Shown here in pieces: positions 1-61,975 of a stretch of 61,975 bases of DNA. A program made the position numbers and the translations under genes. Within the stretch, counting starts at the first letter, position 1. Every line of letters begins with the position of its first letter. Source of the DNA: a virus; the IMG/VR virus record IMGVR_UViG_3300042807_000369; one strand, 5' to 3'. Under the pieces are notes generated by a model, which was given only the letters and a program-made list of their open reading frames with translations, searched no databases and had not been told where the DNA came from.

Positions 1-3908
<3,908 letters not shown>

Positions 3909-3965
3909 ACCACGTCGACAGTTGATTTGTTGAATAATATACAGCTGCAAGCGTAAGGAACACAC

Positions 3966-6305
3966 ATGGCAATCGAAAAAGCAATGAACCAACTGCCCAT
4001 GCTCGAGGTGGTCATCGGCGGCGGGGGCATTCCAGCGCCTCAGTCCGACATCGAAATCATCATCGAAGAGGATGGCGGTGCCACTGTGGAGATGGGCGAG
4101 AAGGACGCCGAGGAAGTAGACTTCTACGCCAACCTGGCGGAGGTCATTGACCCGGACGAATTGGTCGGCGTGGGCCTTGAAGTATCAGCCTTGTTCGAAG
4201 CTGACAAGGGCTCGCGCTCCGACTGGGAGTCCATGTACGCCAAGGGCCTGGACCTTTTGGGCTTTCGCATGGAAGAGCGCACCAAACCCTTCCGTGGCGC
4301 GGCCGGTGCAACGCACCCCATGCTGACTGAAGCCATCATCCAGTTCCAGGCACAGGCTTTTAAGGAGCTCATGCCCGCTGGCGGCCCTGTTCGCAGCCAG
4401 ATCATGGGCAAGGAAACGGTGGAAAAGTTCCAGCAAGCCGGTCGCGTGCAGGATTTCATGAACTACCAGATCACCACGGTGATGGAAGAGTACACGCCGG
4501 AGTTCGACCAGCAGCTTTTCTACACTGGCTACGGTGGGTCGACCTTCAAGAAGGTCTACTACGACTACCAATTGGGCCGCATGGTGTCCAAATTGTGCCT
4601 GGCAGACGACGTTTACATCCCGTACAACGGCTCAAGCGTCGTGTCCCAGTGCCCACGGCTCACGCACCGCATCGCAATGGACTCCAACGAGTACAAAAAA
4701 CGCGCGGTGGCCGGCGAATACCTGGATGTGGTGGCGGATACGTATGCTACGCCTACCGATCCAAGCCAAATTCAGGCCGCAGTGGACAAAATCACCGGCA
4801 TTCAGCCCACCACGGACGTGGGCGAGGTGTTTTTGCTGGAGCAACTGGTCGATTTAGACATTCCAGGCTTTGAAGATACGGACGAAGACGGCAAACCAAC
4901 AGGTGTGAAGCTCCCATACGTCGTCACACTGGTAGAAGACAGCTTAAAAGTCGTCGGAATCCGTCGAAATTGGAAAGAAAACGACGAAAAGCGCCTGCGA
5001 CGCAACTATTACGTGCACTACGTGCTTGTCGAAGGCCCTGGAGCCTATGGTTTGGGCTTTGTGCACCTCATCGGGGGCCTCGGCAAGGCCGCAACAAGCG
5101 CTTTGCGCCAGTTGATTGACGCCGGAACGCTCGCCAACCTGCCTGCAGGCTTCAAAGCCAAAGGAGCACGGATCGCGGACGACTCCGACCCCATCCAACC
5201 GGGTGAATGGCGAGACATTGACGCCGGTGGTGCGGAACTTTCTGCTTCGCTGCTGCCATTGCCGTACAAAGAGCCTAGCCAGGTGCTGTTTGCGCTGATG
5301 GGCTTCCTGGTTGACTCTGGTAAGCGCTTGTCCAGTACTGCAGACATGCAGGTGGGCGACGGCAACCAGTACGCACAGGTGGGAACGACCTTGGCACTGC
5401 TCGAGCGCGGCTCCATGGTCATGTCCAGCATCCACAAACGACTGCATTACGCACAGACGTTGGAGTTCCGCCTGCTGTTTGAGGGGTTTGGCGAGTACAT
5501 GCCTGACGAGTACCCCTACGAGGTCCCCGGCGCCAGCCGCAAGATCAAGAAGGCGGACTTCAACACCATGGTCAGCGTGCAGCCTGTTGCTGACCCTAAC
5601 ATTTTTAGCTCCGCACAGCGTATTCAAATCGCGCAGATGCAGTTGCAGTTGGCCCAAAGCGCTCCAAACATGCACAACATGTACGAGGCCTACTACCGCA
5701 TGTATGCAGCGCTCAACATCCGCGACATCGACGGCGTGCTGTTGGCACAGAACACCAATTCGCCTCGCGACCCAGCGTCGGAGAACAGTGACGTGCTCAA
5801 CGGGATGAAGCTCAAGGCCTTTGCCGGACAACAGCACGACGCGCACATCGCAACGCACCTGATGATGGGCCTGTCGCCCATCCTGCATGCCAACCCAATG
5901 GCAGCGGCGGAATTGCAGAAGCACATTTTGGATCATGTTCGCTTGAAAGCGGAGGAAGACGTGGAAGCCGAGTTGTTCAAGACTTATGGCACCGATCCAG
6001 ATCAAATGGTGTCTGCTATCCAGAAGGAAGGCATGGTTGCGATTAAGATCGCGGTGTATATGCAAGAAGTTCGCACAATGCAGGAGACACTGGCTGGGGG
6101 CGACGAGGGACCTGATCCGTTGGTCAAGCTCAAAGAGGCTGAGATTCAACAACGTGCCCAAAATGACCAAGCCAAGATTGCTATTGACCAGCAGCGCCTG
6201 ACTTTGGATCAACAAAAGCAGCAAGAGAACATGCAAATTAACCGCCAGAAGCTGCAACTGCAGCAGGCTAAGCTTAATCAGCCCGGAGGCCAATATGCCG
6301 CTTAA
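3966..6305 (+). CDS. Portal protein (putative)
   Basis: A 779-aa ORF with RBS-like aaggaa upstream, placed at the head of the morphogenesis block. It has an acidic N-terminus and a long Gln-rich C-terminal coiled coil (DQQRLTLDQQKQQENMQINRQKLQLQQAKL) reminiscent of P22-type portal barrels. The call rests on size and position; there is no motif-level proof. Confidence 0.7.
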   Translation: MAIEKAMNQLPMLEVVIGGGGIPAPQSDIEIIIEEDGGATVEMGEKDAEEVDFYANLAEVIDPDELVGVGLEVSALFEADKGSRSDWESMYAKGLDLLGFRMEERTKPFRGAAGATHPMLTEAIIQFQAQAFKELMPAGGPVRSQIMGKETVEKFQQAGRVQDFMNYQITTVMEEYTPEFDQQLFYTGYGGSTFKKVYYDYQLGRMVSKLCLADDVYIPYNGSSVVSQCPRLTHRIAMDSNEYKKRAVAGEYLDVVADTYATPTDPSQIQAAVDKITGIQPTTDVGEVFLLEQLVDLDIPGFEDTDEDGKPTGVKLPYVVTLVEDSLKVVGIRRNWKENDEKRLRRNYYVHYVLVEGPGAYGLGFVHLIGGLGKAATSALRQLIDAGTLANLPAGFKAKGARIADDSDPIQPGEWRDIDAGGAELSASLLPLPYKEPSQVLFALMGFLVDSGKRLSSTADMQVGDGNQYAQVGTTLALLERGSMVMSSIHKRLHYAQTLEFRLLFEGFGEYMPDEYPYEVPGASRKIKKADFNTMVSVQPVADPNIFSSAQRIQIAQMQLQLAQSAPNMHNMYEAYYRMYAALNIRDIDGVLLAQNTNSPRDPASENSDVLNGMKLKAFAGQQHDAHIATHLMMGLSPILHANPMAAAELQKHILDHVRLKAEEDVEAELFKTYGTDPDQMVSAIQKEGMVAIKIAVYMQEVRTMQETLAGGDEGPDPLVKLKEAEIQQRAQNDQAKIAIDQQRLTLDQQKQQENMQINRQKLQLQQAKLNQPGGQYAA

Positions 6306-6444
6306 AGAGATTCCACTCAAGCCAGGGAAGACCAAGCAACCCAAGGGCGTCAAGCCTGGTATGCCAAAAACGCCCCCGGGCGTGCAAGGCCCTAGCATGA
6401 TTGTCAAGAAACGAGACGGCAACCGCCCGGTTAAGATATACTGA
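6295..6444 (+). CDS. Small basic Lys/Pro/Gly-rich protein (49 aa), hypothetical
   Basis: The ATG lies 5 nt after GGAGG. The ORF has 49 codons (MPLKEIPLKPGKTKQPKGVKPGMPKTPPGV...) and overlaps the portal stop by 11 nt. It is below the track length cutoff and could be spurious. Confidence 0.35.
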   Translation: MPLKEIPLKPGKTKQPKGVKPGMPKTPPGVQGPSMIVKKRDGNRPVKIY

Positions 6445-6491
6445 AATGTCAGTGAACGCTATCGGGCGGGGCTTTAAGCCGCCTGCTTTTC

Positions 6492-6707
6492 ATGGAAACC
6501 ACCATGCTTGAATTTGCAGAAGCAGTTCTGAAGGAAATCAGGAAACTCCAGGATCAATCCAAACAGATTGTCCTGAACGGAACCATCACAGACATGGAGC
6601 GCTATCGCTTCATGATGGGTCGCCTTGAGGGTTTGAGAATGGTTGAAGACTCCGTGAAAGAGTTGCTCAAAAAAGTAACTGACGATGTCGACGATTTTCT
6701 CAAGTGA
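6492..6707 (+). CDS. Hypothetical helical protein (71 aa)
   Basis: A track ORF on the same strand, between portal and the GroES-like gene. No domain recognised. Confidence 0.5.
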   Translation: METTMLEFAEAVLKEIRKLQDQSKQIVLNGTITDMERYRFMMGRLEGLRMVEDSVKELLKKVTDDVDDFLK

Positions 6708-6717
6708 AAGGAAGACC

Positions 6718-7188
6718 ATGGAAACCGCAATCCCTGAAATCAACATGACCGCCTTAGAGCGTAAGTGGGCCGAGGAGGCAGCCAACAAGCCGCCTGCTCT
6801 TGAAGACGCCTACACCGAGCTCGGATTTGATCCGGAAAAGCTCGAACAGTCGGTCATCGACACCATTCCAACACCCTCTGGGTGGCGCATTGCCATCCTC
6901 CCCTATCGCGGCGCGGAAAAGACCAAAGGCGGCATCGTCTTGGCCGAGGAAACGCAGCGCAAGACACAGCTTGGCACCACGTGCGGGTATGTTTTGAAAG
7001 TGGGGGACCTTGCCTACGCCGACGGAAGTAAATTTCCAAACGGCCCGTGGTGCAAGGCAGGTGACTGGATCATTTTCGGCCGATATGCGGGTGCTCGCAT
7101 CCCAATCGACGGGGGTGAGATTCGTTTGTTGAATGACGACGAAGTGTTGGCTGTCGTAAACAGTCCTGAAGATATTCTGCACATGTAA
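6718..7188 (+). CDS. GroES/Cpn10-like co-chaperonin
   Basis: An internal ATG at 6718 follows aggaag. The C-terminal ~95 aa (WRIAILPYRGAEKTKGGIVLAEETQRKTQLG...VLKVGDLAY...KAGDWIIFGRYAGARIPIDGGEIRLLNDDEVLAVV) align by eye to the GroES pattern (RPL.DRVLV...EKTxGGIVLP...G.VvAVG...vKvGD.VlFgkYaGtEv..dGee.l.l.e.DILAvv). Confidence 0.7.
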   Translation: METAIPEINMTALERKWAEEAANKPPALEDAYTELGFDPEKLEQSVIDTIPTPSGWRIAILPYRGAEKTKGGIVLAEETQRKTQLGTTCGYVLKVGDLAYADGSKFPNGPWCKAGDWIIFGRYAGARIPIDGGEIRLLNDDEVLAVVNSPEDILHM

Positions 7189-7200
7189 AGGAGCAAAAGC

Positions 7201-8124
7201 ATGAATGACGAGCTGCAATTTAAAGTAGGCGAGGACGAGAGTCCGGCCACTGTATCCATTGGGGAGGACGGTGCTGCTGAAGTGCTGGACAAACCGGAAG
7301 CGCCTCTTGTAGAACAGACCTCTACTGCCCAAACAAGCAGCGAGCTGGATCAGTACAGCGAGGGCGTCAAAAAACGCATCGACAAGTTGACCGCGCGCCT
7401 GCGCGAGACTCAGCGCCGCGAACAGGCGGCGTTGGAGTACGCCAAGAATGTCCAAGCACGTGCCACGCAGCTTGAGCAGCAGTACATGTCCGTGGACAGT
7501 GAGCGGCTGGGCGAGGCCAATGGCCGCATTCAGACGCAAGTAGTCGCACTTAAGCAGATCATTCGCAAGGCTCGAGAAGAGGGCGACATTGATACTGAGA
7601 CGGATGCGCAACAGCGTCTATCAGCGTTGACTTTTGAGCAAAGCCAGGTCACAGCTGCTACGCAACAGCGGGAACAGCAGCAACAGGAGTGGAACTACCA
7701 GCAGCAAGTTGCCGCTCAACAGGCCGCACAGCAGCCACAGGCGCAAGTGCAGCAGGAGATTGATCCTCGAGTAGAGGATTGGGCCGAACGCAATCCTTGG
7801 TACGGCCGAGATACCGCCATGACTCATGCTGCGTGGGGCATACACCGTCAACTTATCCAAGTGGAGGGATTTGACCCCGCGAGCAATGAGTATTATGATG
7901 AACTAGACAACCGCCTAAAACAGGCCTTCCCTCAAAAACTGGGAAGGTCTGCCGAAGCGCAAACTAACAGAGCCACCCGAAACGTGCAAACGGTGGCACC
8001 TGCATCCCGATCATCGGGTATTAACAACGCACGCCGCACTGTCAAACTGACCCCAAGTCAAGTTGCAATTGCCAAAAGATTAGGTGTTCCTCTTGAGGAA
8101 TACGCTAAATACGTAAAGGATTGA
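7201..8124 (+). CDS. Scaffolding protein (putative)
   Basis: A 307-aa ORF with an acidic N-terminus and long Gln/Glu/Arg-rich coiled-coil segments (QQREQQQQEWNYQQQVAAQQAAQQPQAQVQQ). It sits between the portal/GroES-like genes and the capsid genes. Confidence 0.55.
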   Translation: MNDELQFKVGEDESPATVSIGEDGAAEVLDKPEAPLVEQTSTAQTSSELDQYSEGVKKRIDKLTARLRETQRREQAALEYAKNVQARATQLEQQYMSVDSERLGEANGRIQTQVVALKQIIRKAREEGDIDTETDAQQRLSALTFEQSQVTAATQQREQQQQEWNYQQQVAAQQAAQQPQAQVQQEIDPRVEDWAERNPWYGRDTAMTHAAWGIHRQLIQVEGFDPASNEYYDELDNRLKQAFPQKLGRSAEAQTNRATRNVQTVAPASRSSGINNARRTVKLTPSQVAIAKRLGVPLEEYAKYVKD

Positions 8125-8127
8125 ACC

Positions 8128-8607
8128 ATGTCAGACGTTAAATTACCTACCCTCAATCGCACTTCTCGTGGGGCCGAATCCCGGGAGAAAGATGCGCGAC
8201 GTAAGCCTTGGGCACCTCCTTCACGTCTGGATGCGCCTCCTGCGCCTCCTGGATACAAGCACCGTTGGATTCGAGCTGAAGCCGGTGGTTTTGACGACCG
8301 CACGAACATCTCTGGAAAGCTCCGTGAGGGGTATGAGCTGGTTCGTGGGGACGAGTACCCCGACTATCACGTCCCAACAGTAGACGATGGCCGACATGCT
8401 GGCGTGATCAGCGTGGGAGGTCTTCTTCTAGCCCGTATTCCAAATGAGACAGTTGCAGAGCGCAATGCGTATTACCGCGATCGAGCGAATGACCAACTGC
8501 AGGCGGCTGATAACGAACTGATGAAGGCCAATGCTCACAACAGCATGACTATTCAGCGTCCGACTCGCCAGTCCCGCGTATCGTTCGGCGGCTCCACTAA
8601 GAGCTGA
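8128..8607 (+). CDS. Head-module protein of unknown function
   Basis: A 159-aa ORF with a basic/Pro-rich N-terminus (KPWAPPSRLDAPPAPPGYKHRWIR). It is tightly packed between the scaffold-like and decoration-like genes. Confidence 0.5.
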   Translation: MSDVKLPTLNRTSRGAESREKDARRKPWAPPSRLDAPPAPPGYKHRWIRAEAGGFDDRTNISGKLREGYELVRGDEYPDYHVPTVDDGRHAGVISVGGLLLARIPNETVAERNAYYRDRANDQLQAADNELMKANAHNSMTIQRPTRQSRVSFGGSTKS

Positions 8608-8636
8608 CGAAATTCATCTTTTTAAGGAAATGACAA

Positions 8637-9218
8637 ATGGCTAACATCGACAAAGCCTTCGGTCTGCGTCCTATGGGCAATCTCTCGGCCACTGGTGCTC
8701 AAGCTCAGTACGGCTACGAAATTGCTGATAACCAGTCCGGAGCAATTTACCAAGGCGACCTCGTCACCATTTATGATGGCTACTTGGTCAAGTTCGCACC
8801 CGCCACCCACACCGCAGCTGTCGGCGTGTTTAACGGCTGCAACTACATTGACCCCACCACAGGCAAACCCACTTGGAAGAACTACTACCCTGGTTCGGTC
8901 AACATCACCGCTGGCAAGATCGTTGCCGACGTGATCGACGATCCAGCTCAGCTGTTCTTGATCCAGGTAGATGAGTCCGTGGCCCAGACCCAAGTCGGCT
9001 TTAACGCTGACGTCGTGGGCACTGGCGGCAGCACCACTACCGGTGTTTCCACCATGGAACTGGACTCGTCCACTATCGCAAAAACTGCTGCACTGAACCT
9101 GAAGATTGTTGGTCTGTTTGACGTACCAGGCAATTCTTTTGGCACCAATGCCGTGGTGGTAGTGAAAATCAATGAACACCTGTACGGCAGTGCTGGTGTT
9201 GCAGGTCAAGGAGCTTAA
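8637..9218 (+). CDS. Capsid decoration/cement-like protein (putative)
   Basis: A 193-aa beta-rich ORF directly upstream of the major capsid gene (3-nt gap), with aaggaaa RBS. The position matches decoration/cement genes in lambda- and BPP-1-like head modules. Confidence 0.4.
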   Translation: MANIDKAFGLRPMGNLSATGAQAQYGYEIADNQSGAIYQGDLVTIYDGYLVKFAPATHTAAVGVFNGCNYIDPTTGKPTWKNYYPGSVNITAGKIVADVIDDPAQLFLIQVDESVAQTQVGFNADVVGTGGSTTTGVSTMELDSSTIAKTAALNLKIVGLFDVPGNSFGTNAVVVVKINEHLYGSAGVAGQGA

Positions 9219-9220
9219 TC

Positions 9221-10129
9221 ATGGCAATTTCACGCGCACAACTGGTCAAGGAACTTGAGCCAGGTCTCAACGCTCTGTTCGGCCTTGAGTACAAAAACTA
9301 CGAGAACCAACACACTCAGATTTACACCATCGAATCTTCGGACCGCGCGTTTGAAGAGGAAGTGATGGAATCGGGTTTTGGTGAAGCCCCTGTGAAGACC
9401 GAAGGCGCTGGCGTTGCATACGACCAGGCGCAGGAAGTCTACACAGCTCGTTACACCCACGAGACCATCGCCCTGGCGTTCTCGCTGACCGAAGAAGCCG
9501 TTGAGGACAACCTCTACGACCGTCTGTCGGCCCGCTACACCAAGGCCCTGGCCCGCTCGATGGCTCAGACCAAGCAGATCAAGGCTGCGGCCGTGCTGAA
9601 CGGCGCTTTCACCACCTCCATCGGTGGCGACGGCGTGGTTCTGTGCTCCACCTCGCACCCCACACTGCAGGGTCCTAACCTGTCCAACACCCTGGCAACA
9701 GCCGCTGACTTGTCCGAGACTTCCTTGGAACAAGCTCTGATCGACATCCAAGCGTTCACCGACGAACGTGGTTTGAAGATCGCTGTTCAGGGCCTGAAGT
9801 TGATCATCCCCAAAGAGCTGCAGTTCACTGCTGATCGTATTTTGAAGTCCACTCTGCGTCCTGGTACTGCAGACAACGACATCAACTCGATCCGCAACAT
9901 GGGCATGGTCTCTCAGGGCTACACCGTCAACAACTTCCTGACCGACCCAGACGCGTTCTTCATCAAGACTGACGCTCCTAACGGCATGAAGATGTTCGAG
10001 CGCGTGCCCTTGAAGACAGGTTTTGAAGGCGACTTCGACACCGGCAACGTCCGTTACAAGGCTCGTGAGCGCTACAGCTTCGGCTTCAGCGACCCACGCG
10101 GCATCTTCGGTTCTCCCGGCGCTGCATAA
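9221..10129 (+). CDS. Major capsid protein (HK97-fold type, putative)
   Basis: A 302-aa ORF last in the head block and followed by the clearest intrinsic terminator in the window. Codon usage suggests high expression, and the composition is typical of an MCP. Confidence 0.75.
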   Translation: MAISRAQLVKELEPGLNALFGLEYKNYENQHTQIYTIESSDRAFEEEVMESGFGEAPVKTEGAGVAYDQAQEVYTARYTHETIALAFSLTEEAVEDNLYDRLSARYTKALARSMAQTKQIKAAAVLNGAFTTSIGGDGVVLCSTSHPTLQGPNLSNTLATAADLSETSLEQALIDIQAFTDERGLKIAVQGLKLIIPKELQFTADRILKSTLRPGTADNDINSIRNMGMVSQGYTVNNFLTDPDAFFIKTDAPNGMKMFERVPLKTGFEGDFDTGNVRYKARERYSFGFSDPRGIFGSPGAA

Positions 10130-10146
10130 GCGGTTGGAAAAACGAG

Positions 10147-10178
10147 AAAAAGGGGCCTTGTGCCCCTTTTTCTTTTCT
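10147..10178 (+). terminator. Rho-independent terminator after the capsid gene
   Basis: aaaaaGGGGC-cttgt-GCCCCttttt is followed by cttttctt. Confidence 0.85.
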
Positions 10179-10285
10179 TGCAAATAGGTTATATTGAGCC
10201 CATTCCGGGCTTTTCCGGCACATCTGACAGTCCCGGCTGACGACATGCAGACGGATGTGCCTAACTTGCATGTAAGGAACATACC

Positions 10286-10747
10286 ATGGCAAATACCACC
10301 TTCTCCGGACCAGTCACATCTCAAAACGGCTTTATTGGCGCTTTGATAGGCAATATCACAGGCAATATTGCAGGCACCGCAAGAATCACCCACGCCACAA
10401 CTTCCGCGATCAACGCAACTGCTACGGCTACTGCTGCTGAAGTTGCCACCGGCTACATCACATCCACTTCGGCCGCTGCCACCACCATCACACTGCCAAC
10501 AGGCACGGCTCTTGGCGCTGCCATTGGCGCGGCACGCGGCACTGTGTTTGATTTGTACGTTGACAACACTGCAGGTGCAAACACTGTGACCATTGCTGTG
10601 AACACAAATGCGATTTTGTCTACTGCTGCTGCAGACACCGCTGGCTCTTTTGGTGACTTGACTGTGGCTTCCGGTGCTACCGGTTTGGCACGATTTACCC
10701 TCATGTTCTCCAGTGCCACAGCGTACGCGTTCACACGCACTGCTTAA
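10286..10747 (+). CDS. Ala/Thr/Gly-rich virion-module protein (head fibre/decoration-like?)
   Basis: A 153-aa ORF with aaggaaca RBS-like sequence upstream. It is a low-complexity A/T/G beta-type sequence. No domain recognised. Confidence 0.45.
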   Translation: MANTTFSGPVTSQNGFIGALIGNITGNIAGTARITHATTSAINATATATAAEVATGYITSTSAAATTITLPTGTALGAAIGAARGTVFDLYVDNTAGANTVTIAVNTNAILSTAAADTAGSFGDLTVASGATGLARFTLMFSSATAYAFTRTA

Positions 10748-10759
10748 TAGGGAGCCGCC

Positions 10760-11059
10760 ATGAGCTTCAGCAACATTAAGTCGGTACAGAAGACGTCGTC
10801 TGCGGCGGCCGTCTCTGGCCGCACACGTCTGCTGGGGGTCTATTTCACAAACACGGCCACCGCTTCTACCCTCGTCCTCAAGGATGGCGGCAGCAGCGGC
10901 ACGACCCGTTTGTCTTTGGTGACCCCCGCCGCTGCCGGTTCGCAAGACCTGCTGATCCCAGACATGGGTATTCTGTTTGAAGATGGCATCTACATCACTT
11001 TTGGCTCGGCCGAAGTGACCAGTGTGACGCTGCTGTTCGAAGGCGGAGCGGCTGCGTAA
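10760..11059 (+). CDS. Small beta-rich structural-module protein
   Basis: A 99-aa ORF with gggagcc upstream, coupled to the next ORF by a TAATG overlap. Confidence 0.5.
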   Translation: MSFSNIKSVQKTSSAAAVSGRTRLLGVYFTNTATASTLVLKDGGSSGTTRLSLVTPAAAGSQDLLIPDMGILFEDGIYITFGSAEVTSVTLLFEGGAAA

Positions 11060-11346
11060 TGGCAACCAAAAAGGGCATGGGCATTAAAACCTCGGTTAAG
11101 AGCGGTAATTTCCGCCCGACCAAGGCCGGTGCCGGCATGACCAAAAAAGGCGTGGAAGCCTACCGCAAGGCAAACCCTGGAAGCAAGCTGAAAACAGCTG
11201 TGACCTCGGCCAAGCCCTCTGCGGCAGAGGCCAAGCGCCGTGCATCGTACTGCGCGCGCTCCGAAGGGCAGATGAAACAGTTCCCAGAAGCTGCCAAGGA
11301 CCCCGACAGCAGACTTCGCCAGGCTCGTAAACGCTGGAGATGCTAA
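11059..11346 (+). CDS. Small basic protein (DUF5872-like pattern)
   Basis: A 95-aa ORF. The segment KKGVEAYRKANPGSKLKTAV...RRASYCARSEGQM resembles the G..Y......GS.L...V...RR.SFCAR motif family seen in phage and bacterial small basic proteins. Confidence 0.45.
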   Translation: MATKKGMGIKTSVKSGNFRPTKAGAGMTKKGVEAYRKANPGSKLKTAVTSAKPSAAEAKRRASYCARSEGQMKQFPEAAKDPDSRLRQARKRWRC

Positions 11347-11598
11347 ATGGAGATGATGGTATGGAACATAGTCTTAACCGCTGTGGTGGGTCTCATGGGC
11401 TTTCTTCTTAAAGGCAAGTTCGATGAGCTGTCGCGGCTTAGCATTTTGCTGAACCGCACCCGCGAAGAGGTTGCCAGGGACCACATCACCCGCAAGGAAG
11501 TGGACGATCGGGTTGAGAAACTCGTTGTTCACATGGATCAGAGGTTCAACCGCATCGAGCAAAAACTCGATGACATGCAAAAAGGACGGATGATATGA
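11347..11598 (+). CDS. Membrane-anchored coiled-coil protein (83 aa)
   Basis: It has an N-terminal hydrophobic helix (VWNIVLTAVVGLMGFLL) followed by charged helical sequence. Confidence 0.5.
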   Translation: MEMMVWNIVLTAVVGLMGFLLKGKFDELSRLSILLNRTREEVARDHITRKEVDDRVEKLVVHMDQRFNRIEQKLDDMQKGRMI

Positions 11599-11813
11599 AA
11601 GCACCCATGAAAATGGTCAAAAAAGGCGGCAAATCAGTGCCCGCTTTTGCTGCTGATGGCGTCGGCAAAATGAAAAAAGGCGGCGCTGTTGGCATGCACA
11701 AGATGCCCGACGGCAAGATGATGAAAGATTCTGACATGGCCGACAAGATGGGTCGTGCCGTGAAACGTAAAACGGCCGACGTTAAAGGCCGTGCAATGAA
11801 AAAAGGAGCTTGA
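11595..11813 (+). CDS. Met/Lys/Gly-rich small protein A (72 aa)
   Basis: A track ORF overlapping its upstream neighbour by 4 nt (ATGA). Its composition is extreme, with KKGG motifs x2 plus a C-terminal KKGA. Confidence 0.55.
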   Translation: MKAPMKMVKKGGKSVPAFAADGVGKMKKGGAVGMHKMPDGKMMKDSDMADKMGRAVKRKTADVKGRAMKKGA

Positions 11814-11814
11814 T

Positions 11815-12054
11815 ATGGCTGGAAGAGGAATGGGTTGCGCCACTCGTGGCGGCGGTGCTGTTGAAAGCGGCCCCAAAAACAAAGTGATGTCCGAGCCCAG
11901 TAAAACTACTGGTCCCGTGATGATGAAAAAAGGTGGCATGGCCAACAAAGGCGGCATCAATCAGCACAAGCGCATGGCCATGGGCAAGCCCGTTGGCAAA
12001 ATGGGCGGTGGCATGATGGCCAAGGGCTACAAAAAAGGCGGAGCAGCCTGCTAA
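11815..12054 (+). CDS. Met/Lys/Gly-rich small protein B (79 aa)
   Basis: A track ORF starting 2 nt after the previous stop. It carries KKGG/NKGG motifs and has the same odd composition as 11595..11813. Confidence 0.55.
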   Translation: MAGRGMGCATRGGGAVESGPKNKVMSEPSKTTGPVMMKKGGMANKGGINQHKRMAMGKPVGKMGGGMMAKGYKKGGAAC

Positions 12055-12720
12055 ATGGCCACATCCGGCACAACCACATTCAACCTGTCGATTGACGACC
12101 TGGTTGAGGAGGCGTTTGAGCGCTGCGGCATGCGTGCGACCAGTGGGTATCAACTCACCTCGGCCCGCCGCTCGCTCAACTTGCTGTTCCTTGACTGGGC
12201 CAATCGCGGGCTGAACCTGTGGACGATCGAGCAGGCGTCTATCCCGTTGACCGCTGGTGTCTACGAGATCGCGCTGGATGAGTCGGTTGTCAACGTGCTT
12301 GAGGCGGTCATTCGACAAAACAACCAGGGCACCAACACGGACGTGTACATTGAGCGCATCAGTCGCGAAGACTGGCTCAACGTGCCCGACAAGACCACGC
12401 AGGCCCGCCCTGCGCAGTTCTACGTCGAGCGCACCACCATCCCCAAGGTGTACTTTTACCCTGCCCCGGCTGCCGGGTACACGTTCGTGTATTACCGCAT
12501 CCGCCGCATCCAAGACGCCGGTGGCTACACCAACACGGCCGACGTGAACTTCAGGTTCTTGCCGTGCTTGGCTTCTGGCCTGGCCTACTACCTGTCGCTT
12601 AAGTTTGCGGCTGACCGGACTGCGGCCCTGAAGGCGATCTACGAAGAAGACTTCCAGCGCGCTGCATTGGAAGACCGAGACACCGCCAGCGTGCAGTTTG
12701 TGCCGGACATGGGGGTATGA
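12055..12720 (+). CDS. Head-tail adaptor/connector-like structural protein (putative)
   Basis: A 221-aa ORF directly abutting its neighbours. The N-terminal pattern DDLVEEAFERCG...LTSARRSLNLLFLDWANRGLNLW resembles adaptor families of podoviruses from memory. This is weak evidence. Confidence 0.4.
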   Translation: MATSGTTTFNLSIDDLVEEAFERCGMRATSGYQLTSARRSLNLLFLDWANRGLNLWTIEQASIPLTAGVYEIALDESVVNVLEAVIRQNNQGTNTDVYIERISREDWLNVPDKTTQARPAQFYVERTTIPKVYFYPAPAAGYTFVYYRIRRIQDAGGYTNTADVNFRFLPCLASGLAYYLSLKFAADRTAALKAIYEEDFQRAALEDRDTASVQFVPDMGV

Positions 12721-12721
12721 C

Positions 12722-13072
12722 ATGGCCTTCGCAACCGGCATCTATTCTTACGGATTGTGCGACTACTGTGGCCAGCGCTACAAGTACAACATACTGCGTA
12801 AGAACTGGCGCGGGTTCATGGTCTGCCCTGATGATTACGAGCCCAAGGAGCCTCAGTTGGAGCCCTTGCGCTACCGAGGTGATGCCATTGCATTGCGCGA
12901 TCCGCGCCCCGATCGCATCGAGCCTGTGTCAGTCTTTGTTGGCGCACCGGGCTTCACGGCGTTTCAAAGTTATGGCAGCGTCCTGGGCACGGCTAACATG
13001 CGTCCTTATGTGCAAGATCAAGCGCTTATCGCGCAGGGTGTTGTCGGAAAAGTGACTGTGAGCATCACATGA
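12722..13072 (+). CDS. Small Cys-containing structural-module protein
   Basis: An internal ATG at 12722 follows GGGGG. The CDYCG...W.GFMVCPDDYEPKEPQ pattern is seen in small tail-region proteins of podoviruses. Confidence 0.5.
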   Translation: MAFATGIYSYGLCDYCGQRYKYNILRKNWRGFMVCPDDYEPKEPQLEPLRYRGDAIALRDPRPDRIEPVSVFVGAPGFTAFQSYGSVLGTANMRPYVQDQALIAQGVVGKVTVSIT

Positions 13073-13728
13073 ACTACAACGAACTTGTCACCAACATCCG
13101 AAACTACACCGAGGTAGGCAGCAATGTCTTTACCGAGTCGGTGATCAACACGTTTATCACGATGGCGGAGAACCAGATTCTTCGCGAGATAGACCTCGAT
13201 GTTTTTAAGCTAGAGGTCACGGGCAACATGACTCAGGGTAACAAGTTCTTGAGTGCCCCTTCGGACCTGCTTACACATCGCTACATGATTTTGACACCAG
13301 CTAGCGGGGAGCAAATTTTCTTGGATTTTAGGGACACCTCTTTTATGAAAGAGTACTGGGCCAACGGAACTACCCAAGGCATTCCTAAATACTATTCGGT
13401 GTGGGACCAGAACACGTTCTACATTGCCCCCACGCCTAATCAAAACTACAGCGTAGAGCTGGGCTACATCTACCGTCCAGCGCAGCTGTCGTCGGCTAAT
13501 CCAACGACTTGGATCAGTATCAATGCGCCAGAGGCGCTCTTGTATGCGTGCTTGATCCAGGCCTATAGTTACACTAAGGGGCCAGCGGACATGATGCAGT
13601 ATTTCCGTGCGGCCTACAAAGAGGCTATTCAAGGCTTGGGCACTGAGCAGCAGGGTCGTCGCCGTCGTGACGAATATCGAGATGGTATGCTTCGTATCCC
13701 ACTTAAATCGGAGTCACCCGGACCATGA
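13069..13728 (+). CDS. Structural protein (second adaptor/head-completion-like)
   Basis: A 219-aa ORF with a 4-nt overlap upstream. Its architecture is similar to 12055..12720. Confidence 0.4.
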   Translation: MNYNELVTNIRNYTEVGSNVFTESVINTFITMAENQILREIDLDVFKLEVTGNMTQGNKFLSAPSDLLTHRYMILTPASGEQIFLDFRDTSFMKEYWANGTTQGIPKYYSVWDQNTFYIAPTPNQNYSVELGYIYRPAQLSSANPTTWISINAPEALLYACLIQAYSYTKGPADMMQYFRAAYKEAIQGLGTEQQGRRRRDEYRDGMLRIPLKSESPGP

Positions 13729-14012
13729 TTACTTCCCCTGCTCAATCTTTTGTAGGAAGCGTTTTTGTCGAAACAACGCAGTCACGAGGCTGGACTCCAG
13801 AAGAGCTAGCTGTTCGCGCTGCCGACAAAATCATTTACGTCGGCGACCAGTCGCACCCAGCGGTGCAGGCGCAGGCCAGAGCATTCAAAGAGAACGTCAA
13901 ACAAGTAGTGGCGTTCTATTTAAAAGAAGCGATTGAGCAGGACAGAGCAACAATTGCAGCTCGACTTACTCAAGCTGGGCACCCTAACTTAGTTCATTTA
14001 CTAGGAGATTAA
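13725..14012 (+). CDS. Hypothetical structural-module protein (95 aa)
   Basis: A track ORF with a 4-nt overlap to the upstream gene. Confidence 0.5.
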   Translation: MITSPAQSFVGSVFVETTQSRGWTPEELAVRAADKIIYVGDQSHPAVQAQARAFKENVKQVVAFYLKEAIEQDRATIAARLTQAGHPNLVHLLGD

Positions 14013-14014
14013 AA

Positions 14015-14452
14015 ATGGCATTCTCAGGCAACTTCATGTGCACAAGCTTTAAGACAGAGCTGATGCAGGCGGTGCATAACTTCACAGCAAGCACCGGCAA
14101 CACGTTTAAGCTGGCCTTGTACGACAACAGCGCATCTTTTACAGCTGCGACGACTGCGTATACTGCCACCAACGAGGTGGCCAACTCCGGCACCTACGCT
14201 GCTGGCGGCGGAACTTTGACTAATGTTACGCCAACGTCTAGCGGCACAACCGCTTTTACAGACTTTGCTGACCTGTCTTTCACCAGTGCAACCATCACCG
14301 CTTATGGCGCGTTGATTTACAACGACACGGCAGCGGGCGACCCTACTGTGTGCGTTTTGGATTTTGGGGGTGCAAAGACGTCCACTTCAGGCACTTTCAC
14401 CATCATTTTTCCAACTGCTGACGCTACAAATGCGATTATCAGAATTGCATAA
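14015..14452 (+). CDS. Conserved virion protein, function unknown
   Basis: A 145-aa ORF. The pattern FK..L......F......FKLALY......F....T.YT...EV...G.Y..GG is familiar from phage tail regions. Confidence 0.5.
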   Translation: MAFSGNFMCTSFKTELMQAVHNFTASTGNTFKLALYDNSASFTAATTAYTATNEVANSGTYAAGGGTLTNVTPTSSGTTAFTDFADLSFTSATITAYGALIYNDTAAGDPTVCVLDFGGAKTSTSGTFTIIFPTADATNAIIRIA

Positions 14453-14461
14453 AAGCTGTAA

Positions 14462-15280
14462 ATGGCCAATGCAGCGGTTGCCTTTGACGGATGGAACGCG
14501 TCTGGCGTAGGCTGGGGGGAACAGCCTTGGGGAGAAGGCGCGCTTGATATTGCTGCAACTGGAGCGGTAGGAACAGTTACGTCTGGGCAAGGCGCAGAAG
14601 TTGTTGTCACTGGGGTATCGGCTGTCGGGGCGGCGGGTCAAGTGGCGGTGGAGGGCGCGGCGCTTATTGTTGTCACTGGGGTATCGGCTGTCGGGGCGGC
14701 GGGTCAAGTGGCGGTGGACACTCTAACGTCCGTTAATGTTACGGGCGTGGAGGGGGCGGCTGCGGTAGGCCAAGTTACGGTACAAACGGCAGGTGCTACG
14801 CTTGTAGACGTTACAGGGGTAGCTGCTGTTTCCTCTGTCGGTCAAGTGGCGGTGGAGGGCGCGGCCCATATCGCTGTTACGGGCGTGGAGGGGGCGGCTG
14901 CGGTAGGCAACGTAGCTGTTGAGAGTTTTACTTCTGTTTCGGTAGACGTTACAGGGGTAGCTGCTGTTTCCTCTGTCGGTCAAGTAACCATAGACACCTC
15001 TGCCACTACTTCGGTCTTTGTTACCGGGGTACAGAGCACTACAGCGGTAGGTCAGGCCGCTGTGCAGGGATTCGCCACTACCCCCGTTACCGGAGTAACA
15101 GGGGCAGGGGAGGTAGGTTCCATTGTGTTCGTAGACGTAACTGTACGGCCGATCGGGGTACAGGCGACAGGGCGGATTGGAAACGTGCTTGTATGGGGGG
15201 CTGTTAACGACAATAATACCGTTACGTGGACGCCTGTTAACGACAGTAATGCCGTTGCATGGTCTACAATTCTCACATAA
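14462..15280 (+). CDS. Tail fibre-like protein with ~22-aa VTGV..A..VGQV.V repeats
   Basis: A 272-aa ORF with an N-terminal W/G motif (FDGWNASGVGWGEQPWGEG) and about 9 degenerate repeats. Several are backed by near-identical DNA repeats. Confidence 0.6.
   Translation: MANAAVAFDGWNASGVGWGEQPWGEGALDIAATGAVGTVTSGQGAEVVVTGVSAVGAAGQVAVEGAALIVVTGVSAVGAAGQVAVDTLTSVNVTGVEGAAAVGQVTVQTAGATLVDVTGVAAVSSVGQVAVEGAAHIAVTGVEGAAAVGNVAVESFTSVSVDVTGVAAVSSVGQVTIDTSATTSVFVTGVQSTTAVGQAAVQGFATTPVTGVTGAGEVGSIVFVDVTVRPIGVQATGRIGNVLVWGAVNDNNTVTWTPVNDSNAVAWSTILT
14601..14985 (+). repeat. Intragenic direct repeats in the VTGV-repeat gene
   Basis: A 66-nt unit is duplicated at 14601/14667. gttacgggcgtggagggggcggctgcggtaggc occurs at ~14738 and ~14876. 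gtagacgttacaggggtagctgctgtttcctctgtcggtcaagt occurs at ~14803 and ~14941. Confidence 0.85.
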
Positions 15281-15289
15281 GGACGCATT

Positions 15290-15997
15290 ATGGCAAGCAC
15301 CTTTTCAGACCTTAAATTTGAACTGATTGGCACTGGAGACCAGGCAGGCAATTGGGGGCAGACCACCAATGACAACATTGGCACGGCCATTGAACAAGCT
15401 ATAACAGGCCTTGGCAATCCCATCTTCACGACAGATGCAAGCCTGACGATTGGCCTTACTGACACTGTTGCCCTTCAAACGGCGCGGGCCTTGGTCCTTA
15501 ACGTCACGTCCACAGGCAGTTTAACTGCAACGCGTGAACTCGTTGTTCCGACAATTGAGAAGCAGTATATTGTTCAAAACAACACTGCAGGCGCTCAAAG
15601 CATCACGGTAAAGACGGCTGCAGGCACAGGTATCACGGTCCCCAATGGCAGCAAGATGCACCTGTACGTTGACGGGGTAAACGTGATAGACGCGGTTTCG
15701 CGTTTTAGCTCCCTTACTCTTGGCGCTGCACTACCTGTTTTGAGTGGAGGCACCGGGACCACGACCCCCAGCTTGGTGGCCGGAACCAATGTCACTATCA
15801 CGGGTGCATGGCCAAATCAGACAATTGCCGCAAGCGGCGGAGGCGGCGGTGGAGCACTTTTAGAGAATAACCAAGAAATTTCAGAGAATTTTATAATCGG
15901 AGCAGGGAAAAATGCTGTAGCAGTGGGGCCTGTGACAGTTAATACAGGATATTCTGTAACAGTGGGCTCTAATCAAAAATGGTTAATTTTTAACTAA
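15290..15997 (+). CDS. Tail fibre 1, N-terminal (anchor) module
   Basis: The first ~185 aa are ~75% identical by eye to the N-terminus of 19296..20870 (STFS.LKFE.IG.G.Q...WG.TTN.NIGTAIEQAITGL...). After a G6 run the gene ends in an AT-rich unrelated tail. Confidence 0.75.
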   Translation: MASTFSDLKFELIGTGDQAGNWGQTTNDNIGTAIEQAITGLGNPIFTTDASLTIGLTDTVALQTARALVLNVTSTGSLTATRELVVPTIEKQYIVQNNTAGAQSITVKTAAGTGITVPNGSKMHLYVDGVNVIDAVSRFSSLTLGAALPVLSGGTGTTTPSLVAGTNVTITGAWPNQTIAASGGGGGGALLENNQEISENFIIGAGKNAVAVGPVTVNTGYSVTVGSNQKWLIFN

Positions 15998-16006
15998 GGA
16001 CTTATT

Positions 16007-16579
16007 GTGAGCAATTTAAAAGTTCAAGGAAATGCGTTGGGTACGGGAACTACAACGCTGCAATCTGGCAACACCAATAGTATTTTTTCTCTTACGCTCC
16101 CTGTTGCAGATGGAACGGCCGGACAGGCCGTGACGACAGACGGATCAGGGGTGCTAGGTTTTGCCTCTGTCGTAGTCCCTGGCGGAGCACTGGGCACCCC
16201 GTCATCTGGCACGCTGTCTTCTTGCACGGTCGACGGTACTGACGCTGTTGGCTTTAGAAACATCCCGCAAAACAGCCAAAGCGCGGCTTACACTCTTGTG
16301 CTTGCTGACGCCGGCAAGCATATTTTTCACCCAGCAGCGGACAACAACGCAAGGACCTTTACGATCCCAGCAAACAGCTCGGTAGCTTATCCGATTGGCA
16401 CCGCGCTCACGTTCATTAACATGGCTGTGGCGGACGTTACGATTGCTATTACAACAGATACTCTGATATTGTCTTCCGCAGGCACAACAGGTTCACGGAC
16501 CTTGGCAACAAACGGGTCGGCAACGTGTATCAAAATCTCAGCTACTGAGTGGCTGATTTCTGGTAGCGGATTGACTTAA
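16007..16579 (+). CDS. Tail fibre 1, distal/receptor-binding module (separate ORF, GTG start)
   Basis: GALGTPSSGTLSSCTVDGTDAVGFRNIPQNSQSAAYTLVLADAGK parallels ALGTPASGALTNCTADGTNQVGYRNVPPSGTKTSSYTLVAADVGK in the C-terminus of fibre 2. The ORF starts 9 nt after the stop of 15290..15997. Confidence 0.6.
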   Translation: MSNLKVQGNALGTGTTTLQSGNTNSIFSLTLPVADGTAGQAVTTDGSGVLGFASVVVPGGALGTPSSGTLSSCTVDGTDAVGFRNIPQNSQSAAYTLVLADAGKHIFHPAADNNARTFTIPANSSVAYPIGTALTFINMAVADVTIAITTDTLILSSAGTTGSRTLATNGSATCIKISATEWLISGSGLT

Positions 16580-16589
16580 AGGCGTTAAT

Positions 16590-17237
16590 ATGAGCGGCGC
16601 ACAACAAATTTCGTTTATGAATCAGCGCTCGTTTGGGCCACCACCTGCTCCCCCTGTAGTTGGGGAGGCCTATGGGGGAGGGTTTTTTGCGGGGCAGATT
16701 TCTACTACTGCGAATAGTGTTGCTACACACAATCTCGTAGTCGGTCCACTATCTACTGCGCAAAATTTAAGTTTGCGATGGAAAACTACAAACACCTCAA
16801 CAACAGGGACAGACTCGGTAATTGACGGCCCTGCAAACAGCGCTAATATGAATGATGCAAGTCATCCAGCAGCACAGTTCTGCGAGGGGTTGACAATTGG
16901 AGGTTTTAGCGATTGGTATCTGCCAGCTAAAAACGAGTTAGAGGTGTGTTACTACAATTTAAAACCAAGCACAGCTTCAAACAATACAGCGTTCGGTATA
17001 AACCCTAATGCCGTACCTGCAAGGGCATCAAACTACACCACAGGTAACCCTGCCCAAACTTCAGCAGTAATTTTCAGAACAGGCAACGCAGAGGCATTTG
17101 CAGGCGGTGCGTATTGGAATAGCACTCAATATTCTGCTACGTACGCGTGGCAAGAGAACTTCCTTGATGGTTACCAAGGTTACGCCAGTAAATCAGGGAA
17201 TTCCCGTGTTCGAGCAATACGCCGCGTATCGGTTTAA
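16590..17237 (+). CDS. DUF1566 (Lcl C-terminal domain)-like protein, putative receptor-binding accessory
   Basis: GGFSDWYLPAKNELEVCYYN ... AYWNSTQYSATYAWQENFLDGYQGYASKSGNSRVRAIRRV matches the DUF1566 pattern (DWRLP...EL...YWSS........F..G.......VR.VR). Confidence 0.6.
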   Translation: MSGAQQISFMNQRSFGPPPAPPVVGEAYGGGFFAGQISTTANSVATHNLVVGPLSTAQNLSLRWKTTNTSTTGTDSVIDGPANSANMNDASHPAAQFCEGLTIGGFSDWYLPAKNELEVCYYNLKPSTASNNTAFGINPNAVPARASNYTTGNPAQTSAVIFRTGNAEAFAGGAYWNSTQYSATYAWQENFLDGYQGYASKSGNSRVRAIRRVSV

Positions 17238-17252
17238 TTAAGGAGCATCACA

Positions 17253-17687
17253 ATGCACATCGTTGTAACAGAAGTTGACCACAAAACCCGCGTTCCTTGC
17301 ACTGTCGAGCCACAGCGCACAGGCCCCTCTATGCCTGCCGTTAAAGGCTTAAAGATCATTTGGACAGATAAGTCCACATGGCCTGTCAGCACAGACGACA
17401 CAGGCACATACCTGCGTGCCCCCAAATACTATGGCACCTGCGATGACGATGCCGACACGAACATCCCTGGCGTGTTGGAAGTCCTGACCGAGGCTGAGTG
17501 GAACGAGCGCCGTGTGACTGAACACGAAGCCACCAAGCCCTATCCATCGTGGATCGGCTACTTGGACACCATGAGCTGGAGCGCCCCCGTAGCTCGTCCA
17601 GTAGATGCCATCATGAACGGCGGCAACGTGCGTTATCAGTGGGATGAAGCCACAGTCAACTGGGTGCCAGCGGAAACTCAAGCATGA
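17253..17687 (+). CDS. Hypothetical protein (144 aa) in fibre locus
   Basis: A track ORF with aaggagc RBS. Its C-terminal YQWDEATVNWV motif is common in small phage proteins. Function unknown. Confidence 0.5.
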   Translation: MHIVVTEVDHKTRVPCTVEPQRTGPSMPAVKGLKIIWTDKSTWPVSTDDTGTYLRAPKYYGTCDDDADTNIPGVLEVLTEAEWNERRVTEHEATKPYPSWIGYLDTMSWSAPVARPVDAIMNGGNVRYQWDEATVNWVPAETQA

Positions 17688-18505
17688 AGGAGTTTTTCTT
17701 CATCTCGGGGCTGCCACGGTCGGGGTCAACTCTGCTGTCGGCTATCCTGCGTCAGAACCCTGAGTTCTACGCAGACATCTCCTCGCCCGTGCAAAGCTTG
17801 GTGGCATCGACCATCAATGTTATCACGGGCAGTGAGAGCAACCACCTGATTGATGAAGACCGCCGCAAGAGCATCTTGCGTGCCATGTTCAACGCCTACT
17901 ACGACGCTGTTGAGCCGCCTACCGTGTTCGACACTAGCCGGGGATGGACATCCAAAACATCGCTTTTGAAGGCTCTGTACCCACAGACCAAGATCATCTG
18001 CTGCGTGCGGGACCTGCCATGGATTCTGGACAGTTTTGAACGCATTGCAACTAAAAACAGCTTGTGGAACGCCAGCCTGACCGATAATGAAGCCAGCCAA
18101 ACGGTAACCACTCGATGCGACGCTCTAATGGACGTTAAAAAGGAAGGCCAGGTCGTCAAGCCCTACTATTTCTTGGAAGAAGGCCTGCTCTTAAGCCCCG
18201 ACATGATCATGCTGGTGGAGTATGAGATGCTGTGCAAGCAGCCCGAGAGCGTGATGCGGGAGCTGTATAGCTTTATCGGCAAGCCATATTTTGACCACGA
18301 CTACATGAACGTCGAGTACGATAACGAGGTGTACGACAAGGCGCTGAACATGAAGAGCTTGCACACAGTTCGCAAGCAAGTTTCGTGGCAAGAGCGCCCG
18401 TCAATCCTGCCCAAGTCGGTGTGGGAGAAGTACTCAGGCAAGGAGTTTTGGCGCAAACCAGCCCCAGAGTTCTCCGTCAAGTCACTCTACAAAGTCAAAG
18501 GTTGA
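17684..18505 (+). CDS. Sulfotransferase (PAPS-dependent family)
   Basis: It has an N-terminal 5'-PSB loop ISGLPRSGSTLL and a 3'-PB-like VRDLPWILDSF (R..x..S). At ~270 aa it is the size of Stf0/NodH-type sulfotransferases. It overlaps the upstream gene by 4 nt. Confidence 0.75.
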   Translation: MKEFFFISGLPRSGSTLLSAILRQNPEFYADISSPVQSLVASTINVITGSESNHLIDEDRRKSILRAMFNAYYDAVEPPTVFDTSRGWTSKTSLLKALYPQTKIICCVRDLPWILDSFERIATKNSLWNASLTDNEASQTVTTRCDALMDVKKEGQVVKPYYFLEEGLLLSPDMIMLVEYEMLCKQPESVMRELYSFIGKPYFDHDYMNVEYDNEVYDKALNMKSLHTVRKQVSWQERPSILPKSVWEKYSGKEFWRKPAPEFSVKSLYKVKG

Positions 18506-18507
18506 GC

Positions 18508-19293
18508 ATGAAGCGCATTTTAGTCATGGGTTTGCCCGGTTCCGGCAAAACAACTTTGGCTCAGCATATCCTTGAGCACCTGCAAAACGAGCGCAAAACA
18601 GTCATGTGGCTGAACGCCGATGACGTGCGCAAGAAGTACAACGACTGGGATTTTTCTCACGAGGGCCGTATCCGCCAGAGCCTGCGCATGCGGGAGTTAG
18701 CTGACAGCTACACCACCGATTACGTGATCTGCGACTTCGTGGCCCCTCTGGTGGAGATGCGTAACAACTTCAAGGCCGACTGGACTGTCTGGGTGGACAC
18801 CATCGAGCAGGGCCGGTTTGAAGACACCAACAAGGCGTTCATCGCGCCGGAGCAGTACGACTTCCGCATCACTGAGCAAAAGGCTGAGAAGTGGGGTGAG
18901 TTTGTAGCTGCGCACATCTTGGACAACCGCCGCCGTTCCGTGTTTGACTGGCAGAAAGAAACCGTGCAGATGCTTGGCAGATGGCAGCCGTGGCACAAGG
19001 GCCACCGTGCGTTGTTTGAGCGTGCGATTGCCAAGACGGGTCAAGTGGTTATCCAGATCAGAGACTGCCAAGGCTGGAACGGCTCCAACCCCTTTGCCGC
19101 AAATCAAGTTAAAGAGTTCATCAAGCGCGACCTTGATCCGTTGTATCAAGGCCAGTACGAAATACAACTTGTGCCCAACGTAGTAAACATCACCTATGGC
19201 AGAGACGTGGGCTACAAGATTGAACAAGAATCTTTTGACGAGGCCACGCATGCCATCTCGGCTACGAAGATTCGTAATGAAATGGGAGTTTAA
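18508..19293 (+). CDS. Fusion protein: APS (adenylylsulfate) kinase-like domain + HxGH nucleotidyltransferase domain
   Basis: The ATG at 18508 lies 3 nt after the sulfotransferase stop. The N-domain GLPGSGKTTLA...LNADDVRKKYNDWDFSHEGRIRQSLRMRELA...WVDT matches CysC (GLSGSGKST.A...LDGDNVR..L...LGFS..DR.ENIRR..EVA...FVDT). The C-domain GRWQPWHKGH ... ISATKIRNEM matches the cytidylyl/adenylyltransferase motifs GxFxPxHxGH and ISSTxIR. Confidence 0.7.
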   Translation: MKRILVMGLPGSGKTTLAQHILEHLQNERKTVMWLNADDVRKKYNDWDFSHEGRIRQSLRMRELADSYTTDYVICDFVAPLVEMRNNFKADWTVWVDTIEQGRFEDTNKAFIAPEQYDFRITEQKAEKWGEFVAAHILDNRRRSVFDWQKETVQMLGRWQPWHKGHRALFERAIAKTGQVVIQIRDCQGWNGSNPFAANQVKEFIKRDLDPLYQGQYEIQLVPNVVNITYGRDVGYKIEQESFDEATHAISATKIRNEMGV

Positions 19294-19295
19294 TC

Positions 19296-20870
19296 ATGCC
19301 AAGCACCTTTTCAAGTCTCAAGTTCGAGATCATCGGCAGCGGCGAGCAGTCGAACACTTGGGGCAATACAACTAACACCAACATTGGCACCGCTATTGAG
19401 CAAGCCATCACAGGTCTAAGTAATCCAGTTTTTGCTTCTGACGCTGATTTAACAATCAGCCTGACCGACTTGCTGGGCCCCGCTTTGCAGGTCCCGCGAG
19501 CCCTGGTCCTAAACGTCACGTCCAGCGTTTCCTTGACCGCGACTCGAAATTTAGTAGTCCCGACAATTGAGAAGCAATACCTGGTTCAAAACAACACGTC
19601 AGGTGGCCGAAGCATTGTTGTAAAAACGGCGGCGGGCACGGGCATTACCGTGCCCAATGGCGCAAAGATGCACCTGTATGTTGACGGGGTAAACGTCATA
19701 GATGCAGTGTCGCATTTCAGCGCGCTGACTCTTGGCGCTGCTCTGCCTGTTACAAGCGGGGGCACGGGCACCACTACTCCTGCTTTGGTACAAGGGACCA
19801 ACGTTACAATCACCGGCGCTTGGCCAAATCAGACAATTAACGCAGTCGGGTCTGGGGACGTTGTAGGCCCGGCATCCGCCACGGACAGTGCATTGGCCGC
19901 GTTTGATGGCACTACAGGCAAATTGCTTAAAGAAGCGGCCACGGTAAGTGTGGCGCAGGGCGGCACCGGTCTGACTACTGCCACTGCTTACAGCGTAGTA
20001 TTTTCGGGCACTACGAGCACCGGAGCTTTCCAGGCCTCTGCCGGTCCAGGAACCGCGACGCACGTCTTGACCAGCAATGGTCCTGGCGCATTGCCCACGT
20101 TTCAAGCACCACCCACATTAGGTAACCTTACAGGGGCGGTGACCTCAGTAGGCGTTGCTACCTCTTTGGGCTCGTTTACCTCTGCTGATTTGGCTGGGGC
20201 TTTGACTGATGAAACAGGAAGTGGTGCGGCAGTTTTTGCAAACACCCCAACACTTATCACACCTAATTTAGGGACACCAACTACGCTGGTTGGCACCAAC
20301 ATTACGGGCACAGCGGCAGGCCTGACAGCAGGCACTGTGACAACCAACGCCAACCTGACGGGCATGGTCACTTCGGTCGGCAACGCGGCTTCTTTGGGGT
20401 CATTTACTTCCGCCAACTTGGCGGCAGCCTTGACCGACGAAACGGGTACTGGCGCGGCAGTCTTCGCCAACAGCCCCACCCTGATAACACCTGCTCTTGG
20501 CACACCTGCCAGCGGCGCGCTGACCAACTGCACGGCAGACGGCACTAACCAGGTTGGTTATCGCAACGTACCCCCCTCGGGCACTAAAACGTCTAGTTAC
20601 ACCTTGGTGGCGGCAGACGTTGGCAAATTTGTTGAGCTGGGAACTGGTGGCAGTGTTACTGTTCCTGCGGGCGTGTTTGCGGCGGGGGACGTTGTAAGCA
20701 TCTTCAACAACACCAGCGGAACCATTGCTTGCACTTGCTCTGCCATCACCGATGTATATAAAGCTGGAACTGATACTGACATTAGCAGCTTCAGCATCAC
20801 CACACGTGGCGTGGCCAACATCCTTTTCATCACCGCCACCCGCGCAGTGGTAACGGGGAACTTGGCATGA
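19296..20870 (+). CDS. Tail fibre 2 (full length)
   Basis: A 524-aa ORF whose N-terminus is paralogous to 15290..15997. It has an internal duplicated ~50-aa motif NLTG.VTSVG.A.SLGSFTSA.LA.ALTDETG.GAAVFAN.PTLITP.LGTP typical of phage fibres, and a C-terminus paralogous to 16007..16579. Confidence 0.85.
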   Translation: MPSTFSSLKFEIIGSGEQSNTWGNTTNTNIGTAIEQAITGLSNPVFASDADLTISLTDLLGPALQVPRALVLNVTSSVSLTATRNLVVPTIEKQYLVQNNTSGGRSIVVKTAAGTGITVPNGAKMHLYVDGVNVIDAVSHFSALTLGAALPVTSGGTGTTTPALVQGTNVTITGAWPNQTINAVGSGDVVGPASATDSALAAFDGTTGKLLKEAATVSVAQGGTGLTTATAYSVVFSGTTSTGAFQASAGPGTATHVLTSNGPGALPTFQAPPTLGNLTGAVTSVGVATSLGSFTSADLAGALTDETGSGAAVFANTPTLITPNLGTPTTLVGTNITGTAAGLTAGTVTTNANLTGMVTSVGNAASLGSFTSANLAAALTDETGTGAAVFANSPTLITPALGTPASGALTNCTADGTNQVGYRNVPPSGTKTSSYTLVAADVGKFVELGTGGSVTVPAGVFAAGDVVSIFNNTSGTIACTCSAITDVYKAGTDTDISSFSITTRGVANILFITATRAVVTGNLA

Positions 20871-22231
20871 GCGGGATTGTGCTTAACATTTTAGGGGCCA
20901 GTTTTGGCGCGGCGTTTGCTCCTGTGGGTTTTTTGGCTTCAATTAGTAATCCTAACGGCAATGCTGTTGATAACTCTAATCTGGCTATAAGGAGCGATCA
21001 GCTAAATGCGTCTGTCCAAACTTCAGCAGCCGGTGTTACACAACTTACCGCACTGAGTCTCCCGCTCACATTAGACAGTATTACCTGGCAAGTCGCGCTT
21101 ACTGACGGGGCAGACGTGCCTGTGGCCAGGCAGATTGCAATTGACTCTGCAGGTAACCCCGTTATAGCAGGCTATAAATTTGTTACTTTTAATAACTTCA
21201 ATGCAGGCTACGTTGTTAAATTTAACAGCAGTGGAGTTGTTCAATGGCAGCGTCGAGTACAAGCCGACTGTGGTTTTTTTGGGCTTACTATAGACGCTAG
21301 CGACAACATTTACTGTGCAGGCGCTGCTCGTTTTTTCTCCCCTAGCCGCTTTGACATTTATGTTTCTAAACTTGATTCCTCTGGCACGCTTCAATTTCGA
21401 AGAAACATTGGAGACACCGGCTCACCTTTTGAATCAGCAAGTGCTGTTTCAATAAACAATGCAGATTGGTTTAATGTAGCTGCAAGCTCTGACGCACCTG
21501 GTAATTTGGACTCCGCTTTTCTTATTCTTGACCGCTCAACAGGGGACACAATAGGTGCAGTAACCCAAAGAGACTCAAGTGGTTCGGGCAGGCAAGAGGG
21601 CATAGACGTTGTCCGTGGAGAGGCAGATACGATAAGTTATTTTTTGCTTCGTACATTTTCAACGTTATCTTCTGGTAGCAAGTCTGATCAAGTGCTTTTA
21701 CGGCACACAAATGCGGGGGGGTTTGTATGGCAACGACAACTCTCTACTGATCAAACTATTGCGCCTGTACGCTTGGCCATGGACCCCAGTAACACGCATG
21801 TCTACACCTGTGCTAACTTGACAAGTTCTGATGGATTACGTCAGGAGCTTCTTCTTGTTAAATATGGTGCTGACGCTACGGGGTCTCTGATTTGGCAGCG
21901 AAAACTAGCATGTCCTACAGCGAGCCTTACGGTACGATCCATTGCAACAGATTCCTTAGACAATGTGTACATAACTATGGATCAGTTTTCGTCCGGGTTA
22001 TCGGACAGGGTGTTAGTTCTTAAAATGCCAGGGAGTGGCGCGGGTGCCGGAAACTCCGCTGTTCTTGACGGTAGGACGTACACCTATTCAGAGTCCAGCG
22101 TGTCGGCTTTCTCAGGGGGACTTGTTATTACGGCTTACAGCCCTGTCAATAGCCAATTTTCTGAAACATTAACAACTCCAACTGCGGCAAGTGCCTCCAA
22201 TACGTTAGCTATTGCAGGGGAATCAGTGTGA
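20867..22231 (+). CDS. Beta-propeller-repeat (SBBP-like) protein, putative tail spike/receptor-binding protein
   Basis: A 454-aa ORF with recurring D..(D/G)N(I/V)Y..G......D.(Y/L)V.K(L/Y)...G...WQR blades (DASDNIYCAG...DIYVSKLDSSGTLQFRR; DSLDNVYITM...; LLLVKYGADATGSLIWQRK). It is AT-richer than its flanks and coupled to fibre 2 by a 4-nt overlap. Confidence 0.5.
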   Translation: MSGIVLNILGASFGAAFAPVGFLASISNPNGNAVDNSNLAIRSDQLNASVQTSAAGVTQLTALSLPLTLDSITWQVALTDGADVPVARQIAIDSAGNPVIAGYKFVTFNNFNAGYVVKFNSSGVVQWQRRVQADCGFFGLTIDASDNIYCAGAARFFSPSRFDIYVSKLDSSGTLQFRRNIGDTGSPFESASAVSINNADWFNVAASSDAPGNLDSAFLILDRSTGDTIGAVTQRDSSGSGRQEGIDVVRGEADTISYFLLRTFSTLSSGSKSDQVLLRHTNAGGFVWQRQLSTDQTIAPVRLAMDPSNTHVYTCANLTSSDGLRQELLLVKYGADATGSLIWQRKLACPTASLTVRSIATDSLDNVYITMDQFSSGLSDRVLVLKMPGSGAGAGNSAVLDGRTYTYSESSVSAFSGGLVITAYSPVNSQFSETLTTPTAASASNTLAIAGESV

Positions 22232-22265
22232 TCGCAACGGTTAACAAAGCAAGTGGGGTTTAATC

Positions 22266-22358
22266 ATGCGAGACTGGCTCGTTGCTTTTATTGCAGCGGC
22301 CAGTCTGGTCGGGCTGACTGTCTGGACGGCGCGGGCCGTCATTCTTGCATTGGGATAA
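22266..22358 (+). CDS. 30-aa single-TM peptide (hypothetical)
   Basis: The ORF reads MRDWLVAFIAAASLVGLTVWTARAVILALG. It is below the track cutoff, and its stop lies directly before the next ATG. Confidence 0.35.
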   Translation: MRDWLVAFIAAASLVGLTVWTARAVILALG

Positions 22359-22359
22359 T

Positions 22360-22818
22360 ATGATTGACCTTACCAAAGCGATTGGGGCTGTTGCTGCCAG
22401 TGTTGCCGCACTGGGAGGTAGTTATACGTTGGCCGACAAGTTTGGTTGGTTTGATCGTGCCATTCTTGAGTGGTCACCGCAGCACTTCAACATCCCGGCA
22501 GCAAAGATTGGTGAGCCCATCAACGTGACTGTTGCGCGGATCAAGAAGCGCGACGACTGCTCGGTGGAAGCGTTTACACCGTCAGTGCGTGATGCAGCAG
22601 GTATGGTGCATGAGGCCACGCCCTCGAACAGTAAGTTCACAGGCCCCGCTGGTAACGAAGTGGACACTTTCATGTACCAGCTCAAGCTGTCAGAAAAGGA
22701 ACCTGTAGCTCCCGGCAAGGCGACCCTGACCGCCATCATCAAATACAAATGTCCCGAGGGTGAACGGGTAGTCACGTACCCCCGGCATGAGAATCTTTCT
22801 TTTGCATTGGACAGATAA
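22360..22818 (+). CDS. Membrane-anchored protein (152 aa), lysis-cassette neighbour
   Basis: An internal ATG at 22360 and an N-terminal hydrophobic helix (AIGAVAASVAALGG). No domain recognised. Confidence 0.5.
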   Translation: MIDLTKAIGAVAASVAALGGSYTLADKFGWFDRAILEWSPQHFNIPAAKIGEPINVTVARIKKRDDCSVEAFTPSVRDAAGMVHEATPSNSKFTGPAGNEVDTFMYQLKLSEKEPVAPGKATLTAIIKYKCPEGERVVTYPRHENLSFALDR

Positions 22819-23249
22819 TGTTGGTCGAGTTGGCAGCAGCAAATGCAGCATTTAGTGTTATAAAGGAAGCTGTCCAAAACGGTGGCGACCTGATGGCTGC
22901 TGGCCAAAAGCTGTTTGATTTTTTCGACAACAAAAACGCGATTCAAAAGAAGGCCAGTAGCGGAAACGACATGGAGGCTTTCGCTGCATTGGAACAGCTC
23001 AAGAACAGTGAAGCCGAGCTAAAGCGCATGATGATTTATCACGGTCGCGCAGGGCTGTGGGACGACTGGCTTAAATTTCAAAAAGAAGCCAAGCACAGAC
23101 GTGAATCCGAGGAACGAGCCGCTGCCCGTAAGAAGGCGGCACGTATTGCAAAGGCATGGCTAACGGCCATGTGGACTGCCATTGTGTTACTGCTGGGGAT
23201 GCTTGCCGCTCTCGGCGTTTGGGTAGTAGGTCAACTGAAAGGAAAGTAA
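22818..23249 (+). CDS. Coiled-coil protein with C-terminal TM helix (143 aa)
   Basis: A track ORF overlapping its neighbours by 1 nt on each side. The C-terminal sequence is WLTAMWTAIVLLLGMLAALGVWVV. Confidence 0.5.
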   Translation: MLVELAAANAAFSVIKEAVQNGGDLMAAGQKLFDFFDNKNAIQKKASSGNDMEAFAALEQLKNSEAELKRMMIYHGRAGLWDDWLKFQKEAKHRRESEERAAARKKAARIAKAWLTAMWTAIVLLLGMLAALGVWVVGQLKGK

Positions 23250-23773
23250 TGCTGTCTCTCATCTCAACACTCGGGGGTCTGCTGATCTCCGGCCTTCCAA
23301 AGCTCCTAGAGCACTTCCAGAACAAAGCCGACCAGCGCCATGAGCTGGCTCTGGCTACCCTACAGAACGAACGTGAGTTGGCACTGGCCGCTCAAGGCTT
23401 CGCTGCGCAGGCAAAGATCGAAGAAATCCGCACCGAGCAGGTCGCCATGCAGACCCAAGCGCAGATGGCAGAAGCCGAAGCTGGCATGGTCCAAGGCGCT
23501 CAAGAGCACGACAAAGCAGTGCTTGCCAAGGCATCCACATGGGTAGCCAACTATGTGGGGACTGTGCGCCCTACGGTGACGTACATCTTCGTCTTCGAGC
23601 TGGTCGCCATCAACGCCTTCCTGTGCTACTACCTGTGGTCTAACCCCGGCCTTATCACCAATATGGATGACGTATTAAGGTATGCAGATATTATTTTCAG
23701 TCCGGACGAAATGGCCATGTTGGGTGGAATTATAGGATTTTGGTTCGGAAGTCGTAATTGGAGCAAGAAGTGA
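23249..23773 (+). CDS. Holin, GTA-type '3TM holin'-like
   Basis: An internal ATG at 23249 overlaps the previous stop (TAATG). The architecture is an N-terminal hydrophobic segment, a long Ala/Gln/Glu helix, then W..N..G..RP..TYIFVF and two more TM segments, as in the holin-of-3TMs family. It lies directly upstream of the lysozyme. Confidence 0.6.
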   Translation: MLSLISTLGGLLISGLPKLLEHFQNKADQRHELALATLQNERELALAAQGFAAQAKIEEIRTEQVAMQTQAQMAEAEAGMVQGAQEHDKAVLAKASTWVANYVGTVRPTVTYIFVFELVAINAFLCYYLWSNPGLITNMDDVLRYADIIFSPDEMAMLGGIIGFWFGSRNWSKK

Positions 23774-24273
23774 AAACTTCTGACGTAGGCATCCACTTGA
23801 TGCACGAGTTTGAGGGTTACCGCAATCGGCCTTACAAATGCAGTGCAAAAATCTGGACGGTGGGCTGGGGCCATGCAATGTACAGCGATCAGCTCCGCCT
23901 GCCGAATGTGCGCAAAGAAAACTACACCGGGATGATCCGTGATGACTACCAACTCAAGCCGGAAGACAACCGGGTCTGGTCGAAAGAAGAACTGGTTGAG
24001 ATATTCAAGGGTGACCTCGTTTCTTTTGAACGCAGTGTTCTTCGACTTGCTCCCAATCTGGCTGGCCATCAGCGCAAGTTTGACGCTTGTGTCGCTCTGG
24101 CCTTCAATGTAGGGGCTGGCAACTTCCAGCGCAGCACCATTCGCCAGAAGATTCTGCGGGAAGACTGGGAAGGTGCAGCCGAGGCTTTCCTGATGTGGTC
24201 CAAAGCAGACAGCAAGGTCTTGCCCGGTCTGGTGCGCAGACGCAAGGCTGAGATTGCGCTGTTCCTGAGTTAA
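23758..24273 (+). CDS. Endolysin, GH24 (T4/lambda-type) lysozyme
   Basis: GIHLMHEFEGYRNRPYKCSAKIWTVGWGH matches the GH24 N-terminal catalytic pattern (EG.R...Y.C.AG.WTIGYGH). No signal or SAR helix is present. The start is either ATG 23758 or GTG 23770 (GTGA overlap with the holin stop). Confidence 0.85.
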   Translation: MEQEVKTSDVGIHLMHEFEGYRNRPYKCSAKIWTVGWGHAMYSDQLRLPNVRKENYTGMIRDDYQLKPEDNRVWSKEELVEIFKGDLVSFERSVLRLAPNLAGHQRKFDACVALAFNVGAGNFQRSTIRQKILREDWEGAAEAFLMWSKADSKVLPGLVRRRKAEIALFLS

Positions 24274-24319
24274 GTGCGAAAATGTCGCATACCACAAAAC
24301 TTCTTTGATTGGAGCCTTT

Positions 24320-24478
24320 ATGAAAACCACGCCTGTTTGGGAGAAAAAACGTCCTAAAAGCATTGGAAAGCCCAAGGCCCTAACCCCGGCAAAGAAGGCA
24401 TCTGCGAAGGCCGCCGCCAAGAAGGCCGGTCGTCCATACCCCAATTTGGTGGACAACATGCGCGCTGCAAAGGGGTAA
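24320..24478 (+). CDS. Small basic Lys/Ala/Pro-rich protein (52 aa)
   Basis: ggagcc lies upstream. The sequence is MKTTPVWEKKRPKSIGKPKALTPAKKASAKAAAKKAGRPYPNLVDNMRAAKG. It ends 2 nt before the next gene and is below the track cutoff. Confidence 0.45.
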   Translation: MKTTPVWEKKRPKSIGKPKALTPAKKASAKAAAKKAGRPYPNLVDNMRAAKG

Positions 24479-24480
24479 AA

Positions 24481-26334
24481 ATGCCACTGCTTCGACTCTT
24501 CCTCAAGCCCGGCATTGACAAACAAAACACCGAATACGGCGCTGAAGGCGGCTGGGTGGACGGTGACTTTGTGCGCTTTCGTTACGGCTTGCCAGAGAAG
24601 ATTGGCGGCTGGGAATCTTTTAACAGCCCACAGGTTTATTTCATAGGGGCTGTCTCTGAGGTCTTTACGTGGAACGCGCTAGACGGGACGCCGTACATGG
24701 TCCTCGGCACCAACCGAAAAGTCTATGTTTTTTACGGGGGAGATTGGGCGGACATTACTCCCATCCGGGCTACTGACGCGGTCACTTTTGACACAACGAA
24801 CGGTTCAACCACGGTCACGGTCAATGATGCAAGTCACGGCGCTGTCGTCGGTGACTTTGTCACTTTTAACACGGTTACCGGCGATCCTGGCGGCATTCCA
24901 AATGCCAGCTTGACTGGGGAGTTTGAGATTCAACAAGTTTTGAGTGGTAGCCAGTACACCATCGTGTCGCCTACCGCTGCCTCCTCTACCGCTTCTACTG
25001 CAGGCACCGCCAACGCGGTGTACCAAATCAATGTCGGCAGTGACGTGAGCTTCTTTGATTACGGTTGGAACACAGGTGCGTGGAATACCTTTACTTGGAA
25101 CACGCCACGGCCGCCCACCGTTTTAGGCCTCGCCCTAGGGTCCCGTGTCTGGCAGTTTGACAACTACGGTGAAGACCTGATCATGCAGCTTGTTAATGGT
25201 CAGATTTTCCAGTGGTCCCCGTCCTCGGGTCTTGGAACACGGGCCACGGCCATCGCAGGCGCGCCCACACGAAGCGCTTTTGCCATAATCTCCACGCCTG
25301 ACCGGCACCTGGTCTGCTTTGGCACAGAGTCTGTGCTTGGCGATCCCACCAGCCAGGACCCGATGTTTGTTCGGTATTCAAGCCAGGAGGACATTGGCCA
25401 GTTTGTGGCCACTGCTACCAACACGGCGGGTGGACAACGGCTCACAGACGGCAACGAGATCGTCTCGGCGTTGCGCTCCAGGGGTCAGATTTTAATTTGG
25501 ACAGACACGTCCTTACATGGCCAACAGTACATCGGGCCTCCATACACTTTCGGCTTTCAACAACTTGGTGCCAACTGCGGAATCATTGGTCCGCATGCTT
25601 GCGCTGACGTCAACGGCGTGGCGTATTGGATGAGCAAAGATGCTTTCTTTGTGTTCGACGGTACAGTGAAAAAACTCCCCTCCTCTGTGCAAGACTATGT
25701 GTACGACAACATCAACCTTGGACAGGGATTCGCAGTCAACGTGGCTATCAACACTCAGTTCAATGAGGTAACATGGTTTTACCCCACCACTGACAGCTCA
25801 TATGTCAACCGATCGGTGACGTACAACTATTTGGAAAACGTCTGGTCTATCGGCACGCTGGCCCGCACTGCGTGGCGCGACGTTGGGTCCTTTCCATCGC
25901 CACTGGCCACAAAATATGATCCTGAGGCAGCAGAAGCAAGCCTTACCCCAATTGTGGGGCTTACTCCAGGACGATCAATTCTGTATAACCAAGAGGTAGG
26001 GGTAAATGACGACGGCACGCCTATTCCTGCCTACATTTACTCTGGATATTTTGACATCGGCGACGGCGATCAAGTACTGTTCATGAAGCGGTTTATTCCT
26101 GACTTTAAGAACCAGGTCGGCAATTTGACGGTGAGGCTGCTACTGCGCCTTTACCCGCAAACAAGCGCCACGCCCAGCTCTTTGGACCCGTACATCATCA
26201 CACCCACCACCGACAAGGTGGACACACGAGCGCGCGGCCGACAGATTCAACTGCGCATTGAAAGCGATGAGATAAATACCAACTGGCGCTTCGGCACAAT
26301 GCGGGTTGACATTCAGCCGGACGGCATCCGATGA
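24481..26334 (+). CDS. Large virion structural protein (putative tail tube/nozzle)
   Basis: A 617-aa ORF. The N-terminal pattern RLFLKPGIDKQNTEYGAEGGWVDGDFVRFRYGLPEKIGGWE is familiar from podovirus tail genes. It is followed by fibre-like and internal-protein genes. Confidence 0.45.
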   Translation: MPLLRLFLKPGIDKQNTEYGAEGGWVDGDFVRFRYGLPEKIGGWESFNSPQVYFIGAVSEVFTWNALDGTPYMVLGTNRKVYVFYGGDWADITPIRATDAVTFDTTNGSTTVTVNDASHGAVVGDFVTFNTVTGDPGGIPNASLTGEFEIQQVLSGSQYTIVSPTAASSTASTAGTANAVYQINVGSDVSFFDYGWNTGAWNTFTWNTPRPPTVLGLALGSRVWQFDNYGEDLIMQLVNGQIFQWSPSSGLGTRATAIAGAPTRSAFAIISTPDRHLVCFGTESVLGDPTSQDPMFVRYSSQEDIGQFVATATNTAGGQRLTDGNEIVSALRSRGQILIWTDTSLHGQQYIGPPYTFGFQQLGANCGIIGPHACADVNGVAYWMSKDAFFVFDGTVKKLPSSVQDYVYDNINLGQGFAVNVAINTQFNEVTWFYPTTDSSYVNRSVTYNYLENVWSIGTLARTAWRDVGSFPSPLATKYDPEAAEASLTPIVGLTPGRSILYNQEVGVNDDGTPIPAYIYSGYFDIGDGDQVLFMKRFIPDFKNQVGNLTVRLLLRLYPQTSATPSSLDPYIITPTTDKVDTRARGRQIQLRIESDEINTNWRFGTMRVDIQPDGIR

Positions 26335-27044
26335 GCAAGATCACCAACGTCCGTCTGCCCAACGCGACTCAGTCAGGTTACGATCCTGCTCAGTTTAACC
26401 AATTGGTGCGGTCGCTTGAGCAGATCATCTTGCAGCTCAACAACACCTACACCCCTGTCACCAGCCAAGACACTGCAGCCGCAGCCACGTGGGCAGGCAT
26501 GGGTGGCGGTGCGGGTGGCGGCTTCGCAGGCGGTGTTCGGGGGTTTCAGCTGTCCAACGGCATGCTGCAGCCTCACGCCATGCTGATTTCCAACACGGAC
26601 CAGACCAGCGCAGGCATCACCAGTGAAAACTTGGTGACCTATGACACCGTGGCCTTGGGTAACGGCATCCGTGTGGTGGACAACAGCAAGATTTATGTCC
26701 CTTGCTCGGGCCAGTACTTGGTGACGTTCACGCTACAGATGACCAACCGCAGCAACACAGCGGCGGAGTTTGAGATATGGGCCAAGGACACAGGGGTCAA
26801 TTACCCGTTGAGCAACACTCGCTATGACATTCCGGCGCGAAAAAGTTCTACCATTTGGTCTCACGTGGTGCCCGCTGTCACCGGCATCTTCACCGTCACC
26901 GACCCCACGGTGAACTACCTTCAGATCGCATGGTGGTCCGACAACATTGACGTGTACCTGGAACACTACGCCGCAGGGGTGAGCCCCACGCGTCCTGAGA
27001 TTCCCTCGGTGATTCTCACTATCAACTTTGTTTCAGCGGGCTGA
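26331..27044 (+). CDS. Tail-associated protein with Gly-rich linker and beta-rich C-terminal domain
   Basis: A 237-aa ORF with a 4-nt overlap upstream. It has an N-terminal helix (FNQLVRSLEQIILQLNN), a GMGGGAGGGFAGG linker and a jelly-roll-like C-terminus. Confidence 0.4.
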   Translation: MSKITNVRLPNATQSGYDPAQFNQLVRSLEQIILQLNNTYTPVTSQDTAAAATWAGMGGGAGGGFAGGVRGFQLSNGMLQPHAMLISNTDQTSAGITSENLVTYDTVALGNGIRVVDNSKIYVPCSGQYLVTFTLQMTNRSNTAAEFEIWAKDTGVNYPLSNTRYDIPARKSSTIWSHVVPAVTGIFTVTDPTVNYLQIAWWSDNIDVYLEHYAAGVSPTRPEIPSVILTINFVSAG

Positions 27045-27046
27045 TC

Positions 27047-27379
27047 ATGGCAAACAAGTATTTACGCAAGAACCTGACCCCGTCAGCCGCCACGGAGACG
27101 ACGATTTACACCGTCCCTGCTGCCAACACGGCTGTTGTGTCGTCGCTGCGCGTGACCAACCGCAACGCTTCCGCAGCGGCGTTGTCCATCAACGTCTACC
27201 CAAGCGGCGGGGCCACGGCCTTTGCCCTGTTGAAGACCTATTCACTGCCCACGAACCAGACCATGGACGCTTTTAGCGGCGTTCCGTGCATTTTGGAGAC
27301 CGGAGATATTCTGAAAGTCACCTCCAGCGTGGCAACTGTCGACTTTCACATGTCCTATTTAGAGGTGGACCGGTCGTAA
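27047..27379 (+). CDS. Small beta-rich virion protein (110 aa)
   Basis: A track ORF with the pattern TIYTVPA.T.AVVSSLRV.N......L...V.......LP.N.....G...LE.GD.L.V.S, common in podovirus structural modules. Confidence 0.5.
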   Translation: MANKYLRKNLTPSAATETTIYTVPAANTAVVSSLRVTNRNASAAALSINVYPSGGATAFALLKTYSLPTNQTMDAFSGVPCILETGDILKVTSSVATVDFHMSYLEVDRS

Positions 27380-27383
27380 AGAG

Positions 27384-27413
27384 TGGACAAAACTTGACTT
27401 TTTGTTGGATAAT
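27384..27413 (+). promoter_or_regulatory. Possible sigma70-type promoter for the internal-protein operon
   Basis: TGGACA-N18-GATAAT lies in the 108-nt gap before 27488. Confidence 0.3.
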
Positions 27414-27487
27414 TTCAGCCATTACCGCGTCCTTTCCCGGCGCGCAGCCCCACGCGAGGCTAGTGGCAAAAACTGGAAAGGACTATC

Positions 27488-29512
27488 ATGGAAAATGAAG
27501 GAATCATGGCGTTGCCACAAGGCGCGGCCATGGAGGGCGAGCAGCCTGTGGCGGAGCCGATGACTGTTTCAAGCGGTGAGTCCTATGACGCTGCGCAAAC
27601 AGCGCTTCAGCGGATGAACCCCCAAGAGTACGCAGTACTCAAAGAAACCCTGCGCCAGAACTTGGCGGATGTAGAGCTTTCAGCCGCCGAAATATCTTCG
27701 ATGCTTGAGGCGCTGGTCTACATGACACAGAATCCGGCGCAGTATCCGGAGCTGCGCCAGAACCTGATCAACAGCGGCATGATTGATGCTGAAGATTTGC
27801 CAGAACAATTTGACCTTGAGTTTCTGGGCGTCTTAATCATCTCTCTTCATGAAATGCAGTTGATGCAGTTCGAGGGGGCGCAGGCTCCAATGATGGACAT
27901 GCCCCCTGTACAGGGCGAAGACGCCATGCAAGGTCTTGATGGGACCCAGCCAATGGCCATGGCCCAAGGCGGCCTGGCGGATGTTGCGTCTTACATGGCT
28001 TCTAAAGGGCGCAATGGCGACACGATGCTTGCGCACATTACCCCCGGAGAAGCGCAGATGCTCAGAGCCCGAGGTGGCTCTGGCACGATCAACCCTGTTA
28101 CCGGCCTGCCCGAGTTCTTTCTCAAGAAGCTCTTCAAGAAGGTGGTCGATGTAGCCAAGAAGATCGTTAAGAGCCCTATTGGAAAGATTGTTGCCACAGT
28201 GGGCCTTGCCACCCTTTTGGGCCCTACCGCAATTGGAGCCGCCTTGGGCAAAGCAGGCACTGCTGCGCTTGTATCTGGGGGCGTCACACTGTTGAGCGGG
28301 GGCAAACTAAAAGATGCTCTGATTGCCGGAGCCACTGGTTATTTTGGGGCAGGCGGCACCATTGGTGGCTTTAATCCAATCCAGTCCGTAGGTTCGTTCT
28401 TGCCAGGGGCTGCAGGCGGTGCCCTCAACACAGGCGTGGCTACTGGCCTTGTCGGCGCAGGTATCGGCAAGCTGGGGGGCATGAGCACCCAAGACGCATT
28501 GAAGATGGGCCTTACCCAAGGCTTGTCCGCCGGTGCGATGCAGGCCCTCCAAGGCCAGCAGGCTCCTGCCGAGCCGCAAATGCAGTCTAACCCGCAAACA
28601 GACAGCCCATTCTCAGGCGTACAAAACGACGGCACTGCTCAAAGCTTGCTTGCGTCGCAGCCTCAGGCCAGCCAGCAGATGCAATTTGATACGTCCCCAC
28701 TGGGAGGCGCACCCGCAGCTCCTAAGGGCTTTTTCGAGTCAATGTTCAGCTCCGACCCTGCTCCCGCTGCGGCTTCTAACCCGCTGAGCGCTGTTCCAGG
28801 CTCCTCTGCCGCCTTGGGAGCAGGCACTGCGGCTCCTGCCGTACTAGGCGCTGCTCCGGGCGCTGCCGCTGCCCTAGGTTCCGCCGCTCCTGCCGCCGCA
28901 ACAGGGGGTATGTTCTCGGGCATAGTCCCAAAAATTGGCCTTGGCCTTGGAGTTTCGGCACTGGCTGGCGGCTTTAAAGACAAGACGGAAGTAAATCCGA
29001 TCTCAGAGGCCGAAAAAGAGCGGTATTTTGAGAATCTCAAGATAGCAAAACAACGCGACGACTTTATTAGAGGCGGTGGTTATGGCCTTGAAATGCCTTC
29101 GATTACCACACGCAGTCCAATTGTGGCCACTGATTACTCAGCGGCGCTTCCTATCAGGCAAGACACTTCGGTAGTAATGCCTACAGGCATTACCCGCTCT
29201 CCTGGCGGCATAGCACAGCCGTATAACCTTGCTGGGATGTATGGAGTGCCACTGGTTTATGGACAAGGAAATGTTCAAGAGCTGGCCAAAGGGGGCATGC
29301 CAAAACCTACAAACTTCCCACGAAAAACAGGGCCAATTAACGGCCAAGGCACCGGAACGTCAGACGACATCCCCGCTATGCTATCGGACGGGGAGTTTGT
29401 GTTCACGGCCAAGGCAGTGCGTAATGCTGGGAACGGAAGTCGTCGCAAAGGCGCGGCGCGCATGTACAAGCTCATGAAAATGCTTGAAGGCGGTCCTGTA
29501 AAGGGGAAATAA
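27488..29512 (+). CDS. Internal virion (ejection) protein 1, membrane-active
   Basis: A 674-aa ORF carrying the motif GDTMLAHITPGEAQMLRARGGSGTINPVTGLPEF. It has long Gly/Ala hydrophobic stretches (TM-like) and a C-terminal SDDIPAMLSDGEFVFTAKAVRNAG motif. Both motifs recur in internal proteins of aquatic podoviruses, from memory. Confidence 0.55.
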   Translation: MENEGIMALPQGAAMEGEQPVAEPMTVSSGESYDAAQTALQRMNPQEYAVLKETLRQNLADVELSAAEISSMLEALVYMTQNPAQYPELRQNLINSGMIDAEDLPEQFDLEFLGVLIISLHEMQLMQFEGAQAPMMDMPPVQGEDAMQGLDGTQPMAMAQGGLADVASYMASKGRNGDTMLAHITPGEAQMLRARGGSGTINPVTGLPEFFLKKLFKKVVDVAKKIVKSPIGKIVATVGLATLLGPTAIGAALGKAGTAALVSGGVTLLSGGKLKDALIAGATGYFGAGGTIGGFNPIQSVGSFLPGAAGGALNTGVATGLVGAGIGKLGGMSTQDALKMGLTQGLSAGAMQALQGQQAPAEPQMQSNPQTDSPFSGVQNDGTAQSLLASQPQASQQMQFDTSPLGGAPAAPKGFFESMFSSDPAPAAASNPLSAVPGSSAALGAGTAAPAVLGAAPGAAAALGSAAPAAATGGMFSGIVPKIGLGLGVSALAGGFKDKTEVNPISEAEKERYFENLKIAKQRDDFIRGGGYGLEMPSITTRSPIVATDYSAALPIRQDTSVVMPTGITRSPGGIAQPYNLAGMYGVPLVYGQGNVQELAKGGMPKPTNFPRKTGPINGQGTGTSDDIPAMLSDGEFVFTAKAVRNAGNGSRRKGAARMYKLMKMLEGGPVKGK

Positions 29513-31096
29513 ATGGCAACCGAATCTACTACACAAATAATGGCGGAATCGCCGAGGATCGAAGATGCTCGGATGCGGTTGCTAGATGAGGCAGAAGCAG
29601 TTGCCTTTGGCCTGCCAAACAAAGCAGGAGTTACTCGCCCTACTCTAGGTTCACAACTTCAACAATATGGCGCATATAACGTAGCGGGATTTACTCCTGC
29701 CCAGCAGGCCGCTTTGGACGCGGCGGCAAGACAGGGCATTGGGTCATACAACCCTTACATGGACAACGCCAATACTGCGATAGGGGCTGCCTACGACACG
29801 ACGGGGGAGGCCGCTGACGTATTGCGCGGTGCGGACACCCGTGAGCAGTTCTTTGACGCACAGGCTGCCATGGGGCAGGCAGGGCAGGCAGGCGGTAACA
29901 TCACCGCAGGTATTGGCCAAATCAATGAAGGCCTGAGTTACTTGGACAGCGCCGCACGGCGCACGGCTCAGTCCGACACCACCGATCAGTTCGGTGCTGC
30001 TCGTCAGGACTTGCAATCAGGCATTGGCGCGTTGTCCACGGCTCAAAACCTATCTGCAGGCTCCAGTCAAGCCAATTTAAGGCCTGCAACATCTTTTTTA
30101 AGTGGTGCAGTTGGGGGGTACGACCCCAGCCTTGCTGCTAAAAGTTTTCAGGACTTTAACAATCCATATCAACAGCAGGTAATCCAAGAAGCCATACGCC
30201 AAATTGATCGTCAAGGAGAGATCGCAGGGCAAGGCCTAGCAAATCAGGCAATCCGTTCGGGTGCTTTTGGAGGTGAGCGCGAGGGTATTCAACGCGCTGA
30301 GCTGTCTCGTGCGTTAGCTGAACAAAAAAATGCAGCTATCGTAGGTGCTTTGTCACAAGGCTACAACCAGTCTCAAGCTCAAGCCATGAACGCGTTTGAG
30401 CAGCAGCAAGCTCGTCAAATGCAGGCAGGACAAGGTTTGGGCCAATTGGGCGTACAACAAGCTCAACTGGGCCAAGGTGCAGCAGGGCAGTTTTTGCAGG
30501 CAGGACAACAGTATGGCAACTTTGCCTCGCAGGGCGGTGCACTGGCGGGCCAAGAGTCAGCGATCAACCAAAACATCTCGAACTTGTTGTTGCAAAATGC
30601 GCAAGCACGAAATCAGGCTGCGCAAACAGCCGCTGGCATTTACGGGCAGCAAGGGCAGCAGTTCCAGCAACTAGGCCAGGGCATTGGCTCTTTGGCAGGG
30701 CAGCAGTTTGGCATTGGCCAGCAGCAGGCACAGGGCCTTGGTGCGATGGCCGGTCAACTCGGCCAGCTCGGCGTGCAGCAGGCTGCTTTGGGTCAGACCG
30801 CTCAAGGCCTGCAGCAAAGCGACATCAACTTCTTGTACAACACTGGGCAAGCTCGCCAAGCGCTTAACCAACAGGCGCTTGACGCAACACGGGCCACAAA
30901 CCTGCAGCAAGTTTATGCGCCTTACCAGCAGGCAGGGTTCTTGTCAGACATCCAGCGCGGAGCCCCTAGCTCGCAGATGGCGACTACCATTTCAAGCACC
31001 CCTCAAGCCAGCCCCTTCCAACAAGCCGTCGGCGTTGGCTTGGGAGCCATCTCCACCTTAGCAGGTGCACAAAAAGCTGGTCTTAAACTTTTCTAA
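29513..31096 (+). CDS. Internal virion protein 2 (Gln/Ala/Gly-rich)
   Basis: A 527-aa ORF that starts at the previous stop. It is highly Q-rich and helical (QQAQLGQGAAGQFLQAGQQ...). Confidence 0.5.
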   Translation: MATESTTQIMAESPRIEDARMRLLDEAEAVAFGLPNKAGVTRPTLGSQLQQYGAYNVAGFTPAQQAALDAAARQGIGSYNPYMDNANTAIGAAYDTTGEAADVLRGADTREQFFDAQAAMGQAGQAGGNITAGIGQINEGLSYLDSAARRTAQSDTTDQFGAARQDLQSGIGALSTAQNLSAGSSQANLRPATSFLSGAVGGYDPSLAAKSFQDFNNPYQQQVIQEAIRQIDRQGEIAGQGLANQAIRSGAFGGEREGIQRAELSRALAEQKNAAIVGALSQGYNQSQAQAMNAFEQQQARQMQAGQGLGQLGVQQAQLGQGAAGQFLQAGQQYGNFASQGGALAGQESAINQNISNLLLQNAQARNQAAQTAAGIYGQQGQQFQQLGQGIGSLAGQQFGIGQQQAQGLGAMAGQLGQLGVQQAALGQTAQGLQQSDINFLYNTGQARQALNQQALDATRATNLQQVYAPYQQAGFLSDIQRGAPSSQMATTISSTPQASPFQQAVGVGLGAISTLAGAQKAGLKLF

Positions 31097-31105
31097 GAGG
31101 TCGAC

Positions 31106-33121
31106 ATGAATAAGAAAATGATGGCAATGGACGACGACATTGAAAACGTCGGCATCATGCAGGGCTTTATGGACTCCATGGCCGACGAGGACGAAGGCGA
31201 TGATGAGAGCGATCCAGAGGAGAAGCTGGAGCGCCGCCCTGACACCCCTGAAATCTTGATGAACAACCTGCGCGGCGACATGCGCTCTATTGAAGCGCGT
31301 CGTGATGAACTGGCCAACATGGTGGGCTACCAAGCAGCTACAGAGACGCCGGAATCAGTGTTGGCCATGCTGCAGCCTGTACTGGCGCAGCAGAGCGGCA
31401 TTGGCGCGTTGCCTCAATCAGGGCCCCTGGCTCAAGGGCCACAGGCCCCGATGATGGGCGGCGCTCCTGGTATGCCCCCTCCTGGCATGCCTCCAGTGCC
31501 TGCCGACATGGGCGTTCCTCCGCCTGGTATGCCTCCGATGCCTCCAGGCGCGGGCATGCCTCCTCCGCCTCAACAAGGCGGCATCGCCGAGCTGTTGGCC
31601 GGCATGGGCGGCGCTCAAGGTGGTATGCCTGCGTCTGACCAGCCTCCAGTGGCCATGGCGCGTGGCGGGCTTGTCCAAAATTTTCAAGCGGGGTCTGATG
31701 AAGAAGGCGTGACCCCTGCTGCTGAACAAGGCCCTTCTGATGCGGGAATGATGATGTTTCCCCCGGAGATGGTGGCTGCTGCTCAGCGCCAAGCCATGGG
31801 CACGCTTAACCAGCAGCCCACTCAGGCCCCAAGCATTGAAGAAGCGACCATGTCCCGCCTGCCACTGCTCAACAAGTTGATGGGCCCGGACAGAAACGCG
31901 ATGCAAGCACAAATGCTTTTTGACCTCGGACAACGGGCCTTTGGCTTTGCGGCTAACACTGACGAGGCAGGTCGCCCATTGAAGGGCAGCTTCATGTCTC
32001 GCTTGGCCGGGGCTACCCGAACACTGCCCGCCGCAATGGGCAGACAGCTTGAACAGATTACTCAGATTGATCGGCAGATCAAAATGTTGGCTCTGCAACA
32101 GGGTGAGAAGGACGTCGACAAGATTGAAGCGAAAAACGCTGCACTGGAAAATCGTAAAGGCAGTTTGCTTAACGAAGTGCTGCGCGCGCAGGCCAAGATT
32201 GAAGCTAAGAAACTAGGGGGCACCAAGCCCACCAGCATGTTTGGCAACAGCTTGGACGGGCGCATTCTGGACGCATTCGCCACCATCGGCCCAAAGATTG
32301 AAGCTGGAACCGCCACAGAGCCGGAAAAAATAATCTACAACTTGTCCGCGCAGCATTACACGCGGCTCACCCCTGTGCCAATTATTGATCCAGTGGACAA
32401 ACAAATTAAGGGATACACGATGATGAGCAGGCCAATGCCTGTGCTAGGGGGCACCCCTCTTCCAGGACAAGGGGGAGCGGGTCCTATGGTGGGTCAAGGT
32501 GGTCCAATGCCCATGTCGCCAAGTATTCCTCCACTACCTGGTGCAACCGCCCCAATGCCTGGCGCGGCAACGACATCGGCGGAGCCGGAAGCGGGCCCTG
32601 AAATCTCTCTTTGGAAAGACCGATACAAGATTTCTGGGCCATTAAACGCTGCGAAGGATGTAATCACACAACTTCCAGGGCTAGGTGACCCCTTCTCCGA
32701 CGTTAATTTGGCACGCCAGAGAGCTGGCCAACAAGCTGAACGCATTGTCGACTCCTTGCTTAAAAGCACTGCAGGAAGTGTCAGGGAGCAAGAACGGTTG
32801 GCCCCTGTAATTGGCATCAAACCTAGTGCAGTGATTGGCGGGGATGCCTATGGCACAAAGCTCATTGCACTGGGTTCCACTCTTCAGAGCATGATCCAAG
32901 AATATGAGGCACAAGGCCGCGCGGATTCGGGGCTGACGCCTGAGGCTAAGGGTCAGGCGCGGCAGCGGGCTTCTGCACTCAGACAGCAGTACGATAATCT
33001 GGGGCTTCCTCCTATCGTAATGAGCCAGGAGGAGCTTGATAAGTATCCGCCAGGCACTGAGGTTTTGTGGCAAGGCAGAACCCCCATTACTCGGCAGAAC
33101 AGAGTAACGGGCGGCAGGTAA
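31106..33121 (+). CDS. Internal virion protein 3 (PPGMPP repeats)
   Basis: A 671-aa ORF with an acidic N-terminus, a Pro/Gly/Met-rich block (GMPPPGMPPVPADMGVPPPGMPPMPPGAGMPPPP) and a MARGGLV motif. Confidence 0.5.
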   Translation: MNKKMMAMDDDIENVGIMQGFMDSMADEDEGDDESDPEEKLERRPDTPEILMNNLRGDMRSIEARRDELANMVGYQAATETPESVLAMLQPVLAQQSGIGALPQSGPLAQGPQAPMMGGAPGMPPPGMPPVPADMGVPPPGMPPMPPGAGMPPPPQQGGIAELLAGMGGAQGGMPASDQPPVAMARGGLVQNFQAGSDEEGVTPAAEQGPSDAGMMMFPPEMVAAAQRQAMGTLNQQPTQAPSIEEATMSRLPLLNKLMGPDRNAMQAQMLFDLGQRAFGFAANTDEAGRPLKGSFMSRLAGATRTLPAAMGRQLEQITQIDRQIKMLALQQGEKDVDKIEAKNAALENRKGSLLNEVLRAQAKIEAKKLGGTKPTSMFGNSLDGRILDAFATIGPKIEAGTATEPEKIIYNLSAQHYTRLTPVPIIDPVDKQIKGYTMMSRPMPVLGGTPLPGQGGAGPMVGQGGPMPMSPSIPPLPGATAPMPGAATTSAEPEAGPEISLWKDRYKISGPLNAAKDVITQLPGLGDPFSDVNLARQRAGQQAERIVDSLLKSTAGSVREQERLAPVIGIKPSAVIGGDAYGTKLIALGSTLQSMIQEYEAQGRADSGLTPEAKGQARQRASALRQQYDNLGLPPIVMSQEELDKYPPGTEVLWQGRTPITRQNRVTGGR

Positions 33122-33134
33122 CTAAGGGGCGTAC

Positions 33135-36100
33135 ATGTCTAAAAATGATCAGATTCCTGAAGGCTGGGAGCCAGTTGCACGTCCCGGCATGTCCGTAGAT
33201 AGCCCCACATCCGAGCCACTTCCCGAGGGCTGGGAGCCAGTTGCAAGTCCTGCGTCAGAGCTCGCAGGCCAAGCAGCCTTGGGCGCGGGCCAGGGTCTCA
33301 TAAGCGCCACTCCAGCAGTAGGCGGTGCGGTGACCGGACTAAAGCTGGGCCTCCCCTTTGGCCCATTTACAGCGGCGGCTGGCATGATCGGTGGGGGCAT
33401 TGCTGGATACTATGCAGGCCAGAGTGCGGAGGACGCTTACAAGTCGTTTTTCCCGGAGCCCAGCAGCCCCGATGCAAAGGTTTTCCGGGAAGCGGGCAAG
33501 ACCTTCGGCGGCAGCCTGCCGTTCGCAGCAGCTGTTCCCTATCTGCCCACGATGACTGGCAACCGCGTCAGTCGCTTTGTCACAAGCATCCGCGACGCCG
33601 CCGTGCGCAACCCCAAGACGTTCAAGACCAGCGAGGTCATGGGCGCACTTGGTGCGGGCATTGGCGCAGGCGTAGCCGAGAGCGAAGACCCGGGAGCGCC
33701 TGGTACACGCCTTGCTGGAGAAGTGATTGGCGGCATGCTCTCCCCAGGGCGGTTCCTGATCAACCAAACGGGGACCGTGATTGACGGCCTGTCGAAGATC
33801 AAAGGCAACTTCAGCGAGGCCTCGCGTGAGGCCCGCGCTGCAGATCGCCTAAGAACAATTTTGGAAGAGTTTGGGGAAGACATTCCCACGTTGATCCGTC
33901 GTCTGGAAGCAGACATGCCGATTGACCAGCTGTCCTCGCCTGGCGCAAAGCGTCTTACCCCTACGTCTGCACAGAAGACAGACAGCCTGGGCCTGACTGC
34001 TCTGGAATCGGCCCTGGGCCAAACTAACAAGAAGTTTCTTGGGGAAGCGCGAGAGCAGGGCCGCCAAGCGGCGCAGGCCTACCAGTTATTGGCGGACCGG
34101 CTGAAAAACATTGGCACTCCTGACTCCTTGGCCCTGGCCGCGCAGTTGCAAGAGGTCCGGTTTAACTCAATGATTGACGGGCGCTTGGCTGATGCTGACA
34201 GGATCGCAGCGTTAAAAATTTCCAAGATTACCAAAGACACTCCTCAGGCCCGCCGGACTATTGGCGAGACAATCAAGGAGCAGACCGAACTTGCGTTACG
34301 CGATGCCCGAGATTACGAGTCGAGCCTGTGGAAAGACGCCCTGTCGCAGATGACGCGCAAGCCTGTGGCCATGCCACCTGGCGTGCCGTTAAACGTGGTT
34401 TCTATCCCAACGCTTGCACCCGTAAACACGGTCAAGGATTTCTTGGACTACACAACAGGCATCGGCGATGCGGTGCTCGACAAGAACACCCCGGCTGTCG
34501 TCAAAAGCATCATGTCCAAGTTTGGCGTGACGCCCGACGCGATCAAGAAGTACAAAGCAGGTCGTCGTAGTGAGGAGTTTGCTCTCACCGGTCAAATCCC
34601 GGCACGCTTTCTGCCCCAAACCAAAGATTTAGACTTGTCTGAGCTGGTGAACTACCGCTCCAACCTTCTGACCATGGCGCGTGAGGCAGCAAGCAAGGGT
34701 GAAGCCAGCAACGCCAACTTCTACAGCACTATTGCGCAAAGCCTGATGCGGGACTTGGACACTGTCAAAAGTCCGGCGTTCGACGAAGCACGCACCTTCT
34801 CCAAGGCACTGAACGACGTCTTCACCCGAACGTTTGCAAAAACAGCGTCTGAAAGCGCTGATGTCACCCGCGCCGGCGCAGAGCGCTTGCCCGCTGAAAT
34901 CCTGGTGAAGCGCGCATTTGGTGCGAATGCGGATGTGACGGCCATGCGCATGAACGAGCTTGAAGACGCGGTCAAGTTCATGTCGACTCAATATGACAGC
35001 GCCGTAGCCCGCTTTGGCGCGAACAGCCCACAAGCTGCCGCGCTCAAACCTGCTGCAGACGTTTCGCGTGCAGGGGCGGCCTCTATGGCCGACGCGCAGC
35101 AGCGCGTTCTTCGCATGGGCGCGGCGGCTGCGATCGACAGCACCTTTGATCCCGCCACCGGGCGTGAAGTCACGCGCCTGAACACCACAAAACTGAAAAA
35201 GTTTGTGGCAGAAAACAAACCTATGCTGGACAAGTTGGGCATCACGCCTGATTTGAATGATGCAGTCAAGGCAGAGAACGCTTTCCGCATGGTGCAGAGC
35301 GAAAACAGCGCCCTGATGAAGCGCGCTTCGGACCAGTATGCGTTTGGGCAGGTTCTCAAGGTAGGCAACGAGCGCCCCAGCATTGCAATTGGAAGCATGC
35401 TTAACGGCAACAACCCGGTCCGGGACATGAAGAATTTGGTCAAGATGGCCACGGATTCTGACAACGCAGAAGCAGCTGTTCGAGGGCTGAAGCACTCGCT
35501 GTATGACTATGCCTACACCAAGGCTACCGGCCCTAGCGGCAAGTTCAGCCCCCAGGCTTTTGAAGACGCTTTCTTCAAACCTTTGGGACCGAATCAGCCT
35601 TCCGTCGTAAACGTCATGCGCGCCAACGGTCTTATGACGCTTACAGAGATGAAAAATCTCAAGCGCCTTACAGACCCGATGGCCCGCATCGAATCCGCTA
35701 TGACTAGCGGCCGTATGTTGGACGAAATAGTTCCGGGAAGCGACGCGATTGAAGAGTTGGTGCAACGCGTTATCGGAGCTCGAATTGGCGCTGCAGCGGC
35801 CCCTGGTGGACCAGGCTCGCTGATCGCGGCTTCCGCAGGCTCCAAAGCCGTGCGATCCATCTTTGACAAAATGCCTAGCATGAGTACCGTGACCATCATG
35901 GAAAGGGCCGCACAGGACCCTGATTTCATGGCGCTGCTGCTCAAGAAGGGCCGCACAGAGACTGAGAAGCTGCAGATTGCTCGGCAGCTGCATGGCTACA
36001 TGCTGAACGCAGGACTGAACTACGCCACCTACGAAGAGCCTGAACCCACGCCCGCTCCCACCAACCAATCGCCGCTGACAACTCAAGGCCAGGCCGCGCG

Positions 36101-36305
36101 GCTGCTACGCCAACTCCCCCAGGCCCCGTCTACCCGGGGGGTCCCAGGGCTCAACCTTGCCCCCAAACCAGCAGGCCAGCCGGCCGCGTCAAACAACGCC
36201 CCTGCAAACCCTTCCGCGCGGTCTCAGTTCCAAGCGCTGTTCCCAAATGACAGCATTAGTGGTCTGGCTGCGCAGCAGGCACAGCAGCCGCCTGTGCCGC
36301 AGTAA
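33135..36305 (+). CDS. Internal virion protein 4 (largest, 1056 aa)
   Basis: The size and position (last of the structural operon) resemble T7 gp16-class proteins. It has an N-terminal duplicated PEGWEPVA motif and then a Gly-rich hydrophobic segment. I recognised no transglycosylase motif. Confidence 0.5.
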   Translation: MSKNDQIPEGWEPVARPGMSVDSPTSEPLPEGWEPVASPASELAGQAALGAGQGLISATPAVGGAVTGLKLGLPFGPFTAAAGMIGGGIAGYYAGQSAEDAYKSFFPEPSSPDAKVFREAGKTFGGSLPFAAAVPYLPTMTGNRVSRFVTSIRDAAVRNPKTFKTSEVMGALGAGIGAGVAESEDPGAPGTRLAGEVIGGMLSPGRFLINQTGTVIDGLSKIKGNFSEASREARAADRLRTILEEFGEDIPTLIRRLEADMPIDQLSSPGAKRLTPTSAQKTDSLGLTALESALGQTNKKFLGEAREQGRQAAQAYQLLADRLKNIGTPDSLALAAQLQEVRFNSMIDGRLADADRIAALKISKITKDTPQARRTIGETIKEQTELALRDARDYESSLWKDALSQMTRKPVAMPPGVPLNVVSIPTLAPVNTVKDFLDYTTGIGDAVLDKNTPAVVKSIMSKFGVTPDAIKKYKAGRRSEEFALTGQIPARFLPQTKDLDLSELVNYRSNLLTMAREAASKGEASNANFYSTIAQSLMRDLDTVKSPAFDEARTFSKALNDVFTRTFAKTASESADVTRAGAERLPAEILVKRAFGANADVTAMRMNELEDAVKFMSTQYDSAVARFGANSPQAAALKPAADVSRAGAASMADAQQRVLRMGAAAAIDSTFDPATGREVTRLNTTKLKKFVAENKPMLDKLGITPDLNDAVKAENAFRMVQSENSALMKRASDQYAFGQVLKVGNERPSIAIGSMLNGNNPVRDMKNLVKMATDSDNAEAAVRGLKHSLYDYAYTKATGPSGKFSPQAFEDAFFKPLGPNQPSVVNVMRANGLMTLTEMKNLKRLTDPMARIESAMTSGRMLDEIVPGSDAIEELVQRVIGARIGAAAAPGGPGSLIAASAGSKAVRSIFDKMPSMSTVTIMERAAQDPDFMALLLKKGRTETEKLQIARQLHGYMLNAGLNYATYEEPEPTPAPTNQSPLTTQGQAARLLRQLPQAPSTRGVPGLNLAPKPAGQPAASNNAPANPSARSQFQALFPNDSISGLAAQQAQQPPVPQ

Positions 36306-36963
36306 GTCTTGCCATCCACTGGGTCTTGAAGTTTCGCCACTCTCGACCCGTGGTGGTGAACTCCTGCGTGGTGCCGTCCTGCACCGCGATCAGTACGGCG
36401 CCAAAGTCAATGTTGGTGCCGTGCATCCAGTCATGGGCCGTGGCGTAAGCCGCGAGCTGGTGGAAGTAATCGGTGATGTGCTCGTAGCGCTTAGGCTTGA
36501 CGGACTGCTTGAAGTCCACGATGGCCAGCTTGCCACGGTACGTGGCCACCAGGTCAGTGGAGCCAGCATATTGCTGACCGTAATGCAGTGACACCTCCGA
36601 GCCGTGGATCGCGGAGATCGCACCGAAGTACCGGTTGGCCAGGCGAAAGGCCATCTCGTAGCCCCTCAAGGCCAGCCAGTCAGGGCTCACGGCCCACGGC
36701 TCGCCGCTCAAGATGTGCTCCAGCGCCAAGTGCATGTGCGTGCCCACATGCGCTGCTTCCCCTTTTTGCCGATCGGCCTCGGCCTGGCCAACTCTGTCCG
36801 CCCACTCCTTGAGCGCCGCCTTGTCCTTGGTGCGGTCCAAGATGGTTGTCACCGACGGGACACGGCTGCCGTCAGGCAGTGCGTACATGCGGCCGGTGGG
36901 CGCGTCGATGCGCTCGAGCTTTTTGTAGTCAAAGCTCTTTGACCAGGGGATCAGATGAGCCAT
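36256..36963 (-). CDS. PD-(D/E)XK family exonuclease
   Basis: GSTDLVATYRGKLAIVDFKQS (D...(D/E)xK core), upstream GTHMHLALE and downstream QLAAY, at 235 aa. The 3' end overlaps the convergent 33135..36305 by 50 nt. Confidence 0.7.
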   Translation of the reverse strand: MAHLIPWSKSFDYKKLERIDAPTGRMYALPDGSRVPSVTTILDRTKDKAALKEWADRVGQAEADRQKGEAAHVGTHMHLALEHILSGEPWAVSPDWLALRGYEMAFRLANRYFGAISAIHGSEVSLHYGQQYAGSTDLVATYRGKLAIVDFKQSVKPKRYEHITDYFHQLAAYATAHDWMHGTNIDFGAVLIAVQDGTTQEFTTTGREWRNFKTQWMARLTAAQAAAVPAAQPDH

Positions 36964-38402
36964 TGTTTGAAGTCCTCTCCCAGCACCTGGGTTGCGATGT
37001 CGATCTTGCTGCGCAGCGCCTTGACGATCTTCTCGTCCACGGTGCCCACGGCGATCAGGTCAATGTAGGTGACGTTCTTGGTCTGGCCAATGCGGTGTGC
37101 ACGGTCCTCGGACTGCAGGCGCTTTTCCAAGTCAAAGCTGTTGCTGTAGTAGACCATCGTGCTGGCTGCCGTCAGGGTCAGGCCGTAGCCGCCCGTGCTG
37201 GGGTTGCCGACAAAGAAGCGCAGCTCGCTGTCAGGATTCTGAAAGTCATTGACGATGCGCTGGCGCTCCTCCGACTCGGTGTCGCCGTAGTAGGTGGCCA
37301 CACTGTTCATGCCGTACTCCTTGGCCAGGGCCAGCTTGATGGCCTCGATGTCGTGGCGGTAGTTGGCCCAGATGATGATCTTGCCGTCCGTCTCCTCGAC
37401 AACCGCCAGCAACTCGTCCATGCGCTTGTTGGGCAGCTCCACCACAGTGCCGTCATCGAGCTTCACGTGACCGCAGACGATCTGGTGCAGGCGCATGATC
37501 TGGGTGAGGGCGTTCACGGTGCTCACAATACCGCCGTCAATCTGCGCCAGGGCCAGGGCCTTCATTTCGTTGTAGGCCTTGATCTGCTCGGGCGTCAGGT
37601 CCACCTCGCGCTTGACATAGAGCTTGTCTGGCAGGTCCAGGCACTCCTCCTTCTTCACGCGAAACGCGAAGCGGTCGAGCTTTTCCTTAAGCTCGTCCAG
37701 GCGGCGGTAGCCCACGACCTGCTTGAAGCTGTGGGTGTTGAGCTGGCGCTCCACGGTGACGCAGTAGCGGGCCTGGAACACGTAGAAGCTGCTCACATTC
37801 AGGCAACCGTCAGACAAGAATGCACACTGCTGGTAGAGGTCCATCGGGCTTTTGGTGACCGGGGAGCCTGTGAGGATGCGCCTGTACCGCGCGCCACGGC
37901 CCACCTTCTCGGTGTTTTTGCTGCGCGCAGAGGTGTGCGTCTTGATGGTGGTGCTCTCGTCGATCGCCATCATGGCGTTGTGCACCAGCAAGAAACGCTT
38001 GGCAAAGGCCGTGCCCTTGGCAGTGCTGAACGCCTCAACGTTCATGACCAGGATTTTGAGGTCCTCGGTGACGGTGAACAGCTCGTCCATCGCCTTTTGC
38101 TCGGCCTTCCTGGGCGACGGCGACCAGATGGCCATGCGGTGGACGATGTGGTCAGGCAGGTGCTTGGGGATTTCGGTGTCAAACCAGTTGCGGTAGACGC
38201 CCTTTGGCGCTACGATCAAAAACCCGTTGATCTTGCCCTTGTCATAGAGCATGGCCACGTTGTTGATCAGCATGAAGCTCTTGCCTGTGCCCATGTCGGC
38301 GAACAGCGCTGCCACTGGGAAGTCCCAGAAGCGCTGAAGGTAAGCCTGCTGATGTACGAAGGGCTTGTTCTTGAATGGGTAGGTCGATAAAAATTGGTCC
38401 AT
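36951..38402 (-). CDS. SNF2-family helicase/ATPase
   Basis: Motifs DMGTGKS (I), AIDESTTIK (II), LTGSPVTKSPMDLYQQ (III) and QSEDRAHRIGQTKNV (VI). The start is set at ATG 38402 (MDQFLSTYPF...), preceded by agagaga. The track extension to 38486 would consume the divergent promoter region. Confidence 0.9.
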   Translation of the reverse strand: MDQFLSTYPFKNKPFVHQQAYLQRFWDFPVAALFADMGTGKSFMLINNVAMLYDKGKINGFLIVAPKGVYRNWFDTEIPKHLPDHIVHRMAIWSPSPRKAEQKAMDELFTVTEDLKILVMNVEAFSTAKGTAFAKRFLLVHNAMMAIDESTTIKTHTSARSKNTEKVGRGARYRRILTGSPVTKSPMDLYQQCAFLSDGCLNVSSFYVFQARYCVTVERQLNTHSFKQVVGYRRLDELKEKLDRFAFRVKKEECLDLPDKLYVKREVDLTPEQIKAYNEMKALALAQIDGGIVSTVNALTQIMRLHQIVCGHVKLDDGTVVELPNKRMDELLAVVEETDGKIIIWANYRHDIEAIKLALAKEYGMNSVATYYGDTESEERQRIVNDFQNPDSELRFFVGNPSTGGYGLTLTAASTMVYYSNSFDLEKRLQSEDRAHRIGQTKNVTYIDLIAVGTVDEKIVKALRSKIDIATQVLGEDFKQWLI

Positions 38403-38425
38403 GTGTTCTCTCTTTCTTGCAGGGG

Positions 38426-38455
38426 TTGCAACCACCTGAAAAGATAGTGTACACT
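38426..38455 (+). promoter_or_regulatory. Possible promoter of the replication operon (divergent region)
   Basis: TTGCAA-N18-TACACT lies about 30 nt upstream of the AAAGGAGAAA RBS and GTG 38487. Confidence 0.3.
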
Positions 38456-38486
38456 GGTCGCTCGAATTCAGAAAGGAGAAATTCAC

Positions 38487-38831
38487 GTGCCAAAGGTTTA
38501 CGTCGTCTCAGAGACTACGCAACACAACATCGCAAGCGCTCTGGACTATGGCCAGATCGAAACTATTCTGCCGCCCAACGCGCAGATTGCTTTCTCTGTT
38601 GTACCGACAGTCCGCCGCATTCAGCGCAAGCTGGAAAAATTTACTGATGAGGACTTCTTGCTCCTCATTGGTGACCCGTCTGCAATAGGTATCACCTGTG
38701 CAGTAGCAGCCGCGAAGAACCACGGCCGCTTCAAGTGTCTCAAGTGGGACAAGCGTGAAAGACGCTACATTCCGCTCGAGGTTGATTTATTTAAGAAAGG
38801 AGAAATAGATGAGTCTTACGAATTTATTTGA
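38487..38831 (+). CDS. Hypothetical protein (114 aa), first gene of replication operon
   Basis: GTG start 7 nt after AAAGGAGA. Track ORF. Confidence 0.6.
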   Translation: MPKVYVVSETTQHNIASALDYGQIETILPPNAQIAFSVVPTVRRIQRKLEKFTDEDFLLLIGDPSAIGITCAVAAAKNHGRFKCLKWDKRERRYIPLEVDLFKKGEIDESYEFI

Positions 38832-39363
38832 GGATGACGCAGGTGCATTGAAGGTATCAGACGACCAGGTATCTGGTATCGCTGGTCTCGCCAAACGCGC
38901 CAAGATGCTCGAGAAGGAAATCGCCGACATGGAGCAAGTCCTTGCCGAGCGAAACGAGCAGTACCGCAAGCTGACAGAACAGACCATCCCCGAGGCCATG
39001 GCCGAGACCGGGATGAAAAAGTTTGTCATGGAAGATGGCAGTAGCATTGACATCAAGCCGTTCTACGGAGCGAGCATTCCAAAGGCCCGTCAGGCAGAAG
39101 CGTACCAGTGGTTGCGCGATCACGGCTTTGACGACATCATCAAGAACACCATCAGCGTCCGCTTCGGTCGCGGTGAAGACGAGCTGTCTGCTCGTCTACT
39201 GAATCTCCTGGGCGCGCAAGGCTACCCTGCCGAGCAAGCACAGAAGATAGAGCCCCAGACCCTCAAGGCCTGGGTTAAGGAACGTGTCGAGAAGGGTGAG
39301 CCCGTCGACACTGAGCTTTTTGGCGTATTCATTGGCCAAAAGGCTGTCATCAAATCAAACTGA
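38809..39363 (+). CDS. Hypothetical coiled-coil protein (recombination-associated?)
   Basis: A 184-aa ORF with AGGAGA RBS, placed between nuclease/helicase and SSB-like genes. No motif recognised. Confidence 0.45.
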   Translation: MSLTNLFEDDAGALKVSDDQVSGIAGLAKRAKMLEKEIADMEQVLAERNEQYRKLTEQTIPEAMAETGMKKFVMEDGSSIDIKPFYGASIPKARQAEAYQWLRDHGFDDIIKNTISVRFGRGEDELSARLLNLLGAQGYPAEQAQKIEPQTLKAWVKERVEKGEPVDTELFGVFIGQKAVIKSN

Positions 39364-39380
39364 AACAAGGAACACGAATC

Positions 39381-40157
39381 ATGGCTAAGAACGAAATCGC
39401 GGAACAGAAGGCCAGCACCGCACTGGCAATCATGAGCGACCTGGAACAGGACGCTGGGGCCGGCTTTGACGGCATGACGCAGGATGACTATGCACTGCCA
39501 TTCCTGCGCCTGCTCACCAGCACCAGCCCTGAAGTCGGCGAAGTTGATGGTGCCCTCCCAGGCATGATCCTCAACTCCGTGACAGGTGAGCTGTTTGACG
39601 GCAAGAAAGGTATCACTGTTGTGCCCTGCGCCTATGTGCGCCAATACATCGAGTGGGCCCCACGCGGTCAAGGCAGCGGTGCACCTGTGCATATCTACCC
39701 TGCTACCAGCGACATCCTGTCGCAGACTCACAAAGAGCCTGGCGATAACAAGGATTACCTGGACAACGGCAACTACATCGAAAACACCGCCAATTACTAC
39801 GTGATGTTGGTGAGTGAAAACGGTATCCCTGAGCCTGCCCTCATCACCATGAAGTCCACGCAGCTGAAAAAGAGCCGCAAGTGGAACTCCATGATGCAGT
39901 CGGTTAAGCTCCAGGGCAAGAACGGCTTGTTCACGCCTCCGATGTACAGCCAGCTGTATATGCTGACCACAGTGGCCGAGTCCAACGACAAGGGCAAGTG
40001 GTTTGGCTGGGAAATCGAGCGCATCGGCCCTGTCGAGAGCGCTGAAATCTACAACGCAGCCAAGGCATTCGCACAGTCGGTCAGTGCGGGTGACGTGAAA
40101 GTCAAGCACGAGAGTGCAGAGGGCGCTGAGTCAAGCAACGGACCAGCTCCATTTTGA
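39381..40157 (+). CDS. Putative ssDNA-binding / annealing protein
   Basis: A 258-aa ORF located in the replication module. Its flexible acidic/Ser-rich C-terminal tail ends in ...SNGPAPF, like the SSB-type C-terminal (D)IPF tip. The call is tentative. Confidence 0.35.
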   Translation: MAKNEIAEQKASTALAIMSDLEQDAGAGFDGMTQDDYALPFLRLLTSTSPEVGEVDGALPGMILNSVTGELFDGKKGITVVPCAYVRQYIEWAPRGQGSGAPVHIYPATSDILSQTHKEPGDNKDYLDNGNYIENTANYYVMLVSENGIPEPALITMKSTQLKKSRKWNSMMQSVKLQGKNGLFTPPMYSQLYMLTTVAESNDKGKWFGWEIERIGPVESAEIYNAAKAFAQSVSAGDVKVKHESAEGAESSNGPAPF

Positions 40158-40276
40158 TTTTCGGGGCCGAAAGTGCAGGGGAAACTGATAGTTGAGTCGT
40201 TCCAGGTAGCTCCTGGAAGGCAATACACGGGTACCCGCCTCGGCATGAGTAGGCCCCACCTCACTAGAAAGAAGAA

Positions 40277-41809
40277 ATGATCGACATCACCAGGTTCAAA
40301 GCGATTTTTTCCGGCCTGGACATCGCCTATGGAACATACAAAATTGAATCATCCCGAGGAGACGGGAAACAGGCAGGCAAGGCCGTCGTGGTGCGCAAGC
40401 CACCGACTGACGACCTGTGGGTCAAACACCTTGAAGGCGTTGAGCCGAGTCTGGGAATTATCCCGATCCGGGCGGATAACTCCTGCATCTGGGGCTGTAT
40501 TGACATTGACCAGTATCCACTGGACCACACTGGCCTCATAAAAAAGGTCAGGAGCCTTGAGCTACCAATGATTGTGTGCCGCAGCAAGTCTGGCGGCGCG
40601 CACGTTTTCCTGTTCGTCAAAGAACCCATCCCCGCTGCTGAGATGCAGCGGTTTCTCAAGGCCTGTGCTGCGCTTCTGGGCGAAGCCGGCCGCGAGATTT
40701 TTCCCAAGCAAGCTGAAATCCTGGTTGACCGTGGCGACACGGGCAACTTCTTGAACCTGCCGTACTTCGGTGGGGACCAGACAATGCGCTACGCCATCAA
40801 GGACGATGGCACGGCCGCGACGCTCGAAGAGTTCTACGAGCTGTACAACCAGTGGGTCCAGGACCCTGACCTCAAATTTCCCGAAGAGCCCAAGGAGCCG
40901 GATCACCCGATCAAGGACGGCCCTCCATGCTTGCAGGCACTATGTGCCCAGGGCGTGCCAGAAGGCACACGCAACAACGCACTCTTCAACATCGGCATCT
41001 ACCTCAAGAAGGTCATCCCCATACACTGGGACGACGCCCTGGTAGAGCACAACCTCAAGTACGTAGCGCCGCCGCTGCCCAACAACGAAGTCCAGATTCT
41101 GGTCAAGCAGCTGCACAAGAAAGACTATCGCTACAAGTGCAAGGACGCACCGCTCAACAGCTTTTGCAACAGCGGCCTTTGCAGGACACGCAAACACGGG
41201 ATCGGGGCCCACGGGCCAGACTCCCCGCAGATGTCATCGCTGTCCAAGTACAACTCCGAGCCACCACTGTGGTTCCTTGACATCAACGGCAAGCGGATCG
41301 AACTGGACACCGAGAGCCTGTTCGCACAGGCCGCTTTCCAAAAAGCCTGCGTCGAAAAACTCAACCTCCTGCCGCCCACACTGCGCAAGCAAGACTGGGA
41401 ACAGCTGCTCAATGCGCTGCTCAAGGAGATGGTTGAAACTGAACAGATCACTGAGGCGAGCGAAGACACCAGCATCACCGGTCGCTTCAACGATCTGCTC
41501 GAAGAATTTTGCACGCACCTGCAGCAGGCAATGGACCGCGACGAAATCCTCATGGGCCGCCCATGGACGGATGAAGACGAGGCCAAGACCTACTTCCGCA
41601 TGAAGGACCTGGAGGCGCACCTGGTGCGCAACAACTTCAAGGGCATGACTGCACCGAAGATGGCACAACGACTGCGAGACCTGGGCGGCGAGCCCATCAG
41701 TCTCTTCCTCAAGAACCGCGCAGCACGGTGCTGGCGCATCCCTCGCTTCAACCGCCAGGACGCCCCCTTTGAGACGCCAGAGCAGCGCACACAAAGGAGT
41801 CCGTTCTGA
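40277..41809 (+). CDS. DNA primase, archaeo-eukaryotic (prim-pol) type with PriCT-like domain
   Basis: WGCIDIDQ (DxD metal site), SKSGGAHVFLF (sGgG-H motif) and a central PPCLQALCAQGVPEGTRNNALFNIGIYLKK (PriCT-1-like), at 510 aa. Confidence 0.75.
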   Translation: MIDITRFKAIFSGLDIAYGTYKIESSRGDGKQAGKAVVVRKPPTDDLWVKHLEGVEPSLGIIPIRADNSCIWGCIDIDQYPLDHTGLIKKVRSLELPMIVCRSKSGGAHVFLFVKEPIPAAEMQRFLKACAALLGEAGREIFPKQAEILVDRGDTGNFLNLPYFGGDQTMRYAIKDDGTAATLEEFYELYNQWVQDPDLKFPEEPKEPDHPIKDGPPCLQALCAQGVPEGTRNNALFNIGIYLKKVIPIHWDDALVEHNLKYVAPPLPNNEVQILVKQLHKKDYRYKCKDAPLNSFCNSGLCRTRKHGIGAHGPDSPQMSSLSKYNSEPPLWFLDINGKRIELDTESLFAQAAFQKACVEKLNLLPPTLRKQDWEQLLNALLKEMVETEQITEASEDTSITGRFNDLLEEFCTHLQQAMDRDEILMGRPWTDEDEAKTYFRMKDLEAHLVRNNFKGMTAPKMAQRLRDLGGEPISLFLKNRAARCWRIPRFNRQDAPFETPEQRTQRSPF

Positions 41810-43308
41810 TGAACATCACCAAAGTGTTCGGCCCACCTGGGTCAGGCAAGACCACCTACCTCTTGAGCATCGTTGAGACCGAGCTGGCCAACAACGTGCA
41901 CCCGATGAAGATCGGCTACTTTGCGTTCACCAAGAAGGCGGCCACCGAAGCGCGCGACAGGGCCATCCAGAAGTTCCCGCACCTGAACCCCGACACCGAC
42001 TTCCCGTTCTTTCGCACGCTGCACAGCCTGGCCTACCGGTGCCTGGGCATCGGCACCAAGGACATGATGTCGCCCGAGCACTACAAAGAGTTTGCCCAGG
42101 AAGCCGGCATCGAGTTGGCCATCGAGAGCGGCGAGGAAGAGTTTGCGGTCAAAGCCGACAACCCGATCTTGAATGAGATCAACATCGCCCGCATCCGGGG
42201 CATGGACCTCAAGACCCACTACAACCAGTCCAAGATGGACATTGAGTGGTTCCATTTTGAGTACGTCGAGCGCGCCTACCGCCACTACAAGACATCTCGC
42301 AACCTTCTGGACTTTACCGACCTCTTGGAGCACGTGCTGCTGGAGCCCGAGCGCCTGCCAAAGCTCGAAGCATTGATCATCGACGAGGCCCAGGACCTGT
42401 CACGTTTGCAATGGAGGCTGGTCGAACAACTCGCGTTGCGCGCCCAGCGCTGCTTTTTGGCAGGCGACGACGACCAGGCTGTCTACACCTGGGCGGGTGC
42501 GGATGTCGAGAGCTTCTTGGGGTTTACGGGTGATGTCAAGGTCCTTGATCAGTCCTACCGGGTCCCCGCCAAAATCCACGACCTAGCCAACCGTGTGGTC
42601 AAGCGCATCAAGCACCGCCAGCCCAAGGTCTGGAAGGCGCGCGAAGAGGTCGGCAGCATCAACTACTACAACGACTTCCAGCAAGTCGACATCAGCCACG
42701 GCAACTGGCTCATCCTGGCCAGCACGAACTACATGCTCACCGACATGCACGACTGGATCAAGAGCCAGGGCCTGCTGTTCGAGCGCCACGGCCAACGCAG
42801 CGTCAGCGAGAGCATCCTCACCGCCGTGCTGGGCTGGGAGAAGCTGCGCAAGGGCGGCGAAGTGCCGTTCCCCGTGGTCAAGATGATCTACAAGTACATG
42901 GACGGTGACCACATCAAGCATGGCCACAAGATGCTGCGCACGGCGGACCCCGTAAGTATGTACTCACTTTCTTTGCTGAAAGAAAAGCACGGACTTCTTT
43001 CAGATGAAATCTGGCACAAGGCGCTGACCAAGATCAGCGAGGACCGCCGGGACTACCTGGTCTCGCTCTTGAGGCGCAACACACGGCTCACGGGCCACGT
43101 GCCCATCAAGCTGTCCACGATCCACGGGGCCAAGGGCGGCGAGGCAGACAACGTGCTGCTGCTCTCAGACCTGTCCACCAAATTTGCCAAAGACTACGAC
43201 AAGAACTCAGACGACATCAACCGTCTGTTGTACGTGGGCATCACCCGCGCCAAACAAACGCTTCATATCGTGCTGCCCAAGAATGAACAGAAAGGCTTCA
43301 GACTATGA
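41809..43308 (+). CDS. SF1 (UvrD/Dda-like) DNA helicase
   Basis: GPPGSGKTT (Walker A), LIIDEAQDL (Walker B), FLAGDDDQAVYTWAGA, STIHGAKGGEADNV and LYVGITRAK. Confidence 0.85.
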   Translation: MNITKVFGPPGSGKTTYLLSIVETELANNVHPMKIGYFAFTKKAATEARDRAIQKFPHLNPDTDFPFFRTLHSLAYRCLGIGTKDMMSPEHYKEFAQEAGIELAIESGEEEFAVKADNPILNEINIARIRGMDLKTHYNQSKMDIEWFHFEYVERAYRHYKTSRNLLDFTDLLEHVLLEPERLPKLEALIIDEAQDLSRLQWRLVEQLALRAQRCFLAGDDDQAVYTWAGADVESFLGFTGDVKVLDQSYRVPAKIHDLANRVVKRIKHRQPKVWKAREEVGSINYYNDFQQVDISHGNWLILASTNYMLTDMHDWIKSQGLLFERHGQRSVSESILTAVLGWEKLRKGGEVPFPVVKMIYKYMDGDHIKHGHKMLRTADPVSMYSLSLLKEKHGLLSDEIWHKALTKISEDRRDYLVSLLRRNTRLTGHVPIKLSTIHGAKGGEADNVLLLSDLSTKFAKDYDKNSDDINRLLYVGITRAKQTLHIVLPKNEQKGFRL

Positions 43309-45182
43309 AGCGCGACACCAAGACCATGTCCATGTTCCCTCGGATTTCCGAGTGGCTCCCCCCACAAATTTTCCCTAACCTGAGCGAAGCAAAGGAGATT
43401 GCAATTGACCTGGAAACCTGTGATCCGAACATGGAGTCGCTTGGTCCTGGCTGGCCTCGCAACGACGGTTTTATCGTTGGGTACGCAATCGCCGTGGATG
43501 GCTGGGCTGGCTATTTTCCTGTTGCTCATGCTGGTGGTGGAAATCTTGACAAGCGTCTGGTGGAGCGGTGGGTCAAAGATGTTCTCGCAACGCCGGCAGA
43601 CAAGATCATGCACAACGCCGCCTACGACCTCGGATGGCTCCGAGCCACCGGGTTCGAAGTAAACGGCACGATTTACGACACCATGCTGGCCGCGCCTCTC
43701 TTGGACGAGAACCGCTTTGCCTACAGCTTGAACAGCCTGGGCTTTGACTACCTCAAGGAGATCAAGTCTGAGCAGGGCTTGAAAGAGTCCGCGTCCGACT
43801 TTGGTGTGCACCCTAAAAAGGAGCTGTGGAAGCTGCCGGCCATGCACGTGGGCGATTACGCTGAGCAGGACGCCGCGCTCACGCTCAAGCTCTGGCATCA
43901 CTTCAAGGCCCTGCTGGCCCGCGACGAGGTCGAGTCCATCTTTGATCTCGAGACAGAGGTGCTGCCGGTGCTGGTGGACATCACGCTCAAGGGCATCAAC
44001 TTTGACCGCGCCAAGTGCGAAGCGCACATGCGCGACATGCGCACCAAGGAAAAAGAAATCCTGGCGTTCCTGAAGAGCCAAGCAGGCATGCAGGTGGACA
44101 TCTGGGCAGCCCAGTCCATCGCCGCAGCGTTTGACCGCCTGGGCGTGCAGTACCCCAAGACCGCCGCTGGCGCGCCGAGCTTTACCAAGAGCTTTCTGGA
44201 CACGCACGAGCACCCCATGGCCAAGATGATCCTGGAGGCCCGTGAGCTGAACAAGACCCACGGCACGTTCCTGGAGCCCTACCTCAAGCACAGCTCTAAG
44301 GACGGACGCATCCACACGCACTTCAACCAAATGCGCAACGAAGACGGCGGCACCGTCACCGGCCGCCTGTCGGCCAGCAACCCCAACCTCCAGCAGGTGC
44401 CCGCGCGCCACGAGATCATCGGGCCAATGGTGCGAGGCTTGTTCCTCCCAGAGGACGGCGACATGTGGGCGGCCAACGACTTCAGCTCCCAGGAGCCGCG
44501 CCTCTTGGTGCACTACGCCACCCTGCTGGGCCTGCCCGGTGCGGAGAAGATGGCTCAGGCCTACCGCGACAACCCCAACACCGACTTCCACCAGATGGTC
44601 GCCGACATGGCCGGCATCAAACGCAAAGCTGCCAAGACCATTGGCCTGGGGCTGATGTACGGCATGGGCAAAGCAAAGCTGGCGCAGCAGCTGGACCTGC
44701 CCGTGGACGAGGCCAGCGAGCTGATCGGCACCTTCCACAGCAAGGTCCCGTTCTTGAAGGGCACCGTGGACGCTGTCATGAAGCGCATCGAGCACCCGTC
44801 GTCTGGCGGGTCAATCCGCACGCTGCTCGGGCGCAAGTGCCGCTTCCCCCTGTGGGAGCCGATTGAGTGGGGCGTCAACAAGGCGCTGCCGCACGAGCAG
44901 GCAGTCATTGCCTACGGCTCACGGATCAAGCGCAGCGGCACGTACAAGGGCCTGAACCGGTTGATCCAGGGTTCGGCCGCAGACCAGACCAAAGCGGGCA
45001 TGGTGGCCCTGCACAAGGCAGGCTTTAACCTGCTGCTGCAGGTGCACGATGAAGTTGCACTGTCCGTGCGCAACAAGGAAGAGGCCCGCGAGGCGGCCAA
45101 CATCATGGCCACCGCCGTGCGCCTGGAAGTACCTTCTCGCGTGGACGTTGAGACTGGACCGAGCTGGGGTTCAGCGGCATAA
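43305..45182 (+). CDS. Family A DNA polymerase with 3'-5' exonuclease domain
   Basis: Exo motifs IAIDLET and HNAAYDLGWL. Polymerase motifs are A DFSSQEPRLLVHY, B RKAAKTIGLGLMYGMG and C LQVHDEV. Confidence 0.95.
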   Translation: MKRDTKTMSMFPRISEWLPPQIFPNLSEAKEIAIDLETCDPNMESLGPGWPRNDGFIVGYAIAVDGWAGYFPVAHAGGGNLDKRLVERWVKDVLATPADKIMHNAAYDLGWLRATGFEVNGTIYDTMLAAPLLDENRFAYSLNSLGFDYLKEIKSEQGLKESASDFGVHPKKELWKLPAMHVGDYAEQDAALTLKLWHHFKALLARDEVESIFDLETEVLPVLVDITLKGINFDRAKCEAHMRDMRTKEKEILAFLKSQAGMQVDIWAAQSIAAAFDRLGVQYPKTAAGAPSFTKSFLDTHEHPMAKMILEARELNKTHGTFLEPYLKHSSKDGRIHTHFNQMRNEDGGTVTGRLSASNPNLQQVPARHEIIGPMVRGLFLPEDGDMWAANDFSSQEPRLLVHYATLLGLPGAEKMAQAYRDNPNTDFHQMVADMAGIKRKAAKTIGLGLMYGMGKAKLAQQLDLPVDEASELIGTFHSKVPFLKGTVDAVMKRIEHPSSGGSIRTLLGRKCRFPLWEPIEWGVNKALPHEQAVIAYGSRIKRSGTYKGLNRLIQGSAADQTKAGMVALHKAGFNLLLQVHDEVALSVRNKEEAREAANIMATAVRLEVPSRVDVETGPSWGSAA

Positions 45183-45230
45183 TTCTTGACGGGACAATCG
45201 CAGTTGCCCCGATCATGACGAGACTCCATT

Positions 45231-45260
45231 GAGCCAGGACCTGCTCCTGGCTCCTTTTTT
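45231..45260 (+). terminator. Rho-independent terminator after the polymerase gene
   Basis: GAGCCAGGA-cctgc-TCCTGGCTC followed by CTTTTTT. Confidence 0.8.
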
Positions 45261-45295
45261 GATAAACTGATCGGTTCCAAAGAAAGGAGAATTAC

Positions 45296-45658
45296 ATGTC
45301 AGAGGAAGAAGATACGCCACCCGTGGCCTATGTACGTCAGAAGAGACGTAAGCGTGGACGCCCCAAGAAGGTTGGCAGACCAAAGCTGGACAAGCAGCCA
45401 GATCGCGCTTCACCTTCCATGCGCACGGGACAGCGCTACAAAAGCATTTCCGTCAACGAGGAGACTTACTACATCCTCAAGGAACTGTCCACCTTCTACA
45501 AGGTGTCCATCGGGGTGTACATCTACAGCTTGGTCCTGCCGGCGTTTGACCACGCCTACCAAGAATCCCTAACGCTGCAACGCATTGAAGAAAACAGAAA
45601 GAAGGCCAAGAATGAAATACCAGACAGAGATGACGTTCCCCGTCGAACTCACTTTTGA
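45296..45658 (+). CDS. Putative DNA-binding early protein (AT-hook-like basic N-terminus + RHH-like segment)
   Basis: AGGAGA RBS. RKRGRPKKVGRPK is followed by SISVNEETYYILKELS. It is the first ORF after the terminator. Confidence 0.5.
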   Translation: MSEEEDTPPVAYVRQKRRKRGRPKKVGRPKLDKQPDRASPSMRTGQRYKSISVNEETYYILKELSTFYKVSIGVYIYSLVLPAFDHAYQESLTLQRIEENRKKAKNEIPDRDDVPRRTHF

Positions 45659-45854
45659 GATGCTGCCTCCTCTGGTGGTGGAAGGCGTGGAACTGCCCGT
45701 GCAGATGGACATCACCAAAGCCCTGCTCACCATTGTCGGACCCAGCGGCAAGCCCCGCCAGGTGGACATCTTGAAGACCTTCAGCGAAGATCAGATCATG
45801 CTGTGGGAGGACCAGATTATTGATAGCTACTTTGAAGACACCGATGAGGAGTGA
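45612..45854 (+). CDS. Hypothetical acidic protein (80 aa)
   Basis: An internal ATG follows gaaagaagg. It overlaps the previous ORF by 47 nt, so the start is uncertain. Confidence 0.45.
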   Translation: MKYQTEMTFPVELTFEMLPPLVVEGVELPVQMDITKALLTIVGPSGKPRQVDILKTFSEDQIMLWEDQIIDSYFEDTDEE

Positions 45855-45856
45855 CC

Positions 45857-46066
45857 ATGAAACTACGAGAGGAGCTGCGCGCGGTTAAAGAGATTTACCC
45901 CGCGATAGCGGACTTGCTTGAAGAGGCTGCACAGCGCATTGAAGACCAGCGTCAATGGCGATCCGCTTGGTTAAGAGCAGAAAATATAGTAGAGTTGTTG
46001 ACAAGTGAATTGAGTATGCTAAGATCAACGCGTCTACATAGAAAGGAGAAAGAGTGCAATGATTGA
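45857..46066 (+). CDS. Hypothetical helical protein (69 aa)
   Basis: ATG 5 nt after GAGGAG. Confidence 0.55.
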   Translation: MKLREELRAVKEIYPAIADLLEEAAQRIEDQRQWRSAWLRAENIVELLTSELSMLRSTRLHRKEKECND

Positions 46067-46313
46067 ATTACACGCAGATAAGTCCGACATGGTCTACCGA
46101 GACCTTGCTATGACAGGGAGATACTTCAACACCGGTAAGGTGTTGATTGGTGTTTCCTACGTTCCACGGGCACGTCCAATGTCCTGGGATGAGGAGCGCA
46201 TTCAAGGTGCGTTCCTCAAGAAGCCGGAACCACGGATCACGGCCCGCGCATGGGGGTACATCCTTCTTGTGATCACATCTCTTGGAGGCGTTCTCGTGGC
46301 GAACGTCCTATGA
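46059..46313 (+). CDS. Hypothetical protein with C-terminal TM helix
   Basis: A track ORF. The C-terminal sequence is WGYILLVITSLGGVLVANVL. Confidence 0.55.
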   Translation: MIELHADKSDMVYRDLAMTGRYFNTGKVLIGVSYVPRARPMSWDEERIQGAFLKKPEPRITARAWGYILLVITSLGGVLVANVL

Positions 46314-46795
46314 GAAAGCGTAGCAAGTACCGACCCAAGCCTGTGCTCCAAAGCCCCATGGACTACATCCTCTCCGGCTTCAAACCTGTTCGCGAACTGC
46401 CAGGCATTTACCTGGACGCACAGCTCAAGAACCGCGCTGCCTTGGAGCAGGTCCGAGTGGGCCACGCGGTCAAAGAAGACATTGACATGCTGATCGGCGC
46501 GTTCAACATCACCGAGGCCCTGGCCATGAGCGGCATGGGCAGCGATTGGATGGACGAGATCAGACAAGGACAAGACGCGCTGCTGGAGCTCTCCCGCAGA
46601 GGCGTCGCACGGGGCATGCGGTTCATCATGACAGCCAAAGAGTGGGAAAAGCTCAAGCTGGTGATGGACCTGCATGAGGAGCAGCTGGCGCAGGCCACTG
46701 TTTACGACATCGAGAAGGCGCACGACTTTGTTTACCGGGAAATCGCCCAGGGCAAGGCAAGCGCAATTGTTCAAACTAAGAAGGAAGAAGCATGA
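46310..46795 (+). CDS. Hypothetical protein (161 aa)
   Basis: ATGA overlap with the upstream stop. The N-terminus is basic (MRKRSKYRPKP). Confidence 0.6.
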   Translation: MRKRSKYRPKPVLQSPMDYILSGFKPVRELPGIYLDAQLKNRAALEQVRVGHAVKEDIDMLIGAFNITEALAMSGMGSDWMDEIRQGQDALLELSRRGVARGMRFIMTAKEWEKLKLVMDLHEEQLAQATVYDIEKAHDFVYREIAQGKASAIVQTKKEEA

Positions 46796-47340
46796 CCAAG
46801 TCAGAAAAAATCAGAGAGTATTTCCGCAAGCACCCCGATGCTGATGTGGCCAAGGTGGCCGAAAAGTTTGAGGCCGCCATGGGCATGACCTACAAGCTGC
46901 GCAAGCAGGTCTTGGACGGCATGTTTCAGGCCCCTGAGATGGTGCCGATGCCTGAGCCAAAGACAGGCCGCAAAGTTATTGTCTCTTCAGATCAACTGGC
47001 CATAGCCGCCAAGCTGGGCCTGAGTCCTCAAGACTTTGTCAAGGGTGGCATTGAAGGGGGCTTCTTGAAATACGTGGACGAGACCCTGGACAACCGCGCC
47101 CAGGACTACGGCAAGTTCAAGGACGGCGCCGAGCTGATGCAGGGCATCAAACGACTGCTCGCGGACCACGCCCTACGGCACAACAAGACGTTCGCCGATG
47201 ATCAGTGGGAAGCCCTGGAAATGATCGTGCACAAGATGGCGCGCATCGTCAACGGCAACCCCGACAAGGTCGACCACTGGGTCGACATCGCCGGCTACGC
47301 CAAGCTGATAGCAGACCGCCTGCAAGGCAACGCACGATAA
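46792..47340 (+). CDS. Hypothetical protein with DUF6378-like C-terminal domain
   Basis: WEALEMIVHKMARIVNGNPDKVDHWVDIAGYAKL resembles that helical phage domain. 4-nt overlap upstream. Confidence 0.45.
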   Translation: MTKSEKIREYFRKHPDADVAKVAEKFEAAMGMTYKLRKQVLDGMFQAPEMVPMPEPKTGRKVIVSSDQLAIAAKLGLSPQDFVKGGIEGGFLKYVDETLDNRAQDYGKFKDGAELMQGIKRLLADHALRHNKTFADDQWEALEMIVHKMARIVNGNPDKVDHWVDIAGYAKLIADRLQGNAR

Positions 47341-47371
47341 CCCTTTAACACTAAAGAAAGAGAGAAATGAC

Positions 47372-47569
47372 ATGGACAAAGACATCATGGTTACGGTGTA
47401 CACAGAGACCGACTTCCGCATCCACATTGACGAGTGGGACAGCGGCGGCATTTGGTTTTCTGTGCGCAACGATCGCGCAAGCATCCACACGCCTCTGACA
47501 CGCAAGGAGGCTCACCAAATGCTGGTGGGCCTGCAGTCCATCCTGGCAAAAGAAGAGGTGGCAGCATGA
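47372..47569 (+). CDS. Hypothetical protein (65 aa)
   Basis: A track ORF with agagaga upstream. Confidence 0.55.
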   Translation: MDKDIMVTVYTETDFRIHIDEWDSGGIWFSVRNDRASIHTPLTRKEAHQMLVGLQSILAKEEVAA

Positions 47570-47772
47570 GAGCCGTCGGACAATGCCTGGACTGCTGGTT
47601 CTGGTCCGACATGATCGCCAAGTGCGAGGGCTCCGGCCCCGTACAGGCCATGTGCCTGAACCGCGAATCACCCAAACACCTGAAGTACACGGTGTCCCAA
47701 AACAGCTGCGACAAGTGGGAGGACTCGATGAACGGGTTCCGTGTGGACTCGCCCGGAGAGGAGCTGTCATGA
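47566..47772 (+). CDS. Cys-rich small protein (68 aa)
   Basis: ATGA coupling. The pattern CLDCW...C....C...C..C suggests metal binding. Confidence 0.5.
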   Translation: MRAVGQCLDCWFWSDMIAKCEGSGPVQAMCLNRESPKHLKYTVSQNSCDKWEDSMNGFRVDSPGEELS

Positions 47773-47870
47773 CCTGGCCATTCCCTCCCTTTCCACTGCC
47801 CCCGTATCAAGAGCCACGGGCCCCGCGTGGGCCTGTGTATCCAGCTGATGCAGAGGAGGCACCGCTATGA
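47769..47870 (+). CDS. Pro-rich 33-aa peptide (doubtful)
   Basis: ATGA coupling on both sides fills the gap exactly. No other support. Confidence 0.3.
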   Translation: MTWPFPPFPLPPYQEPRAPRGPVYPADAEEAPL

Positions 47871-48187
47871 GCATGAACACGCCGTTCCACCTGCGCCAGC
47901 GGGAGTTCAACGCCTTCAACGCGGCCAACCCGGCCGTGTGGGAATACTTTGAGCGCTTCACGCTGGAGGCCATCAACCACGGTCACAGGAAGATCAGCCA
48001 CTGGCTCATCATCAACCGCATCCGCTGGGAAGTGGCGATGAAGACCACAGGCCAGGACTTCAAGATTTGCAACAACCACATTGCGTTCTACGCGCGCCTG
48101 TTCGTCAAGGTGCATCCGCAGTATCGGTTCATCTTTAACCTAAAGCGCATGGAAGACGAGCCATGGCACGGGGACATGCCACTATGA
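47867..48187 (+). CDS. Conserved phage protein (106 aa), function unknown
   Basis: A track ORF. The pattern WLIINRIRWE......F.I.NN..AFYAR is familiar from phage early regions. Confidence 0.6.
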   Translation: MSMNTPFHLRQREFNAFNAANPAVWEYFERFTLEAINHGHRKISHWLIINRIRWEVAMKTTGQDFKICNNHIAFYARLFVKVHPQYRFIFNLKRMEDEPWHGDMPL

Positions 48188-48411
48188 CAAACCAAAACGA
48201 AGTACTGGCCAATCTGCACGACATCATCGCGGCCAATCGCCAATACACCACCTGGACTGTTTCAACGCCGCACCTGGTGATGCTGTGGGAGAAGGCCCAA
48301 GAGCTGGAGCGTGAGGCCTGTTTGGCAAAAGCGGACACCGCATTGCTTGGCGCGGAAAGAGCGTTGCGCAACAGGGTCATAAAGGCCATACGCACCAGGG
48401 AGAAATCATGA
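48184..48411 (+). CDS. Hypothetical protein (75 aa)
   Basis: ATGA coupling. Internal ATG of track ORF 48163..48411. Confidence 0.5.
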   Translation: MTNQNEVLANLHDIIAANRQYTTWTVSTPHLVMLWEKAQELEREACLAKADTALLGAERALRNRVIKAIRTREKS

Positions 48412-48644
48412 GCAAGCACGTTTATTCCACCACGGTGAACGTCGACGTGGACGTTGACATCGACACGGACGACCTGACTGACGAAGAGCTGATGGAAGTA
48501 TGCCAAGAGCGCGGCCTGGTGCATGGTGGCTTCAGTGCTGATGTTATTGAAGAGCTGTTCGTCCTGTTCAAGCAGGGCAAGCATGCCGACATCCTCATCC
48601 GCGTGCGTGAGCTGGTGCAAGATGCGAAGGGGGTGGTGCTGTGA
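48408..48644 (+). CDS. Hypothetical acidic protein (78 aa)
   Basis: A track ORF with ATGA coupling. Confidence 0.55.
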   Translation: MSKHVYSTTVNVDVDVDIDTDDLTDEELMEVCQERGLVHGGFSADVIEELFVLFKQGKHADILIRVRELVQDAKGVVL

Positions 48645-49150
48645 GCCGCAGTGGATACTCCGACGACATCGACGACAACTGGCGTCTGATCATGTGGCGC
48701 GGCCGGGTGGCCAGCTCGATTCGAGGCAAGCGTGGCCAGGCCATGCTGCGCGACTTGCTGGCTGCGCTGGACGCGATGCCCGACAAGCGGCTGTATTCCA
48801 ACAACTTTGCGACTGCTGATGGTGAGTTCTGTACCCTCGGTGTACTGGGCTCGGCTCGCGGCACAAAGATGGATGACCTGGGCGACGCGGAAGAGGGTTG
48901 CGACGAGCGCTTGGTTGCCGAGCGCTTTGGTGTAGCAGCTCCACTGGTCCAAGAGATCATGTGGATGAACGACGAGGTGGTCGATGACTACAAGTTCGTG
49001 GACGTGGAAATCTGCGGCCCAGTACGGCCTTATTACCCCGACTACGGCAGACACACCAAGACTATCCACATGCACGACGACAACGCTCCAGACAAGCGCT
49101 GGCGCGTGATGCGTAACTGGGTGGCCGAGCAGATCAAGGAGAAGACATGA
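48641..49150 (+). CDS. Conserved phage protein (169 aa)
   Basis: GTG start in a GTGA overlap. The RGKRGQAMLRDLLAALDAMP pattern is seen in other phages. Confidence 0.6.
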   Translation: MSRSGYSDDIDDNWRLIMWRGRVASSIRGKRGQAMLRDLLAALDAMPDKRLYSNNFATADGEFCTLGVLGSARGTKMDDLGDAEEGCDERLVAERFGVAAPLVQEIMWMNDEVVDDYKFVDVEICGPVRPYYPDYGRHTKTIHMHDDNAPDKRWRVMRNWVAEQIKEKT

Positions 49151-49404
49151 GCGAGTTCGAATCCACCTGCTGCGGCATTCCCTGCATCATCCGCGTGACC
49201 AGCTGGGAGGGCTATGTGCCTGCCCGGCTGTCTGGCCATCCCGACAACTGGGCCCCTGCTGAAGGCGGCGAAGGTGAATGGGAAATCCTCGACCGCAACG
49301 GCCGACCCGCTGCGTGGCTGGAGCGCAAGATGACCGACGACGACCGCTACCGCATCGACGCGGAAATTTTTAACCACATGGAGAACCTAGATGACGACTA
49401 CTGA
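49147..49404 (+). CDS. Hypothetical protein (85 aa)
   Basis: A track ORF with ATGA coupling. Confidence 0.6.
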   Translation: MSEFESTCCGIPCIIRVTSWEGYVPARLSGHPDNWAPAEGGEGEWEILDRNGRPAAWLERKMTDDDRYRIDAEIFNHMENLDDDY

Positions 49405-49684
49405 AGCAACCGTGAGCGGCGTACAAGCCGTAACCGAAGTGGCCGCGCCCGCAGCCAAGAAGACCCGCACCCGCGCCAAGCGCCGCAGCTTTAAAGAGGT
49501 GCGCCAGGCAGAGCGCGAAGCCGTCCTGGCAGGGCAGAAGGCCTACTACGAGCCCAAGATGCGTGAGCTGGCCGAAGAGATCGGGCTGCTGCAAGGGCAA
49601 CTGGAAGAGCAGCACGAGATACTGAGCAAGATTGAAGGATCATGGATCACGGCCCTGCGCTACTGGGCAAAGGGGCACGTATGA
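49391..49684 (+). CDS. Hypothetical basic/coiled-coil protein (97 aa)
   Basis: A track ORF with a 14-nt overlap upstream. Confidence 0.5.
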   Translation: MTTTEATVSGVQAVTEVAAPAAKKTRTRAKRRSFKEVRQAEREAVLAGQKAYYEPKMRELAEEIGLLQGQLEEQHEILSKIEGSWITALRYWAKGHV

Positions 49685-49950
49685 ACAACATCGAAGAATT
49701 CATCCGCCTGTTTGAGTGCTGGGAAGAAGGGCTTTCCTACGAAGACTTCTACATAGACATCAACAACGCCATCGAAGACGCCAAAGCCTCTAGGCGAGAG
49801 GCCCAGTTCACGCCCGACAAGTACTACATCACTGGCTGGAACGCCGCCCTGGACATGGCCGCTGTCAAGCTGCAGGCCGACTTCCGGCAGGCGTTTGGCG
49901 CCGACACCTGCGCGAGCTGGGCAGCATGGCTCAAGGAGCAAAAGAAATGA
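49681..49950 (+). CDS. Hypothetical protein (89 aa)
   Basis: Internal ATG with ATGA coupling. Confidence 0.55.
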   Translation: MNNIEEFIRLFECWEEGLSYEDFYIDINNAIEDAKASRREAQFTPDKYYITGWNAALDMAAVKLQADFRQAFGADTCASWAAWLKEQKK

Positions 49951-50309
49951 GTGAACAACCAGAAGCACTGCGGCTGGCTGATGCTTACGCAGACGCATCA
50001 TTTGAGCAAGGCTTGAACCAAAGAACAGAAGACCCCGCGCCAGAAATGGCAAGGAAGACGCTGGAAGATGAACTGCGACGCCTGACGAACCTGGCGTATG
50101 ACCAGCACTCGGAAATCTACGGCCTGCGCTTGAAGGTGATGAACCTGCAGAAGGCGAGTCAGAAGCAGTTGAATGCGCTCCATTGGATCGCGGATCGCTG
50201 CCCACTCATGCTCATGGAGCAGCCGCTCCACGGCATCCACAAAGAAATGGCGCACGACGCCGGAGCTTGTGCCCGTGCCGCCATTGGCGAAGCAGGAGAA
50301 CAGAAATGA
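49947..50309 (+). CDS. Hypothetical protein (120 aa)
   Basis: Internal ATG with ATGA coupling. Confidence 0.55.
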   Translation: MSEQPEALRLADAYADASFEQGLNQRTEDPAPEMARKTLEDELRRLTNLAYDQHSEIYGLRLKVMNLQKASQKQLNALHWIADRCPLMLMEQPLHGIHKEMAHDAGACARAAIGEAGEQK

Positions 50310-50524
50310 GCACGCACGAAACCCCGACGGCACAGCTTGAATGGTCGCTTTATGTGGAATGTCCGAAGTGCGAATGCTCCAACGATTTGGCAGACCCACA
50401 GCACGACACGGATCACGACATCGCTCGCCACATCTTTTCCAACACATGGGACACGCTGCGTGGATGGGAAGTGATCTGTGAGAAGTGTGAGCACGAGTTC
50501 AAAATTGAAAAGGTGGAGTATTGA
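50306..50524 (+). CDS. Zinc-ribbon small protein (72 aa)
   Basis: CPKCEC ... CEKCEH four-Cys pairs. ATGA coupling. Confidence 0.6.
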   Translation: MSTHETPTAQLEWSLYVECPKCECSNDLADPQHDTDHDIARHIFSNTWDTLRGWEVICEKCEHEFKIEKVEY

Positions 50525-50525
50525 C

Positions 50526-50846
50526 ATGACATTCCCAGAATGGTGGTCCCAATTGACCAAACCCGAACAACGCGCCATCGGCGAAAACAACGCCCTCTTT
50601 GTCTGGCAGGAATGCCAGAAGTACACCCTCATGACCATCGAAGAGGCATGCAAGGCCCAAGTGGCCTACGACCAAGGCTTCAAGGACGGCCGCGAGCGCT
50701 TTGAAGTCAAGGTGGCCGGCTGGACCCTCACCCCTGGCGTGCAGCCAGGCATGATCTGGATCAGCGACGCCGGTGGCGAGGGTGGGGACTTTCACATCTA
50801 CGAACTGGCCGAGGTCATCGGCAAGTTTTACAAGGAGAAGTTTTGA
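50526..50846 (+). CDS. Hypothetical protein (106 aa)
   Basis: The internal ATG lies 2 nt after the upstream stop. Confidence 0.55.
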   Translation: MTFPEWWSQLTKPEQRAIGENNALFVWQECQKYTLMTIEEACKAQVAYDQGFKDGRERFEVKVAGWTLTPGVQPGMIWISDAGGEGGDFHIYELAEVIGKFYKEKF

Positions 50847-51457
50847 TGGACGACAAAGACTACGAGGCCCGCGCCCAGGCGCACATCGCTGCCATTAAGA
50901 AATCCTCAAAGGCAATGGTAGAGGACGCCGCAGTGCGTGCCGTTCATAAGGTGATGGCTGAATTTGAGGCCAAGTTAGATGAGCGTTTTATGGAGCCACC
51001 GCCTGATTTCATTGACGCGTTGAAGTATGACGTGGCGCGGCGTGACTCTGAGTTCTTTACGCACTGCGTTGATCAGCCATACGACTGGTCAGAGTGGGTG
51101 TGCCCTGACCCTAAGGGTTACCTGATGAAGTGCTGTGACTGCGGCTTGGTGCATGAGGCTGAGTTTGGTGTGGTGCGCTACAAGTCAGAGACTGAGCGCG
51201 AAGACTGCGACATGGTGAACGACCCGAACCTGCAAGCTGTGTTCCGTATGCGCCGCAGTGAACAATGGTCTCCAGAAGATACAGCGCACAGGGCTGGAGG
51301 TTTGCCGATGGAGCAGCCAGCACAGCGCAAGCCGCTGACGGATGAGCAGATTTCGGATATGTGGTGTGAAGTCAGCAATACTGACTTTGTGACGGCAGAC
51401 ACCCATGTGTTTGCCCGAGCCATCGAAGCCGCCCACGGCATCAAGGAGAAGTTCTGA
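50846..51457 (+). CDS. Hypothetical protein (203 aa) with Cys cluster
   Basis: The ATG at 50846 overlaps the previous stop. The ORF carries a WVCPDPKGYLMKCCDCG cluster, and its C-terminal PLTDEQI...FARAIEAAHGI motif is common in small phage proteins. Confidence 0.6.
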   Translation: MDDKDYEARAQAHIAAIKKSSKAMVEDAAVRAVHKVMAEFEAKLDERFMEPPPDFIDALKYDVARRDSEFFTHCVDQPYDWSEWVCPDPKGYLMKCCDCGLVHEAEFGVVRYKSETEREDCDMVNDPNLQAVFRMRRSEQWSPEDTAHRAGGLPMEQPAQRKPLTDEQISDMWCEVSNTDFVTADTHVFARAIEAAHGIKEKF

Positions 51458-51621
51458 TGAAGCTCAATCAAGGCGAACTGGCCCAAGGGCTAGTGGACGA
51501 ATTGCTTGAAGTGATTCACCGCTACGACGAGGCGTTTTACATGTCCACCGTCATCGGCGTGCTGGAGCTTGTGAAGCAGCAACTGATCAACGACTCACTG
51601 GAGAATCAAGATGACCTCTAA
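51457..51621 (+). CDS. Hypothetical 54-aa protein
   Basis: The ATG overlaps the upstream TGA. It is below the track cutoff and fills an otherwise empty 150 nt. Confidence 0.4.
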   Translation: MKLNQGELAQGLVDELLEVIHRYDEAFYMSTVIGVLELVKQQLINDSLENQDDL

Positions 51622-51799
51622 CCTCACCTCCTCCGACCTGCGAGAGCTGCGCTCCATGCTCACGGACCTGCGCTTCATCCAAGCCGCTGCCCTGGTGGGC
51701 TCTGGCATGAACGAAGACAAAAAGGCCGTGGAGTACATGAAACAAATCAGCCGCATGGTCAAACTCATTGACTTTGAATTGAAGGACAACCTAGCATGA
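51611..51799 (+). CDS. Hypothetical protein (62 aa)
   Basis: Track ORF. Confidence 0.5.
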   Translation: MTSNLTSSDLRELRSMLTDLRFIQAAALVGSGMNEDKKAVEYMKQISRMVKLIDFELKDNLA

Positions 51800-52281
51800 C
51801 TGACTGCAAACACAACTGGCAGTTCACGGACCACGGCACGGGAGCACTGAAGTGCACACGCTGTGGCACGGTCACCGGGCCAAAACCCTACGAGCAGCGG
51901 GTCCAGGACTTCCTGCAAGAACCATGGACCACGGAGCAGTTGTCGGTGCCCACGGGCCAGCTGTACGCCTTTGGCCCGCTCAAGCCCGACTACAACATCA
52001 CCTTCCACAACAACCACGATACCTCCGGCGCTGGCAAGCAAGTTGGCCGCATGGACTTCAACGGCCCGGAGATGGTTTTTGAAGGCGATGCTGCCGAGTC
52101 TGCCAAGGTGTTCATCGACTGGATCGCCACGGCATTCAAAGGCCGCCTCGAAGAAGAGCGCCAGGCAGAGCTTAACGCCTGCTGCGACCTCCTGGAAGGC
52201 ATGCACATCGCCACAGACGGCAACCACAACTACTACCTCTACGCAGCGGTGGAGCTGCGCAAACTGAGGGGCAAAAAATGA
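51796..52281 (+). CDS. Hypothetical protein (161 aa) with N-terminal zinc-ribbon-like CxxxW...CxxC
   Basis: A track ORF with ATGA coupling. Confidence 0.6.
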   Translation: MTDCKHNWQFTDHGTGALKCTRCGTVTGPKPYEQRVQDFLQEPWTTEQLSVPTGQLYAFGPLKPDYNITFHNNHDTSGAGKQVGRMDFNGPEMVFEGDAAESAKVFIDWIATAFKGRLEEERQAELNACCDLLEGMHIATDGNHNYYLYAAVELRKLRGKK

Positions 52282-52346
52282 AAATCGCCTGGACCTTTAT
52301 CATCATCATGCTGGCGCTGCTAACCATCAGGAGCCTCTATGCCTGA
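52278..52346 (+). CDS. 22-aa hydrophobic peptide (doubtful)
   Basis: MKIAWTFIIIMLALLTIRSLYA, with ATGA coupling. Confidence 0.3.
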   Translation: MKIAWTFIIIMLALLTIRSLYA

Positions 52347-52431
52347 ATGTCCACACCGCTGGGAGCCCGTCTCCGGCCAGCCCATTTACAAATGCGCCTG
52401 CTGTGGCGCTTTTCTAAGGATTATCAAATGA
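52339..52431 (+). CDS. 30-aa Cys-rich peptide (doubtful)
   Basis: MPECPHRWEPVSGQPIYKCACCGAFLRIIK, coupled at both ends. Confidence 0.3.
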   Translation: MPECPHRWEPVSGQPIYKCACCGAFLRIIK

Positions 52432-52655
52432 GACCCGCAACACACTCAACAGAAAACCCCCCAGTCCAGATCGACAACATCGAACTGGCCGAGTACGTCA
52501 AAAGCCTGCGCCGAAGAATCGAAGTGCAAAACGACCTTCTCGAAGCCCTGGCCAAGGAAGTCGCGCACCACAAAGGCGAGGTCGAGAAACTCGCCCTGGA
52601 CCTGGGAATCAAAGAGGGCGGCGCCGGCGTAGGCTGGGTAACCGTCAGCTCATGA
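52428..52655 (+). CDS. Hypothetical coiled-coil protein (75 aa)
   Basis: Internal ATG with ATGA coupling. Confidence 0.5.
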   Translation: MRPATHSTENPPVQIDNIELAEYVKSLRRRIEVQNDLLEALAKEVAHHKGEVEKLALDLGIKEGGAGVGWVTVSS

Positions 52656-52894
52656 AGACCGAACTCACCGAAGGCCTCCTGCGCGAGCTGGTCAACACCA
52701 CCCACATGGTCCAAGTGGTCTGCCTCACCATAGACGGCGTCAAAGTCGTGCTCCTGGGGCCCGTGCTCCACGTGCCCACCGCCGGCATCCACGTCGGAAA
52801 CGTCCAAGAGATCGAGTTCGGCGAACTGGTGCCCGCCCACCTCGCCGCCAAAATGCTGGACGGAGGCTTTAGCGAGAGCATGGGCGTGCAATAG
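52652..52894 (+). CDS. Hypothetical protein (80 aa), last early ORF
   Basis: A track ORF with ATGA coupling. Confidence 0.5.
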   Translation: MKTELTEGLLRELVNTTHMVQVVCLTIDGVKVVLLGPVLHVPTAGIHVGNVQEIEFGELVPAHLAAKMLDGGFSESMGVQ

Positions 52895-52930
52895 AGCGCA
52901 GAGCATGCGGATGGGACAAGGGCTCGTGGT

Positions 52931-52990
52931 CCACGGATCACGGGCTTTTGTACTTTTGGGGTATAGAAAGGACCACGGACCACGGACCGA
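52931..52990. repeat. CCACGGA heptamer repeats
   Basis: Copies at 52931, 52973 and 52980, plus degenerate neighbours (tCACGGg, CCGAGGG). Confidence 0.7.
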
Positions 52991-53061
52991 GGGCAAATTT
53001 CGTCATTTACATAGACTTTTTTTGACTCATCATGTTTTTTTTATTTTTTTTGTGAGATTTG

Positions 53062-53147
53062 GTGTAATAGACGTAATGGTGTAATAAGTCAATGAAATCA
53101 ATGGGTTATGAGAACACAGTACATTACACATAGTCAAGAAGTGTAAT
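53062..53147. repeat. GTGTAAT iteron-like repeats (3 direct, 1 inverted, 1 variant)
   Basis: GTGTAAT at 53062, 53079 and 53141; ATTACAC at 53123; ACGTAAT at 53071. Confidence 0.75.
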
Positions 53148-53251
53148 TCTCATAAAATGCGCGCGCAGACCTTTTTTGAAAAAAAAAAAACATACTCTTC
53201 CCTAAAAAAGTCTAACTAAAACCCTGAATTTGACATATTGATTGCGTTGAC

Positions 53252-53268
53252 TGTGCACTTGTTGCACA
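53252..53268. promoter_or_regulatory. Operator-like palindrome TGTGCA-N5-TGCACA
   Basis: A perfect 6-bp inverted repeat 9 nt upstream of ATG 53277. It overlaps a possible TTGACA(53230)-N18-TGCACT promoter. Confidence 0.35.
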
Positions 53269-53276
53269 ATGTAGCC

Positions 53277-53495
53277 ATGAAACTCGAAAAGAACATCCCT
53301 TTGCCCGGTGGCGTTGACCCCCGAGAGCGTTACCCCTTCCCAGATATGGCCGTGGGGGATAGCTTTTTGGTGCTAGACGCTACGTGGATCAAGAATTTGC
53401 GCAGCGCGGCGTACATGTACTCGCGCAGGCATCCTGGCACCAGGTTCACGTGCCGCCGGCATGGCGAAGGCTGGCGGCTGTGGAGGGTGGCTTGA
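53277..53495 (+). CDS. Small conserved phage protein preceding terS (72 aa)
   Basis: An internal ATG. The pattern IPLP......RYPFPDMAVGDSF.V........SAAY......PG.RF..R....G.RLWRV is familiar from phage packaging regions. There is no obvious SD, so the start is uncertain. Confidence 0.5.
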   Translation: MKLEKNIPLPGGVDPRERYPFPDMAVGDSFLVLDATWIKNLRSAAYMYSRRHPGTRFTCRRHGEGWRLWRVA

Positions 53496-54166
53496 TGGCT
53501 AGTTTAGACGAGAAGTTTTTGGCGGGAAAACGTCTTGGAGGCCGCCCGGCGTCCGTGGAAGAGCGCATCACTGGCCCGGTTAGACCCTACAAGCCCCGTA
53601 CTTTGTCGCCGCAGGAGTGGAAGTTTGTGGAAGAGTTTGTGGCAGGGGATGGGCATGTCACCCTGAAAGAGGCCGCCCTACGTGCCGGGTATGGCGATAC
53701 GTGGGCCAAGAGCCGCGCACGGGAGTTGACTGACCCAGACAAGAGTCCACACATTGTTGCCGCGATTCAAGAACGGCGCAGGGAATTGGGCGAAAAGTAT
53801 GCCACCACGTTTGAGCGGCATATGCGCGACCTACAAATCATCCGCGATCAGGCCCTAGCTGCGGGGGCTTATGGTGCTGCTGTTCAGGCGGAATACCGCC
53901 GAGGGCAGGCTTTGGGCACGATCTACATCGACCGCAAAGAGATCAGGCACGGCACGATTGACTCCATGAGTAAAGAAGAGGTGCAGCGCAAGTTGGACGA
54001 GATCAAGCGCCTGTATGGGGGCCAAGCCGGGCCCATTGTGGACGTGACCCCCAAGCAGATCGAAGAAGAACCCGAAGAGGAAGAACCAGATGGCCCTGAA
54101 ACCGGAAGCGACCCTGTACAAGAGGGTCAGGGAAAATATCCCAAACTGCCATTTCACCCGGATTGA
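53495..54166 (+). CDS. terS: Terminase small subunit (putative)
   Basis: LSPQEWKFVEEFVAGDGHVTLKEAALRAGYGDTWAKSRARELT matches the HTH pattern of Terminase_2-type small subunits (Lt..q..F..eY...gn...Aa..AGYs...A...a..Ll). It has a coiled-coil middle and an acidic C-terminus. TGATG overlap upstream. Confidence 0.65.
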   Translation: MASLDEKFLAGKRLGGRPASVEERITGPVRPYKPRTLSPQEWKFVEEFVAGDGHVTLKEAALRAGYGDTWAKSRARELTDPDKSPHIVAAIQERRRELGEKYATTFERHMRDLQIIRDQALAAGAYGAAVQAEYRRGQALGTIYIDRKEIRHGTIDSMSKEEVQRKLDEIKRLYGGQAGPIVDVTPKQIEEEPEEEEPDGPETGSDPVQEGQGKYPKLPFHPD

Positions 54167-54509
54167 ATCCCGTGTGAACCTGGGCATCCCGGACTGCCTG
54201 TTGGCATTCCCGCACGGGGTGTTTGTGATGGTGGAGCTCAAGGTCGTCAAGCGGGGCCGCAAAGTGGCTTTATCACCCCATCAGGTGGCTTTTCATATCA
54301 AGCACGCTGACCTTAGATGTCCGACCTACATCTTGGTTCAGTATTACCCGCCGGGGGCTATGCAAGCGAGTAAGTCCGAGTTGCTCCTGTATTGTGGGGA
54401 GCAGGCTTTGGATGTAGCGCGGCTAGGAATTGACACCCCGGCCTTGGCCCGTTGGCCGTGGACGGGGGTGTCGTGGGCTGAGATGCGAAAACATTTAGTG
54501 GACAGTTGA
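54090..54509 (+). CDS. VRR-NUC / PD-(D/E)XK-type nuclease (putative)
   Basis: RIESRVNLGIPDCLLAFPHGVFVMVELKVVKRGRKVALSPHQVAFH fits G.PD....(n)..ElK....(l)s..Q. The only ATG gives a 77-nt overlap with terS. Confidence 0.55.
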   Translation: MALKPEATLYKRVRENIPNCHFTRIESRVNLGIPDCLLAFPHGVFVMVELKVVKRGRKVALSPHQVAFHIKHADLRCPTYILVQYYPPGAMQASKSELLLYCGEQALDVARLGIDTPALARWPWTGVSWAEMRKHLVDS

Positions 54510-54534
54510 CTTGTCTATAAAGTTGTGTTAAGAT
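54506..54534 (+). promoter_or_regulatory. Sigma70-type promoter
   Basis: TTGACT-N17-TAAGAT lies 47 nt upstream of ATG 54581, which has a gaaagagagaaag RBS region. Confidence 0.45.
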
Positions 54535-54580
54535 CATGAACACCTAGACGTCCTAGGCAACATAGAAAGAGAGAAAGACC

Positions 54581-54820
54581 ATGAACTTGACTGAATATGA
54601 TGGGGTTGAAATGCACCCTGTCGCCCGCGAAGTGATAGATGGCATAGAGTGCTTTGAGCAATGCGATCGAGATTACCCCAACATCCATTATTGGAGCGTT
54701 TACCTGCACATGGTAGAGGGGGGGATCACTTGCATTGCCGATTGTCCTAACGAAGAAACCGCCTTGTTTGTTGAACGGGCGGTAGAAGCGCTGCTCTTCC
54801 AAGAAAGGGCAACGAAATGA
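54581..54820 (+). CDS. Hypothetical protein (79 aa)
   Basis: A track ORF downstream of the predicted promoter. Confidence 0.55.
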   Translation: MNLTEYDGVEMHPVAREVIDGIECFEQCDRDYPNIHYWSVYLHMVEGGITCIADCPNEETALFVERAVEALLFQERATK

Positions 54821-55152
54821 AGACATCAGAACTATCAGGTTCCGCCCTTGATTGGGCGGTGCAACAATGTGAGGGCACTCGCAAAGACATCGATTTTGCG
54901 TGGTGGACAGAGGATTACACACCGTCAACTAACTGGGCACAGGGTGGGCCAATCATTGAGCGCGAAGGAATCAATCTGGATAACTACGCCAAAAACCCAC
55001 AATGGAGCGCATGGACACCCGCACCAGATCAAGCAACAGGAGAGGCGCAAGCATACGGCCCCACACCCCTGATCGCAGCCATGCGCTGCTACGTTGCCAG
55101 CAAGCTGGGCGACACCGTAGATGTGCCAAAGGAGATTGATGCGAAGGTCTGA
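54817..55152 (+). CDS. DUF2591 (NinX-like) protein
   Basis: LSGSALDWAVQQCEG...YTPSTNWAQGGPIIEREGI...GPTPLIAAMRCYVASKLGDTVDVP fits the NinX/DUF2591 pattern (LDWAVA...G....Y.PSTDW.Q.GPIIE...I......G.T.L.AAMRC.V.SKLG.EV.VP). Confidence 0.6.
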   Translation: MKTSELSGSALDWAVQQCEGTRKDIDFAWWTEDYTPSTNWAQGGPIIEREGINLDNYAKNPQWSAWTPAPDQATGEAQAYGPTPLIAAMRCYVASKLGDTVDVPKEIDAKV

Positions 55153-55296
55153 CCGTCTGGCGCTTAACCGCGCCCTAAACAAGCCGCCCCCTAAGCCCCC
55201 TGACGACAAAACACAAAAAGGTCTGATTGTTCGTCTGTTAGGCTTTTGGTTGTTCCATAAACTACTTGGAGGCGATAGATAGGTTTTGAACGTAAG

Positions 55297-55320
55297 AACG
55301 GCCCCTGAAGGGGCCGTTTT
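55297..55320. terminator. Bidirectional intrinsic terminator between convergent units
   Basis: AACGGCCCC-tgaa-GGGGCCGTT followed by TTTA, located between 54817..55152 (+) and 55345..55533 (-). Confidence 0.7.
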
Positions 55321-55344
55321 ACTTGAGGCAGGGGTTAGGGCTGT

Positions 55345-55533
55345 CTACTGCTTAATTACGGGCTTAATGCGTAATTCGCTACGGTCTACGGCTATTCCCG
55401 CGCGGGAGCATTCAAGCAAGTGGTCGTCAATTCCCTGTTGCGCTTGTAGGGCAGTAGAAAACGTCAATTCCTTTTCGTCCTCAGTCCACACGTTTTCCCA
55501 CCCATAAATGAATCGGGTCTGCACCTCAAACAC
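55345..55533 (-). CDS. Island ORF 17 (62 aa), hypothetical
   Basis: A track ORF with a GTG start that overlaps the upstream stop by 8 nt. It is the last gene before the terminator. Confidence 0.5.
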   Translation of the reverse strand: MFEVQTRFIYGWENVWTEDEKELTFSTALQAQQGIDDHLLECSRAGIAVDRSELRIKPVIKQ

Positions 55534-55705
55534 GGTTGGCCTCCGTGTCTATTTCGATGGACTCAATGTCCCATGCCCCATCATCCCGGTAGTAGTCTTG
55601 GTCAACCTGCTTCCAAGCCAAAGCCTCGGCCTCATCCTCATTCTCGGCCTCAATGGTGAGGTTGATGTAGGAGGTGCGCTTCAATTCGATCTGGTAAGTT
55701 TTCAT
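55526..55705 (-). CDS. Island ORF 16 (59 aa), acidic; paralogue of ORF 15
   Basis: Hand-translated as MKTYQIELKRTSYINLTIEAENEDEAEALAWKQVDQDYYRDDGAWDIESIEIDTEANRV. The start sits in the conserved GAGACAGCATGA junction. Confidence 0.5.
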   Translation of the reverse strand: MKTYQIELKRTSYINLTIEAENEDEAEALAWKQVDQDYYRDDGAWDIESIEIDTEANRV

Positions 55706-55875
55706 GCTGTCTCTTCAATCAGTTCAATGTCGCAAACATCGCCCTCACACTGCACACAGGCTCGGGTTGGGTCGAACCAGTCAAGGGCCGTGGCCCCCGC
55801 CTCTTCTTTGCTTGAGGCCTCCACCTCGATGGTCTGCCAATAGGACATCACCACTTCAACTTTGTATTTACTCAT
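55702..55875 (-). CDS. Island ORF 15 (57 aa)
   Basis: Hand-translated as MSKYKVEVVMSYWQTIEVEASSKEEAGATALDWFDPTRACVQCEGDVCDIELIEETA. It has a conserved junction at both ends. Confidence 0.5.
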   Translation of the reverse strand: MSKYKVEVVMSYWQTIEVEASSKEEAGATALDWFDPTRACVQCEGDVCDIELIEETA

Positions 55876-56051
55876 GCTGTCTCTCCTTGTTTAAACACCT
55901 CTTCAGTGTTAAGGTCAACGAACGGGAACTCATCATTCAAAAACGAATTGTCCACATTGATGAGTTCAAGCCTATTGCCTGCACTCCAAACAAATACATT
56001 CGCATCAAGGGGCAATGCACTCAATGCAGCGAGTAGGTCTTGTACTTTCAT
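55872..56051 (-). CDS. Island ORF 14 (59 aa)
   Basis: Hand-translated as MKVQDLLAALSALPLDANVFVWSAGNRLELINVDNSFLNDEFPFVDLNTEEVFKQGETA. ATGA coupling at both ends. Confidence 0.5.
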   Translation of the reverse strand: MKVQDLLAALSALPLDANVFVWSAGNRLELINVDNSFLNDEFPFVDLNTEEVFKQGETA

Positions 56052-56221
56052 TTACTCCGTCCTTCCTTACGGCCTTGTTCAAAAAGGCGCACATAGTCTT
56101 CGCGCTTCTGCGACTGCAACCCCTTTAAACTTTCGTGAAAGGTCATCCACAACCTTAGGGCACGGGGCCCCCTGGCTGTTTCGTAGCGGTAGCCAAGATT
56201 GATTAGTTCTGATTCGGTCAT
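56048..56221 (-). CDS. Island ORF 13 (57 aa), basic
   Basis: Hand-translated as MTESELINLGYRYETARGPRALRLWMTFHESLKGLQSQKREDYVRLFEQGRKEGRSK. ATGA coupling. Confidence 0.45.
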   Translation of the reverse strand: MTESELINLGYRYETARGPRALRLWMTFHESLKGLQSQKREDYVRLFEQGRKEGRSK

Positions 56222-56364
56222 GACAAGGCCCAGATAGTCAAGATGTACATGAAGATGGTAGTCAGAATTGCCACCATGAAGTCAAAGGCGGCTTGTGCCC
56301 GCTTCTGTCTGCGTTCCAGAGTGAACTGTTCACGCATAGTGAGGGTGTGCTTGTAATATTTCAT
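56218..56364 (-). CDS. Island ORF 12 (48 aa), single-TM peptide
   Basis: Hand-translated as MKYYKHTLTMREQFTLERRQKRAQAAFDFMVAILTTIFMYILTIWALS. Conserved junction at the start. Confidence 0.45.
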   Translation of the reverse strand: MKYYKHTLTMREQFTLERRQKRAQAAFDFMVAILTTIFMYILTIWALS

Positions 56365-56561
56365 GCTGTTTCCCCTTTATCAACTGACACCTCTTCATTG
56401 TAGGCAAAAGTGCTTGCAACAGGGTCTTCCATCTCTTCCCCATTTTTATAAACAGCTATCCATAAGCCCTCATTGACAGACAGTATGCGGACAGAAAAGC
56501 CCTCAACGTCAAACCATGCTGCTCCCTCTTCCAACACATAATCATCATCTTTTAAGTTCAT
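56361..56561 (-). CDS. Island ORF 11 (66 aa)
   Basis: A track ORF that ends ...KGETA in the conserved junction. Confidence 0.55.
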   Translation of the reverse strand: MNLKDDDYVLEEGAAWFDVEGFSVRILSVNEGLWIAVYKNGEEMEDPVASTFAYNEEVSVDKGETA

Positions 56562-56740
56562 GCTGTTTCTCCCCGTTGTTCGCGCAGCGCGAGTTGCTCA
56601 ATCATGTCATTACCGCGTTCAATCAGAGTGTCTTCAATGTGTCTGCTATCGACATATTGAAGTTCTTCAGGACTCCAGATAACCACAAGAAACCCTGCAT
56701 CTCGCATTTGGTATAGTGCGTTAATCCATTCTTGTTTCAT
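56558..56740 (-). CDS. Island ORF 10 (60 aa)
   Basis: A track ORF that ends ...RGETA in the conserved junction. Confidence 0.55.
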   Translation of the reverse strand: MKQEWINALYQMRDAGFLVVIWSPEELQYVDSRHIEDTLIERGNDMIEQLALREQRGETA

Positions 56741-56940
56741 GATGTAACCTTTCTTAATGAAAATGTGTAGCTAGTCCCGTCAAGGTGATAATCCCGGCTT
56801 TCGCAATTGATATAGCGGCATATACGCAGTTTCCCGCCAATACCAAATTTAACTCTAGCCTGACGTAAGGCCTCCCGCCATGTAGTCGCTAAGACCTCTT
56901 TATGCCATGTTCCGTGATCTGAAAATAAGAAGTAGGTCAT
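56737..56940 (-). CDS. Island ORF 9 (67 aa)
   Basis: A track ORF with ATGA coupling. Confidence 0.55.
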   Translation of the reverse strand: MTYFLFSDHGTWHKEVLATTWREALRQARVKFGIGGKLRICRYINCESRDYHLDGTSYTFSLRKVTS

Positions 56941-57233
56941 GCTGTATCCCCTAATTGAATGTATTCCAAAACCTGTTTCATACCGTCAGCAGACACTGAC
57001 CATTCAGGGACACCTCCATCAAGGCAAAGCCCCCTTCCGTATCCCCCATTCTCTGTCAGGGTAGAAACATAGTATCTAGATACAAATTGCCCCCTTCCCA
57101 TAAAGTCAGGGAAGTCATAGCGGCTGTCATAGAACTCCACCATTGGGGCGCTGTCATTTGTAAGACAATCTTTGCGCCCGTACTTGTCTCCCGTATTGAC
57201 AATGCGGACATTAAATTTTTCAATTTTTATCAT
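56937..57233 (-). CDS. Island ORF 8 (98 aa), conserved small protein
   Basis: A track ORF. The pattern VEFYDSRYDF....GRGQFVSRYYVSTL......GLCLDGGVPEW recalls a family seen on phages and plasmids. Confidence 0.6.
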   Translation of the reverse strand: MIKIEKFNVRIVNTGDKYGRKDCLTNDSAPMVEFYDSRYDFPDFMGRGQFVSRYYVSTLTENGGYGRGLCLDGGVPEWSVSADGMKQVLEYIQLGDTA

Positions 57234-57460
57234 GCTGTCTTCTCCAATAATTCCCGTAAGTTTTTTGCGGTATGACGATAGGTTTTCCCGTTATGACAAG
57301 CAGTTACACCCCCTTTGTCATTCGTTATGACGTAGACACGCCTGATGTTTCTTCCGTCTCCCCGTATATCGGCAAAGTACGTGTACCCCTTCATAGGGTA
57401 TGACACACTATTACGTGTGTTAACAGTCTCACAAAGATTGTCAATGGTTGTTTTACGCAT
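57230..57460 (-). CDS. Island ORF 7 (76 aa)
   Basis: The start is set at ATG 57460, which follows AAGAGG and lies 4 nt after the upstream stop. The track extension to 57565 would overlap its neighbour by 100 nt. Confidence 0.55.
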   Translation of the reverse strand: MRKTTIDNLCETVNTRNSVSYPMKGYTYFADIRGDGRNIRRVYVITNDKGGVTACHNGKTYRHTAKNLRELLEKTA

Positions 57461-57464
57461 GGTG

Positions 57465-57815
57465 TCAACCTCTTGGCCCATATGAACGAGATTCATCAGT
57501 GGCGCAATTTTTGGCCTCTTCTCCCCGTTCAATTGCATCAAAGACAATTGACTTGTCATAGTCACTTGTCACACTTGGACAGGGATAATGTCCTGATAGA
57601 CACTCGAAACACTCCTGAAAAAACTGTACATAGTCATACGCGGGCCCATTACGTTTTTCCCACTCTTCTAGCGTCATAGTGTCTTCAATTTGGTCTTCAA
57701 GTACTCTAACCTTTTCTTCCAATTCCACAATTTGGGCCAATAGGTCAGCCGTGCGAACGTCTCCCGTTAGATACGCGAGTTGTTCTTGGTCTTGAATGGT
57801 GTATGCGGCATTCAT
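57465..57815 (-). CDS. Island ORF 6 (116 aa), acidic coiled-coil N-terminus, Cys-containing C-terminus
   Basis: A track ORF with AAGGAG RBS. Confidence 0.6.
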   Translation of the reverse strand: MNAAYTIQDQEQLAYLTGDVRTADLLAQIVELEEKVRVLEDQIEDTMTLEEWEKRNGPAYDYVQFFQECFECLSGHYPCPSVTSDYDKSIVFDAIERGEEAKNCATDESRSYGPRG

Positions 57816-58288
57816 GTCAATGCTCCTTCTTCCGTAAATTCATAGTCATTTGCCCGTATTGATTCGACAATTGCTTCATCACTAAAGTAGTAGTCAATGT
57901 CCTTTGACACTGTTGACACAAATGCTTCAATTGCAGTCTCAAAGGCGTGATTTGCGTCTCCTGTCCTTTTGAATTCATTAAAAAAGGTGTAACGTAGGTC
58001 ACAATCAAAGCAAAACCCTGTCGGCATTGCTTCCCTGTCAAATGAAGACAGTTTTACCCCTCTAAAGTGTCTTGTTGTTGCGTCTGTAGAGACAAATGCG
58101 CGATAGTCATTCGACAGGCAATAGTCTGTAACTTTTACGTTAAATTCATCACAAAAAGCCCTTAGACTGTCTTTGCATTCAGTAAACCAAGGGTATTTAG
58201 TTATTTCCCGCATTTTTTCTATAGCCTTTTCTTTTGCCCCTCCCGGCAATTCATCAAAGGCGTAAATTGTGGTTTCGATTGTTCGCAT
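57812..58288 (-). CDS. Island ORF 5 (158 aa), conserved phage/plasmid-type protein
   Basis: The start is set at ATG 58288, after GAGGGG. The N-terminal YAFDELPGGAKEKAIEKMRE and C-terminal IRANDYEFTEEG motifs recall a family common on mobile elements, including leading regions. I cannot name it securely. Confidence 0.55.
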   Translation of the reverse strand: MRTIETTIYAFDELPGGAKEKAIEKMREITKYPWFTECKDSLRAFCDEFNVKVTDYCLSNDYRAFVSTDATTRHFRGVKLSSFDREAMPTGFCFDCDLRYTFFNEFKRTGDANHAFETAIEAFVSTVSKDIDYYFSDEAIVESIRANDYEFTEEGALT

Positions 58289-58298
58289 GGTGCGCCCC

Positions 58299-58559
58299 TC
58301 AAATTGATTTGACGTTAAAAAACCGCGTTTCTTCGTCTTCGTAACCCGATAGAAACGCACAAATACACGCATTCAAGGCCCTATACTTTGACAAGTCTCC
58401 CGTGTCAAAGTCTTTGCGAAACCTAAGGCCCATTTCCCGTGAGACTTTCCGAATAGCCCCTAATTCACTCTTCGCGTGAACCTTGAAACGGGTTACCCAT
58501 GAATAATTTGCTTCGTCTCCAAAAGTGTCTGTCACTTCGATATAAAAAATGTTTTTCAT
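58299..58559 (-). CDS. Island ORF 4 (86 aa), conserved small protein
   Basis: A track ORF. The motif EVTDTFGDEANYSWVTRF is familiar from mobile-element small proteins. Confidence 0.6.
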   Translation of the reverse strand: MKNIFYIEVTDTFGDEANYSWVTRFKVHAKSELGAIRKVSREMGLRFRKDFDTGDLSKYRALNACICAFLSGYEDEETRFFNVKSI

Positions 58560-58753
58560 AATGTCACTCCTTGAATGAATCGGTTAGGTTCAATACAGAT
58601 ACACACTATGCGTTCAAATTTGGGCGCATCAACCGTGTGCACAATTACGTTTCTTCCCGTGTGTGTGTAACTTTCCACACGTACGGTTTTCCCGTGTACT
58701 TGAATGATTTGGCCAATTTTGTATTGGGCCTTAGGTATAAATGCGAATCTCAT
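58556..58753 (-). CDS. Island ORF 3 (65 aa)
   Basis: A track ORF with ATGA coupling. Confidence 0.55.
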   Translation of the reverse strand: MRFAFIPKAQYKIGQIIQVHGKTVRVESYTHTGRNVIVHTVDAPKFERIVCICIEPNRFIQGVTL

Positions 58754-59022
58754 AGGTTCACCTCTACAATTGTTTTCTGGTTTCCATGAACAACGTACGT
58801 TGTTCCAATGTTAGAAAAAATGGCGCAATACACTCTTCGCCATTTTTGGTCAATGGTTCGCACCATGTAGCGTGTAGGTATCTTTGCCCCATAGCCACTA
58901 GCGGTATAGGACAGGCCCCTTTTTTGCCACTCCAACTCATGAACCCGTACGGAAGGCCCATTACATGGAAGGCGAACCAATTGCCCCATAAGGGGCCCTT
59001 CTTTGACAGTTTCAAAATTCAT
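58750..59022 (-). CDS. Island ORF 2 (90 aa), conserved small protein
   Basis: A track ORF. The motif TASGYGAKIPTRYMV......WRRVYCAIFSNIGT is familiar from phage and plasmid genes. Confidence 0.6.
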   Translation of the reverse strand: MNFETVKEGPLMGQLVRLPCNGPSVRVHELEWQKRGLSYTASGYGAKIPTRYMVRTIDQKWRRVYCAIFSNIGTTYVVHGNQKTIVEVNL

Positions 59023-59033
59023 GGCGTACCTCT

Positions 59034-59324
59034 TTAACGTAGTTCGCGAGACGGGATATATCCATACTCCCGCATGAATTCGTTAACCGTTAGATTTTTG
59101 GCCTTGTAAGTTTCGCCACACTTCCAAGATTCGACAGCATTGGCCCCATATCGCGGTTTAGTGGTGCGGATGTTGATGTAACGCATCTCGGGACGGCTAT
59201 GCGCTGCCCGTTCAATTTGTTCCGCTTGCTGCCAAGTCTCGCATTCAATAATCAATTTATTGGTCTTGCATTGGGCAGCGCCCCAACCAGACATAAATTT
59301 GTCGGTCATAGTTACGTAGAGCAT
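59034..59324 (-). CDS. Island ORF 1 (96 aa), first gene of the inverted island
   Basis: A track ORF with AGGAGAA RBS. It carries the motif TMTDKFMSGWGAA. Confidence 0.6.
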   Translation of the reverse strand: MLYVTMTDKFMSGWGAAQCKTNKLIIECETWQQAEQIERAAHSRPEMRYINIRTTKPRYGANAVESWKCGETYKAKNLTVNEFMREYGYIPSRELR

Positions 59325-59351
59325 GAGGGTTCTCCTGTTGTTGAGGCCTCT

Positions 59352-59381
59352 ACCTTAAATCAACTCATGTCAACTTGTCAA
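59352..59381 (-). promoter_or_regulatory. Possible promoter of the inverted island
   Basis: The minus strand reads TTGACA-N18-TAAGGT about 30 nt upstream of ATG 59324. The -35 is part of a GTTGA(C/T) triplet (gagTTGACaagTTGACatgagTTGAT). Confidence 0.35.
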
Positions 59382-59469
59382 CTCTTTTTGTGAGGGTATC
59401 CGAAAATTTTTCTAACTATGCGTTTTTTGCATAACCTTCCCTTCCCGGTTTTTTCTAAACCCGTCTCGC

Positions 59470-59709
59470 GGTTCGCGGTTGGTTCACCTTTGAAGTGTGT
59501 GGCGTGTATCACGTTACATGGCGCATGGTTCGCGGTTCGCGCATGGTGTAGCGTGTTTCGCGTCTCCCGGTTCGCGGTTCGCGTCTCCCGGTTCGCGATT
59601 CCTGGAGGGCTTGCGTACGGTTCGCGGTTCGCGGTTTACGCATGGTGTCTCGCGTCTCATGGTGCATGGTGCATGGTGCATGGTGCATGGTTCGCGGGCC
59701 CCGGTTCAT
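59470..59709. repeat. Dense heptamer arrays: GGTTCGC (9 perfect copies, 4 tandem doublets) and CATGGTG (5 tandem)
   Basis: GGTTCGC at 59470, 59527/59534, 59569/59576, 59590, 59619/59626 and 59689, plus variants at 59481, 59633 and 59703. CATGGTG x4 plus CATGGTT lie at 59658-59692. CGTCTC(C/G)CGGTTCGC recurs. The region is non-coding and lies between divergent units. Confidence 0.9.
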
Positions 59710-59806
59710 GCGCCCCGGCGCGTAAGTGAGTACCCACTCACCCCGGGGCCAGAAAAAAGGGCCCTGTCGCGGGCTGCGCGGGCATTTGCCCGATTTCACA
59801 CGCTAG

Positions 59807-59820
59807 GTTTCACGTGAAAC
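59807..59820. promoter_or_regulatory. Perfect 14-bp palindrome GTTTCACGTGAAAC
   Basis: Seen directly, about 90 nt upstream of the terL start. It is a candidate protein-binding site. Confidence 0.4.
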
Positions 59821-59911
59821 ACTTTTCAGGCCCAAAGGAAAAAGGGCCCCCTTTGTCAACAAAGTCAACTTGTGTCAAAATTTATGCAAATTTCAAACGA
59901 AACGGACTTCC

Positions 59912-61375
59912 ATGATCCCTGACGATGTAGACGCTGACCGGCTGCGCCTTGAGTACCGGCTCGCGCAGCTTGAAACGCAAGAAAAGGCCAAGACCAACTT
60001 CATCGACTTCGTTCGGTACGTGTGGCCCCAGGCCTTGATCGGTGAGCACCACAACGTGATGGCCAAAGCTTTTGACCGGATTGCCAACGGCACTTTGAAG
60101 CGCTTGATCATCAACATGCCGCCTCGGCACACGAAGTCTGAGTTTGCGTCCTATCTGCTGCCGGCGTATCTCATGGGCCGTGATCCGCGAACCAAGGCCA
60201 TTGAGGCGACGCACAACAGCGAGCTCGCCGTGCGCTTTGGCCGCAAGGTGCGTGACCTGATGGACATGGACACGTACAAGGAGGTGTTCCCGGATGTGAC
60301 CTTGAAGCAGGACAGCAAGGCGGCTGGCCGGTGGGACACGAACCTGGGCGGGGAATACTTTGCTGTTGGTGTGGGCGGCGCGATGACGGGCCGTGGTGCG
60401 AACGTCTTGATCATTGACGACCCGCATTCGGAGCAGGACGCGATGAGTGAGTTGGCGTTGGACAACTGCTGGGAGTGGTACAGCTCTGGCCCGCGTACGC
60501 GACTCCAGCCGGGTGGTGCGGTGGTGATTGTGATGACGCGCTGGGGGACGAAGGATTTGACGGCGAGGTTGATCAAGGCGCAGAAATCGCGGAACGCGGA
60601 CCAGTGGGAGGTGATCGAGTTCCCTGCCATCTTGCCGTCTGGCCGACCACTTTGGCCGGGGTTTTGGAAGCTGGAGGAGTTGGAGGGTGTCAAAGCCAGC
60701 TTGTCAGTCCAGAAGTGGAACGCGATGTATCAGCAGCAGCCCACGAACGACGAGGGTGCCATTCTGAAGAGGGAGTGGTGGAAAGTCTGGCCAAAGGACG
60801 ATCCGCCTATTGTTAACTATATTATTCAATCTATGGACACGGCGTACTCCAAGAAGGAGACGGCGGACTATTCTGTCATCACGACGTGGGGCGTGTTTTA
60901 TTTGAACGAGGATGCGGGGGCGTCGATCATCTTGCTCGATGTCAAGCGCGGGCGCTGGGACTTTCCAGAGCTCAAGCGTATTGCGAAGGAGCAGTATGAC
61001 ATTTGGCAGCCGGACAACGTGTTGATTGAGGCGAAGGCCACGGGCACAACGCTGCAGCAGGAGCTGAGGAAGATGAGCATCCCGGTGACGATGTATTCGC
61101 CGGGTGGGCGGCGCGCGGGCCAGGACAAGGTGTCCAGGGCCAACGCGATTGCGCCGGTGTTCGAGGCGGGGATGGTCTGGGCCCCGGACACGGAGTGGGC
61201 GGAGCTGTTGGTGGAGGAGTGTGCGGCGTTCCCGAACGGCGACAACGACGACATGGTGGACAGCACGGTGATGGCGATGGACAGGTTCCGGCGGGGCAAC
61301 TTTATCAGCTTGAACACGGACGATCAGGACGAGGGCAGTAGCGCGGAGGGCACACTTGTGCCGGAGTACTATTGA
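59912..61375 (+). CDS. terL: Terminase large subunit
   Basis: ATPase motifs LIINMPPRHTKSE (Walker A-like), NVLIIDDPHSEQD (Walker B) and VIVMTRW. Nuclease motifs IIQSMDTAYSKKETADYSV and FPNGDNDDMVDS. The first ATG is at 59912. The track start at 59870 is a non-ATG codon. Confidence 0.9.
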   Translation: MIPDDVDADRLRLEYRLAQLETQEKAKTNFIDFVRYVWPQALIGEHHNVMAKAFDRIANGTLKRLIINMPPRHTKSEFASYLLPAYLMGRDPRTKAIEATHNSELAVRFGRKVRDLMDMDTYKEVFPDVTLKQDSKAAGRWDTNLGGEYFAVGVGGAMTGRGANVLIIDDPHSEQDAMSELALDNCWEWYSSGPRTRLQPGGAVVIVMTRWGTKDLTARLIKAQKSRNADQWEVIEFPAILPSGRPLWPGFWKLEELEGVKASLSVQKWNAMYQQQPTNDEGAILKREWWKVWPKDDPPIVNYIIQSMDTAYSKKETADYSVITTWGVFYLNEDAGASIILLDVKRGRWDFPELKRIAKEQYDIWQPDNVLIEAKATGTTLQQELRKMSIPVTMYSPGGRRAGQDKVSRANAIAPVFEAGMVWAPDTEWAELLVEECAAFPNGDNDDMVDSTVMAMDRFRRGNFISLNTDDQDEGSSAEGTLVPEYY

Positions 61376-61412
61376 GCCGTAAAATAGGGGCAACTTATGG
61401 GCAGGAGCCAGT

Positions 61413-61975
61413 ATGAACAGAGTGTATTCAACAGCTGAGATGAATGCTCCGGGGATCAGTGAGAGCACCCGTAGACAGATGGAGCAGAATAATGCTGCTG
61501 TGCGCGCTTTTCAACAACAGCAGGCTGCGGAAAAGGCTTTAAGAGATGCTCGGAATGCAGCAAGTGCTGCTTTGACTGCAAGAAGACCAATTACAAAAAC
61601 GCCGATTGTAAGGACGCCGATTGTAAGGACGCCGATTGTAAGGACGCCGATTGTAAGGACGCCTGCTCCGACTTCAAACCGGCCTGGGCAGGTTAATTCA
61701 AATATTCCTGCAGGAACGTCAGCTCTGCCTTCGTACACTCCGCCTTCGTACACTCCGCCTTCGTACACTCCGCCTTCAACCCTGCCAGGACAAGTAAATT
61801 CGGGCAGCGGGTCGACGATTGGCACATCCATGGGTGATACGTTCCGGTTGCCTACGGGCAGCGGGTCGACGATTGGCACATCCATGGGTGATACGTTCCG
61901 GTTGCCTACGGGCAGCGGGTCGACGATTGGCACATCCATGGGTGATACGTTCCGGTTGCCTACGGGCAGCGGGTC
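61413..61975 (+). CDS. Giant repeat-rich protein, 5' portion (runs off the window end, continues at nt 1)
   Basis: The ATG lies 5 nt after AGGAG and 38 nt after the terL stop. The frame is open for 187 codons to the window end. The sequence is MNRVYSTAEMNAPGISESTRRQMEQNNAAVRAFQQQQAAEKALRDARNAASAALTARRPITK followed by PIVRT x4, PSYTP x3 and then the 18-aa repeat. It is absent from the track because it has no stop. Confidence 0.65.
   Translation, partial: MNRVYSTAEMNAPGISESTRRQMEQNNAAVRAFQQQQAAEKALRDARNAASAALTARRPITKTPIVRTPIVRTPIVRTPIVRTPAPTSNRPGQVNSNIPAGTSALPSYTPPSYTPPSYTPPSTLPGQVNSGSGSTIGTSMGDTFRLPTGSGSTIGTSMGDTFRLPTGSGSTIGTSMGDTFRLPTGSG
61599..61658 (+). repeat. In-frame 15-nt tandem repeat acgccgattgtaagg (TPIVR) x4
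   Basis: Four identical units. Confidence 0.95.
61728..61772 (+). repeat. In-frame 15-nt tandem repeat ccttcgtacactccg (PSYTP) x3
   Basis: Three identical units. Confidence 0.95.
61803..61975 (+). repeat. In-frame 54-nt tandem repeat, 3.2 copies (same array as 1..325)
   Basis: Units start at 61803, 61857, 61911 and 61965, and all are the D-variant. Confidence 0.95.

What the first reader, a model, noticed from the sequence alone, without database searches (positions are those of the whole stretch)
59470..59709. Dense heptamer arrays (GGTTCGC x9 + variants; CATGGTG x5) in the divergent region upstream of terL
Seen: within 240 nt, GGTTCGC occurs nine times perfectly, four times as head-to-tail doublets (59527, 59569, 59619, and 59470 with a degenerate partner). 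It is often preceded by CGTCTC(C/G)C. Spacings between doublets of 42 and 21 nt are multiples of about two helical turns. A separate perfect tandem run of CATGGTG (59658-59692) merges into the last GGTTCGC. The repeats create spurious ORFs on both strands. The array lies between the island promoter and terL. Inference: this is a multi-site protein-binding array. Candidates are the pac/terS recognition region, a second origin (iterons), or a regulator array controlling the divergent island and terL promoters. I cannot match the heptamers to any system I know.
Basis: partly seen in the sequence, partly recalled or inferred. Interest (0 to 1): 0.65.

Follow-up and report, generated by a model that had tools for sequence, protein, structure and literature searches.

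The report
Hypervariable heptamer-repeat tract before terL
The heptamer repeats are real and mark a non-coding stretch that almost every relative of this freshwater phage keeps just upstream of its DNA-packaging gene, but the repeat units, their number and their spacing change even between near-identical phages, so it behaves like a fast-evolving satellite or spacer rather than a precisely built protein-binding array.

Summary
Nine of the window's 13 GGTTCGC copies lie at 59470-59695, all on the + strand, next to a CATGGTG x4.9 run. The whole of 59497-59727 keeps a 7-nt register, and an independent assembly has the identical sequence.

The tract is not unique to this phage. 54 of 56 distinct relatives (TerL 80-95% identical) carry 250-700 bp of strand-polar, GC-rich, A-poor short repeats at the same place. 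That place lies between a terminator and a conserved block (hairpins, the GTTTCACGTGAAAC palindrome, a promoter-like site) in front of terL.

Unit identity is not conserved: CCTGGTG and GTGGCCC dominate elsewhere. A window-lineage variant (L430) has near-identical flanks but 6/~14/6 copies of GGTTCGC/CGCGTCT/CATGGTG instead of 9/2/4.

The TerS helix-turn-helix region and the replication proteins stay conserved while the units change. A separate AT-rich region with GGTGTAA repeats upstream of terS is the better pac candidate.

Best reading: a slippage-driven heptad satellite that serves as a sequence-tolerant, promoter-free spacer or low-specificity pad in the late-operon control region. Multi-site binding, a Chi-like role and iterons remain possible but less likely. 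The closest analogue is the T7 CCTAAAG array. Interest is moderate.

The parts
59325..59442 (.). AT-rich divergent region holding the presumed promoter(s) of the leftward low-GC island. It contains GTCAACTTGT, which is repeated at 59864.
   Evidence: 97-100% identical in lineage variant L430
59443..59455 (+). Remnant (cccggttttttc) of the intrinsic terminator that ends the upstream + strand gene in relatives. It marks the left border of the homologous non-coding region.
59462..59487 (+). Leading units: CGTCTCGC, GGTTCGC, GGTTGGT, TCAC (includes GGTTCAC).
59491..59513 (+). Anchor TGAAGTGTGTGGCGTGTATCACG. It is homologous to the relatives' GTGAAcCGTGGCCCGCGTATCGCA and is itself in heptad register.
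59497..59601 (+). Heptad block 1: 15 consecutive 7-nt units (GCGGTTC, GCGTCTC, CCGGTTC, GTGTTTC and others). It holds five of the nine GGTTCGC copies (59527, 59534, 59569, 59576, 59590).
59616..59727 (+). Heptad block 2: 16 units (CGCGGTT, CATGGTG x4, CATGGTT, CCCGGTT and others). It includes the perfect CATGGTG x4.9 run at 59658-59691 and the conserved right-edge element CCCCGGTTCATGCGCC.
59722..59750 (+). Start of the clade-conserved block: GTAAGTGAGTACCCACTCAC (inverted repeat) followed by CCCCGGGGCC.
59778..59801 (+). GCGGGC-ATTT-GCCCG hairpin followed by ATTTCACAC. It is conserved at sequence level with no compensatory changes.
59807..59820 (.). Perfect palindrome GTTTCAC|GTGAAAC, a likely operator. 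It is conserved down to relatives with 60% TerL identity.
59841..59881 (+). AAAGGGCCCCCTTT palindrome overlapping a promoter-like site: TTGTCA, 17 nt, (TG)TCAAAAT.
59912..61375 (+). terL (487 aa), first gene of the late/structural operon.
   Evidence: (Terminase_6C)

Best explanation
What is shown: the window's array is the local version of a clade-wide hypervariable tract. This tract of short, strand-polar, mostly 7-nt-periodic repeats fills the distal part of a conserved non-coding region. In relatives, that region runs from the terminator of the variable 'cargo' module to the hairpin/palindrome/promoter block in front of terL.

The units are amplified from neighbouring conserved GC-rich motifs, for example the single-copy CCGGTTCGCGGGCC seen in relatives. 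They expand, contract and replace each other by replication slippage or unequal exchange. Even near-identical genomes therefore differ in unit type, number and spacing.

What persists is the position, a length of roughly 250-700 bp, high G+C, and a top strand almost free of A.

What is inferred: the tract works, if at all, through these bulk properties. It would be a sequence-tolerant spacer or insulator free of promoters and ORFs. Alternatively it would be a low-specificity landing pad that separates the end of the upstream unit from the operator/promoter block of the late packaging operon. It is tolerated because a headful-type packaging system puts little pressure on genome length. It is not a precisely phased set of specific protein sites.
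For: Position and presence are conserved. 54 of 56 distinct relatives have a heptamer with at least 5 copies in the 710 nt upstream (median 9.5), against 1 of 56 in an equal-length terL control. GC is 69% against 59%, and A is 12%.

The architecture is terminator, anchors, arrays, conserved block.

Unit identity is not conserved.

Many blocks are perfect tandem copies, which indicates recent amplification.

Lineage variant L430 has flanks 97-100% identical to the window. Its array has GGTTCGC 6 vs 9, CGCGTCT about 14 vs 2 and CATGGTG 6 vs 4, and lacks a 63-nt block. The L289 and L437 pair also differ in block numbers.

The seed motif is present as a single copy in L017, L029 and L036.

Phage DNA-binding candidates do not track the units. 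The TerS helix-turn-helix region is nearly invariant. Primase, helicase and PolA are 71-79% identical over their full length to DSL-LC04, which has different units.

There is no RNA family match, no covariation and no unusual folding.

Heptamer tandem repeats are common in viral contigs generally: 51 and 78 stretches for two arbitrary 4-heptamer patterns.

TerL's relatives are T1-like phages, cluster-B-size mycobacteriophages and Lactococcus phage ul36. From my own knowledge these are headful packagers, so length constraint is expected to be weak.
Against: Near-universal retention of several hundred non-coding bases in compact phage genomes suggests more than tolerance.

Strand polarity is extreme across the clade: CTGGTGG 184 vs 8, GTGGCCC 102 vs 9.

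The same short cores recur in many different flanks.

An AT-rich relative (L178) still has a GC-rich repeat or hairpin island before terL.

These points fit selection for some reader of the sequence, on a strand or a motif. No experiment or read-level data were available. Why any spacer would be needed here is not explained.
Confidence: 0.42

Rival explanations
1. The tract is a multivalent protein-binding platform. Many weak, partly degenerate sites (families GGTNCGC and CNTGGTG) would be bound cooperatively. The binder could be the ring-shaped SPP1/SF6-type TerS during packaging initiation. It could instead be a regulator of the late promoter, and in this window of the divergent island promoter, in the manner of heptad operators.
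For: The tract lies directly upstream of terL, and in distant relatives directly downstream of terS-nuclease. The TerS N-terminus resembles the SF6 G1P DNA-binding domain. For that TerS type, pac holds sets of direct repeats that differ between interchangeable phages, and binding is sequence-independent (PMC4737164), so the lack of covariation is not fatal. A 7-nt register dominates clade-wide, with lag peaks at 7, 14, 21 and 28. The window unit GGTTCGC grades into the operator half-site GTTTCAC through GGTTCAC and GTTTCGC. Both orientations of CCTGGT occur in some relatives, including the palindrome CCTGGTACCAGG.
Against: Unit number and spacing change freely between near-identical genomes. 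Periods of 9, 10, 12 and 15 nt also occur. A better pac-like region exists upstream of terS: AT-rich, with A/T tracts and GGTGTAA repeats enriched about 60-fold across 71 loci. L152 has no gap between nuclease and terL. The tract starts about 130 bp and ends about 430 bp upstream of the terL promoter-like site, and in relatives no promoter adjoins it on the left. No covarying phage protein was found.
Confidence: 0.25
2. The tract is a Chi-like, strand-polar array. It would be read by the host RecBCD/AddAB enzyme entering from a DNA end on the terL side, such as the end left free by terminase. It would switch off degradation and load RecA, so protecting and recycling concatemer DNA.
For: Polarity is strong and is in the 'active' orientation relative to terL. 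The commonest octamers, CCTGGTGG and CCTGGTGC, are one or two bases from E. coli Chi GCTGGTGG. L082 carries exact GCTGGTGG 25 times on the + strand and never on the - strand. The window's top strand is G/T-rich and A-poor. There is a precedent: Rec-less lambdoid phages cluster Chi in active orientation at the end left open by terminase, and the Pseudomonas Chi is GCTGGCGC (PMC12315714). No recognisable recombinase was found in the window.
Against: Several unrelated unit families sit in one tract. GGTTCGC and CGCGTCT resemble no known Chi. Phages with 95% identical TerL use different units. Overall G is about equal to C in relatives. About 20% of CCTGGT copies are reversed. The host is unknown, so its Chi could not be tested. 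Finding the same heptamer in unrelated phages is at baseline frequency. If pac lies upstream of terS, the geometry no longer works.
Confidence: 0.12
3. The repeats are replication-origin iterons bound by a phage initiator, with the adjacent AT-rich segment acting as the unwinding element.
For: The repeats are direct, polar and hypervariable between relatives. They lie next to AT-rich segments and an inverted-repeat module in relatives. My own knowledge supplies a precedent for short iterons: the phage P4 octamers.
Against: Units change without matching divergence of primase, helicase, PolA or the Pam3 gp33/gp34-like proteins. Copy number and spacing are unconstrained. The tract is far from the replication module at 38.8-45.2 kb. 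The inverted-repeat module is absent from the window.
Confidence: 0.06

Closest known systems
Phage T7 short-repeat array next to the terminal repeat (CCTAAAG units at the left end)
   Same: It is a non-coding, strictly one-strand array of a heptamer, with 11 exact copies in the first 340 nt and a regular period. It lies in the non-coding region beside the packaging and terminus signals and ahead of promoters. From my own knowledge, its function is still unclear.
   Different: The T7 units are AT-rich, spaced at 13 nt, and adjoin a defined 160-bp terminal repeat of a fixed-end genome. Here the units are GC-rich, mostly contiguous with a 7-nt period, and vary between close relatives. TerL similarity points to headful packaging. 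No terminal repeat is known for this phage.
SPP1/SF6 pac site (boxA/B/C direct repeats bound by the G1P small terminase)
   Same: The TerS is of the same structural type. In that system, direct repeats differ between related phages whose TerS proteins are interchangeable, and the DNA-binding domain binds non-specifically (PMC4737164).
   Different: SPP1 pac spans the terS promoters and gene start, is AT-rich and bent, and holds a few repeats. This tract is 5.3 kb downstream of terS, GC-rich and holds dozens of units. The SPP1-like features (A/T tracts, conserved GGTGTAA repeats) are found at 52.9-53.3 kb instead.
Terminally clustered Chi sites in Rec-module-less lambdoid phages (LLS, MD8)
   Same: Both are strand-polar short G/T-rich motifs concentrated at the map end adjoining the terminase genes, in the orientation read by RecBCD entering from that end (PMC12315714).
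   Different: There, 20-32 copies of the exact host Chi are spread over kilobases of coding DNA. Here, the copies are tandem, non-coding, of several unit families, and do not match any known Chi in the window.
Omega (pSM19035) heptad operators/centromeres (from my own knowledge)
   Same: Both have contiguous 7-bp units in direct and sometimes inverted orientation, in arrays of 7-10 or more.
   Different: Omega heptads are sequence-conserved and overlap promoters. Here the units are variable and lie 130-430 bp from the promoter-like site. No ribbon-helix-helix protein or ParA partner was identified.

Membership tests
TerS-recognised pac site (SPP1/SF6 type) | Lies at or next to the terS gene or promoter and contains the first packaging cut | tested here: not met
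   The tract is 5.3 kb downstream of the terS stop codon (5.7 kb to the terL start). The cut site cannot be mapped with these tools. A separate pac-like region lies directly upstream of terS.
TerS-recognised pac site (SPP1/SF6 type) | Repeats bound by TerS, or at least conserved or covarying with TerS | tested here: inconclusive
   The TerS helix-turn-helix region is invariant while the units differ. That is compatible only with non-specific binding as reported for G1P. Binding itself was not testable.
TerS-recognised pac site (SPP1/SF6 type) | Intrinsically bent, A/T-tract-rich DNA | tested here: not met
   The tract is 63% GC with 8% A in the window, and 69% GC in relatives.
Replication-origin iterons | Direct repeats whose sequence covaries with an initiator protein | tested here: not met
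   Replication proteins are 68-79% identical over their full length to DSL-LC04 despite different units.
Replication-origin iterons | Conserved number and phasing of repeats next to an AT-rich unwinding element | tested here: not met
   Number and spacing differ between window and L430 although the flanks are identical. An AT-rich segment is adjacent.
Chi cluster (RecBCD/AddAB control) | Motif equals the host's Chi, which is over-represented and skewed in the host genome | not testable with these tools
   Host unknown. The genome-contig scan gave only two MAG contigs of doubtful binning.
Chi cluster (RecBCD/AddAB control) | One-strand orientation facing a DNA end | tested here: inconclusive
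   Polarity is strong, but the position of any DNA end is unknown. About 20% of CCTGGT copies are reversed.
Omega-type heptad operator / RHH centromere | Contiguous 7-bp units of conserved sequence overlapping a promoter, plus a cognate RHH protein | tested here: not met
   A 7-nt register is present. However, the units are variable, other periods occur, and the tract lies 130-430 bp from the terL promoter-like site. No RHH protein was found among the searched neighbours.
T7-type terminal short-repeat array | Polar heptamer array in non-coding DNA | tested here: met
   Window; T7.
T7-type terminal short-repeat array | Adjoins a direct terminal repeat or fixed genome end | not testable with these tools
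   No read data. TerL relatives suggest headful packaging. Contig ends scatter from 14 to 1,000 nt upstream of terL with no fixed point.
Structured RNA / protein-coding gene | Rfam match, covariation or stable fold; or an ORF conserved in frame | tested here: not met
   (z-scores -1.4 to -1.5). The 7-nt period and indels that are not multiples of 3 rule out coding.

The most novel reading that the evidence does not exclude
The clade's polar arrays (CNTGGTG-type units and their neighbours) are Chi-like pads. They would sit on the non-packaged side of the packaging start. They would stop the host RecBCD enzyme and load RecA, so that each terminase cut primes recombination-dependent replication. 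Unit turnover would then track host switches. This would be a dedicated non-coding tandem 'Chi cassette', a form not described so far.
Probability: 0.12. Interest if true: 0.8.

Novelty: new variant of a known kind. Interest (0 to 1): 0.42.

Why it matters
The phage belongs to a large, uncultured freshwater sister group of the HTVC023P-type pelagiphages: 345 TerL relatives were confirmed in IMG/VR. That pelagiphage group is described as the most abundant known marine viral group (bioRxiv 10.1101/2019.12.14.876532).

Nearly all members keep a hypervariable repeat tract in front of the packaging gene. The tract breaks metagenomic assemblies: 23 of 80 contigs end within about 1 kb upstream of terL. 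It creates spurious ORFs. It could also serve as a strain-typing (VNTR-like) marker.

If the tract does have a reader, such as terminase, a late regulator or RecBCD, it would give a tractable case of a function that tolerates wholesale turnover of its sequence. It might also shed light on the long-unexplained T7-type repeat arrays.

If it is only a tolerated satellite, it shows how much slack headful phages allow in non-coding DNA.

Tried and rejected
1. DNA similarity to known phages: no match for the region.
2. Rfam: only sub-threshold chance hits.
3. RNA covariation in the conserved block: none, so I treat it as DNA-level sites.
4. Folding of either strand of the tract: z about -1.4, not unusual.
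5. TerS covariation: the helix-turn-helix region is invariant across different units.
6. Initiator covariation between the window and DSL-LC04: none.
7. Restriction-site avoidance as the reason for CCTGGTG changing to CATGGTG: the window shows no CCWGG depletion.
8. Host identification through bacterial genomes: only two MAG contigs, labelled Alphaproteobacteria and Verrucomicrobia, so not informative.
9. 'Same heptamer in unrelated phages implies a host-determined motif': (CATGGTG)x3 occurs in 8 viral stretches and (CNTGGTG)x3 in 51. A scrambled control, (CNGGTTG)x3, gives 78, so this is baseline. The GGTTCGC x3 scan was swamped by 15-nt-period repeats (3- and 5-multiples), most likely coding.
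10. Physical genome end from contig termini: the ends scatter from 14 to about 1,000 nt upstream of terL, as expected from repeat- or strain-induced assembly breaks.
11. The GT-rich inverted-repeat module of relatives (GTGTTTGTGA...TCACAAACAC) is absent from the window.
12. Literature: no paper found that describes the tract.
13. The first metagenome scan with a window-specific 26-mer found nothing.

Full report
**1. Observation**

GGTTCGC occurs 13 times in the whole window on both strands, against 10.3 expected. Nine of these lie between 59470 and 59695, all on the + strand. About 0.02 copies would be expected in a stretch of that size.

Three exact head-to-tail doublets are present, at 59527, 59569 and 59619, plus a degenerate one at 59470. 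CGTCTC(G/C)C precedes the unit three times. CATGGTG forms a perfect 4.9-copy tandem at 59658-59691 whose last copy runs into GGTTCGC.

The structure is more extensive than reported. 59497-59601 reads as 15 consecutive heptads. After a 14-nt linker, 59616-59727 reads as 16 more. Lag-7, lag-14 and lag-21 identities are 0.58, 0.50 and 0.47. An independent ENA assembly of 61,428 bp is identical over 59320-59915.

**2. Context in the window**

The window is a complete, circularly closed phage genome. Both ends share the same 54-bp tandem repeat.

- terL is at 59912-61375 (Terminase_6C).
- terS is at 53495-54166 (PHROG 51; 69% identical to the DSL-LC04 TerS).
- A small PD-(D/E)xK-like ORF follows terS.
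- A 4-kb low-GC island of small minus-strand ORFs ends at 59324.

The closest deposited phage is the metagenome-assembled DSL-LC04 (TerL 77-79%). Next come the HTVC023P-type pelagiphages. No paper I could find describes the repeats.

**3. The tract is clade-wide**

IMG/VR holds 345 confirmed TerL relatives, of which 80 were fetched. Among 56 distinct upstream regions, 54 contain a heptamer with at least 5 copies (median 9.5). Only 1 of 56 equal-length terL controls does. GC is 69% against 59%, and A is only 12% of the top strand.

The layout is conserved:
- the upstream + strand gene;
- a strong intrinsic terminator;
- GGTATCG and a module of about 113 nt ending in GTGAAcCGTGGCCCGCGTATCGCA;
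- array 1;
- a GT-rich inverted-repeat module;
- array 2;
- a conserved block of about 190 nt.

The conserved block holds GTAAGTGAG..CCCAC..CACCCCGGGGCC, the GCGGGC-TTTA-GCCCG hairpin followed by ATTTCACAC, the perfect palindrome GTTTCACGTGAAAC, AAAGGGCCCCCTTT, and a promoter-like TTGTCA-17-(TG)TCAAAAT just before the terL ATG.

The window keeps a remnant of the terminator (59443-59455), the anchor (59491-59513), one compact array and the whole conserved block. It lacks the GT-rich module. Its left part has been replaced by the island.

**4. The units are not conserved**

DSL-LC04 uses GGCCCGT, CGTGGCC and TGGGCCG. Most relatives use CCTGGTG(G/C), GGTGGCC and GTGGCCC. Others use GAGCTGG (25 copies in L082), CGCGATC or CCTCGAGC. 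Only loose families are shared: GGTNCGC occurs 200 times on the + strand and 41 on the - strand, in 48 of 56 loci, alongside CNTGGTG.

The window's GGTTCGC corresponds to a single-copy element, CCGGTTCGCGGGCC, at the right edge of the tract in L017, L029 and L036. The units therefore look like amplified local seeds.

The 7-nt period dominates clade-wide, with a mean lag profile peaking at 7, 14, 21 and 28. It is not universal: periods of 9, 10, 12 and 15 also occur.

Polarity is strong: CTGGTGG 184 vs 8, CCTGGTGC 168 vs 11, GTGGCCC 102 vs 9, GAGCTGG 65 vs 3. CCTGGT itself is 541 vs 128, and palindromic CCTGGTACCAGG occurs in L007 and L012.

**5. Turnover is fast**

Many blocks are perfect tandem copies, for example 6 x CCTGGTGGCCGTCGC in L017.

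The decisive case is L430, a JGI contig of the window's own lineage. The AT-rich promoter region, the anchor and the right edge are 97-100% identical to the window. The array between them differs:

| Unit | L430 | Window |
|---|---|---|
| GGTTCGC | 6 | 9 |
| CGCGTCT | about 14 | 2 |
| CATGGTG | 6 | 4 |

L430 also lacks a 63-nt block present in the window. The distant relatives L289 and L437 (TerL 60%) share the CATGGTG...CATGGTTC array. They too differ from each other in block numbers.

Exact unit number and the 42/21-nt spacings are therefore not constrained. What persists is position, approximate length, high GC and an A-poor top strand.

**6.

*(a) pac/TerS recognition.* The TerS N-terminal helix-turn-helix region (QEWKFVEEFVAGDGHVTLKEAALRAGY) is nearly invariant among phages with quite different units. 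It weakly matches the SF6 G1P DNA-binding domain (3zqp, 4zc3). For that TerS type, Greive et al. (PMC4737164) report non-specific binding and a pac site made of direct repeats at the terS promoter.

The window has exactly such a region at 52,895-53,280: AT-rich, with long A/T tracts and GGTGTAAT direct repeats. GGTGTAA occurs at 1.89 per kb on the + strand in the 700 nt upstream of terS across 71 loci, against 0.03 per kb elsewhere. One relative (L152) has no gap at all between the nuclease gene and terL. The tract is therefore not the best pac candidate.

*(b) Iterons.* Primase, helicase, PolA and the Pam3 gp33/gp34-like proteins align over their full length at 68-79% identity with DSL-LC04. 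No divergent domain appears.

*(c) Regulator array.* This cannot be excluded. In the window the unit grades into the operator half-site (GGTTCGC, GGTTCAC, GTTTCGC, GTTTCAC). However, the tract lies 130-430 bp from the terL promoter-like site. In relatives a terminator, not a promoter, lies on its left.

**7. Other readings**

*Chi-like reading.* The commonest octamers are one or two bases from E. coli Chi, and L082 carries exact Chi 25 times on the + strand and never on the - strand. The orientation is the 'active' one relative to the terminase genes. This matches the terminally clustered Chi sites of Rec-less lambdoid phages (PMC12315714).

Several points weigh against it:
- multiple unrelated unit families sit in one tract;
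- phages with 95% identical TerL use different units;
- GGTTCGC and CGCGTCT resemble no known Chi;
- the host is unknown;
- the geometry fails if pac lies upstream of terS.

I also tested whether the same heptamer in unrelated phages signals a host-determined motif. (CNTGGTG)x3 occurs in 51 viral stretches, but a scrambled control occurs in 78. That evidence is void.

*RNA or coding readings.* These are rejected (7-nt period).

**8. Comparison with known systems**

The nearest analogue is the T7 left-end array. There, CCTAAAG has 11 exact copies, all on one strand, with a 13-nt period, beside the terminal repeat. From my own knowledge its role is still unclear.

The differences are composition, contiguity, hypervariability and probably the packaging mode. 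TerL's relatives are T1-like phages, cluster-B-size mycobacteriophages and ul36, which I know as headful packagers. SPP1 pac, Chi clusters and omega heptads each share some features but fail at least one defining feature. The membership table gives the details.

**9. Verdict**

The finding is real and is part of a conserved genomic feature of a large uncultured phage clade. It is not the precisely phased binding array it appears to be in a single genome.

My best explanation (about 0.4) is a slippage-driven, strand-polar heptad satellite. It would act, if at all, through bulk properties as a promoter-free GC-rich spacer or low-specificity pad in the late-operon control region.

The alternatives are a multivalent binding platform (about 0.25), a Chi-like pad (about 0.12) and iterons (about 0.06). 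I rate it a new variant of a known kind, of moderate interest.

Noticed in passing
window 52895-53280: AT-rich non-coding region upstream of the small-ORF/terS operon. It has long A/T tracts, GGACCAC x2.7 and GGTGTAAT direct repeats. GGTGTAA is about 60-fold enriched, + strand only, in the 700 nt upstream of terS across 71 related loci. It is a better pac (SPP1-like) or promoter candidate than the terL-proximal tract.
   Followed up: partly
window 1-325 and 61801-61975 (also 741-895, 924-1212, 1224-1497, 2289-2392): Both window ends carry the same 54-bp tandem repeat, so the window is a circular assembly cut inside a repeat. The large ORF after terL (through 3908) is full of in-frame tandem repeats with periods of 15, 24, 39 and 54 nt. 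An independent assembly differs in total length by 547 bp, possibly because of these repeats.
   Followed up: partly
window 55300-59324 (- strand): Low-GC island (43-46% against 55% for the genome) of about 20 small minus-strand ORFs, mostly unknown PHROGs. It occupies the place where relatives have + strand cargo genes. Its right border falls inside the remnant of the relatives' terminator. Lineage variant L430 has a different first gene.
   Followed up: partly
window 54090-54509: Small PD-(D/E)xK-like ORF (GIPD...ELK motif; PHROG 2165/93) overlapping the 3' end of terS. It is conserved directly after terS in all relatives, including those where terL follows immediately.
   Followed up: partly
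window 59792-59820: Three TTTCAC half-sites (GATTTCACAC plus the perfect palindrome GTTTCAC|GTGAAAC) centred about 70 nt upstream of the predicted terL transcription start. The palindrome is conserved down to relatives with 60% TerL identity (L289). It is a likely operator of an unidentified late regulator.
   Followed up: partly
IMG/VR loci L295-L415: Tandem heptamer repeats are common in viral contigs in general. (CNTGGTG)x3 occurs in 51 stretches and the scrambled control (CNGGTTG)x3 in 78. By eye, most (CNTGGTG)x3 hits lie in apparently non-coding DNA; the control hits were not inspected. One group (L302, L304, L305, L313) pairs a GCTTGGT array with a TGTCACGCGTGACA palindrome.
   Followed up: no
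L178 13413-13473 and 11560-11760 (- strand reading): An AT-rich relative (TerL 60%) has a contig that ends in (TAGGTTCGCTTG)n, followed by several strong sigma-70-like promoters and small genes. It also has a GC-rich cluster of hairpins and repeats right before terL. So GC-rich elements at this position are kept even in an AT-rich genome.
   Followed up: no
L160 about 3970-4860; L159 and L161: The TerL matches start only at query residue 155-195. The L160 sequence shows an insertion with Hint- or HNH-like motifs inside terL, which suggests an intein or homing element in some relatives' terL.
   Followed up: no
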